Assembly: GCF_021028975.2 (NCBI RefSeq)
Contig: NC_059427.1
Span: 91,574,001 to 91,638,000 of the forward strand
DNA: 64,000 nucleotides
Direction: 5' to 3'
Source of the DNA: Sphaerodactylus townsendi
Lineage: Eukaryota
Positions within the stretch are counted from its first letter, which is position 1, and each line of letters opens with the position of its first letter. Position numbers and translations under genes: made by a program. Below, piece after piece: positions 1-64,000 of the stretch. The notes below the pieces were generated by a model. It worked only from the letters and a program-made list of their open reading frames with translations. It did not search any database and was not told the DNA's origin.

Positions 1-2065
1 TTCCCCGAATGCTGCTTGTATGCCTGGTTCATACACCCAATCATCACTTCAGAAGTGTCATGTCATGGAACTTTTTGTGTGTGTGAATGGGCCATCACAG
101 AGAGAATTTTCATGTCACCCAACGTCAATTCAGACACAATTTTTAATCAGCTTACACACTGAGCTACCAGTCCTCAGGTGCAGATAAACCGAGTACATGC
201 ATGTCTGAACCAGCCCATACAGTTTTCTGCTTGTGTGAGGGTGGTGTGTGTATGTGGAGACACCCTGCAACATATGGTGTTTGTTTTCACTTGTGTTGTT
301 TCCGCTTGGCTTCCTACATTTGCTCATCTGCTGCATTTACAGCTTCTCTCAGTCTTAACTTAAAACAGAGGGTAGGATGGATTTTGTGGGAACCATATGG
401 GCAGATGGAAAATAAACAGCCCAAAGCATCTCTGGCTAATAGAGCTGTGTACTATAAGACCTTACCAAAACCAAGCAGTCCAATACATCAGAGACTCATC
501 AGTAGGCTTGGACAAGTTGCAAGGGAACTGAGCTTTCTCCACTTTTCCCATTGTAAAAGAAACAGTCCGGACAAAGAGCGTTTCCATGTTTTCTGAAGAG
601 TTGCAGGCTCTTGAGACATGTTGGTGTTTTGTGAAACCATTCAAAAGGAGAGGGGACCAAAGGGAGAGCTGTGAAGTGATTTGGTGATGGCAGGCAGTGG
701 AAATTCCGGGAATCCAGGGCTCGTTGCTTTGTTGTTCATCCTGAACTTTCCCCTGTATTGATGTATTGTTTGTCTTCTGTGAAAAACTGCAGACTGCACA
801 TGGTCAACACATTTGTACATGGACAAGAATGATGTCTGAGTGGGATGCTCCATGCCTCACCCTTCTGGAAAGGTAAGAAGGTGATGTGCAGAGAGTTTCT
901 GCAAAAAAGCAGAGGGCTCTCCAGTTCTCTTACCACTTTTCTAACATTGAGCATCCCAGTCATTCTTGGATTAGTATGAGGGACCCCCAAGGAACTTAGA
1001 GTGATTACATTATAAATATGGGGGCTGAGTCACCTCTGGGTCATAAAGGCAGAGATGGGGAGCAGTCATTGCTAGGACACGCTATCTACAGAGGACATCT
1101 CAATTAATGCAGGTAAAGTGAAAGAATCACTGATTCATTAGTGCGAAATGCCCTGTCAGCAGCAGCTGGCCAAGGTTACATGTCTCTGCTTTGCTTCCTT
1201 TCTCACCAGCAGCAGACATGTGGCTGAATGAACTTTGCTATCTAACACAAAGCCAATGAGAAGCTGCACTGTTGCCACACTACTGGCCTGCTGCTTTCAT
1301 CAAGCCTCTGATATCTGGCTTTTAATTTGTCACCTTGAAAGCATGCCTAATTATTCCAAGTGGGAAGTTTTGTATGATTTAATGCTATTTAATGCTGTTT
1401 TAATCATTGTCAAACATACTGGGCTGATTTTGTGCCCTGGACCACATAATGCCCAGGGCAGGTACACCTTTTGCTCTGCTGGAGAGTAAACCAAATATGA
1501 AGAATGTCTGTAGAATAAAAAGGAACTGGGTTGGAGGCAGAAAAGCAGACAGAATCATGTCATCTGGTTCTTGCCTAAAGTGAGAAGTGGCACAGCTAGC
1601 AATCAATATTTTTTTCTCTGAAAAATAAATATGGTTAATAATGTGCATCATTCTAGAATAGTGGTTTTGGCTTTTCTTGTTCTCTGGGCTCTAGAACTCA
1701 CCTTCAAAACTTACTTTCTTCAATAGATGGCAAATATGAAAAAGAAAATTTGGGAAATAAAAAACAAAATCATATTTTATTTTTATAATTTGCTCAGTCC
1801 ATTAATTAATAAAATACAGCTGTGGGGTTCATCCTGCCCCTAGTTTGCTGCCTGCCCTTTATTGCCCATTGGTACACTGAGCAGTGGTGCATTTCAATTT
1901 CATAAAAATATCAGTGCTTTATGCAGCATAATATCACATATCTCTAGAAATCACCAGAAACACTGTGGATTTACTATAGACTTCCCAGTAATTACTAGAG
2001 TGACATGATATAATTTTTGATTTTCCCAGAAGTTACATTGTGATGCATGAGATACTAGGCACCCC

Positions 2066-2432
2066 TATGCTGGGGGGAAGAATTAGGACTAATAAAAGGA
2101 AACACTTCTTCACGCAATGTGTGATTGGTGTTTGGAATATGCTGCCACAGGAGGTGGTGATGGCCACTAACCTGGATAGCTTTAAAAGGGGCTTGGACAG
2201 ATTTATGGAGGAGAAGTCGATTTATGGCTACCAATCTTGATCCTCTTTGATCTGAGATTGCAAATGCCTTAACAGTCCAGGTGATCGGGAGCAACAGCCG
2301 CAGAAGGCCATTGCTTTCACATCCTGCATGTGAGCTCCCAAAAGCACCTGGTGGGCCACTGCGAGTAGCAGAGACCTGGACTAGATGGACTCTCGTCTGA
2401 TCCAGCTGGCTTGTTCTTATGTTCTTATGTTC
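2066..2432 (+). mobile_element. CR1 3' end
   Basis: Peptide RKHFFTQCVIGVWNMLPQEVVMATNLDSFKRGLDRFM; (TTCTTATG)n tail. Confidence 0.9.
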
Positions 2433-4100
2433 ACCCCCCAAACTCCTGCCAGTTGCCAGCAACCCTGTGGCTGCTTCTACTGCCAGAGAGCCCATGGGCC
2501 ATATAAGGGTTGCCAGACTCTTGCTGGGTAGCCCCTTCTTTGAAGCCCCCCCCCAATGCCATTCAGCCAGCTGATGAGGGTCAGCAGGCACAAATTAAGA
2601 TCTTGACCTAGACGCTGTCAGCACGTTGCATCCCTTCCAATCCGGAGGTAATGTCATCACGCCGCTGGCAATGTAGGAGATGCTATGGTATTTGGGGCAG
2701 AACTCTATGGTAACAACAGCTTTTATCATATAATTTTTCTCAAATACCAGCACATCTTCCATGTCATTGCTGACATCTCAATTTGCACATGGTAATACCC
2801 CCCTCCCCCACCAGTTGCCAGGGGGTACCTGACAACCCTTGTCCTCAGTAAGAAGAGAGGAGGGGGAATGCAACACCAGGATCATGAACCTCTTTCTCCT
2901 CCTCTCCACTGGTCTCTGCACCCCAGGACTCTAAGCAGACTCAGCTACTATATCTTTGACCTGCTTCTGGTCTCTCCTTAAATAACCAGTGAGATGATGC
3001 CATGCCCTCCTGACCATTTCTATCCCACCAATTTGCCTAGAACTGGAGGAACTCCCATGAGCATGGGCAAGACCCCACTGTAGCCATCCATCAGGATCCA
3101 ACCTGTTTTTTTTTTATTGTTCTAACCGCAGTAATATAACACATCCATATCTTGGATTGCAGGACCTCCTGGCTCCACTTGATTCTTCCTCTCCAATCAT
3201 TCTTCTGTCTGTACACATTTATATATTTCTAGCACTTATAATTCCATACATCTGATGGAAGGGGTATGCCCCACAGAGACTTATGTCGCAATACATGTGT
3301 TAGTTTTTAAGGACTCACAAGATGTTTGGGGTTTTTTGGCTGTGCCAGATTAAGACAGCAACCTTCCTGATACATGTTGAATATTTCAACACTCCCACAA
3401 AGTGGTAACATAATGCAGTTTGTTTCATTTGACCAACACAGAAGAAGAATGTAAATATTTGGGTTAGGTTGCATCCTCTTTGCCTCTTTTCAATTTCAGT
3501 ATCAATCACATCCTTTGAAAGACATGTTCCCAGATTTTGTGCATATCAAAGCAACTATTATTCACGGGGTAGTTTCTGTTGCTCACACTTGGTTTTATTT
3601 AAATGTTATCACTTTTGTTATTTCTCTTTCTCCTCTTTTATGAAAGAACATTCATTGTGTGGATGCACATTCTTCAATTTCCCCAACAATCACTCTGTTC
3701 TACACACCTGCAAAGCATGGGCGTATGATTATGGCTGCCAAGTCCTTACCAAAAAGTTTTGGCGGGTGTGGTTGTCTCTCATTCCGGTGATTCCATCAGT
3801 GTCAGGAAAAGTCACACCTGGTAAACATTTCCTTCCCATCCACCACTACAAGGCATAGGAACACCCTTCGAGACAAGGTGCCGACAACCTGATAAGGGTG
3901 TGTCTGTAACCTGTATGGGCAGGCAGCTGTTGGTACCAAGATGGAAGGCATTAACTTTGGTCAATATGAAGACCAGGAAGAGGGATTTGTGCACCTCTCT
4001 TTTTGCACATCTGGAACTAAATTTGAAAGAGAAAAACTATGACCAGTAAGCTGGTCCCTTGCTCCCTTTTCTTGGCCATGATCATGGGTTTAAGCTACAT

Positions 4101-4292
4101 CATAAGAACATAAGAACTAGCCTGCTGGATCAGACCAGAGTCCATCTAGTCCAGCACTCTGCTACTTGCAGTGGCCCACCAGGTGCCTTTGGGAGCTCAC
4201 ATGCAGGATGTGAAAGCAATGGCCTTCTGCTGCTGCTGCTGCTGCTGCGGCCAAGCATCTGGTCTGTTAAGGCATTTGCAATCTCAGATCAG
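4101..4292 (-). mobile_element. CR1 3' UTR fragment (same family as 2066-2432)
   Basis: Reverse complement of ~2248-2430, with an expanded (CTG)n at 4227-4248. Confidence 0.88.
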
Positions 4293-5218
4293 CGCATCAG
4301 TATTTAGCAGGGGAGGCTTTTCCAACCATCAAGAAATTAGAAATGTGTCAATTGTTTGGATGAGCTGCTGTTAAAGGCACAAGATAATTACAAAACTAGG
4401 GATCAGTACAAAGAAATTATCCTCACAGTATAACAATATAATTATTCTGGTTAAAGGCATGAGAGCAGGGCCTAAGGAAAAAGATGACAGGCTCTGCCTG
4501 GGTAGCATCCGGAGTACAGTCATCCACCTATCCTTGCTGCTCAAAATCATTTGTTAAATACAAAGAAGACTGTTCTTTTCCTTCTTTACCTTTTTGGTTT
4601 ATTGCAAACTTTTTCCTGGGGAAATCAAGTCCCTTTAGCCCAGCTGAAGAAAGCCAGATTAAACAATGAACAGAGCTGAGACAGCAAAAGAATGTCTTGG
4701 TATTTCTTTTCCCCCCCAAGTTTAGAAATGGAAGACATGTTAGAGTTGGGATGTGTGGAAACTGGAAATTCCTCTGTGCATTGTTTTACCAGGTAGCGGA
4801 AGTGGTTGGAAAGCTAAATGACTGGCTTGTGTGCTACAGAACAGAGCCAATTTCCACTTATTCAACTGCTTCTGCACTCACTTTTTTACACTGACCATGA
4901 ACTATTTTGGTTAAGGTGTGAACTGCTCTGTAGACCATTTATAAGGAACAATAAAATGTAGTTAATAATTAAGTAAAATTGTCAAAATACCAACAATTTT
5001 TAAAATGAAAAACATTACTCTCCTTCCTCTTTTCCAGTTGCAGGTCTGGAGACGATGGCACGAATCCTAGTAAAATAAGACAAACATTTTTCTCATTCCT
5101 AATAGCACTTATGTTTGCTGCTGCTAAGCACAGTTGGAATGTTTAGCTGCTGTTGGTGCGCTATCAGCAGCCTCCCCTTTATATAAGGATTTACATAGAC
5201 AGTGTAATGGGAGGAAAG

Positions 5219-5826
5219 CAGGGGCATACCGCCCATGGGGACATGTGGTGTCACATGTCCCCGGGCACATGCCATTTAGTCACATAGGGGTGCAGAATTA
5301 CGCCCCTCCACATGGTAGTCAGTGTTGCATGCCCATTTTCCAGGGCTGCCAAGCAACACCTGTTCCTGCCTCCTGCAGTAGCAGCAGCAGCAGCAGCAGC
5401 AAATTCACCAGCTCTTGCTGAGGCCGGCATCCTTCCTCCTTCCTCCCTCTGCTGCACTCCAGCAAACAGAGTGTCCAAGGCCAGAGACAGTCCATTGCTC
5501 ACCCTGGCTCCACGGAGTGGTTCTTGGGCATCCTTTGCCAGGAGGGAGGGCTGGAGATTTCCTCGCAGAAGCTGCAGTGGGAAGCTGCTGGGTGCCCAGT
5601 GGAGCATGCAGGAGAAGTAGCAGAATTCAAAAGGAGGCCTACCCGATGCTGGAGCAGCACGTCAACAAGCAATCCAGCTGCTGTCCCCACCCTCAGACAC
5701 TCTGTCTGCCGGAGCGCAGTGGGGGGGGGGGAAGGGGGAGGAGGGTTGACATAAATGTGAGCAGCTGCCCAGGGGAGGAAAACGGAGTTCTGGCCCCAGG
5801 CTCCGTTTTCTGTTGATATGTTCCTG
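5219..5826. mobile_element. Non-autonomous hAT-like element with a GC-rich interior
   Basis: TSD gaggaaag / gaagaaag (7/8); degenerate TIRs caggggcata / tatgttcctg. Confidence 0.65.
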
Positions 5827-5897
5827 GAAGAAAGGCACAGCTTCCTTCATCAATGCTGACTGTGAAATGCCATAGGCATTTGGCACTGGGGATGCCT

Positions 5898-6103
5898 GCT
5901 TCCAGGTAGGGTCTAAAGATCTCCAAGAATTACAAACTGCAGAGATCAGTTCCCCTGGAGAAAATGGCTGCTTTGGAGGGTAGACTCTGTGGCATCCCAT
6001 CCCCACTGAGGTCCCTTCCCCACAAACCTTCCCCTCCCCAGGCTCTACTACCAAATCTTCTGGAATTTTCCAGCTTGGAGTTGGCAGCCCTTATTTGGCA
6101 CTT
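5898..6103 (+). repeat. Old 'TAGGGTTGCCA'-type hAT-derived dispersed repeat
   Basis: atcagttcccctggagaaaatggctgctttggagg core also at ~58012-58199 (+) and ~34540-34735 (-); a related TIR-bounded copy lies at 2505-2840. Confidence 0.65.
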
Positions 6104-7624
6104 CTGTCTTTTCCCTCAGGAGCAGTGTAGTGATATGTACAGGGAGGCATGGAGCCATAATTGTCATTGTTTTATTTTCTTACTGTTTTGAAAAATCCTA
6201 AGTCTAAACATATGCTCTGAAATATTTTGTCATTATTTATGGATAAAATGATAGAGAACTGGTGGGAGCTTGGGGGTAGGGCATGAGGCACGTGGCATCA
6301 CGACTACAATGTCACTTCCAGGGGAAACCAAAAGTGTTATCATGTCGCTCTAGGAATCATTGTAAAGTCCATGGTAAAGCCATAGAGTAGATCATAACAT
6401 GAGAACTGGGTTGCCAATGGATATGGTTGTTGCTCCTCAGTAGTGATTTCCACAGTTATGGCAGCCCAGTTTTCCACTGTCACTATAATGACAATTATGT
6501 CTGGGTGGCTGAGGATGTATCCATGAATAGACTAGGTCACATGTTACGTTTCCAGGCAGCTGGACCATCCTATAAGGAGAAGAACTTAAACAGGTGTACT
6601 GACTTATAGATTATGGTAAAAAGATGGAGGACTCATGTGGATAATTCTTCTTCCCTACAGTTGTGGGGTGGATTTCATAATCCCTTGGTTCCCTTTAGTT
6701 TTCTGATTGCATTTCTTATGCCTACTTAGTTCACTGTCCAATGGAAAGTTCCTCTGCCCTAGCCTGATTGAAATTAAGGGGAGCTGCATAAGAACAGAGG
6801 AATGATTCCCTTTCATTCCATTCAATTCTGTGGAACTTCTGTGGGAGGCATGGGTGGTAGAGTCCTGTTTAATTGTTTTAAATATTTGCTGTCTTTTGTA
6901 GTTTTAAAACTAGGCTTGCCATGTACTTGCTGGGCCCTGCCTGCCATCCATTGCCCACCCTCACTCCAGTGAGCAGTAAGCGAAAGTGCAGAGGCTGGAA
7001 TGATGTCTTGCAACATTGCAATATTGTTTCTGGTCATATAACCACAAACCGCAATGTCACAGGATGATCTAAAAGCCACATAGTGTTTTGTGATGTGGTG
7101 ATGGCTCTTCAGAATACGTGGTTGGAAATGATGCCATGCCATGGTACAATGTTGTTCTGACAAGTCTTCTGCCCCTTCCCCTCAGTCTTCTGGGGTATCC
7201 AGCCTTCCTGGTGACCTTATTTAAAACTCTTCTCCTAGCCCAACATCTGGCAGAAAACTCAAGTGCCAGTTTCTAAAGATGCTTAACAAAATGTTTGGTT
7301 CTGAAAACCTCTGGCTCACCTTCTGTCCCATTTAGACCTTCCACATCGTTGGGGCCATTGCCACTCAGGTTATTTGCCCCAGGTTCAGTACTGTTGGGAA
7401 GTGGGATTCTTTCCTTCTTCTTGATAACATTTGGGTAACTCCTAGGGTTTCCCTGGATCTTTCCCAAACCTACTTTTCTTAAAGTTTTTGGGAAAGGTCT
7501 CAGCAAAGCTTGCATGGCTGCCATGTGAATGGCAAAATTCAGGCTTTCCCAGTCCCACCCACACAGCAGCCCCCCCCCAACCCCCCCACCGCACCCCCTG
7601 TTGCTATTTCCTCTCACTGCTGGG

Positions 7625-7922
7625 GAGAGGAGGAGGAGGAGAGGAGGAAGAGGAGTTTGGATTTATATCCTCCCTTTCTCTCCTGTAAGGAGACTCAAAG
7701 GGGCTTACAATCTCCTTTCCTTTCCCCCTCACAACAAACACCTTGTGAGGTAGGTGGGGCTGAGAGAGCTCTGAAGAACTGTGACTAGCCCCAGATCACC
7801 CAGCTGGCATGTGCTAGAGTGCACAAGTTAATCTGGTTCACCAGATAAGCCTTCACAGCTCAAGTGGCAGAGCGGGGAATTAAACCCGGTTCTCCAGATT
7901 AGAGTGCTCTTAACCACTACAC
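7625..7922 (-). mobile_element. Squam3-like SINE
   Basis: Reverse-complement homologue of 30812-31120 with a (GAG/GAA) tail. Confidence 0.85.
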
Positions 7923-9744
7923 TTAACCACTTTTACATCAATATCATTATATAACAGATCTTTATAACAGGCTGTATAACAGGTTCACCGAATTCTCAGC
8001 TGTCAGAAGTAAGTCTCTGTTGTGGAAATATAAAAAGAAGAGTATATCTCTGCGATGAAATAGGCTAGGGACTTTAAATGAAAACTGGAAAATCAGAGAG
8101 CCTATCATATAGATTGTTATAATATTATATCAATATCATGATATCCAGTTGCTCATTAAAAAAAACCCTGAAAAGCTTTAGTGATGTGTATGTGGGAGAT
8201 GGCTACTGTTGGAGGGGCAGGAAAACCTGCCTAGTAAAAGTCTCACAGCCACTACACAGTATCAGTGGGGAAACTAAACAAGCCTGTCTCTGAATGGAAA
8301 ACATCTGGCATATTTTCTGTTCAAGAAGAAACACTCTTGATAAACACTGTATAGTTGCAATAGCAACAGGTATCAGGTCAATTATTTGAGAATGTTGTAT
8401 TTTTTCAAACAATCAAGACGTTGCTGAGTGATCTTAACTTTGTGAGAAATTTAGTTTTATAGCCAGCTATTTGGTAACATTAGGGCTGATTCATATGGGC
8501 CTGTTTTTCAAGTAAACTGATTAAATTTTCAGTGATACAACTCGTTTGTGTTAAGGAAGTTCCTGGCCTGGGATAAAGCTACATCCTGGCAATGCAGGAA
8601 AGGTAATATGTGAGAGGCATATCACTTGACAGTTACAACTTCTGTTGGTTATGTGAGTTATTTAAATGGTGTGGCTTCCTGTGACTCACTGCACTCCACC
8701 TTGTTCAGACACTCTTATTAAGGCAACCCCACACCCAAAACCCTAGTAAACCTCAGCCAAGTCAGAACAGGACCACTGTATATCTCTGTAGCATCTGAGC
8801 AAGTAGGATGTGTAGGGCAATAATAAGATCTTATACTGGGGACTCTAATTCATGGGTTTCCTCTCAACAGCATTAACTTAGTGTGCTGTCTTCTGAAATC
8901 TGGGCTGTTCCTTTTCCTCTCTATTGTTGTGGCATCAAGTAGGACAATCTTCTTTTTCCTTGCGTCTATGCAATTAGGAATAAGATCATTGTCTTGCTAA
9001 TCAAAGATGAGCAAGAGGGCAGCATCACTGAAGAATTGAGAGAAGCCAAAACTGAATGCCATTAAGTAAATATAAAAATAATAAAACACATAAGGACAAA
9101 CAGCAAATAGCATTTAGTTGATTATACATGTAATAACAATACATTTCAGAGGCTTGAGACACTAAAGAATGTTTCAGACATTCCTTGCAAAATAACAACA
9201 CTCATTTTCTGTAAGAATGTACAGAGAGTTTCCTGTATTCGTTCACAATTTGCAGATGAAACTTGGGTGAGTGTACTTTTTTACTAGCTGACAATATACT
9301 TTTCTATCCCTGTCTATTCTTCCCAATGGACAGACTGTGATTAGTTACAGTCATAATCCTGTTTGTTAGCTGTTCCCTTTCTCAGTCTGTCCATGCTGTA
9401 TGTTTCAACTTGCCTTCTGTTTAGTAGGAAGCTGTACCAGAAGACACCTGGAAAAGATCCTCCCAATGGACCCATACCACCTCATTCCCATATAAATGGA
9501 GAAAGATCCATAACCTCAAGATATCTTTGAATAGATATTGGTGTTCCGACTTTAGGTTGTTCCAGATTATAATCTTCTGATTCAAGGAAAACATAGTTGG
9601 TTGTTATTCCAAGAAATCTGATTGTTTATCTCCTGCTACATCAACTGTGTAGAAACTGGATTGGATCCTACTGATGTTCTGCTGATTGCAGGTTCTCAGC
9701 CTGCATGACTTTTTTGTCTATGAGTTATGTAAATGCCATCACAT

Positions 9745-9925
9745 TGTAGCGGACTTATAGCGACCCCATAACGGTTCCAAGGCAATAGACTAACAGAATT
9801 GGTTTGCCATTGCCTTCCTTTGCGTAGCAACTGTAGTATTCCTTGGTGGTCTCCCATCTAAATACTAAATACTAATTAGGGTTGACCTTGTTTATCTTCT
9901 GAAATCTGTTGAGATCCAGGTAGCC
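9745..9925 (-). mobile_element. 5S rRNA-derived SINE with an RTE/BovB-like tail
   Basis: The reverse complement of 9840-9925 aligns to the 5S internal region (gatctc...agcagggtc...ttagtacttggatgggagacc), followed by gcaatggcaaacca. A head fragment also occurs at ~61392-61440 (+). Confidence 0.7.
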
Positions 9926-11383
9926 AACAACCCTTTGGAATATCCTTTCAGGGGTTAGAGGGAGCTGCAGGGTAGAAGAAGGCACATAAAGATCTACTTT
10001 CACCAATGTAATGTTCATAGGATCCAGCCCATTATGTGTTCCTGGTATTTGTACTTCTATAATATGCATGTTGTGGAAATTCAATTGCCCATTCAAGGTT
10101 GATAGAATTAATATAAACCTCCACATTAAAAAAAGAAACCACTAAAGCTACTTCTTACTTTTTTCTTGGAACAACCTCATTTTCCTACTTGCTTGACCAA
10201 GATATTATATCACTGGATAGTGCGTGAAGAACAAAGTCTAATATGACAGAATAGGAATTCCAACTTAAGTCTTAGTCTGATAAGTCTAACTACTATGCCA
10301 TTCTGAGAAGCTCCTTACAAAGGGAGTCAGAATGTTGTATGTGATGGAAGAAGACAAACTTCCCCATAGCCCTTCCTCCTTGCCATACAATCAAACCTAC
10401 AACTTTCCACAGAAGGAGGGCCTGCTCAGGCAAAGGAGAAGGCTCAACAACTGTGAAGTTCGCCTCCCGGTTGATTTCATCCTTTTCTGTTGCACCTTTC
10501 CATACTCTGGTCCTTCCCTGCTGCTCAGTATTCTGCAGGTCAACAAGGAAAGGCTACAGCTCTTCTCTCCTGCAGCTCTTCTCTGCCCCTCCCCCCTTCA
10601 GTCACTGATTAGAATTGCCCGTTTGCACAGCATCTGAGAGACGGGATGTCAGAGACAATTTATGTCTCTCTGTAGGTGGGAGAGAACAAGTCAAGCAAGC
10701 CTCATCTCTAAAGCCAACAATCTCCTTCTGAGTCAGGGATGGGCTGCAGTACTTGTGGGTTAACCTACAGGTGTTATATAGCTATTGTACACAAATATGT
10801 TCAAGGTATAAAAAATATGAGTACATTGAGAGGGAAATAGACTGTTCCACTAACAGCAGCTTTTTGCTGCTACAAGAAGCCTTGTGTCTGTGAAGCATGT
10901 GATAAGAGTAAGAATCCAGCTCTATGTTGTTGGCAGCCTAATCCACAGGACTCAGGTAGCCAGGGATGACATTTCTGCCAGACTGCTGCGCCACTTCCAA
11001 AAGGGTTTCCAGGCAGCACAGGGAGGCAGCAAATGTAAGAACCCCCTGACCACCTAAAAGCCTCCATAACCCAGAACATCCAAGGGGGTTTCTGGCTCCA
11101 AAGGCTGGTAGAAGTCAACTACAGTTAGCTCTACTCCTGGGAACACCCCCAGAATGCTCCCAGCTGTGCCAGCATCTGCCTGGGGGCTGGGCTCCCTTCC
11201 AGGTTGGGCCTTGCCAATTTCTACAGTGCCCTCTTGCTTCCCAGTTTACCCTTCCCATTGGTGTAAATTCTCCTTATGCCAGCAGGGTGGGCAAACACAC
11301 CAGCATGGCCCCACACCGGCTCCAAGAGCCCATTGCCCACCTCAAAGAATTGAGCTGTATGTGAATAATTCATTATGACACTC

Positions 11384-12266
11384 TGTGGAAGAAGGCGCTT
11401 ATATTTACTGCTTTTCGCTGCCACCAAAAATAAAATAAAGCCCACAAAAACTGATTTTTAAACGGTCACCACCTTGACTGGGGAACACAGAGACACAGAC
11501 CAAAAATAATAATAACTGGAGAGGTTTTCAAAGATGAACAAACTTAAAACTTTATTTGCTGGCTTAATACAGGCTTCTCAGATAAACTGGAGAGGTAATA
11601 GGTGTAATGGTTAGAGAGAGTTTGCTTAAGCTTAACGGTTTCACACAGTAAGTTGGTTTCAAGCTTAGCGGTTACAGAGCAGTTTTGTTCTTAAAGCGTA
11701 ATGGTTTCAGGCACTGTACTTCAGTTACTAAATGGACCCTCACAGGTGTCCCTTCACTTGAGTTGTTGTTCCACAAAAGATGGTATTGTTGAGGGCTTAC
11801 ACTCCCTCCTAAAATTAAAAGACAAAAAGAAAACACCTGAGGGCGGACACAAGCCTCCAAACTCAGGGTTTGAGAACACTGAATAGCCTCCTCAGCTATT
11901 CCTGATACAGCAGTGAGAGATCTCTCCGGATTCTCTTCACTCTGTCACTAAAAGGTACCCGAAGGCACACACGCTCATACAGAGCCAGACAGTCCGAAGA
12001 CTAAAAATCAAGAACACTTTCACAGTAGTGAGAGACCGCTGCGGGTTCTCTTCACTCTGTCACTAAAAGGTACCCGAAGGCACACACGCTCATACAGAGC
12101 CAGACAGTCCGAAGACTAAAAATCAAGAACCCCTCAGCACGCAGGCTGACAGAATTTATAGACTCTGCTTACTTTCCTCTGGCCAATCAGGGCTGGCCAG
12201 GGCTTAACTCTTTAGGGGGGCGGGTCCACCCTGTAACCTGAATGCAGGCTGAATGCATTCGTCACA
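11384..12266 (-). mobile_element. Solo LTR (ERV1/Gypsy-type), 883 bp
   Basis: TG...CA ends (tgtg...caca); 4-bp TSD actc (11380-11383, 12267-12270). In minus-strand order: GC box (~12215-12224), CCAAT element (12183-12187), TATAAA (12155-12160), AATAAA (11551-11556). Confidence 0.8.
11911..12130. repeat. Tandem duplication with a 115-bp period inside the solo LTR
   Basis: ttctcttcactctgtcactaaaaggtacccgaaggcacacacgc...aatcaagaac starts at both 11931 and 12046. Confidence 0.9.
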
Positions 12267-13611
12267 ACTCCATTCAATCAAAGAAAAATACTACTGGGCT
12301 ATCTGGACAACTATATATGGGGTGAAACATAAAATTCTTCTTTAGAACCTTTTAAGTATCCTATCGATTTGCAGTGACTTACACTGTGTAACCCTCCTTA
12401 AGTCTCAGTGAGGTGAGGTGGGTGAACTATAAATATACCAAATAAATAAAATGAATAGCTGCAAAATGCTAATTGCTTGTAAACAGGATGTCTCAATTGC
12501 AGTCACAGCTAATGAATAACACTGGGCAAAATAAAAAAATTACCAATCTTGTTTAGGTAATGGAAGGAAAGTGACACAACCATTTGTCAATACCTTCCTA
12601 GAAAGACAGTTAGAGTTTGGTTATAAATAACTGTTTCGTTTTATAGTCCGAGAGCTGTTTTGTGTGATATATATATATAATGTTGGTCCATTTATATATA
12701 TTCTGAATTATATATATTCTGAATATATATATAATTTTCTGAATATATATATTTGCAGCTGCTTAGTTTTATTCTTTTTAAATGTTCTTACTGGGGTTTT
12801 TAACAGTTTATTAATTATTCACTACTTTTATGGTGTTTTATGTTTTTATTATGTTTTACTTTGTAAGCTGCCTGGAATAGCTTCTCTGGAAAGGTGACAT
12901 AGAAATTTTCTGAATAACACAATTTTATTTTGAGGCACTTGTCTTCAGCGTTGTCCTTTATTTTGATGTCACACAGCTTCCAACACTAAACTTCTCTTCT
13001 GCATTACATTTTGGACATATTTCTAAAAAAAAAAAACCCTTCCTTTGCTGTTCTGTTGCAGATACCAGATTTGGTAAATGCTTATCAAAATATTTAAACA
13101 TTGAAAAAAACTGGAAAATGAACAACATTTAAAGAGGAAGTACTAATTGCTTAGCATTTCTGCTGTAAAGTGATACAACAGGATTAATTTATCACCGCAA
13201 GGGGAATATAAGGAAGTGGAAGAAAGCTGATCATCATATGCTGTCTTGTAACAAATGGAACAATCCATCACCTGCACCTTGTTAATACACAGGTGTGGCA
13301 GGATGATGCAAGAAAATGGACTGCTTTGTTTCCAGTTTCAATCTATATATACTGCTAAGTTGCTTGAGGTTCCAGGCAAGTTCTGCTCACACTCTGCTGA
13401 TGCCCAGTGTATTCAAAGTATATTCAAAGTTGACTGTCCACTTGTCCAAACACCTCTTGAAGAGCAGAATGAATCCAGCAGTTGGCACACAGACTATTCT
13501 GATTACTCCACCAGGCAAGCACCAAAGAGCATGTTTGCTGATCCAGTGTCGATAGAGGCGTTTCCCCTCTCTGGATAAATCCAACAGATCATGAATTCTT
13601 GGGACTGGGTA

Positions 13612-13786
13612 AGGGGCTTGCAAACTTCTTCCCTTCCTCCCCCCACAGCAGATATCTTGTGAGGTCGGTGGGGCTGAGAGAACTGTGACTAGCCCGAGGT
13701 CACCAGCAGACTTTGTGTGGAGGTGTGGGGAAACAAACCTGGTTCTCCAGATTAGAGCTTACCTGCTCTTAACCACTGTACCATGC
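13612..13786 (-). mobile_element. Squam3-like SINE, partial
   Basis: gtggggctgagag...ggttctccagattagag...cttaaccact core shared with the other copies. Confidence 0.75.
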
Positions 13787-15790
13787 TGCATGTTCACTGT
13801 ACCCCAAGGTTAATGTTGGTCCATCACACATCATACACTTCAGGATGTCTCCTGAATGTGGGAGTGTATTATGTGTCATGATCAAAGCCTTACTTTGGGG
13901 TGTAGAGCTTTGAAATTAGACTCAGTATTTGTTATTGGATTCACGAATTAGGAATTAGGGTGTTTGAATAAGGAACTGGGAACCAACTTCAGCCTTGGGT
14001 CTGTCGAAGCAATTAGCAAAACTTTAACAGGATGACAGAATAAACCCTGATCACACTCTCTGACCAGAGCTGCCTCATTTATACAAACTCCTGTTGCATG
14101 GTGTACAAAGGGAGAGAATAAAGGCTGTGCTAAATCAGAGCTGCCATAGATTTTTGCTGGTTGAATCCCAGGCCTTAACAAGGTCTCTGCCATTATTGCA
14201 ACCTGTCATTTCTCATTTAGTTCTTCGCTGAAAAGCTTTAGGCATTGCCTCTTGTCTTTACTGATGTTTCAGGCCTAAAGAACAAGTGAGGTGTTATTGG
14301 TGTTGAAAGGAGCTGCTCAAGCATGCCTTTTAGTTAGTGAAAACATGAAATTATATCACTTACGGTTGACATTTCAGGGGTTTCAACTCCTTTGTTTTCT
14401 TCAAGCTATGGAAAATTTAGCATATATTTGTGTTTATTGATTTGCATGGTTGCATGTATATGGTTTTTGGTTTTAAGAATTCACTGTGGGCAAGATATTT
14501 TCTGTGAGGGCTGGGAGGCGTAATGATGGCACAGCAGGGCTTTAAAATAGAAGCACGTATTGATTCACAGCAATATATGCCACCTCCTTTGGATGGCGGC
14601 AGTGTGAGTATGCGTGTGTGTGAGAAGCAGCATGCCTTGTGCTTTTTGAATGAAAACAAATACATTTACCCACAAATGGCCTCACTAGCTACTGAATTTT
14701 GGTATTTCTCCAGAAGAGCACAGCAAGGGGCTCTTATAAAGCAGGAACACAGGGTGGAGTGTTTGGTAGCATTGCACAATAGTATGGTAAATTATGTGTA
14801 AGAACATTGTTGTACTTGCCGTGTGTATCACCTGATACCTGACTCCCAGTGGAATATTTTTCACTGATTTTTCGCTGACTTCTCCTGATGCCTGACTCCC
14901 AGTGGGAGATTTTTTCACTGGCTTCATATGATAGGTCTGTCCTGGAAGTGGCCTTCACCTATACAGCCTTGCATGAGATAATCATCCAGTGATTAATATC
15001 TATGCAGGACTTACAACACCTCTTCCCAAGCTTGTTTCCACATGGCCATTTTGCTTCACCTTGGCATCCTTCAACAGGGCTGTTTTCAGAAGCATCCACA
15101 TTCCATCACTTTCCATTCATCCTGCTTCTTTGTTTCCCCACAGTTTGGAATTCTGTTAAGGAAATCACAGGCAAAGCTTCTGTGGACAAAGTGTGAATGG
15201 GAAGGTATGCATATTTGCAAGTGTTGACCATATTACTGCTATTTGCCTTGCCTCAGTCAGTCCCTCCCCTGGTCACCATGCCACGCACGTCAGCAGGAAT
15301 CCCTAGTTCACTAGAACTTTCTATTGTTATAATAATCTGTTGCAATATATCTATATCTATACTGGTGATGTGTGCCTCCTGCCTGAGGTTACTTAAATCC
15401 ACAGATAGGGGGCACCCACCCTCAACAGTTTTTCTGCAAACTTAGGGGATCCCCTAAGTCAGCAAACAATCTGAAACTTTACAAAATTGGGGGGGGGGTG
15501 TTACATCTGCAATTTTTGAAAGAGTGTTCTCTGAGCATATGCAGACAATGCTCTTTCAAAGTGGTGGTGGCTGCCACTGCTGAGAGATGGGGTTGGCCAC
15601 TGGACCATGCCAGGCCATGGTGATGGAGATGCTGGGAGCAGCTCCTGGGCTTTGCCACTGCATGGTGGACACTTCGGGTCCAGCACTCTGCACTGGTGAT
15701 CATCTCTGCTGCAGAAAGTCAAGCCTAGATGGGGGATTCTCTCCCCTGTGAAGGGGAGATGGAATTGAGTTCCGAATCATTCATAAGGTG

Positions 15791-16348
15791 TGGGTACTTA
15801 CCTTTAAGGCCTTACGCGGTCTGGGACCTTCGTACCTTCGGGACCGTCTCACCCCATACGTCCCTTCGCGGCCTCTGCGTTCGGCAGAGGCCAACTTGCT
15901 GGTTGTCCCTAGCCCCTCGATGATGCGGTTGGCCTCTACCCGGGCCAGGGCCTTTACAGCCCTGGCCCCTGCCTGGTGGAACACTTTACCACCAGCTATT
16001 CGGGCCCTGCGGGACCTTGGAGAGTTCCGCAGGGCCTGTAAGACCGAATTGTTCCGCCGGGCGTTTGGGGGGGCCGACCGCTGATGTGTGCCCTCCCCCT
16101 CCTCCTTCTCCCCTCCTTCTTACCCTCTGGGCCTTTAATTCTTACGGGGCCCTCAGCCTTTTGGGTTTGCTTTCCAGGGTGGGTGAAGTTTTATGAAGTT
16201 GTCGGATGCCGCTGTAATTTTATCTAATCTGCTGTTTTAATCGGGGTTTTAATATTATTGCTGTTATTACTCTGTTGTTCACCGCCCAGAGCCCTTCGGG
16301 GGAGGGGCGGTATATAAAATTAATTATAAAATAAATAAATAAATAAAT
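15791..16348 (+). mobile_element. Young 5'-truncated L2 LINE 3' end
   Basis: VLTFKALRGLGPSYLRDRL...RAFTALAPAWWNTLP...KTELFRRAF; CpG-rich; (TAAA)n tail. Confidence 0.88.
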
Positions 16349-16779
16349 TCCTCCCACCTTTCAGGGGGAGATTTCCCTCCATGGGTGGGGGGAGATAGCA
16401 TTTCTCCCACAAGTTTTGCAGACCACCACTTGTAATGTATTATTTCCAGCAGATCTGACTTATTCTGAAGCTTTGTTGTATGGGTTTGTGGTGCAGGAAG
16501 AGGAGAGGGTGATTCTGCATTGGGACCTCCATTTGTGATATGTGTGATGATTCTCATAAACAGAATAATCCTGATTGACATTTTTGTGTTTGGCATTTTC
16601 ACTTCCCAATAATTACTGAGCAGTCTTATTGGTTGGGGGGGGAAGCTTTTTTGTCTATATAATTACAGTCTTATACTGTGTTTCATAGATCAACACAAAT
16701 AACTGTTATATTGAATTTCTAATATTACGCTAGGTCTGATTTAAAAGAATACAGACCCACATTTTAGAATGACATATGA

Positions 16780-17010
16780 TACCACTCTGAAGCAGGAGAT
16801 GGAAAAGTTCTATTTTCTCCGGTAAAACACCAGGAGCTGAATTGTTAATGCTGAAATTTAGAATAAAGCTAAAGAATAACACCAAATATTCACAGTGCCA
16901 AAATACAGTCTAAACAACATTGCTGAAGAGTTTAAAGACCTTGTAAAGAACAAATTTGCATTACTAAGTTCAAGTGAATGAAAACAAGAATAACTATGCA
17001 TTGATACCAC
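16780..17010 (+). mobile_element. RTE/BovB-like LINE fragment
   Basis: PKYSLNNIAEEFKDLVKNKFALL resembles the RTE post-endonuclease linker as recalled. Confidence 0.4.
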
Positions 17011-17189
17011 AGGCTGCCCCTTAACACAAATAAAGATGGAATGTTTATTTACAGAGTTACAAGAATATAAGTTACAGAGATAGTTAAGCTTTTCTTTTTC
17101 TTTGACAGGAATTCTTTGTACAGTAGCTCACTAACAGCTACTACACAGGTTAATTTTTCTAAGCCCTTCTTCCTTACTGATGCAGTTGC

Positions 17190-18354
17190 CAGGGACGTAG
17201 ATATAGATTTTTATGGGGGGGTTCGCCCCCACCCACCCCTGAGGTGGGCCCACGCCTCCCCAAGCCCCGCCCCGGCCTCAGTGCTTATAAAAGCAGCTCT
17301 CCGAGGCCAGAGACAGCAAATCTCCTGCCCTACCCTCCCCCATTTCCCCCACCAGCTGGGCTCCCAGCCAGCAGCCTCTTCTGCCCTCCCCTCTGGGCAG
17401 AGGTGTAGCTAGGGAAAATGGAGCCCAGTGCAAAATTTGAGTTTTGCGCCCCCACCCATGGGTGGCCGCTGTGATGCTGGAATCCACCCCCAAACAGCAT
17501 CACTTTCAATGGTGTTTAAACTAGAGAGCTAAGATTCTTCTTTTAAATCCACCTTAAAGGGAGAATCTGGGATCCCCAGTTAAAACAACATTGAAAGTGA
17601 TGCTGTTTTGGGATGGATTATCCACCAACCTGAAACAGCATCACTTTCAATGTTGTTTTAACTGGGGACCCCAGATTCTCCCTTTAAATCCATGCTGAAA
17701 GGGGTGGATTTAAAAGGAGAATCTGGGAAAACTTGGGGATTGCCTGCTGTCAGGGGTGCAATTGTAAAGCTAGCAGCACCAAAACTTCAGGGTATCTTTA
17801 GGAGACTCTCCTGATACCACCCAGGTCTAGTGAAGTTTGGTTCAGGGGGTCCAAAGTTAAGGCCCCTCAAATGGGTAGCCCCCATCTTCTATAGCTCCCA
17901 TTGGAAGCAATGGAGGATGGGGCACCCCCTTGGGAGTCCATAACTTTGGACCCCCTGGACCAAACTTCACAAAACCTGGGTGGTATCAGTAAGAGACTCT
18001 CCTGATGATACCACCCAGATTTGGTGAAGATTGGTTCAGGGGGGTCCAAAGTTATGGACCCTCAAAGGTGTAGCCCCCATCTTCTATTAGCTCCCATTGG
18101 AAACAATGGGGGATGGGGCACCTATGGACCCCTGAACCAAACCTCACCAAACCTGAGTAGTATCATCAGGAGAGTCTCCCAAAAAATCCCTGAAAGTTTG
18201 GTGCTGCTATCTTAAAAATTGTGCGCCCTGCAAGCCAAAAAACAAAAAAACACTTAAAATATTTAAAAACCCACTAACTGGGGTTGGTGGGTGGAGCTTC
18301 AGATATGTAATGGGGGGGTTGAGCCCAAGAACCCCCCCCCCGCCTACGTCCTTG
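17190..18354. mobile_element. Non-autonomous TIR transposon with a 6-bp TSD
   Basis: TIRs cagggacgtag / ctacgtccttg; agttgc on both sides (17184-17189, 18355-18360); interior homologous to 44279-45339. Confidence 0.8.
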
Positions 18355-19469
18355 AGTTGCACTTGGAAATGCCAAGAAACTGCTTCAGTAACAGGAGAAA
18401 GACCTAACAAAGATCACTGTTCATATTTTAAAGCTCTGTCTCCCCAAATTCAAATGTTTAGATTTGTTTTTATCTTGATGTGGAATGACAATCTGAGCAA
18501 AGCAATTTACTGTAAATTTACTGTAAATAGAGAATTAGAATTTGTTTTTAATGTTTGTGATGTACTAAACTTTTCAATCCCACCTTTTCCTTGGTTCAAG
18601 GCTGGTTACAATCCACAATTTATCTTCTGTGAATAAATGAATCATGAAACAAAACTTTTCCCCATTAGAAAAATCAATAGTAAACTTCGTGAAACACTAT
18701 ATCCCAAGTTCTTTTCCTTTGTTAAATCCTCTGCCGTCAGAAAACTACACTGGGATAGAACGTGGTGTTCTTCATTCATCTGGCTTGGGAAGCTGAAGCT
18801 ATTTATGTGTCTTTTAGCGTTTTGGTCCTTCTGATTTGGTTTCCCATTGTAGAAGAAAAAAAGATACAATTTTTCCTTCCCCACAAAAGGACTCCTCTCC
18901 CATCCTTCAGTTCTTCAAGTTGGTGAGGAAAATAGCACCTCAGTGGTTTCAAGAGAGGATGTACTGCTGTGGATTCCCACAATTTATAAAGAGACAGGAA
19001 GATCTTGATGACTCATAAACACTAACAGATCCTATGTATGTCTCTCTCTTTGTTGTTTATTATCCTTAATTCCATGGTTTTCCTTCTTTTGAGCATGTTT
19101 GTGTATTTTAGACCATGTCTACATTTTGTCAGGACAGCGTTGTGTGTGGTTCCCACACATGAGAAATGTTGTTGACTGCCTTAAGGCTATTCCCTGTTCT
19201 CTTAAAAATAAAAAGAGGCTCTCAGTGGAAGCCAAGGAGATTTCTGCCTGTGCCACATCCTGACACACAGAATGTGGGATACATTTCCATCACATGCATG
19301 ACAGCATCTAAATTATCCCACCCCTAGTCCTATGACTAGTGCAAATGGACATGGCTTTGCTGAATCCAGCAGTATAAAGCTAACCAATTTAATTCAACAA
19401 ACTAATGTAGTGGGCATTCTCACTATGTGTATGAAACTAAGGTTCATTCTGCACATGCAGAATAATGCA

Positions 19470-19818
19470 TTGGAGAAGAGACACTTGTGAGGTGATGTGA
19501 TTGCCACCTTCCAATACCTACAGGGATGCCATTTGTAGAATGGGATGGATATGTTCTCAGTTGTATGGGATGACAGGACTTGGACTAATGCATATAAGAT
19601 ACAACAATTGAGGTTTCATCTGAATTTGAGGAAGAACTTCCTGACAGATGTGTTTGACCCTGGAACAGTCTTCCTTGTGATGTGGTGGATTCTTCATTGT
19701 TGGAAGTTTTCTATTAGTGATTGGATATATACTTGTTGGGGATATTATAGCTGTAGTACCTGCATTGGCAGGGAGTTGGATTAAATGACCTTGGCGGTCC
19801 CTTGCCACTCTGAGATTA
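19470..19818 (+). mobile_element. Old CR1 3' fragment
   Basis: RFHLNLRKNFLT peptide and a gggagttgga...ggtccctt...actctgagatt end. Confidence 0.75.
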
Positions 19819-20370
19819 AACAAATGAACAACATATTTAAACCCACAACTTTACTACTATGGGGTGACGAGTTATTTGTGTTTCAAAGACATAGACCTGT
19901 TGCCATCATCTGTAGTTTATCCCTAATATGTAGCAATACACAGTTCTTTGTATTAAACCTATGAGCTGACCAGAAATTTAGTACTACTGGGGCATTACAT
20001 CATGTGGTCTGAAGTACAGATTCCCCTTCCCTCCCTAAATAGTGCCCCTGAGAATAAATTAAAACTATTACTCAGTTTTTCCAAGGACTCCAAGCATCTT
20101 TTCCCCAGACAGTGTTTCTGCTGAGTGGAAAGTGTATTTCCTTGTCAAATAAAGCAATATTCTGTAGTGTACTACATAAAATAGTTCCCCATCTACTCAT
20201 CCAGCTAGCATGCCTAATGTTATAGAGAAGGTTACAGAGAATGTCACTGTAACAAAGATATATCATAATTTATTGGTTTTTAAGTAACATAACTTTATCC
20301 TTCCAGGCATGCACTATTTGTGTCTTTTAATGAATTTTAACTGTCTCACATATTGACAGATGACCCAAAA

Positions 20371-20423
20371 GGTGTCTGAAGAAGGGAGATTTGAATAACT
20401 TCTCAAAAGCTTATACCCTGAAA
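20371..20423 (+). mobile_element. Fragment of a second Penelope-like family with a degenerate hammerhead; runs into the gap
   Basis: ggtgt-CTGAAGA-agggag...ctc-(G>A)AAA-gctt-atacc, with stem I ggtgt/atacc. Older relatives lie at ~3249-3365 (+) and ~42225-42332 (-). Confidence 0.6.
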
Positions 20424-20588
20424 NNNNNNNNNNNNNNNNNNNNNNNNNNNNNNNNNNNNNNNNNNNNNNNNNNNNNNNNNNNNNNNNNNNNNNNNNNNNN
20501 NNNNNNNNNNNNNNNNNNNNNNNNNNNNNNNNNNNNNNNNNNNNNNNNNNNNNNNNNNNNNNNNNNNNNNNNNNNNNNNNNNNNNNNN
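20424..20588. other. Assembly gap
   Basis: Run of N. Confidence 1.
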
Positions 20589-21486
20589 ACTCCCTCACCT
20601 TCCTAACTTTTTCAGACAGGAAAATCACTCACTGACCAGTTTTGTCAGATTTTCCTGATCCCTTTCCCTTCAGGGACTGATGTGCTTAAGAAATGGAAGT
20701 GTAAGGTATAAGAAAAGCACTTTCCCAGAAAAGCCCTGTAGCTATCCCAGAAAGTAAAAGATGCCTGTTATTTTAAACTCACTAGCAAACCACTGGATAA
20801 GGCACACAAAATAATAATACTGAGTCAGATTTTAAACTTAAACACAATAAGAGATTTATTAATGGAGAACATATGGGAAAGAGAGATTATTAACTTGGAG
20901 ATATGGAATGAATGATGCAAATAGGCAGAAGAAATATACACTTGGCAAAGAGATTTAGTATTCAGTTTTTCAAGCACAGACTTAATAAGACTTTCAGTTT
21001 CAGTTCAGCTTAGATGCTATTCAGTTTCTTTGATGGTACAGTTCCTTAAATTTAAGATGTTCTGGCTAATGGCAATCACAGTCAGATTCCTAGCAGGCGT
21101 GGTACTCAGAGTACCCTCACTCAGCCTTCCCAGTTAGAAAACCCAAATTAAAACATAAAACACTCTACTGAGGAAACACAAAGCATAACCCAGTACTCCG
21201 GACTAACTGATATCTAGGAATTCTTCCCTCACTTGAAGATATTCCTCACTGATTTATATGTATGGCCTTTCAGTTTGGCCCCTCAATAAACCCCTCCACG
21301 AATTTTCTCAGTCTGTGCGTATTAATGCTTTCATCCAGCCTACAGGCTGATATGAGAAGAACCAGTCACATACTTTGACTGAACTATTCATCTCAGAGAT
21401 GTTATGCTTCAAAATTCAGCTAAGGCACCATATTTTGGGTGCTGTGTGGTTTCCGGGCTGTATGGCCGTGTTCTAGCAGCATTCTC

Positions 21487-21529
21487 TCCTGACGTTTCGC
21501 CTGCATCTGTGGCTGGCATCTTCAGAGGA
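21487..21529 (-). ncRNA. Minimal type I hammerhead ribozyme motif (mirror copy)
   Basis: Exact reverse complement of 21579-21621. Confidence 0.75.
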
Positions 21530-21578
21530 TCTTGTGTGCCTTATCCAGTGGTTTGCTAGTGAGTTTAAAACAACAGGA

Positions 21579-21621
21579 TCCTCTGAAGATGCCAGCCACA
21601 GATGCAGGCGAAACGTCAGGA
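21579..21621 (+). ncRNA. Minimal type I hammerhead ribozyme motif
   Basis: tcct-CTGAAGA-tGCC-loop-GGC-GAAA-cgTC^agga: intact core, stem I tcct/agga, stem II gcc/ggc, and the truncated stem III typical of Penelope hammerheads. Predicted cleavage is after 21617. Confidence 0.75.
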
Positions 21622-21974
21622 GAGAATGCTGCTAGAACACGGCCATACAGCCCGGAAACCACACAGCACCCAAGTGATTCCGGCCGTGAAAGCCTTCGAC
21701 AATACATTAATACCATAGTTCTTAACAACAGGAATTCTAAAGTCTAAACATCTCTCAAATTGTTCTGTCAGGGAGTTAACCTCCTCCCCCTCTGCAACAT
21801 CTACCATTAGGCCAAACAGAGTGTAGGATGCCATAACCAATCAGATGGCTTCCCTGTTCCTAGGTCTTTATGCCTCATTCTGAACATAAACAATTATTTG
21901 TTTCAGAAAGACCTGTATTTTAAAATCAACTTTTCTTCTGCAGTTTGTCACATCTATTTAAAATAAATAGTTAT

Positions 21975-22384
21975 TATTTCTGCACGGCGGCAGCAGCGCT
22001 TCTCCAACAGCATAATTTATGCCGTTGGAGGTGTGGGGACTCCTACCCCACTCACCTGCCTCTCCAGCGTCGCTCTGGAGGGCTGCAGGGACCCGCCCTT
22101 GCTGCCCTCTGACCCCTGGAGGTCGGAGGACAGTGTGGGCAGGTCCCTGCTGTTCTCCAGAGTGACGCTGGAGAGGCAAGTGAGTGGAAGCGATGGGGAA
22201 AGGGGTGGCTTCCCTGCGGTGCGGTCGCACCACCGGGATGATGCAGTTTTTTGAATGAGCGAGTTTTTCAGGGATGGCTTCAGGCCGCCTGAGGAAAGGC
22301 AGGACGACGCTGCTGTGATGCAGCAACGCCGGCCATGCGAACGCTCTCCCAGGGATGCTTCATTTGGCCCGTGTGGAAAGGGCC
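21975..22384. mobile_element. Palindromic PIF/Harbinger-like MITE
   Basis: Right end gtgtggaaagggcc; internal ~50-bp inverted arms at 22048-22098 and 22137-22187; CpG-rich. Confidence 0.55.
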
Positions 22385-23799
22385 ACAGAGACACACAATA
22401 TTATTATAATAAAATATTTATTATTATATATTATATTATTCATATTGTTATAATATTATCACAATATGATACTGGACCACTGTTTGTCATCTGGTATGGG
22501 TAGGAAAAGAGGCTTTCCTTTTGACTCAAGAGTTTGACAACCTCCCTTCTACCAAGTAAAATAAGCTGGAAGATTTATTTACTTTTGGAGTTAATACCAG
22601 TAATAGGTTTTAGTTCCTTCAAGATATGTCTGTTGATTATATCGACACAGAGGGGAGAAAGGTTCAGGAAAATACACTACTTAGCCTTAGTTCTATGTTT
22701 GTTCCTAAAATACCCACAGCTGTAGACAAACCTCAGGTACTTGCTGAGGGGAAAGATAACCTTGATCAGTATGACATCTTAAGTTTATTAACATCCCAGA
22801 CATTTTTGATTTCTGAAACTCTCCAGAAGATAAGATTAATTCCTTGGCAGCACAATGCTTGTCTTTTGATTTTGGGCCTAAAAGGAACAATTCTGCTGGC
22901 TTTGTGAATAAATTATCATCTTACCGAAGCACACTATACAAAGGCCTGATCATTCCATTATTATTCTTGATAGATTCAGGGTTTCCTTATCTGTATGTCC
23001 CTATCAAGGACAGATCATAAACTGGCTTGAGAAAGGATGTATTAAAGAGTACCTAGTATTTCTGTTGCAATGTTATCCTAGGGATATTGATTTGAAATAT
23101 TTTGATAGACTTTCAGGCTTACTGTAAGAAGATTGCTTGTCCCTTACTTTTTACTTTCCTCAGATCCCTGTGCAGATTACAGGCAATAAACACTGGTTTA
23201 ACTCATCTGGCATTTTTATTTTTAAAAAATGCTTTCATGCATCAGCAGTAGTATCCTTGTTTCCAACCAAAGCCCCAACAAAGTCCATAGTAAATAATTC
23301 AACTAAATTTGCCCCTCAAAATAAAGTCATATTACCAGTCAAGTAGCTATAATGGGGACATCCGAGGACAAACTCCCCGGGCGCCCCCAGTAAGTCACAT
23401 GCCCCCCCTGGAAAATAATCCCTCACACTTCTGACCCACCCATCACATCCCACATGGCAGGCCTTGGCTGGTCAGGCTGAGCAAGAGGGGGCGGGCTGCC
23501 TGAGCCATTGGCTGACCTGGAGTCTGGAGCCTGGGCTGTACGGAGCAGCCAGCCAGTCAGCACCCTGGCTGAAGCCAGGGCTACGCATCAGCTGGAGCCT
23601 GGGCTGCACCAGCTCAAGTAAATGGGTGTAGGAGGGTGGGTGGCTGAAGCTACCACGGGGGGGCAGGAGTGGGGAGGGGGCAGGTGGGTGTATAGCTGTC
23701 ACAGGGTGCGGGGGCCCCTGGGGGCACTATTTTGCCCAGTTATGCCTTTGCATGCGTTACATATGGGCAGTTTTTCAGAAACTGTTGATACAATTAGTG

Positions 23800-25530
23800 A
23801 GCTGGAGGCCCCTTGATAATCATCAGGTTCTATATTGGACAAGCTCAGGCATCTCTCCCAGTCCAATGACAACAGGATCCTGGAGGCTATGAAATCTACC
23901 ACTTGCTTCTTGGACCTGTGCCCATCTTGGCTGGTGAAAGCCAGGGTGGATGTGGTGTAGGGCCCCCTGGAGAATATTATCAATCTATCACTGAGTTCAG
24001 GGACATTTCCTGGAGGGTTGAAGGAAGCAGTAGTAAGGCATCTCTTGACAAAAAACTATTATTGAATTGGGCAGATCCTTCCACTACTGCACAGTGTCCC
24101 ACCTTCCATACATGCATAAGGTAGTTGAGAGAATGGCTGTGGAGCAGCTCCAGGCTTTCTTGGAAGATGCATTGATCCTGGGCCCGTTTCACCCTGGCTT
24201 CTGCCAAGGTCATGGAATAGAGATGGTTTTGGTTGCCCTCAAGGATGATTTCCAGAAACAGCTGGACTGAGGTGGGTTGGCACAGCCATTATTGCTCTTC
24301 ATGATCTCCTTTCTCATCACCTCATTGATGCTGGGATACATGAGTCAGCCTTTCAGTGACTGTGCTCATTTCTCCAGGGATGAGGACAGTGTCATGCCCC
24401 CACAGAAGGCTTTATTATTTTCATTGTTACCGGGTAAGTATCAGTTTCCCATAGATAGCATGGGTTTAGTCCTCTGTATAGTCTCCAAAGGGAGGGAATT
24501 TTAGTTAGCCCCTGTTCCTTTAAGAAGTTTCCCAAGAGGCAGTCTTTCTGTTATCTCCCAGCAATGGCCCATTTAACTCAGTTCAGTTCAGTACAGGTGC
24601 CCAAGGAGTTAGGAGGCAGTAGTATTTTGCCATGTCAAAGGTGTTCAGAGAGCACAAGTCAAAGGTGTACTGAGAGCACAAAGTTGAGGTTTACAGAGAA
24701 TAGTAGCCAGATAAAGACTCAAGGAACTTAAAGAAGTGGACTTTCCTGTAAGCAGTCAAAGAAAGAACAAAAAGTCTACAGCTTCTACTGTCCAGTCAAG
24801 CAAGTACTTTATTTAAGACAGACCCTGGGAGAAGTTAGGATCTTCATTCTTCTAAATATTGAACCTTTTATTTGAACAGTTAAACCTTGCTTGTGACTCT
24901 CCCACTCTGTTCTGGCCGGGCACAGGGCACCAGAAACAGTTTTGCTTGGGGAACAGAATAGACACAGGGTAGCAATTGAGGAGAGATCCTCAGTGTGCCA
25001 TTAATTTAGTGTGTGGGGTACCACAAAGATCAATCCTCTCTTTAATATTATGTAGCATCTATAAGTGTCTTCTTGACAAATCGGTCTGGAGTTTCAGGCT
25101 AGGTTGTCACCAGTATGCTGATGACACTTGGCTATATCTGTTGATGGGAGGCTGGCCAGATACCACCCTGGATATTTGGACCAGTTGCTTGGAAGCTATG
25201 GCAAAATAGTTGAAGCAGAATTGGCTGAAGTTAAACCCATCAAAGATGGAGGTCCTGAAGGTGGGATCAGATGGGAGGGAGATGGGATCAGCCAACTTCC
25301 AACTTTTGATGATGCACAGTTAACACCTATGACTGCTGTCAGGGATTTAGGAATGATCCTGGGGGCCTCCTGATATGACTGGTATTGAATGCATTTCAAG
25401 AAAAATGTTTAATTGCTATCCTGTGGAATAATGGTGCTGGAATATAATTGTGGAATTATTGATTTTATTATTGTCTGAACAATGTTATATGCTGCCCAGA
25501 GCCTGTTTGGAGAAAGATGGCCTATACATT
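23800..25530 (+). mobile_element. Decayed L2 RT region, interrupted by an LTR-like insert
   Basis: LDLCPSWLVK, KVVERMAVEQL, CGVPQRSILS, HQYADDTWLY and LKLNPSK remnants. Confidence 0.8.
24390..24960 (+). mobile_element. Possible solo LTR inside L2
   Basis: Starts tgtcatg and interrupts the L2 homology; flanks gacag / gacac. The 3' end reads gaata rather than CA. Confidence 0.4.
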
Positions 25531-25547
25531 GAATAAACATAAACATA

Positions 25548-26166
25548 CAAACTATACTCGTGTATAAGCCGACCCATGTATAAGCCAAGGCATCTAATTT
25601 TACCACCAAAACCTGGGAAAACTTATTCACTCATGTATAAGCCAAGGGTGGGAAATGCAGCAGCTACTGGTAAATTTCAAAAATAAAAATAGATACTAAT
25701 ACAATAAAATAGATACAGTGGTACCTTGGTTGAGGTTTGAGGAAGCCCAGCCAGCAGAGAGGCAGAGGGAGCTCCTTATTTGGGCAGTGACATCAGGGGG
25801 AGTCACTGCCCAAATAAGGAGCTCCCTCTGCCTCCTGGCTGAGGTTTGAGGAAGCCCAGCCAGGCCTGAAGAGCCTGCTAGCTGCGGGGGTTTCCCCCTT
25901 CACCCTCGGAGAAGGGCAGCAACAAGAGGAGGGCAGCAACAAGTGGCTTCTGCAGCCATACGGAGGTCGTCCCGGGCCATGCCCCCAGCCTCGGCAGAGG
26001 CCTGAAGAGCCCACCGGCTGCGGGGGTTTCCCCTTCGCCCTCCGGGGAGGGCAGCAACAAGCAGCTTGTGATTGCTGGTAAGTGGTGACTCGCGTATAAA
26101 CCGAAGGGGCATTTTTCAGCCTTAAAACAGGGCTGAAAAACTCATCTTATACACGAGTATATACGG
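25548..26166. mobile_element. Tc1/mariner-superfamily (Tc2/pogo-like) MITE
   Basis: TIRs tatactcgtgtataag / cttatacacgagtatatacgg; TA on both flanks; subterminal tataagcc repeats; internal hairpin at ~25758-25833. Confidence 0.75.
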
Positions 26167-27889
26167 TATTTAAAACATTACTATGAGTAAGGATATGCTA
26201 ACTGTAACATTTAGTTAAGGGCAAACTCATCTTGTCATTTCTGTGGCCATGTGACAACAGACATTTATTGGCCCACAAGCTTTTAGTCCTTTTGAAATAC
26301 TGGTGACAGAAGTTCTCTTCTATGCCTGTTTTTTGTACCATTTTTCAGATGGCTTCAAGGTTTGGGTCTGAGAGATTATTGTGTTACTCCTTTGCCACAT
26401 TGTGAACTGTAACAATCTGTGCTTTAACATGTAATTTAAATGCCATTCATATGAGGGTTACACATTAAAAGGTCATTTTGTTATGGATTATCAAAGGGAA
26501 ACCAAGCAATGATTTTTCTGATTGTGCTAGTCAAGAATTAGATCCCTGTTGACTCACAACTTGGTCTTGAGATCTGCATCATGTGGTCATTCTTGGTCCA
26601 AAACTCCCAAAATCATCTTGGTGTACTGGCTATATATTCCTCTTCCAGCATCCTGCCAAGTCAAAGAAGGAAGTTCAGACCCAGCCTTGCTTACCAGTGT
26701 CCCAAGTTAATGAGCAAGTTAGTTTTTTTTTAAATCCTCAGTTACTGAGGAGATTGTGTCATTAAACTGTATTGTGCCCTAAAGACCAAAGAATTTTTTT
26801 TTTATAAATAGCTCATTTCCTCTTAATAGCAACAAGGCTGCTATTTATTGCCTATTTCCCTTCAGTCAGACTGGTTGGAAGAGTTGCATTTCCTATGGAA
26901 TGCACAGGATCTTGGTGTTGTCAGGTTCCTGCAATTGTTTGACTCTGTGGACTTGTTGCACTGGAGGCTTACAACTTTCTGCCAAAGTCTGTTCTGAAAA
27001 TAGAGTCACTGCTTCAGAGAATATTACATTCATTTTCTGACCTCGTGCAGCATGTTTTGAGAAAGACAGAGATAGGTGGAAGATAAGGAACCAGTCGTCC
27101 AGGGGGTGGAAAATCACCCCCCCACACAGCCAAACACCCCTGTGCCCAGGGATTGGCAGCAGCCGCTGCGGGGCTGTTGCTGGGCCACCCTCGCCTGTTG
27201 TCCTGGGGTAGGAGACAGCCCCAGCACTTACTGCTGTCCTGGGGGAGGCTGCCTGCTGCCAGAGCCAAAGGAAAATGCCAGCGCCCGGCTGGAGGGACAC
27301 CGTGAGGGCTCCAAGGCCCGAGGAAGGGGGCCGACAGCCAAGCAGGCCCAGGAGTATGCAGGACAGCATGCAATGCTGGCACAAGCTGGCGAAGCCCAGG
27401 CAGGGGGCTAGGCTGGTCCACAGGGTGGGGCCAGCAAACAATCTGCAGGCAGGTCAGCCCTGGGTCAGGCCCAGGAGATTGGTAGGGCGCGGCTCCTGGA
27501 TTGGTGGGAGGGTCTAAGAAGAAAAGGGCAGAGCAGGGATAAAAAGGGAGGAGGCTTGGAGGCTCGAGGTGGGTGGTACAAAGGAGACGGAGGAGAGAGA
27601 GAAATGTGGAAGAAGGTCAGAAGGAAGAGGACGAGAGAGAGGAGTGTGGAGGAAGGTTGGAGGGATGAGAAGGAGGAGAGGCAAAAGGAGAGCAAGGGGA
27701 AAGGCAGCCAAGCAACCAGGCCCAGGGAAGGGGGCAGCATGTGTAGCCAAGCAGCCCTTCTGACCCCCTCCCCCACCCGAGGGAGCCAGAGAGGGGGCGG
27801 AAAACTCAGGTTTTGCTCTGAGCTCCATTTCCCCCAGATACGCCTCTGGCTTAACATCTGCTCCAGTTAAATTGATAAATATTTACTAA

Positions 27890-29200
27890 AGGTAGAATTA
27901 TTAAGCATACAGAAGAACAAGCTTGCTGAGAAAGAATCAGTATGGATTCTTTACAGGGAAGTCCTTCTGGGAACCTCTGAGAGGGTTGAAAGTATGAATA
28001 AGGGTGACCTGGTAAACATTACATCTTTTAGACTTTCAAAAAATCTTTGAGAAAGTTAAGTAACCACTCCTGAGTAAGCTCAACATGCATGGAATAAACC
28101 AGTAGATTCTGATGAATTAATAACAACAGGAAGCAGAGGGTATGAACAAACAGAAACTTCTCACTATAGAGGGGAGTAAGCAGCAACATCTACTGGAAAT
28201 CTGTACTGGGGACTGGTGCTGTTTTACATGTTCACATGCCATCTGGAATCAGGAATGTGCACTAATGTGGCTGGGTTAAGATGCCACTAAATTTTTTGGA
28301 GATGGCAAAACTCAAAACAGACTGCAATGAGTGCCAAAGTAATCTCTCCATTGAGAAACAAAACAGCAGATGAAACTCAGTTAAGTGTAAAATGATACAC
28401 TGGAGAAAACATCCTGACTTCACCTAAACACTGATGAGGCTTAAACTGATATGACTGACTAGGAAAGAGTTCATGGGTTGTGAAAATGCCACCTCAGTGT
28501 GGTCAAAAAGACAGATTCCATGTGAAGGATTATTAAAACTAGAACAATCTGAATAAGAGAGCCCTTGTACATAGTATGGCTGTGTTTGGAACTCTGTATA
28601 TAATCCTGGTCATCACATCTCAAAACAAATATTCTATTTGTTCATTTCTTTATTTGGAAGCATTGATACCCTGCCTATCCTTGTGGTTCAGAGCAGCTTA
28701 CAATATTGTAGAGACAAAAATGCTGCAGAAAATGGTTACCAAAATTATCAGGGGGTTATTATTTATTTATTTGTTTGCTTATTAGAACCTTTCTGTGTTG
28801 CCTTTCTACCCAGATAGATTCACCAAAGGAGTGAACATTAAAACACTGCAACATTAAAAAACTTTTAAAGTAAAGTATATATAAAATAATTTAATAATTG
28901 TGAGAAAAGTCTACACTATTTGGAGATTGTCAGTTCATTAAAAAAAAGAAGACTTGAGGACAGAGACATGACTGAAATTTATAGAACTATGCATAGTGTG
29001 GTGGAACTGGCTACCCCCCTCATAATAGCAGAATAGGAATTCCATAATGAAATTGATAAGCATTAGATTTGGAGCAAAAGGAGTCTTTGTCTTCAGGCAG
29101 TGCTTTTACTGCTACTAGATATCCTGACAGCCCTTAATGTAAATGGCCTTAAAAGGGGATTAAAGGAATTCATGGAGCATAGGTATAACAACTTCACTTA
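27890..29200 (+). mobile_element. Highly decayed CR1 RT/3' region
   Basis: Remnants of QHGF..GKS, LDFQKAFDKV (ttagactttcaaaaaatctttgagaaagtt) and FKRGL motifs in the expected order. Confidence 0.6.
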
Positions 29201-30704
29201 GCTAGAAAACTGGTTCCATTTGTTTATATCCTTCCTTTCTGCCCTTACAATGGTCACCAAAGCTAACAATTTAAAACACACATGATAAAACCACATTTTA
29301 AAACCGTTAAAATGAATCCCCCAAACACACAGTAAAACCAATTAAAAATAGAATTAAAATATGTACAATGACAAAAACAGCAACTCAACCTTAATTTGGC
29401 TAATGTGACTATCTGGATCTATGCTATGGTTACTTGAAGGCTATTGTGAAAGCTTTCTACACAAGTCTGTTCTTAAATACAAATTAGAAACTCCAATTGG
29501 TATAGAATGCATAATATGCATAGCACAGGTTTGAGCTAAAAATTATAAAATCTATACCAAAATAAATATATTTATTATCTAGTGTATAGAAGGAAGTCAG
29601 TTAAAAATGCAAAGCCTGAATTTTGGGCCACAGCTTCAAAAATCAGCGGAAATTGTTGGGCATATCTCAAAAACTTATTATGATACAGTTATGTATCATA
29701 GAGTTGATGACACAGTTATGTCAGTGACCAAAAAAGGACCATACACATTTGGGTTTATTCAGCCTTCTTCAGCAGCATATATACGTATTATTGTATGTAA
29801 ATGAGAAACTTTATATCATATGCTGTCTGATGCTTTCTTGTAACAAAAAACTGGATTATGTGCCATTAATACTGGCATATAATTACCAATGTTTCTAGAC
29901 GTGTGTAATATCAACAAGTGATAAAACGTAACTGCAATTAAAATTAACTGTCAAGTCCATTTCCAAATGTGTTATTTTTATAATAGTGTTTGAATGTATG
30001 ACCACTAAGGAAGGCTAGATGGTCCTTTGTTGACTGATAACATAACTGAATCATCAACAGTGTTTGACCTATGTACAACCATTTTCACTGATTTTTTAAA
30101 TTGTAGCCTGAAATTCAGGTCTTGTGTTTTTAACTAACTTCTTTGTGTACACTAGATAATAAATATATTTATTTTGGTACTGATGTTATAGTTTTCAACT
30201 CAGTCTTTGTGGTTCCTTGTATTGTCTTGGTTGAGTCTTCTTTTCCCCTTTTTGGTGTTTGGGTGAATGCGCAGAGCAGTCCAGTTCTTCAGACACCCCA
30301 CTGGTTCAGTTCAAAGTTCTAGCTATCACCTACAAAGCCTTTAATTGCAATGGATTCATGTACCTGTGGGACAGCTCTGCTCATCGGAGCAAAACCTTCT
30401 TGAAGGTGCCACCCTACAAATAGGTAAAATGGCCAGTCATTCACATTCATTCCCCTGAAGCTATCAGAAAGGCCCTCTCCTGCTTCTATTATTTTGCCAA
30501 ATATGAAAAACAAAAATGTTTAGAAGGACATTCTTACTAACTTACTTCATTCTGCATAGCTAGATAAATCTCCAGTAGCCAAAAAGAAGCTCTTCTGGGC
30601 AAGGCCCCCTTCTGGCCCCACCTAAATATGGTGGACACCACAAAAGGTATCAGCAGGCACTATGTTATCCTTGGGTATCTTGTTGGGACACATTTTATAG
30701 TATA

Positions 30705-32047
30705 CTAGCGGGGCCCGGCCACGCGTTACTGTGGCAATTGTCCTTCTCATCACAGTCCGCAACCCACACAGATGTCCATGCAGGTCCAATGATCCCCAGC
30801 ATAGCCTTTTGGGAGCAGCAGTGGCGTAGTGGCTAAGAGCAGGTGCACTCTGATCTGGAGGAACCAGGTTTGATTCCCAGCTCTGCAGCTTGAGTTGTGG
30901 AGGCTTATCTGGGGGATTCAGATTAGCCTGTGCACCCCCCACACACACCAGCAGTGTGACCTTGGGCTAGTTACAGCTTTTTGGAGCTCTCTTAGCCCCA
31001 CCCACCTCACAGGGTGTTTGTTGTGAGGGGGGAAGGGCAAGGAGGTTGTAAACCTCTTTGAATCTCCTACAGGAGAGAAAGGGGGGATATAAATACAAAC
31101 TACTACTACTACTTCTTCTTCTTTTGGGGTGGTCAAATGGAATCCCTCTTTCCCTTTTCAATTCACATTAATATATGATGCTGGCTTGGTTTTTAGTATA
31201 AGGTAATCCTTTCCATTCCACAACGGAACTGTCCACAGTGTGAATCCCACTGTCCATGAGGCTGGTTGACCCGCACAGTCCTGGCTTGGGTAAGGCAGAA
31301 CTGGGGCAAGGAGGCTATCCCAGTCAGGCAGCAGAGGCAGGGTGGTGAGGCACTCAGATCGAGGCCAGCTCCCTGGGTTTGGGGCCACGCAAGTAAAAGA
31401 AGCTGAGCCAGTAGTGTTGGTTCCTCGCCTCACCCTGGCACAGATTTTCTTAGAAGAAAAAGGCAAACTCCAGCTCGCTTTTAGTAAAAGAGAGCTGTGG
31501 CGAATATGGGTGAGGAAGTGGGTAAGTGGTGGTTGGATGTGAGGGAGGGCAGAGTGAGGTGTGTGAGGATGAAGTGGATGTGTATGAGAGTATGTGTGTT
31601 GTGTGGTAGTATTGGGTGAGGCACAGAGAGTGAAAGTTACCTGCATGTGTGTGTAGGGGGGAACCCCACGTGAAGTCTCACACGGCAAAGTGTGTATGTG
31701 TTTCACTTCCACTCGTATTACCTACCAGTATTACCTATTTACTGTTTTCACTGATCATCTCTGGCCATCTGCGCGAACATTCTAAGGACATACCAACCCC
31801 TCAGGCCACAGACAGGCTGCACGAACATTCTAAGGGTGACAGTTAAACAGAGCCAGCTTCATGGCCTGGTGCGCCAGGAAAAAGACGGTTTATCTAGCTC
31901 AGGTATGGACTTTTGGCGATTTGAAGGTCCGATTACCTGCCCGCAACAGGGAGGGATGTCATGTGAAAATTTGGGGGCAATCCGTCCAGCTGTTTCGGCG
32001 TTAGGGCAAGACCAACAAACGAATGGTTAGCTTTTTATATATATAGA
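30705..32047 (-). mobile_element. Non-autonomous Helitron
   Basis: Minus strand reads A|TCtatatatataaaa... at the 5' end and ...CTAG|T at the 3' end; hairpin gccac-8nt-gtggc (30718-30735) ~10 nt before CTAG; no TSD. Confidence 0.82.
30812..31120 (+). mobile_element. Squam3-like tRNA-derived SINE inside the Helitron
   Basis: A box tggcgtagtgg, B box ggtttgattcc, (CTA/CTT)n tail; cttttg flanks both ends. Confidence 0.85.
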
Positions 32048-32626
32048 TTGTAATACTTATTGTACATATCCCCCCTTTTTTACTACCAGTCAGTGTCTTT
32101 TACCTTTACAATCCTTTCTTCAGCATGGTTATGTCAAACTGTAGAGATCACTTCTGTTACCTGGGATCACTTTTGTTTGCTTTTATTGCTTTCTAATTCT
32201 TCAATTCTAACCCATTGCAATTTCTTGTTCAGCAGAAACCTTTGCTGTTTCACTGAATTGTTTCTATGATCTTCTGTAACCTGTTTGCTGTTTGAATGAA
32301 TTTTATTCATCATATTTTGTAACTTACCTGGAGCCTCAGTAAAAAAAAAGACTTATAATGATAAGGATGATGTTTAGATGAATCTTACATGCCTTGAGAC
32401 AGCAAAGAAGGACCTTGGTTAGGGAGTAACAGTGTGAAATAAGATGCTGATCTAGAAGGATTGCTGGTCTAATCCAGCAGGAACCTTTTAAACTATGTAA
32501 AGAAGCAAAATTGCTCATCAGCATTCCTCCCCCCCCCCCTTTGTCATGCTATTGTGAAATGTATATTAGAATCCCTGGGGCCACGTATCTCCTGAGATCT
32601 AACAAGATGCATAAAAGGAAGAATGT

Positions 32627-32797
32627 AGGGTGTCTCAATCAACTGATATAAATTATTTTTCTTACATGAATGTCAAAAAAATCTTCTGCATCTACTAACC
32701 TTTTGAACCAAGATTTTGCTTCAAAAAGTTAGTAGATGCAGAAGATTTTTTAAACATTAATGTAAGAAAAATAGTTTATTCTTTAAAGACACCTTTA
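32627..32797. repeat. AT-rich palindrome / small MITE
   Basis: ~60-bp inverted arms (32649-32707, 32720-32778) inside outer gggtgtct / agacacct ends. Confidence 0.7.
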
Positions 32798-35700
32798 AAA
32801 ATAACTTTAAGGCCCAAGCTGTTTGCTTGTTTTACGAGAAGGAAGCATTTGTTTTTTATTCAGTTGTTGTTTCTCGCTTTTAGCAGTAGCTGTTATTCTA
32901 GACTCTTTGTGTAAAGTTTTATGGGCATTTGAGGGGTGGGGGAGCAATGGCAATTCATTGAGTCATGGGGGAGGTAAGTAATCCCAAACACAAAGGCAAT
33001 TTATCTCTGTGCAAGCCACTTGGCGGATGCATCTCGACAGCTGGTTACTTTACCTCTGAGACATATATTGGTCTTTTTATTGTCTTAGTGGAGGCCATCG
33101 TTGCTGGACAACATGAGAGCTGGCTCTCAGCATTAACCCTGTCCCCTCCTTTGACTTCCCATCAGGATTCTGTCATTTGCTCTCTCAGTTATAAATTATT
33201 TACAGAGGAAATGCTGAGTCAGGATACTGAAGTTGTTGAAAATGTTGGGTGATCTATGAAACTCAATACATGTTAATTAAAAGTTTCCTGTGCTGCAGTT
33301 TTGTGTCCATGATTTTCATTTACGGGTTTGGCTGTCATTCAGAATGGGTAGGGACAGAGGAAGGAAGGTAGGGACAGAGGAAGGAAGAGGGGGGAAACCA
33401 TTAGCAGCAGTGGAACTGCCTACTTTAATCCTAAACAGTGTTAGACCCTTCTAAGTTTGTGAAGGCAGTGAGCTCAGAGAAGTATAACTGTGGTTCGGAC
33501 TGAACATTATGACATTATCAGGTCACCATTTTCCTGCCTTAATCAGTTCCACTGCAGAAAGACTAAACCTAATTAAAACATTACAAAAAGATGCTCCTTT
33601 TTTGGTGTGTACACGTGCATTTTTATTGTGTCATAGAAAGTATGCATGCACATATGACATTCATTGGAAATATTTACATACATAAAAGCAAGATAACTCA
33701 TCTTGGAAGAAGCTAAATGAAAGGGCAGCTTTGATTAAAACTGACTTAAACTGAATGCAGATGTGGCCAGTTGTGCTATCGTTCTTAGGCTGAGAGCTAA
33801 TAAATCTTTTCCAAGGTAAACTTTATGAGGCAGATCTTAAGAGACAGTCTCTGCTTCTGTTGATTCCAGTCACAGTGGATGGCATGGCTCCCTGTACTTT
33901 GTGGAGATATTTCTAAGATAAGGTTATGACCTACAATGCTCTGAATAGAATCACTTTTCTCACTGAAGATCCGGCACATTCTGTTGTGTTCCATCATGAA
34001 TGAAACTTGTCCCCTTTTAATATTCCAGCTCAGCTTGTGTCTCTCAATGTACATATGTTTTTAATTAAATAAAATGTCTGCCTGCAGCATCTGTCTAATG
34101 TGTACCTTTCTTTGCTGCTATATCTCAGTACTCTCTAAATGGTTATAGATTTTCTGTAATACTCAATGACATTTTTCCCAATAGAGGTAAACATGGTTGA
34201 AACATCATTTTCCTAACAGTTATAACAAAATAATTTGGCAATAGTCCAGCAGGGGGAAGTGTGACTTTGCTTGCATATTTTAAAACCTGTGAACTTAAAA
34301 TGCAAAATTAAAATACCAAACCTTCAGCAACATTAGGGTTTCCATGCCTTGGCTAGGGGGAAAACATGGTGTAATACTCATTCTTTTAATGTCATGAGAA
34401 GGAGAGCTTCCTCCAGCTGGTTTTATTTACATAAGACAAGTGGGTACCCACAAAGACTTGGGGGCCATCTATTTTGCCTCTATTTCCTCTTTCCAGTTTC
34501 CTAAAAGGCCCCATAGATTCTCCCCTTTTCCTGCTTTCTTCAGTTGCCAGCTCCAGGTTGGAAAATTCCTGGAGATTTGGGGGCAGAGCCTTTGGAGGGG
34601 AGGCTTGGGGAAGGAAGTGGCCTCAGTGAAGTATAATGTTCCACCTTCCAAAACAACTATTTTCTCCAGTGGAAACTGATCTCCTTTATCTGAAGGTCAG
34701 TTGTAATTCTGGGTTATCTGCAGCCCCCACTTGGAAGTTATTCCCCTGGAGGATATGGCTGTTTTGGATGATGGAGTCTATGACATTATACTGTTCTGAG
34801 ATGCTTTGGGTCTACATTGGGGGAAAGGCAGGGTATAACTGAATTAAATAAGCACATCACGACAAGGCACTTAAGGATGGTCTTACAGACTCTGTGAAAG
34901 GCCATCAGTGTTTGCACCTTTTGAACTGCCTATGGGAGAATGTCCCAGACCCAGTCCCACACTAGAGAAGCAGCTGTTCAAAAGGCCTGAGAATCACCAC
35001 AGCCAGAACATGCCTAGTGAGCAGGAGGGGCAAACAGGAATTGCAAAATTGCCAGATAGATTGGGTGAGGTCCATTTCAATCAAGTAGTATATAAATGAG
35101 ATCCCAGTTCAAAAAGGAAGTGGGCTGTTAGAATGTATTTGCATATGTTCACACAGCAGTAACACAGGCAGGAATTCAGGAAGGCACACTTTTATTTTCT
35201 TGTAAGGAAGATTCCAAAGAAGGTTTCTTTCAAGCCTGTAGCTGCTGAGTGCTAATATAGGTGACAATACAGGAAATTTCTTCTAATGACATGGGGAAAT
35301 GGGGAGAATTTTTCATTCATCTCCTGCTTAACACGTACAGATGTATTCATAATTATCCCTTGCCTGAGGGCAACAGGCACAGGTGGGTTCCAAACAGGAC
35401 TTGTATGCTTGCCAAATAGCAGAGCCTGAAAGAATGATATGTAGACAATTGGAATGCCATTTAGTGAGCAAAGCACAATAAAACTTGGAGCTCTCTTCCT
35501 GTCTCCGAGACCCATAAATTATGAAAATTGTGCCTGCCTCAGGCCATGGAGATATTGTTTTATTAAAGTTGGGGCAAAATAAACTTTTAACTGCTTGGAG
35601 TGGGGGAGAAAGTGGAAAAGGCCGGAGCAACAAGCCCAGAGGCCTCTGTGTCACAAAGCTGCTTTCTTACATTAACCCAGTTCCTCATGAGTGTGCATTT

Positions 35701-36381
35701 AAAGTCAATTTATCATTGTTTCATGCAAGAGCAATTTGAAGACTGAGATGGAAGAAGCAATGGGAAGTAGAGGAAGCTGTGAAGGCAATCCTTGGTACTC
35801 AGTAGCAGATGTCTGAGCATTTACATGCATTGCTTGCTTTTTTGGTTAGACCAGAGCCTCAGCTGTTGCTGCAGAGATGTTTGCTTTCAGTGTCATAAAA
35901 GGAAAAGAAAGTTCCTTGTTTGATAGAGCAGCAGGAGGGAGGAGACCACAAATACTTATACGGATAACAAAAGGAGTGATGAAACCTCAAAGTGATCCTC
36001 TAAAAGGAAGGCTTATTGTTATTGTTTTTTTTTAGTAATCTTTATTAAGTTTCATAAAACAGAAATTATTTAACAAATAACAAAGCAATCAAAACATCAC
36101 ATACATAGAATCATCCAATAAACTTCCATTACATAACGATTAACCAAAACACAAAAACACAACACCAACTTACAAATTTAAAAAATTACTATTCTAGTAC
36201 TATTTTCTACTTTTATACGATTTCTATTCTATTACATTTCTTCGCATTATTTAAAAGAAAGTTTCTTCCCATATTTAACAATTCTTATAGTCTTCTTACC
36301 AAACTTCTAAACCTAATATCTACCTTTCTTACATAATATAACATAAACTGGGGGGTATATCATTCTTCTTCTGATATTCCT

Positions 36382-39300
36382 TTAATATTTACATAAACTT
36401 AGAATTTCTGTTTGTCTTTTCGTTTTATCCATATAGTCTAGCAGCGGTTTCCAATCTTTAACAAAATCATCTATCATTCCATTTTTAACTATTGTTGACA
36501 ATTTGTCATATCCCATATATTCTACAATTTTGTTGATCCATTCCGTTATCTTTGGGAGTTCTTCACTTTTCCAATTTCTTGCGACCAATATTCTAGCTGC
36601 AGAAAACATATAAAGAGCAATTTTTCTATGTTCTATTTTAATATCCATACCTAACAAATTCAATAAATACATCTCTTTTTTCCTTTTAAAAGTGTATCCT
36701 AATATTTCCTGAATTATTTTATGTAATTTTTCCCAAAATTCTATTATTTTGACACAGTCCCACCAAATATGGTCATAGTTTCCTTTATCTTTATGACAAC
36801 GCCAACACAAATCAGACACGTTTGAATACATTTTTGCTAATTTCGATGGGCATAAATGCCATCTGTAGAACATTTTTATTATGTTCTCTCTCAGGTTTAT
36901 ATTTTTTGTAAATTTTATGTTTTTCCTCCAGATTTGGTCCCATTCTTCTATATATATATTTCTCCCTACTGCTTCAGCCCAAATAATCATGTTTTTTTTG
37001 ACCCTTTCTCCTTCAGTTTTTTGGGTCAGTAATAAGTCATATACTCTTCTAACCATCCCTTTTTCGCTTTTGCATAAGCTGTCCCACAATTCACCTTGTT
37101 CCAGATTAAAACCAATTCCACGGTCCTGCTTAAATTTCTCTTTCAATTGATTATAAAGAAACCAATGGCATTGTACACCGTTTACTGTTATTTCAAATCT
37201 TTCTTTCAATTTTATCTCATCTTTATCCTTCTTCAGGATCTCTGAGTATCTTTTATATTTCATATTGCTGGCATTAGGTCTCAGTATGCTTGCTTCATGT
37301 GGGGATATCCAACCTGGGGTCTTAATCAAAGTTGTCAGTTTGTACTTTTCCCAAGTTTTCCTGATAGATTTCCTTACAAAATGGTTATCAAATTGTTTGT
37401 TAACTATACATTTATTATACCAAATATAAGCGTGCCAGCCGTAGATTAAATCATGGCCTTCTAGATTCAACAGTTCAGTGTTTTCTAATGTCATCCAATC
37501 TTTGAACCACATCAAACTGGCCGCTTCAAAATATATTTGTAAATCGGGCAATCCAAGTCCCCCTCTTTCACTCTTATCACACATGTTGATGTAGCTTATA
37601 CGGGGCTTCTTCCCAGACCATACAAATTTTACAATGTCTTTTTTCCACGTTTCAAACCATTTATTTGTGATAATAATTGGTATCGTTTGGAACAGGAAAA
37701 TCATTTTGGGAAGGATGTTCATTTTTATTATGGCTATCCTGCCTAACATTGTCAATTCTAATTTCTTCCAGTTATCCAGATCTTTCCTGATTTTATTCCA
37801 GCACTTTTCATAATTGTTCTGAAACAGTAGAGAATTGTGTTTCGTCAGATAAATTCCTAAATATTTTATGACCTTTTCTGTTTTATATTCGGTTATGTCC
37901 AATATTTTTCTTTGCTGGTCTTTGGTCATATTAAACATCATAACTTTTGTTTTTATTTTATTTACCCTCAACTTTGACCATTCACTAAATTCGTCTAGGT
38001 TTTTTTGTAGGGCTTTTATCGAATTTTTTGGTTCTTCTAGCATGATGACAATATCATCAGCGAAGGATCTAACCTTATATTCAAAATTATTTACCTTAAT
38101 CCCTTTCATTTGTTTATCGTTAATTAATTTTTTGGCCAATACTTCTAATGCTAATATAAACAGAAGGGGTGATAAGGGACACCCCTGTCTGGTGCCCTTA
38201 CTGATGTTTATCCATTCTGTTAGTTCATTGTTGATTTTTATTTTTGCTCTTTGCTCCTTGTAAATTGCTCCAACCCAGTTTATAAAGTTTCCCTCACTAC
38301 TTACTCTTTCCAAAATTTTTCTTAGAAAGCTCCAGTCCAGGTTGTCAAAGGCTTTCTCCAGGTCTATAAATACAAGAATCGCTTGCTTGTCTATTCTATT
38401 ATTAAGATATTCTATCATGTCAACTATAGTTCTCACATTGTTCTTTAGATATCTTTTTGGTAGAAACCCATTTTGTTCTTTGCCAATTATACAACTTAAG
38501 GGGCCTTTTATTCTTTTAGCAAGTATTGCCGCAAATATTTTATAGTCCGAATTTAACAGGGATATAGGACGGTAGTTTCTTACCGAAGTTTTGTCTTGTC
38601 CTTCTTTTGGTAACAAGGTAATTATTGATTCTTTCCATGAATCAGGGATCTGTTTGGTTTCTTTAATATTATTCATAACTGTATATAATATTTCTATTAC
38701 TTGATCCTGAAATTTTTTATAGAAAATATTCGGCAAGCCGTCTATTCCTGGTGATTTATTCAATTTTAGTTTATGAATGGTTTCTACAATTTCATTCTTT
38801 GTTATTTCTGCATTCAGTTGGTTTTTATGTTCAACAGTAAATTGAGTAATCATATTCTTCTGAATATATTCCTGTAGTCCTTCTTCCTTACTATCTAGGC
38901 CCTTATACAGTTCTGAGTAATATTCTACAAATCTCCTTAATATATCCTCCTGTTTGGTATAGCTTTGCTTTTCTCCTTTAATTTCAACAATTCTACTTCG
39001 CTGATAATTTTTTTTAAGTCTACTTGAAAGCCACTTTCCGGGCTTATTAGCATTTTCAAAGTAATGCATTCTTGCATATTTAATTTTTTTTTCCATTTCA
39101 TTGGTCACTAACAAATCAAATTGATTCTGCAAGTTCTTCATCTCAGTCTTTAGTTTTTCATTTTGTGGATCTTTCACCAGTTCATTTTCAATTACTTGCA
39201 TTTTATTTAATAACTCCTTTTCATGCTTTACTCTTTCTTTTCTCCAGATATTGTTTTCCTTAATAAATAGGCCTCTAGCATAAGCTTTGAATGTATCCCA

Positions 39301-40146
39301 GACTGTGTTAACATTAATTTCAGTTGTCCAATTAATCTTAAAAAAGTCTGTAAATTCTTTCCTATTCCTTTCAACTATTATGTCTTTTTTTAGGAGATAT
39401 TCATTTAGTCTCCAACTCCCTCTCTTCTTTTCAACGGCCACTTTCCACATTACTGCTCTGTGATCTGATATTATTTTTGGTAATATCGTAACCTCCCTTG
39501 TTCTTACACTCAGATCTTGTGTACAGAGTATCATGTCTATTCTTGTATTTGTCTTATAATGGTCCGATCTGTATGTGTATTCTTTTATAGAACCATTATG
39601 TTTTCTCCATATATCCACCAGTTTTATTTCATCCATCAATGAAAAAAAAGTACTCGGAAGTTTACCGTTTTGTCCACCTCTATTTGATTCAGATTTTTTA
39701 TCATGGAGAGATGAAATTACCCCATTCCAATCTCCCAATAAAATCACCTGCATATAGTCTAATTTCGCTATTATATCTTTAAGTTTTTGAAAGAACTTGC
39801 TTTTGTTTTGATTTGGAGCATACACACCCATAATCAGGGTTTTTCTATTTTCCCAATTTACTTCAATACCAATAAATCTTCCTTCGGTATCTTTAATGAT
39901 TTCTTTTGGGTCTAAATCTTCCTTTACATAAATTACCACCCCTGCCTTTTTCTTTTCCTCCCTTGACGAATGAAAGTTTAAGCCTAATCTTTTATTTACC
40001 AATAGTCTCTCATCTTTTTTGAGCATGTGTGTTTCTTGCAAACAAATTAAGTCGTAATTATTTTTTTCTAATAAATGAAATATTTTCCTTCTTTTTTGTG
40101 GCACATTCAGGCCATTAATATTCCAAGAAATCAACTTTAACTCCAT
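36382..40146 (-). CDS. L1 ORF2p (APE endonuclease, reverse transcriptase, CCHC knuckle), ~1254 aa
   Basis: EN motifs SWNINGLN, LQETH, GDWNG and SDH; RT motifs YRPISLLN, DLEKAFD, GTRQGCPLSP and FADD; C-terminal CWRC-x8-H-x4-C. Confidence 0.95.
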   Translation of the reverse strand: MELKLISWNINGLNVPQKRRKIFHLLEKNNYDLICLQETHMLKKDERLLVNKRLGLNFHSSREEKKKAGVVIYVKEDLDPKEIIKDTEGRFIGIEVNWENRKTLIMGVYAPNQNKSKFFQKLKDIIAKLDYMQVILLGDWNGVISSLHDKKSESNRGGQNGKLPSTFFSLMDEIKLVDIWRKHNGSIKEYTYRSDHYKTNTRIDMILCTQDLSVRTREVTILPKIISDHRAVMWKVAVEKKRGSWRLNEYLLKKDIIVERNRKEFTDFFKINWTTEINVNTVWDTFKAYARGLFIKENNIWRKERVKHEKELLNKMQVIENELVKDPQNEKLKTEMKNLQNQFDLLVTNEMEKKIKYARMHYFENANKPGKWLSSRLKKNYQRSRIVEIKGEKQSYTKQEDILRRFVEYYSELYKGLDSKEEGLQEYIQKNMITQFTVEHKNQLNAEITKNEIVETIHKLKLNKSPGIDGLPNIFYKKFQDQVIEILYTVMNNIKETKQIPDSWKESIITLLPKEGQDKTSVRNYRPISLLNSDYKIFAAILAKRIKGPLSCIIGKEQNGFLPKRYLKNNVRTIVDMIEYLNNRIDKQAILVFIDLEKAFDNLDWSFLRKILERVSSEGNFINWVGAIYKEQRAKIKINNELTEWINISKGTRQGCPLSPLLFILALEVLAKKLINDKQMKGIKVNNFEYKVRSFADDIVIMLEEPKNSIKALQKNLDEFSEWSKLRVNKIKTKVMMFNMTKDQQRKILDITEYKTEKVIKYLGIYLTKHNSLLFQNNYEKCWNKIRKDLDNWKKLELTMLGRIAIIKMNILPKMIFLFQTIPIIITNKWFETWKKDIVKFVWSGKKPRISYINMCDKSERGGLGLPDLQIYFEAASLMWFKDWMTLENTELLNLEGHDLIYGWHAYIWYNKCIVNKQFDNHFVRKSIRKTWEKYKLTTLIKTPGWISPHEASILRPNASNMKYKRYSEILKKDKDEIKLKERFEITVNGVQCHWFLYNQLKEKFKQDRGIGFNLEQGELWDSLCKSEKGMVRRVYDLLLTQKTEGERVKKNMIIWAEAVGRNIYIEEWDQIWRKNIKFTKNINLRENIIKMFYRWHLCPSKLAKMYSNVSDLCWRCHKDKGNYDHIWWDCVKIIEFWEKLHKIIQEILGYTFKRKKEMYLLNLLGMDIKIEHRKIALYMFSAARILVARNWKSEELPKITEWINKIVEYMGYDKLSTIVKNGMIDDFVKDWKPLLDYMDKTKRQTEILSLCKY

Positions 40147-40233
40147 ACTAATTAACACTATTAACAAAATCCACAATAAATATCTTACAATTAAATTCAT
40201 TTTCATAATTAATTTTCTATAATACAAAATTCA

Positions 40234-41097
40234 TTAATTATAATATATTCTTTTTTTACTTAACTCTTTGAGTTCATTTTCTATTTTACCCAAGAATTCT
40301 TTGGCTTGTTGGATTGAGGTGATTTTCATTCTTCTCTCTTTATAAGTTAAGGAGAGTCCGTCAATATCTTCCCATTTATATCTTATATTTGTTTTTCTCA
40401 GTACACTTGTAAGGAAGTCATATTCACGCCTCTTCTTCAAAATTTTATAAGGTGTCTCTTTCAGAATCAACACTTCTTTGGAATTTATTTTTAACTTGGA
40501 TTTGGAGTTTTTTTTCAAAATCTCTTCTTTGGTTTTTTGTCTAGCGAAGAAGACCAAAATGTCTCTTTCTCTACCTTCTCCGGATGGTTTCTGATTCAAC
40601 CTAAAAGCTCTTTCGATATCTTCCTCCATCACGTCATCTTCAGTGTCTAAGTATTTGGCTAGATTTGTTATAATTAATTTTCTTGTTTTTTCTCCTTCAT
40701 ATTCAGGTACACCTCTCAGTCTCAATATATTTTGTTTTTGGTGTAGCTCTGTTAATAATACCTGATTCTCCAGTTTTTTAAACTCCACTTCCCAGTCAAG
40801 CATTCTCTGGTCACTCTCATTTTGATGATCCTGTAGTTGGTTACACTTTTGTTCTATCTCCATCATTTTTTGACTCATATCTTTAATTATTTTAATCTCT
40901 GATTTCATATCATTAATTTCTGTACAGACCGTATTAAATTTCTTATCCATTGCACTTAATTTGCCCTCTAGCTCGTTAAACCGCATTGTATTGTCCTTCT
41001 GCATGCCATTCATCATTTCAATTACGTAATCAAGTTTCGCTTCCATTTCCGTCTTTTCCGATTTCTCAATAAGGCTTGCTTTTCTGGTTTTATTCAT
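40234..41097 (-). CDS. L1 ORF1p (coiled coil + RRM/CTD-type RNA-binding protein), 287 aa
   Basis: Heptad-rich N-terminus followed by NILRLRGVPE and IERAFRL motifs typical of L1 ORF1p; lies upstream of ORF2. Confidence 0.9.
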   Translation of the reverse strand: MNKTRKASLIEKSEKTEMEAKLDYVIEMMNGMQKDNTMRFNELEGKLSAMDKKFNTVCTEINDMKSEIKIIKDMSQKMMEIEQKCNQLQDHQNESDQRMLDWEVEFKKLENQVLLTELHQKQNILRLRGVPEYEGEKTRKLIITNLAKYLDTEDDVMEEDIERAFRLNQKPSGEGRERDILVFFARQKTKEEILKKNSKSKLKINSKEVLILKETPYKILKKRREYDFLTSVLRKTNIRYKWEDIDGLSLTYKERRMKITSIQQAKEFLGKIENELKELSKKRIYYN

Positions 41098-41961
41098 TTC
41101 TTTGGTAACTATTAATTCTAAGTTGTTTTGTTAGGTTTTATAGTATTACAGTCCTGTAGTTTTCCCCTTTCTCTCAGGAAAGTCCTTAATGCTTTCAATG
41201 TCGGGCGGGGGTTTTAAATCCACCACACCTGCTTCACTTTTCTTCCGCCCCTCCAGTAAATACAGACTACGCCCGCTCGAAATAAACTTTTACAGTCCTT
41301 TTTCTCTTTTAGAAGTTTATTATGTTCCAGTTGTTATATGGAAGGTTGCTTACAGTGAAGTTGCTGCTTCCCCCGTCCTCAGTTTGAAGCCGGCTCGGCG
41401 TTCAGGCGCTTCGGCGTTCAGGCGCTTCGGCGCTTCTCTGCCTCCCGCGCCGCCCCGTTCGCTGCGGGCTTGCTTCTGGGGTTTTGTTGTTTTGCTGCCG
41501 GCAGGTTATATTTCTTTGTCTTTGTCTCTCCTTTTAATCCAGGAGAGAGTGCTGGTTTCTTCAGTGAATCCCCCCCTTTATTTTGAGGGGGTCACGCTAT
41601 CCAGCTAAAGGGTGGGGGTTGAACGGAGCAACGAAACTTGCCTCCGTCTTCTTCACCTCGCAACCGGAAGTCTTCAGGCTTATTGTTATTGTAGCAACTT
41701 TTTGCCCTTGTAGAAGATATTTTTTCCTGAAATACAATGGATTCTTAGAAACTCTTCTTTTGCATTTAAGTTTTGTGTCTCCTGGTTTAAGAAAGAAAAC
41801 ATGGGGTAGTGCCTGAAGCACTGCATTTGGCAGGGTCAGATCTTCAGCTATGATGCTGGATGCTTGGTCAAGTCACCATCTTTTTGCTCGGTCTACGTTC
41901 TGTGGCTCTGAGCATCTTGAAGAAAGGGGAAAAATATAAATAGACCAAACAAAGGGGAACA

Positions 41962-42065
41962 TTGGGGTGCTGTGTGGTTTCTGGGCTGTATGGCCGTGTT
42001 CTAGCAGCATTCTCTCTTGACGTTTCGCCTGCATCTGTGGCTGGCCATGAAAGCCTTCGACAATA
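41962..42065. mobile_element. Internally deleted Penelope-like copy
   Basis: Left inverted arm joined directly to the gaaagccttcgacaata tail; flanks aaaggggaaca / aaatgggaaca (10/11, TSD-like). Confidence 0.8.
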
Positions 42066-42978
42066 AAATGGGAACACTGTTTTTGGAATGACCATATACA
42101 TTTGCTCTGTGTTTCCAAAAATTAAATTTGCCTGTGTCTCTTGCTTGCTGTCATCGTGCTTTAGTCAGCACCACATAAATGACAGAACATAATTAAACTT
42201 TTGTCACAAAAATAAGCAGTTTCAAAGGGTACCCAATGTTGGTCTGCAATAGAACAGTTAGATTTGAGTCCAGTAGCACCAGACCAACAAGATTTGGGGG
42301 GCATACACTTTTAAGAGACAAAGCTCCCTTTTTATGTAAAAGCTTATATCCCCAAATTTCTGTTGGTCTTTAAAGTTCTACTGGACTTGAATCTACGAAT
42401 AAGCAAAGACACAGCAAGACATAGATTTCGGGACATCAGAAGGGATTTTGAGGCTCTGGGAAGAAAGCTGAAGGATCTGGATGTACAAGTTGTAATTTCA
42501 TCTCTACTCCAAGTTGAAGGACATGGCCCATGGAGAGAAAGAAGAATAGTGGAGGTGAACAACTGGTTTTGCAAGTGGTGCCGCCAGAAACTATTTGGGT
42601 TCCTGGACCCTGGCCTGTGGTTGCATGAAGAGGGACTGTTGGCAAAGGATGGGTTGCACCTCACGCCTGTAGGTAGAAACATCTTTGCCAGGAGGCTCAC
42701 AAACCTGATCAGTAGGGCTTTAAACTGAGTTATGTGGGGGAGGGACAATATTCAAACAGACAGAAGTTCATCAAGTGATAGTGATGATAGTCCAAACGTT
42801 ATAGAGAGAACTGAGTGAATAGGTCAAGAAGGCAACAGCAGGAGGGAAAAAACTTTAAAGAAGCAGCCAGAGGAAATACACCATGGCCTTCGATGTCTCT
42901 ACACCAATGCACAGAGTATGGGAAATAAACAAAATGAACCTGAACTCTTAACACAGCAAAGCAAATATGATATTATAG

Positions 42979-43280
42979 TAAGGTGACCAGATGGTCACTT
43001 TGTGAACCCGGGACAGGGGTAGGCGGCTGTGCGCGCATGTGCGCACAGCCGCAGGAGCACACTGCCTTCTGGGGTGCTGCCGTTTCCCGCCGAAACGGCA
43101 GCACCCCAGAAGGCCGTGCTCCTGTGGCCACACGCGGGAGGCTGCCGCACTGGCTTGTGCCCCAGAAGGCAGTACGGCAGCCTCCCCAAAATCGGGACAA
43201 TGGAAGGAACCCGCGGGATGTGGGACAAATTGTGCAAAGGCGGGACTGTCCCGCCAAAAGCGGGACGGCTGGTCAGCCTA
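42979..43280. mobile_element. hAT (Blackjack-like) MITE inside CR1
   Basis: Perfect 8-bp TSD tattatag (42971-42978, 43281-43288); TIRs taaggtgacca / tggtcagccta; central GC-rich palindrome at ~43050-43128. Confidence 0.88.
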
Positions 43281-43573
43281 TATTATAGGCATCACTGAAA
43301 CCTGTGGGGATGACTCTCATGATTGGAACATAAGAATTGAAGGGTTTAACCTATTTCAGAGAAACAGCTCAATTAGAAAAGGAGTAGCAGCATTATACAT
43401 AAAGGATTATTACAGCTGTGAGCAGGTCCATGACTTAAATCCTGCAAGCCAGGTTGAGTGTATTTGGGTAAAAATTAAGGGGGAGAGAAACAACACTGAT
43501 CTCATGGGGGGTCTATTATAGCCCCCCTATGCCAGTCTGAGGAGCTGGATGATGCATTCTTGGAACAGATGAC

Positions 43574-43757
43574 NNNNNNNNNNNNNNNNNNNNNNNNNNN
43601 NNNNNNNNNNNNNNNNNNNNNNNNNNNNNNNNNNNNNNNNNNNNNNNNNNNNNNNNNNNNNNNNNNNNNNNNNNNNNNNNNNNNNNNNNNNNNNNNNNNN
43701 NNNNNNNNNNNNNNNNNNNNNNNNNNNNNNNNNNNNNNNNNNNNNNNNNNNNNNNNN
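43574..43757. other. Assembly gap
   Basis: Run of N. Confidence 1.
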
Positions 43758-44017
43758 CCCTTCTCTCCTGCAGGAGACTCAAAGGGGCTTGCAATCTCCT
43801 TGCCCTTCCCCCCTCACAACAAACACCCTGTGAGGTAGGTGGGGCTGAGAGAGCTCCGAAAAGCTGTGACTAGCCCAAGGTCACCCAGCTGGCGTGTGTA
43901 GGAGTGTACAGGCTAATCTGAATTCCCCAGATAAGCCTCCACAGCTCAGGCGGCAGAGCTGGGAATCAAACCCGGTTCCTCCAGATTAGATACACGAGCT
44001 CTTAACCTCCTACGCCA
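43758..44017 (-). mobile_element. Squam3-like SINE inside CR1 (tail lost in the gap)
   Basis: Near-identical reverse complement of 61483-61788. Confidence 0.85.
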
Positions 44018-44278
44018 TCTGGATATTATCTGGATATTTGTTGGGAGTCAAACTCTTCCATGACAATCAGGTCCAACAAATTTCTCACTTGCCTTGCAGA
44101 CGATTTCATAATCCAGGAGGTGCAAGAAGCAACAAGGGGAACGGTTATTTTAGATCTGCTCCTAACCAATAATGATGACCTGATTAGTGGAGTGGAAGTG
44201 GTAGCATCCTTAGGTGGGAGTGATCATGTTCTCCTGGAGTTTGTTATACAGTGGAAAGGGGATCCTAAGTGTAGCCAT

Positions 44279-45339
44279 CAGTGGTGTACCTAGGCAAACT
44301 GGAGCCTTGGGCAAAACCTGAGTTTGATGCCCCGCCATGGGCAGCCACCCTCTCCCACCATGACCAAACAATGATTTTTTTCCACCAGGTCATTTCAAAG
44401 TCACCATCACAGTATAGAACATACCCCAACTCACAAATCTGAACATAACGATAGACCATGCCACACAGCAGAAATTTTTTTTTGAAAACAATTTCAAAAT
44501 GCTTTCAAAATGTTTTATTACTGCTATGAAAACATTTTATGGTGTTGTATCCAGTCCCCCCAATTGGGGGAAACAGCATCACTTTCAATGCTATTTAAAC
44601 TGGGGACCCCAGATTCTCCCTTTAAGGTGGATTTAAAAGGAGAATCTAGGCTCCCTAGTTTAAACAAGTGATGCTGGAATCCACCCCCAAACAGCATTAT
44701 TTTCAATAATGTTTAAACTGGGGACCTCAGATTCTCCCTTTAAATCCATGGATTTAAAGGGGGTGGATTTAATAACAACAACAACAACAACAACAACTTT
44801 TATTAGGCATTGAGAAAATAAAAGAAAGAAAGAAAACAAGCATTGGCAGGAAGGGGGTGGATTTAAAAGGAAAATCTGGGGAAATTTAGGGGGTGCCTGC
44901 TGTCAGGGGTGCAATTATTAAGATAGCAGCACCAAAATTTCAGAGTATCTTTGTGAGATAGTAATGATGATACCACCCAGGTTTGGTGAAGTTTGGTTCA
45001 GGGAGTCCAAAGTTATGGACCCTCAAATGTGTAGCCCCCATCTCCTATTAGCTCCCATTGGAAACAATGGGGGATGGGGCACTCCCTTTGGGAGTCCATA
45101 ACTTTGGACTCCCTAAACTAAACCTCACCAAACCTGGGTGATATCATCAGGAGGGTCCCCCTAAAAATCTCTGAATTTTTGGAGCTGCTAGCCTAAAACC
45201 TGCGCCCTCTGCAGGCCAAAAATGGAAAAAACACTGAAAATACAAAAAAATCCCACAAACGAACCAGCAGTTTTTGCGCCCCCCACAAGGGGGCGCCTTG
45301 GGCAACTGCCCACTTTGCCCAATGGGAGGAACACCTCTG
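44279..45339. mobile_element. Non-autonomous hAT element inside CR1
   Basis: Perfect 8-bp TSD gtagccat (44271-44278, 45340-45347); TIRs cagtggtgtacc / ggaacacctctg; the CR1 frame KCSH|TQILDFKK resumes after it. Confidence 0.88.
44773..44850 (-). mobile_element. 78-bp 3' tip of a non-LTR retroelement with a (GTT)n tail
   Basis: 16-bp TSD aagggggtggatttaa (44757-44772, 44851-44866); minus strand has AATAAA followed by (GTT)n. Confidence 0.75.
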
Positions 45340-47807
45340 GTAGCCATACGCAAATTCTAGATTTTAAGAAAACAGATTTCAGTAAGCTTAGGAATCTACT
45401 GGTTGCGATCCTGTGGTCAAAAATACTAAAAGAGAAGTGAGTGCATGATGGCTGGGAGTTTCTTAAAAGTGAAATCTTGAGAGCACAATTTATTATTATT
45501 ATTTCAATTTGTTTGACTGCTCTATCCCCTGAAATTAGCATGCCCAAACACACAGTGGAGATGGTGTATGCAATTGTCATGGGGGTGGGGGGTGGGGTAT
45601 TGGACACCCACTCATACATACATCCTCCACTCCCAGTACTATTATCTAAGTGATAGAGCCCATTGAGGAGCTTACATCACCCTGCTTAGATATAGTTCCA
45701 ATGAGGAGGAAAAATGGGAGGTGTCTAAGGAAACCAGGATGGCTGTCCGAAGAACTGTCAACTGAGCTAAGATTTTAAAAGGACATGCCCAAGAAATGGA
45801 AAAGGGGGGAAATCACCAAAGAGGAATTCAAACAATTAACCAGGATGTGTAGGGAGAAAGTCAGAAAAGCTAAAGCTCACAATGAGCTGAGGCTTGCCAG
45901 AGAAGTTAAAAACAACAAAAAAGGCTTTTTTTGTTTTGTTAGGATAGAGTCACTGCATGGAGAAGATGGCAAAATGATAACAGGGGATGGAGAAAAGGCA
46001 GAACTACTAACCATTTTCTTTGCCTCAGTCTTTTCCTAAAAAGAAAACGGTGCTCATCCAGAAGAAAATGAAACAGAAGATACAGTAGGAGAAATTCAGC
46101 ACAGAATAAATAAAGAGGTAGTGCAGGAACACCTGGCTACTTCAAACAAATTCAAATCTCCAGGGCCTGATGAACTACATCTCAGGGTACTAAAAGAACG
46201 GGCAGAAGTAATCTTAGAACCACTTGCTATAATCTTTGAGAACTCCTGGAGAACAGGAGAAGTCCCAGTGGACTGGAGGAGGGTTAATGTTATCTCCATC
46301 TTCAAAAAGGGGGAAAAGGAGGACAAATAATTACCGTCCAGTCAGCCTGACATCAATACCAGGGAAGATTCTGGAGCAGATCATTAGACAGACGGTCTGC
46401 CAGCATTTAGAAGGGAATACTGTGATCACAAAAAGTCAGCATGGGTTTCTGAAAAAACAAGTCATGCCAGACTAATCTTATCTCTTTTTTTTTTGATAGA
46501 GTGACAAGCTTGGTAGATGAAGGGAATGCTGTGAATGTAACATACCTTGATTTTAGTAAAGTTTTTGACAAGGTGCCCCATAATATTCTCGCAAGTAAGC
46601 TAGTGAAATGTGGACTAGACAATGCTACTATTAGATGGATTATAATTGGTTGGCTGACCAAATTCAAAGGGTGCTCATTAATGGCTCATCTTCATCCTGG
46701 AGAGAAGTGACTAGTTGGGTGCCACAGTCCTGGGCCCAGTGCTATTCGATATTTTATCAACAGCTTGGATGATGGAATAGAGGGCATGTTAATCAAATTT
46801 GCAGATGACACCAAATTAGGAGGGATAGCTAATACCCCAGAGGACAGAGTCAGAATTCAAAATTACCTGGACAAATTAGAGAGCTGGGCCAAAACTAACA
46901 AAATGAATTTCAACAGAGATAAATGTAAGATACTACACTTAGGCAGAAAAAATGAAATGCACAGATATGGGATGGATGACACCTGGCTTGACAATACTAC
47001 ATGCGAAACGGATCTGGGAGTCTTAATAAACAACAAACTGAACGTGAGTCAGCAGTGTGATGTGGTGGCTAAGAAAGCCAATGCGATTCTGGGCTGTATT
47101 AATAGGAGCATAGTGTCAAGATCGAGGGATGTAACTGTACCTCACTATTCTGCATTGGTTAGACCTCACCTGGAATATTGGGTATGGTGGAATATTGGGT
47201 ATGGAATATTGGGCACTGCAGCTCAAGAAGGATATTGACAAGATGGAATGGGTCCAGAGGAGGACAACCAAAATGGTAAAATGGTCTGGAATCCATGCCC
47301 TACGAGGGAAAACTTAGGTAGCTGGGTATGTTTAGTTGGGTGAAGAGAAGGTTAAGAGGTGACATGATAGCCATGTTTAGATATTCGAAGGGATGTCATG
47401 TTGGTGAGGGAACAAGCTTGTTTTCTGCTGCTCCAGAGACTTGGACCAGGAGTAATGAATTCAAGGTGAAGGAAAAGAGATTCCACCTAAACATCAGGAA
47501 AACCTTCCTGACAGTAAGGGCTGTTTGACAATGGAATGTACTACCTCGGAGTGTGGTGGCATCTCCTTCTTTGAAGGTTTTTAAAGAGAGGCTGGATGGC
47601 CATCTGTCAGGAGTGCTTTGATTGTGTGGGGGTTGGACTTGATGAACCTAGGGGTCTCTTCCAGCTCTATGAATCTCTTTTTGCCAACCAAATGGTGTGG
47701 AGAATATTTTCAAGAAGGGAAGAATAGGCACTCATTAGGTCATTTTCAAAAAGTGTCCCACTGGCATCTCATCATGTTAATTGTTTTCTCATAAAATACC
47801 AAAGGGT

Positions 47808-47998
47808 GGATTGTTGTTTAGTGTCAGAGCATTTGCTTTGGATGCCAAAAGTTCTTGGTTCAGTCTCTTCCATCATTAGGTGATACGATCAGGTAGTCAC
47901 TGATGTGTGAGCCCCTGGAAATCTGCTGTCAGGCCGAGTAAGCAATAGTCAATTTGATAGAACAATGGTTTAATTCCATAGAAAGCATGATATGTGTC
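47808..47998 (+). mobile_element. Degenerate tRNA-derived SINE with a CR1-like tail
   Basis: Decayed tRNA-like head (tagtgtcagagcat...ggttcagtc) and a body resembling recalled squamate SINEs. Confidence 0.45.
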
Positions 47999-50104
47999 CT
48001 TTCAGAACACGTTCTTCTCCTCTCTGGTTATTTTGGAGGGATGCAAATAGCTTCCTGGCCCATTTTTTGACCAGCAGCTTCATAGCCCCTAAGGAAATTA
48101 ATCACACATGCCTTTGTGACACTTCCTAAAGCAGAAGAAACTCAGGCAGATTTAAGGTAGGATTATTGTGCCACCCCATTTTTAACTACCCACCAGAGGC
48201 ACAGGAGGTATTCTGCACACAGCATCAGGTTGCTTCATCTATTAACAAGAAAGTCATTCGCAGACACCTGATGGTTTCCCTGTGAGAGGTAATATTTAGC
48301 CCCTCCCTACCAGTTGAAATGTGGTGGTGTGGTGAAAGGTGGAGGACTAATGACTTGCATTTCTTCTGGGTATGTTTGGTACATCCAGATTAGGCAAGTT
48401 TCCTATTTATAGGAACCTATTTATAGGATGGGGATTTGGGCTCTCTTTTTTTGGTGGTGTGTATAGAAACTGGCATTGTAACATTGCCATCACACATTAA
48501 TACAGGGATAAAGACTGTTACCCACACCAATATGTGTATCTCTCCCCCGCGCCCCCGGCTGCCCCACCCCGCCAAATGATGTAAGGCATTTATGTTGACA
48601 AGTGCTGGCAGGCACAGTTAAAGAAGCTTGTGGTTCATTTGAGTGATATTTGTGGTGATGCAAGGCCAAAGGGAGAGGAAAGGCAGGAGCAGTTGATCCC
48701 CTCAGTGGGGAGTGTTAACCCACCATCAGTTTTCTAGGGCCTGTTATATTTGTTCATACCACAAGCTTAACTGTTACTCCGCCTATAATCCAGTATCATG
48801 GTTTCCCAAAATGTGTATTATGGATCTATCCACCTATTTCAGCAATCATCATTTGACTACTACTGCCATGGGATCTACTTCCCTCAAGATGGAGATGAAA
48901 TAGTACAGGGAACCAAGTTGTTAGTAGCTGAGGTGGGAAAATGAAGGGTGTGTGTGTGTTTGGAATAGTATGTCCTTTCTGAGAAGAGACTCTCGAATTA
49001 TTCATAAAATGTACTAATTCTGTTTGGTACTTTCCCAGACAAAAAGGTAGGATATAAGTCTGTTAAATAATTAAAACATGATAACTAGTTATCTGAGTAG
49101 AAGAGGAACAGAAATCACAGCAAGATAGAAACTACAAACAGCCCTCTTAGACACTTGAGATGGGGCAGTTTTAATCTACCAAACAAGTTATATGGCCTTT
49201 GTATAAAGACATAAGAGATAGACATGAACAGATTAACAGAGAGGCTGTAACATTAAACTGTCCCTAGGTAGTTATTGGGAACTTTGACGATCCTTTCTTT
49301 CCCTATGAACTGTAAGAGAAATTGAGATATTTTTATTTAAACTTTTCCTCTGTACAGAGAAGTTTTTTGTCTTTCTCCCTTAGTACACCACAGGCTTCGT
49401 ACATAACCACTGAACTGCTTAAGCACCATGATTTTCTTTCAGTATTTTCTTTTTTTGACAGCTGAGCCCCTTTTTGCCATGCAACAATAGGGGGAAGGGA
49501 GGCGTCAAATTGAAGAGAAACAACGCTCAAGCCTCCTCAGACTTGCAGGAAGAATTTTGCAGTTCCTTGGATCCTAGCCTGAACTAACTGTACCATTGGC
49601 ATTAGCGTTGTCACTTACCACCCAAATCATTAGCACCTGTAACTGCAGGCATATTTTTTGTGCATGTTCCTTTAAAGCCATTTTATGAACAAATAAAACA
49701 GGCTCTAGACAACAGTTTGTGTGTTAATGGTGCCCACTGAGTGGGGCAAACCCTCCTTCCTTTCCTCTGTCCTTGGTTATTTACACTGTCCAAACTCTAC
49801 AGTTGCCCCCTCACCCTCAGCTCCTCAAAATCTGCCAGTGTACCCAACTCCCCAAACACCCCACTGTGTAAGCCATGCATGCATGGCGATTGGCTGGAAG
49901 TGAGTTGTTGCCACTATGGCTAGGCTTTTATATAGATAAATAGATTACTAATACAGCTGAAACCCAGGTTGCTCCTGAAAGAAACACATTGTATGAAGTT
50001 AGAAATTATGGACTAAACCAGCAAAAATGTCTCCTGACACTGCTCGCGCTCCACAAGTAACACTGCTTCTCAAGGTGTACATGAAAAAAGAAATCTCAAG
50101 AGAT

Positions 50105-53100
50105 GGGTATATTTAACAATATATATTTTATATATAATTTCTAGATCAGTACATTCAGTTTAACTTGTTTTTCTTCACAAACAGAAGAACTCTTACAATA
50201 GTAGACTTCTAAAATAAATACTATTAAAATAGAGCTTCGAAATAAATATTCTATACAAAGGAAAACTTCTGTGGTAATTTTTTTTCAGCTGAAGGAAAAT
50301 GTAAAAGAAGAGGGGAACCTTGACCAATTGTTTTGAAAATGGAATAAAAACAAATCTAACATACCCATTGCTGCAAGATACATTTACAGTGTGCAGGAAG
50401 GAGGGCCAAAGAAGGATTTCATTTTGCTGAAGCAAGGAGAGTTTCAGGCAAGTGAAACAGTAGAGTGTCGTGTTATACCCTGCCTCCATTTCCTTGCTGT
50501 AGCACTGCTGAGGTTAATACTACTGTAAGCCTCTTGGAGACAAGTAGAGGATTTGTGGTATTTCCTAGGTTGATAGAACAGAACTGTATTCCTTAATTAG
50601 TCTGTTTTTCTCCTGCTTATGTGGTGGAAGGTAAAAAGGGTGAAGGCAGTCTTCAGGACAAATTGAACAGCCAGAGAGGAAGGGGGAACCCTGTTTCCTA
50701 ATCTCTCATTTTGCAATTTCACCAGTTTATTCTGTGCCTCAACAAACCGGATTACTTTTTGATCCTTTCTAATGATTTCCATTCAAAACACAATCCAGTT
50801 TGGCCCATTGGGACAATAGGAGAAGAAAGCTTACTTCCCAATAGGTTTTCTTGAGCCTCAGCACCCAGCCTCATTATACTTTGGCTCAGTGCAAAAATAT
50901 GTGACCACGTTAGACTAATACTTTTTTATATCAAGAGAGGCAATTTGGAATAGAGCACATGTACCTTAAAAGTAGAGGGCAGACTGGGGGAGGGAGGGGG
51001 AGGAAAGGGTAAAAAAACCAGTGTGCTAGCAAACAAAGGCCCTCTGAAAAACCAGCAGCCAAGACCATCTAAAAAAACTGGTGTCATGCTGCCCAGGCTC
51101 TTCTTGGGCTGGTCTAACCCAGAATCCTTTCAATGCCCCACAAGGAGCTTGACAACTTTGTTGCTAGGCCCAGGCAAAGAGCCGGAGAAGCATGCTGCCT
51201 GATTGCTACACAAGAGGTGGGTCTGGAAACTATGCTTCATTTTGCTACATTTGCAAGCAGCTGTTTGAATTCTCAAAGCCTTTCTAGCACATGATCAGGT
51301 TGGCACTGATAGGATCTACCACTTGCATCAGATTGGCACTGATAGTATATATAATATATATATAACTTTTAAAAATCCATACAGAAATTTAAGTATTGAC
51401 AGCTATGTACAATAAAAAGAGGCCCAGTTTTACCAGAAGGTTTTGTATATGAAATATAGGAATGTTCTGGGTGTGTATTGGCACATGCCAATCCACCAGT
51501 GTGTTGATCTGCTGGGGACAACCAACACCTACAATCTGCAGTTTTCATCAATGCTCTTCCATGCTCATACGCAGCAAAGATGACAGCTAAGCACCTGGTT
51601 GCCATTTGTGCTTACATTGACAAGCATTAGATTTCCAGCTTGTCTGAATTCTCAGAACCTTGTTTATCATCCCTTGAAGATTATAATTATTTATACATTC
51701 AACAGTATTTTGGCTAAGAGTCTCCTTCTTCCTTTCCACTTACTCATTGCATGGTTCCCTCAAGTTTGTGCAAGAATATATATAAAACATATTGTGTATA
51801 ACCCACCAGGAACCTGTAAAGCACTCTCCATTGAAGTGAATGGGAGTGGCACCAGAGCATGTTTATCACTCTCCCATTCATTCCAATGGGCAGAAAGGGT
51901 TCCCGGTGGATCATAGCCATTGTGATCATGGCGGGGCTAATCTATACAAATCAATCTGGCAACACAGACGAAGTATCCCTTTTTCTATGAAATACTATTT
52001 ACATAACCAAGCAGTATTATAAATATAAAAAAGAAGATTAAAAATATTTCCCAATCAATAAATATATACATTAAAAAAAACAAAAAACAAAGTCAGCCAC
52101 TACTAGTAAAGACAAACAAATATCGCCCTACCCAATTAAAAAAAAGACAACTCTTTCCTGTTGGTAAAGTGTTAGCTTTTTAATTGCAAACAAGCAAATG
52201 TAATTTCTGAAGCCCACAAAATGAGTTTACCAACTGCTTGCTTAATTAAAGCAAGGAAGCTGCCAATCAGGCTGTGCTGTAAACCCAAATTCAAAATAAA
52301 CCAGCAGAGTTTTTGAAACTCCACATCTGACTTGTTATATTAGCAAATATCTTTGCGGGTTGTCAACAGAAAGAAGTTAATCCACTTGAAGTAAATGCAG
52401 TATTGATTGTCGTATAAAGGTTAATGCCTTTCTCTCCTGGCAGATACAGTGTTGAAAGGCCTAGACTTCCCCCCATGGAGCTAGGAAAAAACTGCACCTA
52501 TTCAAACCTGCTACCCAATGGATATTTAAAACTGTTAACTGTGGAAACCATTCCTTACTAATGCATTCTGCAGAGGAGACAAAAGTTTAGCAGTAGCAGC
52601 AAAAAGGGAAAATTTAAATATTCTGGCGGAATGACATTGTGCTGATTATATTTCTTTAATGAAAGCTTCAGTTGCACTGATACTGATTCAAGAAGAAAAC
52701 TTATGGTGAAGGACGGAGAAGACAATTTCTTGGCTCAGCTTCATTTTGCAAGGTGATTAAGCCGGGAACTGCTTCAATTTAGTGAGACAATATGACTGAG
52801 GGTAGTACCTTGACATCAGCTTTGACTTCAGCAAATTCTTTTTTGTGTGGGACAACCTGCTGTTTGAACAAGTAACAGAGTTCATTGGAGCAAAGTGTCT
52901 ACTCAGAATTCATTAGGTGCTGAAGGGGCCACGAAGCTCAGTCACTCCTGTTGTTGGGAATTAAAACTGAACTAATAGGAACTGATTGCAAGTCTTGCCA
53001 GATCCTTAGTATTTATATATGAATGAAGAGAAACCGCAGCATTCTGGGGAATCAAAGTGTTGCCCTGCAGTCTCTAGCTCGCTGCAACTAAGTGGTTGCA

Positions 53101-54192
53101 GGCTTGTGGCAATGGCAAAATTACATTAATTTCTCCAGCCATTATATTTAATAAAGTAATATTGGATGGAGAACTTTTAGTCATGTTTAGATATTATTTC
53201 AATGGTGGGAGCTGGAAATGCATTGTGCAAATGTCCACACATTCAGCTTAATGCCTGCACAGAGCCTATACATGTATGTATAGAACTTTCTATGTGATCC
53301 AGGACTACACAGAGAGCTCCACGCACACAGTCAAACACATGTAAGGTTCTAGGAAGATATTAAGCTGAAAGTGTAGGTGTTGGGAACAATGTCCGCTCCT
53401 TGGTGTCTCATGCTTTCAAAGTTATGTCTTTATGTCTTGATGCCAATTGGTCAGCACAGCTCTGGTACAGGCTATGATTTAGGAACAATGAATAAGATGG
53501 GTTTAAATGAAAAGGCTGGTAGGGTTGCCAGCTTTCAACTCGCTATGCCTATAACTGTGGCTCGATTTATAGCAATCCTCTGCCTAAATCTCCATCATAC
53601 CGAATTCTGTTCAAGACAGACCTGAAATGGACCGTTAAATCAAAAATGCAGCTAGACATGTTCAGACAGCCATTTTTGTATCTGACAAAAAGGGAGGTGG
53701 GAGAAACAAGGAGGTATCAGACAACTACTCCTCTTAAAGTGTTGAGAAAATTAACCTTTTACTGATTACAGTGTTCCTGTAATGAATATATGGGGAGACG
53801 GTTCCTGTCCTGAACTGGACAGCCTTTGGGAAATAAGAATCCTGTTGCAGTTCCGGATGTACCTGCCAAACCTATCTGTTAATTATTCTTGTAGACTGTC
53901 AGCTTAGCAAACAGCCAACACTCAGGATCAGAAAAGAGGAAGAAGCCAAGCTGTTCTGTGTGGTCACTTTCTGCCTTTGCTCTGCAAATAATTAAGAAGC
54001 CTCCTTCCGCACTGCACTTACACAGCCCTCAATAATTCAAAGTGCTTCAGGTCCAGGAAAAAGGTATCTTTCCCCCTTTCTTTCTTTATTGAAATGAAAA
54101 GGCTGACACACATTATCTATGAGCAACACAGGTTATGAAACTCCTTCCTGCAGTTTTTCTACACTTCCCACCCCCACCCCTCTCCCCAGAAA
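50105..54192 (-). other. SPRY4 3' UTR (~4 kb; distal end approximate)
   Basis: Repeat-poor, AU-rich stretch with miRNA seed and Pumilio motifs. The block at 50110-50260 resembles the mammalian SPRY4 mRNA 3' end as recalled. AATAAA occurs at 54085-54090 and 50726-50731 (minus). Confidence 0.6.
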
Positions 54193-55083
54193 TCAAAACG
54201 GCTTCTCTGGTCTGCTGCCAACTTTCCCTTCAGGGGACGTTTTACAGATCACACTGTTCGTGTTTTTACACCGGCATCCCGGCCGACTGACTTGGTCATA
54301 GCATCGCTGCGACAGTTTCACGCAGCCGGTTGCAGGCAGGTAGCATAGCAAGCACGGCAGAAACAGAGAGAGCGCGCTCATGAAAGACCAACGGGCACAG
54401 CAGTTTGAATGAGAGCAGGAGCATGGGTGGTCTGCACAGGAACCTTCGTCATCCTCATTGGTGCAGTGGTAGAAGATGCCCTTCACCAGACACATGCAGG
54501 TCGCGTAATTGACCAGGTTCTGAGCGGAGCAGAGGCACTCTTGGTTGCATACCCAGCAGGAGGGCAAAGTCCTCGGCAGGGCGCACTCCTTGCACTTGCA
54601 TTTTCCACAGGCTTCACACAACAAAAAGTGCTTGTCCGCCTCCAGAGATGTGGGACCCTTGAGATCTAGAGGCTTGCAGTTAATCACTTTGGGCTGAATC
54701 CGGACAGCTCTCGGGGAGGAGGAGTCAGCCACTGGCGCTGGCACCATGTGATCCAAAAGCCTTTGATCTGAAGACGTGCTGCTGCTGCTGCTGATGGAAC
54801 TGGGTCGCCCACTGAAAGAAATCCATGGGTGGGTGATGTCTTGCTCACATCTGGGCAGGTGAGTAGGTTCATGGTGGCCCCTGGGATACTTCTGAGCAGC
54901 CAGCTGGACCAGGGTGGGGTTGTCAATGTAGTCATTCTCAATGTGTGTGGTCTTCATTTGGTCAATAGGGAGGATGGTCAGAGGATGCTGTAGTCTGCCG
55001 TAGGGGATACGACTGTCCAGGAGTGGCTGTACCATGGTGGAATTGGGGACCACAGTAATATTGTGAGGCATACGAGGTTCCAT
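54193..55083 (-). CDS. SPRY4: Sprouty RTK signalling antagonist 4, single coding exon, 296 aa
   Basis: Translation MEPRMPHNITVVPNSTMVQPLLDSRIPYGRLQHPLTILPIDQ... contains the NDYIDNP Tyr motif, the Ser-rich SSISSSSSTSSDQRLL segment, the Cys-rich Sprouty domain and a C-terminal RPEKPF. The ATG is at 55083; the ORF track's extra 7 residues start at a non-ATG codon. Confidence 0.97.
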   Translation of the reverse strand: MEPRMPHNITVVPNSTMVQPLLDSRIPYGRLQHPLTILPIDQMKTTHIENDYIDNPTLVQLAAQKYPRGHHEPTHLPRCEQDITHPWISFSGRPSSISSSSSTSSDQRLLDHMVPAPVADSSSPRAVRIQPKVINCKPLDLKGPTSLEADKHFLLCEACGKCKCKECALPRTLPSCWVCNQECLCSAQNLVNYATCMCLVKGIFYHCTNEDDEGSCADHPCSCSHSNCCARWSFMSALSLFLPCLLCYLPATGCVKLSQRCYDQVSRPGCRCKNTNSVICKTSPEGKVGSRPEKPF

Positions 55084-55128
55084 TCTCAGGCTGTTCTTCA
55101 GCACTGGGAAACCCTGCTTTTAGGTGTC

Positions 55129-55160
55129 CTAATAGAGAGATTGAGGGAAGGGAGAGATAG
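55129..55160 (-). promoter_or_regulatory. Splice acceptor of the SPRY4 coding exon; 55129-64000 is probably intronic
   Basis: Minus strand reads ctatctctcccttccctcaatctctctattAG|gacacc..., 45 nt upstream of the ATG. This fits the known Sprouty layout of non-coding first exon(s) plus one coding exon. Confidence 0.8.
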
Positions 55161-58100
55161 TTGAAACATTAGCTGTTATTGCAACCACTCCAATAAAGCC
55201 TCATTGCTGCAGCTGTTCCTCTGTCCAAGGTGACAGTGGAGTCAATTGCAGTATCACCCTTTCTGCAACTCACATGCATGTATAGTGGCATCCCCAAAAA
55301 CATGCATGATCTTGGCCTCTAGGTGGACACAAGCCTCAGTCTGGTAAGTTATTAGAAATAATTAACAAGAAATGTGGAGTAACCACACACATGTGCCAAT
55401 GTCATATGACTGGGGTGGTAAGGATAACTTGGAGGTGGAGAGAACAGCCAATCAGTCAAGTGAACAAGAAAGATAATCAGTCTGCTAGGGACTATTCTAA
55501 TAGAGATTGTACTCTGGCAAAAGTTTATGCACATGTTCATGCAGAATACTTAACTTCTCATGCATCCATGCACACTGTACTCAGTTCCCATTTTCTTCCT
55601 TTTAATAGCAACGGAAAGGGGAGATGCCAAGTTCAAGGCTTTGAGTGACTGGCCTACATTCACACAGTTCAGTAAACAAGCAAGCTAGGCTAGTCCCCCT
55701 CCCCCACTGATCCGCAGCAGCTAAATTTTAGATTCTCAGAAGCAGCTGATAGAGCATAAGATTCTGGCAGGGAAGGTACTTCTTCAATAAGTGCAAACTC
55801 ATTTACCTGTGGAGGCTGCACGCTTCCCCTCCATTGACAAACTTATCCGAATACAGCATGTAGCAATCCCACAGGGTAATTTCAGGTCAGGAAATTAGTC
55901 CTGCTCCTCCTCCCATGATCCCAATCAAAACTGGGCACATCGGCTCTTCACACTAAATTTAAAAACTTGGAAACTCTATGTGGGAACTTTCAGTGTCTTT
56001 CTAGTCTGGCTCTATGTCCGCTGCTGAAGATGAATCTACAAAAATAGGTCTCTACTGTCAGGTCTCTACTGAGGCCACACAGTAAATAAAAATCAGTTTT
56101 TAGTACAATTCTATGCAGTTACTCCAGCCTAAACCCATTGAAATCAGTGGTCTTAGAGTAGCTCTACACAGGACTGTACTGTCATAGGTGCAGCTGCCTA
56201 GTTTGCACAATTTGGAAGAAAATGGGTGGTGGTGGTTGTATTAATAAGTTGTGAAGATGAAATGCATAACTTAGGTATAACATCAAAGAAAGGATAGTAT
56301 ACCCTCGTTTCTCTGAGCTGTAAAAAGAGCAGTATTTGAAGTAGGCCTTAAACTGGTTTCCCAGGAACAGAACAAGCCCTGCAGTGTTTATTGTTTGCTA
56401 ACAGATTAAGGCAGTGCACATTAGCATTAAAGGGGGGGGGGGATGGTGCTTCAAAGTACTCTTCTGCAGGTGACTGAGTGAAGCCTTAGACCCTTGCTGT
56501 CAGAGATGGTATCCCCACATCAATATAGCACAGCAAAGAGCATACCTCTTCCTGTGGGATCAGAATCCAAATCCACAAAGGACTTTAGACACTGCAACTG
56601 GACAGCAGCTGGAATTCAGCTTGTTACTTAGTGAATACCTCCAAGCTCCAGATACAGATTTGGGCTTATTTAGGAAGTAAATGGGGCATTTCTTTTCCTC
56701 TCCCACAAAAAACCCTTTCCTTGCTTTTTGGTGACCCGTTTTTACTGGAGCCACTTGTGCGGCTTTTGGCAGAGAGAAGATTGCAGCCTAGCCCTGCTGA
56801 AAGCAACACTGTAAGGCAGAGGATGAATGAGCAGTGGGGAAACTAAGCTTGAAGAGGGCTACACTTTTGCCAAGGAGTGATGTGGCTTTCCCTCCTTCCA
56901 GTTTCAGGGGGCAGCACCTGATGCTGCATGGAGATGGCAGGAAAGATTTGCAAACTGGGAGCAGTTTGCAAATGCAGCACTATTAATCTAGTCCCCATTT
57001 GCAACCTCAAGGGCTCAAAATAGCCTGCATCCCTGTGGGGAATGGGAAATTCAGGCTCATTGGTATCTTTGCAAAAGCTGAGTCACAAGTCAGCTGCTGC
57101 TAGCTGCAGATTCTGTTTAATAAGCATTTCACTTCCCTTCTGCTACAACAATGAGCAACATAGTAGGTTTTTAAAAATTCTGGCCCATTATGCATGGAGC
57201 GCTTTTCCCGATGGTCTTCTCTTTGCAGTGGGGTCGCCGGACAGATCTCCTCGTGTTTCCTTGTTTACATAGGAGGAGGTGCCTCACTGCCTACTACGTG
57301 GCTTGCCAGCCCCCACTTCCAGGTTGCTCCCTATCAATCGCAAGATTGACAGCTTTTTTTAAAAAAAGGCCTTTTAATGTTAGATCAATATTCTACCACA
57401 GTACAGCCTTGTTCCCACCCTCTTCTGTAGTGCTGGAGAGCTTGGGAAGGAAGCGGGCCAGGTGTGACCAATCACTGGTGGTGGAGGAGGATGCCACTGC
57501 AGGGAAAGACCCTGATTCCCCCCACCTCTGAGAAAGCAACGGGAGCCTGGAGGTTGGAAAAGGGGGGTAAGGAAGAAGAGGTGGGAGTGCTTCAAAAGGG
57601 AATATGTCAATATTTTTCATAAGATCACAAGACTGCCAGGGTTTTTTTTCTTTAGAACCCTTTAAATTTCATATCAATATTCCCCATGACTATTGTGCAG
57701 CCTGGTTATCATTAATTTTTTATTTTGGGGGTGAAAGCTGGCCATCAATCCTTCAGAAATACCTGCAAGGAGTGGGGGGGGGGGGGCGCGAAGATGGAAA
57801 GGAGAGAAAACTCCAAAGCAAGGAAAATCACCGGGGTTTGCCGGCGCTTGGGAACAGCAGGACTTCCAGGATATGTGGTGCTGTGAGTATGCAATGAAGC
57901 CTCTTCCACGAAGGAAATGCACTCTTGCTGCGTGGCAGAGCTCCAGTGTATAATTGGCCAAAGAGAGAGCAAGATGAAGCTTCAGTATATGGTTGCCTTC
58001 AGTATATGGTTTTCAGGTAGAGGGTAGAGACCTCCTGGAATTATAGCTGATCTTCAGACCCCAGCAATCAGTTTCCCTGGAGAAAATGGCTGCTTTGGAG

Positions 58101-58342
58101 GATGGACTCAATGACATTATCTCTCACTGGGGTCCCTTCTCTCCCAAATCCCCACCCTCAAATCTCCAGTAATTTCTTACCACAGAGCTGGCAACTCTAC
58201 TGAGTGCAACTCAGTTTGAGAAAGAGCACTGGTTGCGACCAATTCTCACCATACAGATTTTCCCGTCACGTTGAACATGCACCTTGCTTTACCAGAAAGC
58301 AACCAAAATATGAAGGCATCCACTAAAACACATGCACAGGAG

Positions 58343-58478
58343 CAATGGTGGGATTCAAATGATTTAACAACTGGTTCTGATGGTGGAATTTAAATAATTT
58401 AACAACTAGTTGTTTACAAGCACCATTTTAACAACTGGTTCTGCCGAAGTGGTGTGAACCTGCTGAATCCCACCACTG
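58343..58478. mobile_element. hAT MITE
   Basis: TIRs caatggtgggattca / tgaatcccaccactg; TSD cacaggag / aacaggag; three internal tttaacaact repeats. Confidence 0.85.
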
Positions 58479-59967
58479 AACAGGAGTCAGAAATGCGAAT
58501 TGTTGTGAAATACGCAACAAATTGAGTTGACTCCTGAGATCTAAACCAAAGCAGTTTCTCCTATTTCTTGATATCTAATTAATGGAAGAACTGGCATCTC
58601 TGATCCACAGTCTTAATTCACACAAATGCATGAACAGAATCCCGGTTTTCCCAGGTGTACAATCTACATTGTTACATATGAATTCTCATTCAAAGGAATA
58701 CTCAGAATTAAGCACTTCACCAAATTTCAGCTTTGCCCTGTGTGCACTGGTGAATAAGAATGGCATATAAATTTGGGACAGCAGCATATGGACTTGCTCC
58801 TAAGATTATGTTGCTTCACATTGGTCAACTATGAACCGACTCTGGCTTCTGCTATTCATCGCTCAACTGCCAACCAAATAAGTGGAATTCCTTAAAAGCA
58901 TATTTCTAAGGTTTAAATCCTAAAAGCAGTGCTGCTTTTGACCCAGATACACTAAAGTAACTCCTGAGAGTAGACAGAATGTGTGAAAACAGACTTCAGT
59001 GACCAACCTGAAAAAATCCAAACGGAGGGCACATGCTCTTTTAAACATTCAAACTATTTTCATCCAAACACCAAGCAGCATAATATTTGGTTTAAATGCT
59101 GTTTACTAGCTGACTCATCTACTGCTAGTCTCTAATTTCATTGGAAGAGTGCAGTTTATACTGGAACCCATCCAGAGATTCAACTGTAGTGTAGGACATG
59201 AAACCACAGGAAGCAACAAAACTTAAATCAAAGAACGGAAACAACTTGGTTCAAATTTAGAGAGTACACATTGTTTTCTGGTGGAGCTGCCACTTCCTCA
59301 CCATGACCTTTATATTATTTATTAATTATATATTTTAAAAGATCAATTTAAAGAAGCAGTTGACCAAAGAACATTCCTTGTTAAGGTCACGAAGAGAGGC
59401 TGTTGACATTCATGAAAGCAGAGATCTGATTAATGGAAGAGAAATAACACTTTGCCTCTGAAAATTTTAACTTGTGGACAAGTAAAATGAACATACTATT
59501 AAATGGTGCCCAAGGAAAAGAGGAAATAACTCAAAGTATGAAATACATGCAGCATATTATTGCTAAAGTTAAGCATTTTGTATTGCCATCCCAAGCAGAA
59601 TTGCTCCCTCATAAAACTAATGAAGTCCATGACCTTAGAAAGATATAACTCTGTTTAGGATTGCACTGTTGAGTCACCTTTGTTTTAAAGATAGAGCTCA
59701 ATGCTGTCCCCCTGAAAGCCCCCCTGAAGTCCCCCTGGGACTTAAAAGTGTTTAGCTTTGGATGCATTGTGCCTATGAAGATGTATCATTGGAACAGGAT
59801 TCACTGGATTTTCTTTTGTTGCACGGAGTGGAGCAAGCCTGGCTTCCTCCTTTTTGCTCAGTGTTCTGGTAAATGTATTGTCGACTATTACCTAATCAGG
59901 TTAATTGTTAATCTTGCATCCCACTCCCCACCCATATCCAGAAGAAGAGTGTGAATTTATACCCCAT

Positions 59968-60960
59968 CAGTGTGTACTCCCCCTCTTGGAGTGGGGAGAG
60001 GGGGATATTTGACCCAGGCACCATTCACCTGGGTCATGTGGGGGGCACCTTTTGGCCACCCACCCCTTCCCTTGCTTTCCTCCTGGATCCCTCCTGGTGC
60101 CACCCGTTTGGCATCCGCCCACCTGTGGTGCTTCAACTGCCAGCACCTGCCCTCCATCTGCAAAGCTGCCCTCTCCCCTCCTCCCCAGTGAGGCCAGGGC
60201 GCATGGAGTGTGGCACACCCTGGAGTGCCCACCACTTGGCCCTGCCTCACCTCTCCTGCCTTGCAAAGCCCCGGCAAAGCCACCCTCTCCCCCCTCCTCC
60301 TCCCTGGCAAGGCCAGGATGCATGAAGTGCAGTGTGCCCTGGAGCATTTGCTGCCCAGCCCTGCCTCGCCTCTCCCTCCCTGCAACTCCCTCCCTCTGTG
60401 CCTCTGCTTCCCAGTCTGCAACGTGCCTCCTGTCCATGCTCTTGGGAATGTCAGCAACCAGGAGAGAAGGTCAGTGTTTCTCCTCCTACCGAGCCGCTAG
60501 CTTGCAGGTCTTAGCATGAGGCAGAGAGAGGGATGGGACAGGCAAAGGGTACTCATGTGTTGCAAAGGTGCGGGACTCCAGAACATTCACACAGTTCAGC
60601 TTCCTTGGAGAGGCTGGCCTCAGCCTTGTGGGCAAAGAAGCTTCCTAGCCCGCCCCCCATCCACCCAGGGGCAAGTGTTAGCCTTAGTGGGTTGGGAGAA
60701 TTGGGAGGTTCCCAAAGCCAGGCCCAGGATTCAGCTTACTTCCTTTTGCTGTAGCAGACAGAAGAGAGCAGCAGTTATGTTTACAGCCTTCCTACTCGGC
60801 CGCATTGTTTAAGAGAAACCCAAAAACTGCTTTGCACCCACTCAGGAACCCTTCCTCCAGGGTCTTGCTTCAGCAGCAGCACAGACAAGTCCTACAATTG
60901 GAGGAGGGGCGCATTTTCAGCACTTGCCCCCAGGCGCCATATTTTATGTGTACGTCACTG
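59968..60960. mobile_element. Non-autonomous hAT element with a GC-rich interior
   Basis: TIRs cagtgtgtac / gtacgtcactg; TSD taccccat / tatcccat (7/8). Confidence 0.75.
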
Positions 60961-60967
60961 TATCCCA

Positions 60968-61179
60968 TGCTTTTTCTCAACTGCAAGGAGTCTCAAGGCA
61001 GTTTACAAACTCTTTCTCCTCCCCTCCCCACTACAGACACCTTGTGAGGTAGGCAAAACTGAGAGTTCTGAGAGGAACTGTGACTAGTTCAAGGTAACCC
61101 AGAAGGCTTAATGTGGAGGAGTGGGGAATCAAATCCACTTTTCCAGATTAGAGTCCACGGCTCCTAACCACTACACCAG
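60968..61179 (-). mobile_element. Squam3-like SINE (older copy)
   Basis: Homology to the other copies in the window. Confidence 0.75.
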
Positions 61180-61482
61180 GCAGGCAGAAAACCTCTAACT
61201 CTTTTTTAAAGTACAGTAGGAAGGTTTCACTGATTTAAATATTGACTCCCGACTTTACAATGAAATTGTACTAAGAGGAGGGGTTGTGACCAGAGCTAGC
61301 TAATCCATGCTGTACACAGTCAGTTCCTAGTGGCCAAACTAGCTTTCATTGAACAGTCCTGGGCAGGAATTATATGTCAGACCAATTACAGTGCCCTGAC
61401 CTGGATGGCCCAGGCTAGCCTACTTAACAGATCTCAAAGTTGGCAACTCTAATTGAAACTTAGGCAATACATGTGCTATGTA

Positions 61483-61788
61483 GGAGCAGCAGTGGCGTAG
61501 GAGGTTAAGAGCTCATGTATCTAATCTGGAGGAACCGGGTTTGATTCCCAGCTCTGCCGCCTGAGCTGTGGAGGCTTATCTGGGGAATTCAGATTAGCCT
61601 GTACACTCCCACACACGCCAGTTGGGTGACCTTGGGCTAGTCACAGCTTCTCGGAGCTCTCTCAGCCCCACCTACTTCACAGGGTGATTGTTGTGAGGGG
61701 GGAAGGGCAAGGAGATTGTAGACCCCTTTGAGTCTCCTACAGGAGAGAAAGGGGGGATATAAATCTAAACTCTTTTTCTTCTTCTCTT
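61483..61788 (+). mobile_element. Squam3-like SINE
   Basis: A/B boxes, (CTT)-rich tail, ctatgt on both flanks. Confidence 0.87.
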
Positions 61789-62761
61789 CTATGTCAGTCT
61801 AAGAATGGGCCGAAGTTATTTCTTGTCTACAGTTAAGTAAATTCCAGTATTTTACCTGTTTAGGCCAATATCAGATTTTAACTATGCTTTGTCCATACAG
61901 GTAGTGAACACAGCACACACTTTTTTGGGCTATCCCACAAGATATGAGAATTCCTTAGCTTAGACTAAACCTTCCCAGTACCTGGAAGAGGCAGCAAACG
62001 GGGAGATAGGTTTTAGCCTGACATTCTAGGTTGTGAAGTGGTATGGTCCAGGAAAAACAGAGCCAAACTTTTATTCACTTCTGCCCCACAAAGTCACAAG
62101 CTTTTTTACCCTGTGCCCAATAGTATGATGCCTTTTCAGTAAATGTAGTAATAGTAGCTTTGGTTCCTATTTCCTATGTACCATTTTTATAGAGCCTTGG
62201 TGAGGATGGGGAACAGAAGTCTAGGATTTTATCCTAAAATTAGGGTGAATAGTATAAACCCACCTCTCTTCCACAGGCTGTCAGAAGTTAGGAGAAGGAG
62301 CTTTCTAAACCCTAGGGTTACCAATGTCCACAATTTAGCTCCAGAGATTCTGAATGCCTTGTCTGGAGGGGGGAGGGGTGCTATATGACTCCTATTGAGA
62401 ACCACTGATTGAGCTGTGTGCTAATGCTGCATGTTTGAAATGACCCTTAAAATAGCATATGCATTGAATTAATTGCATGCTGACTTTCCCCTGCAACATC
62501 CATCCATCTTGTTTGTCACAGTTAAATTTTCTCCTTCCTACAGCAGCTGTCACCTGAGAAGATCTTTAGACTGTTCCAAGAACAGTGTGTCATTGCTCCT
62601 CAATTATCTACATAATGCATTGTTTACTAGTTACATTTGTGTTACATCCCTCCCTCCAACTGCTCAGATATGGGGTTCTCATGTGTCCCATGAACGAAGG
62701 CTGGTCCATGCCTGCTAAGTTTCAGAGTCCCTACTGTTTTAAGAGACATTTAACAGAGGAA

Positions 62762-62858
62762 GATCCTCTGAAGTTGCCAGCCACAGATGCAGATGAAACG
62801 ACAGGACAAAATGCTACTAGAACGCGGCCACATAGTCTGGAAATCACACAACATCCCA
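62762..62858 (+). mobile_element. Degenerate Penelope-like repeat with a mutated hammerhead core
   Basis: gatcctctgaagttgccagccacagatgcagatgaaacgacagg... is homologous to 21577-21673. Confidence 0.75.
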
Positions 62859-63139
62859 GAGGAAGAGAGAATGATTATACGTATCAGAAACATTGGAGTC
62901 TATCATTTCTAGAAAATGAACTAGGCATTTGCACAGTGTGTGCTTCAGTTTCTGTTCAGAGTTCTGGGCTTTATGCAGAAATTACAAGCTTTGGCTTACT
63001 GTAAAGGGAAGCATTTTTATACCAACATGTCAAGTCACGGTATGCTGATTTAGCACTCCCTGCAAGTCATGAGAGTTTTAGGAAGGCAGGACCTGATGAA
63101 GAGATTGGAGGGGGGGGGGGGAAGGAATGTTGGAGGAGG

Positions 63140-63990
63140 GGGGGAAGAAAACCTGAACAGATCTTGGTACTTCTAGGTACATATCTTGCTGTTCTCACTG
63201 ATCCTAAGAAAGCTGTGAACTGGTACCTGGAGGGAGTTTTAGGATGGATGAGGATTAACTGAAACTTAATGCTGACAAAACAGAGATGCTATTGGTGGGT
63301 GGAAGTTTCCTGCTCTGAACTGGGTTGGACTCTTCCTAAAACAACAGATTTGTAGCTTGAAGGGCTGCTGGAGCTGGGGTACCTTTGGGTGGCAATAGTA
63401 CCTTTCATCAGCTTTAGCTGCTAAGCCAACTGCAGCCTTTTCTGGGCAATAAAAAAATCTTGTCGCTGTGGTACATGCCCTGATGACATCTAGATTAGAC
63501 TACTACAATACACTGTACAATGGGCTGCCCTTGAAGAGTGTACAGAACATTGCAGTCAAAATGCTGACTGGAGTGGATCATAGGGATCACATCATTCCAG
63601 TCTTATTCTATTTACATTAGCTCCCAGTTAGGTTCCAAGTCAAATTCATGGTATTGACATTGACATTTAAAACCCTGTATGGCTTGGGACCAACACAGCT
63701 TAAGAACTGCATATTTCTTCATGCACCTACATGATCGCTTCAGGGGCCTTTTTTGACTACCCTCACTGACTCAAGCTAAATGGGTGGCAACTTGAAGAAT
63801 GGCCTTCCCAGTCATGGCACCAAAATTATGGAATTCCTTTCTTGGGGACAATCCCTCATTGACCCTCCTCCCTGTATATTCATTTTGTTTAACTGTTGTG
63901 TTTCATTGTTGTTATATTACATATTTAAAAACCTTATTTTAGTGTTTTTGATCATTCACTGTTGTAAGAACACTGAACTAGATGGAAGAG
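63140..63990 (+). mobile_element. Decayed L2 3' region in the SPRY4 intron
   Basis: LKLNADKTE, HALMTSRLDYYN, DHIIPVL and TFKTLYGLGP remnants. Confidence 0.78.
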
Positions 63991-64000
63991 ACTTAACTAT

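What the first reader, a model, noticed from the sequence alone, without database searches (positions are those of the whole stretch)
21435..21705. Twin-hammerhead Penelope palindrome whose 45-bp spacer is an inverted copy of nearby host DNA
Seen: perfect 97-bp inverted arms enclose the spacer 21532-21576 (ttgtgtgccttatccagtggtttgctagtgagtttaaaacaacag). This is the reverse complement of 20765-20809 at 44/45, about 720 bp away in the LTR-like element that hosts the insertion. Known: Penelope-like elements carry minimal hammerheads and can have inverted pseudo-LTRs. Inference: the spacer was copied from local DNA or RNA by RT template switching during integration, so each insertion may record a piece of its target locus between two ribozyme arms. 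Any guide-like or silencing role is speculation.
Basis: partly seen in the sequence, partly recalled or inferred. Interest (0 to 1): 0.8.

Follow-up and report, generated by a model that had tools for sequence, protein, structure and literature searches.

The report
Two-armed Penelope stub with locally copied filler
This is a young, dead 277-base stub of a Penelope-like (Poseidon-type) retrotransposon made of two head-to-head copies of the element's start. The 45 bases between them were copied, inverted, from host DNA 723 bases away, so the locus preserves a trace of how this poorly understood class of jumping gene seals its insertions.

Summary
Two perfect 97-bp inverted arms (21435-21531, 21577-21673) enclose a 45-bp spacer (21532-21576). 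The spacer is the reverse complement of 20765-20809 at 44/45, and that is its only other match in the window.

The insert (21435-21711) is flanked by an 8-bp target duplication, ACCATATT / ACCATAGT. Each arm is positions -12 to +85 of a Poseidon-type Penelope-like element and matches the published green-anole PAc element. The match covers the minimal hammerhead over the start codon and the one-sided 38-bp "tail".

The two arms end exactly at the two internal reverse-transcription start sites described for PAc. PAc nicks and extends both target strands in vitro. My reading is that each target strand primed a cDNA, both cDNAs ran to the RNA 5' end, and the ends were joined through 45 nt of templated filler.

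The favoured geometry is fold-back of the left cDNA-tipped strand onto its own resected flank. The enzyme, element RT or host repair polymerase, cannot be told.

Not supported:
- an "LTR-like" host element;
- a filler in every insertion, since a second two-armed copy in this window has none;
- any guide-like role.

Earlier notes of this scan report similar flank-copied spacers at other loci of this genome, one of them followed up.

The parts
21427..21434 (.). Left copy of the target-site duplication, ACCATATT. It ends in ATT, the preferred PAc endonuclease motif.
   Evidence: for the sequence; for the ATT preference (PMC11167929).
21435..21531 (-). Inverted arm: element positions -12 to +85, tail-less. 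On the + strand it reads as cDNA continuous with the top-strand target 3' end.
   Evidence: The +85 boundary equals the start of the PAc 'tail', nt 85-119.
21487..21529 (-). Minimal hammerhead motif of the left arm, the mirror image of 21579-21621.
   Evidence: exact core match on the - strand at 21488-21525.
21532..21576 (+). 45-bp filler: the reverse complement of 20765-20809, 44/45.
   Evidence: (pair I3).
21577..21673 (+). Direct arm: element positions -12 to +85. The ORF start codon is at 21589.
   Evidence: The translation MPATDAGETSGENA... matches 26/41 residues of Poseidon_Ac_1p.
21579..21621 (+). Minimal hammerhead motif. Stem I is UCCU/AGGA, the core is CUGAAGA, and a bulged U follows. 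Stem II is 6 bp (GCCAGC/GCAGGC). Then come GAAA and the palindromic ACGU, and the predicted cut follows GUC, 26 nt past the ATG.
   Evidence: layout as in PMC11167929 and the min-HHR description in PMC4209133. Catalysis was not tested.
21674..21711 (+). One-sided 38-bp 'tail', element +86 to about +123, present on the direct arm only.
   Evidence: Tails of 30-40 bp at one end are described in PMC8557442 and explained by two RT start sites in PMC11167929.
21712..21719 (.). Right copy of the target-site duplication, ACCATAGT (7/8 with the left copy).
20765..20809 (+). Host source of the filler. It is bordered on the right by AATAATAAT. It is bordered on the left by GATGC, which resembles the element end GATC(C).
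41962..42069 (-). Comparator copy 2: an inverted tail-less arm (+85 back to about +3). It is joined directly, through the microhomology GGC, to a 23-bp direct piece that carries the tail end. There is no filler. The TSD is GGGAACA (41955-41961 / 42070-42076).
62763..62857 (+). Comparator copy 3: an older (84-88%) single direct unit of about -12 to +85. The TSD is AGAGGAAG (62755-62762 / 62858-62865).

Best explanation
The feature is a dead-on-arrival insertion of a Poseidon-type Penelope-like element (PLE).

Step 1. The element's endonuclease cut both target strands 8 bp apart, leaving 3' overhangs.

Step 2. Each 3' end primed reverse transcription at one of the element's two internal start sites. 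The top strand started at +85 (tail-less) and the bottom strand at about +120-123 (with tail).

Step 3. Both cDNAs ran to the same RNA 5' end at -12, so both end in ...GGATC-3'.

Step 4. The two identical-sense cDNA ends then had to be joined head to head. Here the left cDNA, still attached to the top strand, folded back onto its own strand about 720 nt upstream. That stretch had been made single-stranded by 5' resection of the bottom strand.

Step 5. The folded-back end copied 20809 down to 20765, let go, and annealed to the tip of the right cDNA (shared G; GATC-like homology). Fill-in then completed the palindrome.

Shown: the anatomy, the homology to PAc, the boundaries, the TSD, and the origin and orientation of the filler.

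Inferred: the order of events, the resection and the fold-back.

Open: which polymerase made the filler, the element's RT or a host enzyme such as Pol theta.

The insert has no coding capacity and no evident function.
For: - Arms, spacer and source are exact as described.
- One 8-bp TSD encloses arms plus spacer, so this was one integration event.
- The arm is homologous to Poseidon_Ac: an identical 23-mer across the hammerhead cut site, 26/41 residues of the ORF start, the ATG at the stem II start, and the cut site 26 nt after the ATG.
- The arm outer ends fall at +85 and about +120-123. The published tail spans nt 85-119, bounded by two RT initiation sites.
- PAc protein cleaves and extends both strands in vitro and prefers ATT. 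The top-strand primer here ends in ATT.
- On the + strand the left arm is antisense and contiguous with the top-strand 3' end. The right arm's minus strand is antisense and contiguous with the bottom-strand 3' end. That is what two target-primed cDNAs look like.
- The boundaries -12 and +85 recur in the two other copies in the window.
- The inverted orientation of the filler is what cis fold-back on the resected left end predicts. After resection the bottom strand at the source is gone, so a DNA-templated copy by the right-hand cDNA is not possible.
- Inverted 5'-truncated copies, one-sided tails and palindromes at the inverted junction are recorded features of PLEs.
- Cis 'snap-back' templated extension is documented for Pol theta (PMC4912351, PMC5728401) and reported for some RTs (10.1101/2022.03.14.484287), from abstracts listed.
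Against: - Entry homology is poor: the cDNA tip GGATC faces TTATT at the source border, so only AT pairs and the terminal base is mismatched. Exit homology is 1 nt contiguous, or 4 nt if one base is bulged.
- A 720-nt fold-back loop is longer than the templated insertions usually ascribed to Pol theta (my knowledge, not tested here).
- No read-level or cross-species confirmation of the locus was obtained.
- An N run lies 177 bp left of the source (20424-20588).
- That the RNA 5' end is at -12 is inferred from three cDNA ends in this window, not measured.
Confidence: 0.62

Rival explanations
1. RT template jump onto local RNA. On reaching the 5' end of the element RNA, the PLE reverse transcriptase jumped to a nascent host transcript tethered near the site. 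It copied 45 nt and then jumped to the other cDNA.
For: - PLE RTs are telomerase-related and are credited with template jumps and capture of host sequence (PMC3846280).
- L1 insertions show template switches of the secondary RT (PMC11702581).
- Junction homologies of 0-2 nt suit end-to-end jumping.
Against: - No gene or transcript is evident over 20.6-22 kb. The nearest coding features are a LINE at 36-41 kb and a Sprouty ORF at 54 kb, both on the minus strand.
- A jump by the left cDNA needs a plus-strand RNA and a jump by the right cDNA needs a minus-strand RNA, and neither is shown.
- The earlier follow-up of a similar locus (s1-743300) judged RNA copying unnecessary. That is an AI note which I did not check.
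Confidence: 0.17
2. Filler added later. The insertion first formed a spacer-less palindrome, with the two cDNA tips annealed through their self-complementary GATC. The palindrome centre later broke and was repaired by alternative end joining, with a templated insertion from nearby DNA.
For: - Long perfect palindromes are fragile at their centre (my knowledge).
- Spacer-less palindromes of the same family are noted elsewhere in this genome (s1-740369, s1-751676, unchecked).
- Copy 2 may be a centre-deleted palindrome.
Against: - Both arms are intact to the same nucleotide (-12) and each keeps a full GATC. A GATC-annealed palindrome has only one GATC, and centre breaks usually nibble the arms.
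- The arms are still 100% identical, so little time has passed.
Confidence: 0.12
3. Assembly artefact: a chimeric or fold-back read created the palindrome and the misplaced 45-mer.
For: - PLE tandem/inverted structures are known to trouble assemblies (PMC8557442).
- An N run lies 850 bp away.
- Read support was not obtained.
Against: - The unit sits between clean 8-bp target duplications in otherwise continuous unique sequence.
- Its outer ends fall on the two biochemically defined RT start sites.
- The same architecture recurs at 41962-42069 and, by earlier notes, at many other loci.
- Several independent runs hold half or more of the sampled words of 20600-22600, though which words is unknown.
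Confidence: 0.04
4. The spacer belongs to the master element and the match 723 bp away is a relic of another copy.
For: None found.
Against: - The source at 20765-20809 has no element sequence on either side.
- The other two copies in the window lack the 45-mer.
Confidence: 0.02

Closest known systems
Poseidon_Ac / PAc, the Penelope-like element of the green anole (Arkhipova 2006; Frangieh et al. 2024, PMC11167929)
   Same: - The hammerhead spans the pLTR/ORF junction, with the ATG at the stem II start and the cut site 26 nt downstream.
- An identical 23-mer lies across the cut site, and 26/41 N-terminal residues match.
- The insert ends fall at +85 and about +120, the tail boundaries.
- The target primer ends in ATT.
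- Both strands were used as primers.
   Different: - It is a different host, said to be a gecko in the scan's notes (not verified here).
- About a third of the residues differ.
- This copy is a 277-bp stub without RT or endonuclease.
- A filler at the head-to-head junction was not mentioned in the passages of that paper I read.
Canonical PLE insertion architecture: inverted 5'-truncated copy, one-sided 30-40-bp tail, palindrome at the inverted junction (PMC8557442, PMC3846280)
   Same: Head-to-head inverted arms, a tail on one arm only, a short TSD, and a self-complementary motif (GATC) at the arm tips.
   Different: - Published cases describe direct or overlapping inverted junctions. In Pen1_Av of Adineta vaga they describe 0.9-1.5 kb of captured host DNA next to the 3' pLTR.
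- Here a short filler sits exactly between the arms and its template is identifiable 723 bp away in cis.
L1 twin priming (5'-inverted insertions; as summarised in PMC11702581)
   Same: The second target strand primes a second cDNA, giving an inverted 5' part, a preserved TSD, and a junction resolved by end joining or template switching.
   Different: - In L1 the two parts are adjacent, non-overlapping pieces of one RNA, and the second priming uses microhomology at variable sites.
- Here both arms cover the same -12 to +85 and start at fixed internal RT sites.
Templated insertions of alternative end joining (Pol theta snap-back / SD-MMEJ; PMC4912351, PMC5728401)
   Same: An inverted copy of sequence from the same strand near the break, placed between two ends that lack usable homology, with short imperfect junction homology.
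   Different: - The filler (45 nt) is longer and the template (about 720 nt away) more distant than is typical.
- The ends being joined are cDNAs.
- The polymerase is unknown.

Membership tests
Penelope-like element, Poseidon clade (PAc type) | Sequence homology to a Poseidon pLTR/ORF start | tested here: met
   The translation of 21589-21711 shares 26/41 residues with Poseidon_Ac_1p. The 23-mer GGCGAAACGTCAGGAGAGAATGC is identical to the consensus. The comparison was made by eye.
Penelope-like element, Poseidon clade (PAc type) | ORF with reverse transcriptase and GIY-YIG endonuclease | tested here: not met
   Only the first 41 codons are present, and no PLE ORF occurs anywhere in the window. 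The insert is a non-autonomous stub made by the family, not a complete member.
Penelope-like element, Poseidon clade (PAc type) | Inverted 5'-truncated copy adjacent, a 30-40-bp tail at one end only, and a short TSD | tested here: met
   97-bp inverted arms, a 38-bp tail on the right arm only, and an 8-bp TSD at 7/8; features as defined in PMC8557442.
Penelope-like element, Poseidon clade (PAc type) | Insert ends at the two internal RT initiation sites (tail boundaries about +85 and +119) | tested here: met
   The left arm ends at +85 and the right arm at +120 to +123, counted from the ATG at 21589 and compared with Fig. S2 legend of PMC11167929.
Hammerhead ribozyme (minimal PLE type) | Core CUGANGA ... 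GAAA ... NUH cut site, short helix I, long helix II with a 5' bulged base, and a palindromic helix III stub for dimerisation | tested here: met
   Seen directly at 21579-21621: UCCU, CUGAAGA, bulged U, GCCAGC/GCAGGC, GAAA, ACGU, a cut after GUC, and AGGA; descriptor from PMC4209133.
Hammerhead ribozyme (minimal PLE type) | Match to a curated Rfam hammerhead model | tested here: not met
   No hammerhead family appeared even at E up to 10 on the single arm. There were only spurious miRNA-hairpin hits caused by the palindrome. This is expected for motifs without a helix III.
Hammerhead ribozyme (minimal PLE type) | Self-cleavage | not testable with these tools
   PAc's version cleaves only with the element's protein. 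In a transcript of this locus the motif would be buried in a 97-bp duplex with an MFE of -229 kcal/mol.
Snap-back templated insertion (alt-EJ type) | The filler is an inverted copy of sequence on the same strand near the break | tested here: met
   The spacer is the reverse complement of 20765-20809, on the left flank, 723 bp away.
Snap-back templated insertion (alt-EJ type) | Microhomology at entry and exit of the templated stretch | tested here: inconclusive
   Entry has AT followed by a terminal mismatch. Exit has 1 nt (G), or G[C]ATC against GATC with a bulge. A GATCC at 20657 went unused. One locus gives no statistics.
Snap-back templated insertion (alt-EJ type) | Dependence on Pol theta or another defined polymerase | not testable with these tools
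   Needs genetics or biochemistry.
   The flanks have no second copy in the window, no direct repeat pair of 40 nt or more flanks the site in 12-32 kb, and no sizeable ORFs lie nearby. No genome-wide repeat library was available, so a solo LTR cannot be excluded.

The most novel reading that the evidence does not exclude
Sealing of the head-to-head junction by copying nearby single-stranded host DNA is a regular step of PLE integration, carried out by the element's own telomerase-related RT working on a DNA template. Each filled fold-back would then record which flank was resected and how far. The thousands of stubs in this genome would give a natural dataset for the unresolved last step of PLE transposition.
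Probability: 0.2. Interest if true: 0.65.

Novelty: new variant of a known kind. Interest (0 to 1): 0.42.

Why it matters
How Penelope-like elements finish integration is openly stated to be unknown. [quoted passage not shown]

This locus is an in vivo trace that agrees with three in vitro findings for PAc:
- both target strands are primed;
- there are two fixed internal RT start sites;
- the endonuclease prefers ATT.

It adds one thing: two cDNA tips of the same sense can be bridged by a filler copied in cis from the flank. If the pattern is frequent, as unchecked earlier notes of this scan suggest, a simple genome-wide census could distinguish three sealing mechanisms: fold-back repair synthesis, RT jumps to RNA, and later palindrome repair.

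For the host the insert is most likely neutral. Its only foreseeable activity is to form a long hairpin if transcribed.

Tried and rejected
- Rfam scans of the region and of one arm alone gave no hammerhead family. The miRNA hits (MIR530, mir-1295 and others, all far below gathering score) are artefacts of the perfect hairpin, so I rejected them.
There is therefore no read-level check, no depth estimate of copy number for the source, and no empty-site test in the other organisms listed.
- Two exact-pattern scans of metagenome contigs, one for the arm tip and one for the 23-mer shared with PAc, found nothing. No further fold-back copies could be collected outside the window.
- Simple self-priming of one cDNA (a hairpin whose second arm is copied from the first) is rejected. 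The spacer tip would have to pair with the spacer start and leave extra bases that are not there. Also, the shorter arm ends exactly at the independent +85 RT start site, as it does in copies 2 and 3.
- Classical single-RNA twin priming is rejected, because both arms cover the same -12 to +85.
- A DNA-templated copy by the right-hand cDNA is rejected on geometry, since the needed bottom strand is the one removed by resection. It remains possible only through invasion of unresected duplex.
- The coincidence of the source's right border with (ATT)n on the minus strand, the endonuclease's preferred motif, was considered as a sign of a second nick. I dropped it as too likely by chance in AT-rich DNA.

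Full report
**1. The observation**

- Positions 21435-21531 and 21577-21673 are perfectly complementary over 97 nt. Pairing stops at 21434/21674.
- The 45 nt between them (21532-21576) match the minus strand of 20765-20809 with one mismatch. These are the only two places in the window at up to three mismatches, with none expected in shuffles.
- Beyond the 45 nt the two contexts are unrelated, apart from 1-3 nt at each border.
- The right arm continues for another 38 nt of element sequence, to 21711.
- The whole 277-bp unit is bracketed by ACCATATT (21427-21434) and ACCATAGT (21712-21719), an 8-bp target-site duplication at 7/8.

**2. What the arms are**

The arm holds CUGAAGA, then AUG, then GAAACGUC. 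I compared it with the Poseidon_Ac consensus printed in the supplement of Frangieh et al. 2024 (PMC11167929).
- A 23-mer across the hammerhead cut site is identical.
- The reading frame opening at 21589 gives MPATDAGETSGENA...ESLRQYI. That is 26/41 identical to the start of Poseidon_Ac_1p.
- As in PAc, the start codon sits at the beginning of hammerhead stem II and the predicted cut is 26 nt after it.
- The motif has the traits of the minimal PLE hammerhead: a 4-bp helix I, a bulged base before a 6-bp helix II, and a palindromic ACGU in place of helix III (PMC4209133).

Rfam's hammerhead models do not detect it. They return only sub-threshold miRNA hits that reflect the hairpin. Membership of the ribozyme class therefore rests on the direct match to a tested relative, not on a model score. 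Cleavage is untested.

**3. The boundaries are the informative part**

Counting from the ATG, the left arm ends at +85 and the right arm at +120 to +123.
- Frangieh et al. report that PAc starts reverse transcription at two internal sites, and that the genomic 'tail' of about 34 nt (nt 85-119) is the stretch between them.
- They also report that the protein cleaves and extends both target strands, preferring ATT.

At this locus the top-strand primer ends in ATT. On the + strand the left arm is antisense and continuous with that primer. The right arm's minus strand is antisense and continuous with the bottom-strand 3' end. The locus therefore looks like two target-primed cDNAs, one from each start site.

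Both cDNAs stop at -12. The other copies in the window show the same landmarks.
- Copy 2 (41962-42069, TSD GGGAACA) has an inverted arm starting at +85. It is joined through GGC to a short direct piece that carries the tail end.
- Copy 3 (62763-62857, TSD AGAGGAAG) is a single unit from about -12 to +85.

I infer that the template is an RNA whose 5' end lies at about -12. In the PAc consensus, the position homologous to -12 lies roughly 30-40 nt downstream of a TATATATT. This is an inference, and the gecko pLTR was not seen.

Inverted 5'-truncated copies, one-sided tails and palindromes at the inverted junction are described PLE features (PMC8557442; PMC3846280). The architecture itself is known.

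**4. The filler**

Two cDNAs of the same sense cannot simply anneal. Their tips (...GGATC-3') can pair only through the self-complementary GATC, which would give a spacer-less palindrome. Here 45 nt of host sequence bridge them.

The geometry constrains the source strand.
- After 5' resection of the left-hand end, the bottom strand is removed and the top strand around 20765-20809 becomes single-stranded.
- The top strand's own 3' end, now tipped with the left cDNA, can fold back and copy 20809 down to 20765. That yields exactly the observed inverted orientation.
- It can then pair with the right cDNA's tip. The G at 21577 is shared, and the source continues GCATC against the element's GATCC.
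- The right-hand cDNA could not copy this site from DNA after resection.

Entry homology is weak, with AT followed by a terminal mismatch. A GATCC at 20657 was not used. Homology alone therefore does not explain the choice of site.

Cis 'snap-back' templated extension is a documented activity of Pol theta (PMC4912351, PMC5728401). It has also been reported for a bacterial RT (10.1101/2022.03.14.484287), according to the abstracts listed. The sequence cannot say which enzyme acted here.

**5. Rivals**

- A jump of the RT onto a local transcript is possible, but no transcription is evident here.
- Later repair of a broken spacer-less palindrome is possible, but it fits poorly with two intact GATC tips and arms that are still identical.
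- An assembly artefact is unlikely, given the TSD, the biochemically meaningful ends and the recurrence of the architecture.
- A master-element origin of the spacer is close to excluded.

**6.

- 'LTR-like host' found no support. The flanks have no second copy in the window, there is no LTR pair, and there are no nearby ORFs.
- 'Each insertion may record its target locus' is too strong, because copy 2 has no filler.
- 'Twin hammerhead' is anatomically true but functionally misleading. The motifs are on opposite strands, and a transcript would fold into a 97-bp perfect duplex (-229 kcal/mol, z = -27.6), which would bury the ribozyme. No evidence bears on a guide or silencing role.

**7. What the scan noted before**

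Earlier notes for the same genome are AI notes that I did not check.
- They list further fold-backs whose spacers copy nearby DNA: s1-743300, followed up and confirmed by another agent; s1-743107, inverted and about 640 bp away; s1-743324; and s1-740258, a patchwork.
- They list spacer-less palindromes: s1-740369 and s1-751676.
- They list many two-armed stubs: s1-750853, s1-743042 and s1-740250.

I formed my reading before seeing these notes. They suggest the pattern recurs, and they match the expectation that GATC-annealed spacer-less forms exist. They are leads, not independent evidence.

**8. Novelty and score**

The element, its hammerhead, the two-armed form and the tail are known. Four full-text searches and the papers I read did not turn up a short, cis-templated, inverted filler at the head-to-head junction of a PLE. 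The nearest cases are kilobase-scale host capture in a rotifer Penelope family and templated insertions at L1 and repair junctions.

I class it as a new variant of a known kind, of moderate interest. It has no evident function, but it is a usable clue to an openly unresolved integration step.

Noticed in passing
window 36382-41097 (-): Two adjacent long ORFs on the minus strand, of 287 aa and 1281 aa. The larger has endonuclease/exonuclease/phosphatase and RVT_1 domains, so this is an apparently intact L1-like LINE. PLE copy 2 lies about 900 bp beyond its upstream end.
   Followed up: partly
window 54193-55104 (-): A 303-aa ORF with a full Sprouty domain (Pfam PF05210, E = 3e-35). It is probably the single coding exon of a Sprouty-family host gene, and it places the window in ordinary host chromatin.
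   Followed up: partly
window 22048-22187: A GC-rich imperfect palindrome with 67-nt arms (84% complementary) and a 6-nt loop, 340 bp right of the PLE insert. Its nature is unknown. It also drew spurious miRNA hits in Rfam.
   Followed up: no
window 17480-18220: A dense cluster of nested inverted and direct repeats, with arms of 46-71 nt at 78-94%. It looks like a tandem/inverted array of a short repeat family.
   Followed up: no
window 21709-21711 and 42067-42069: In both two-armed copies the element's 3' junction reads AAT immediately before the target duplication. On the cDNA strand the first bases made are therefore ATT. In copy 2 this AAT is not contiguous with the preceding element sequence (ACAATA-AAAT, against ACAATACATTAAT in copy 1). 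This may hint at realignment or non-templated addition at RT initiation.
   Followed up: no
window 20424-20588 and 43574-43757: Two N runs of 165 and 184 bases. The first lies 177 bp left of the filler's source.
   Followed up: no
   Followed up: no
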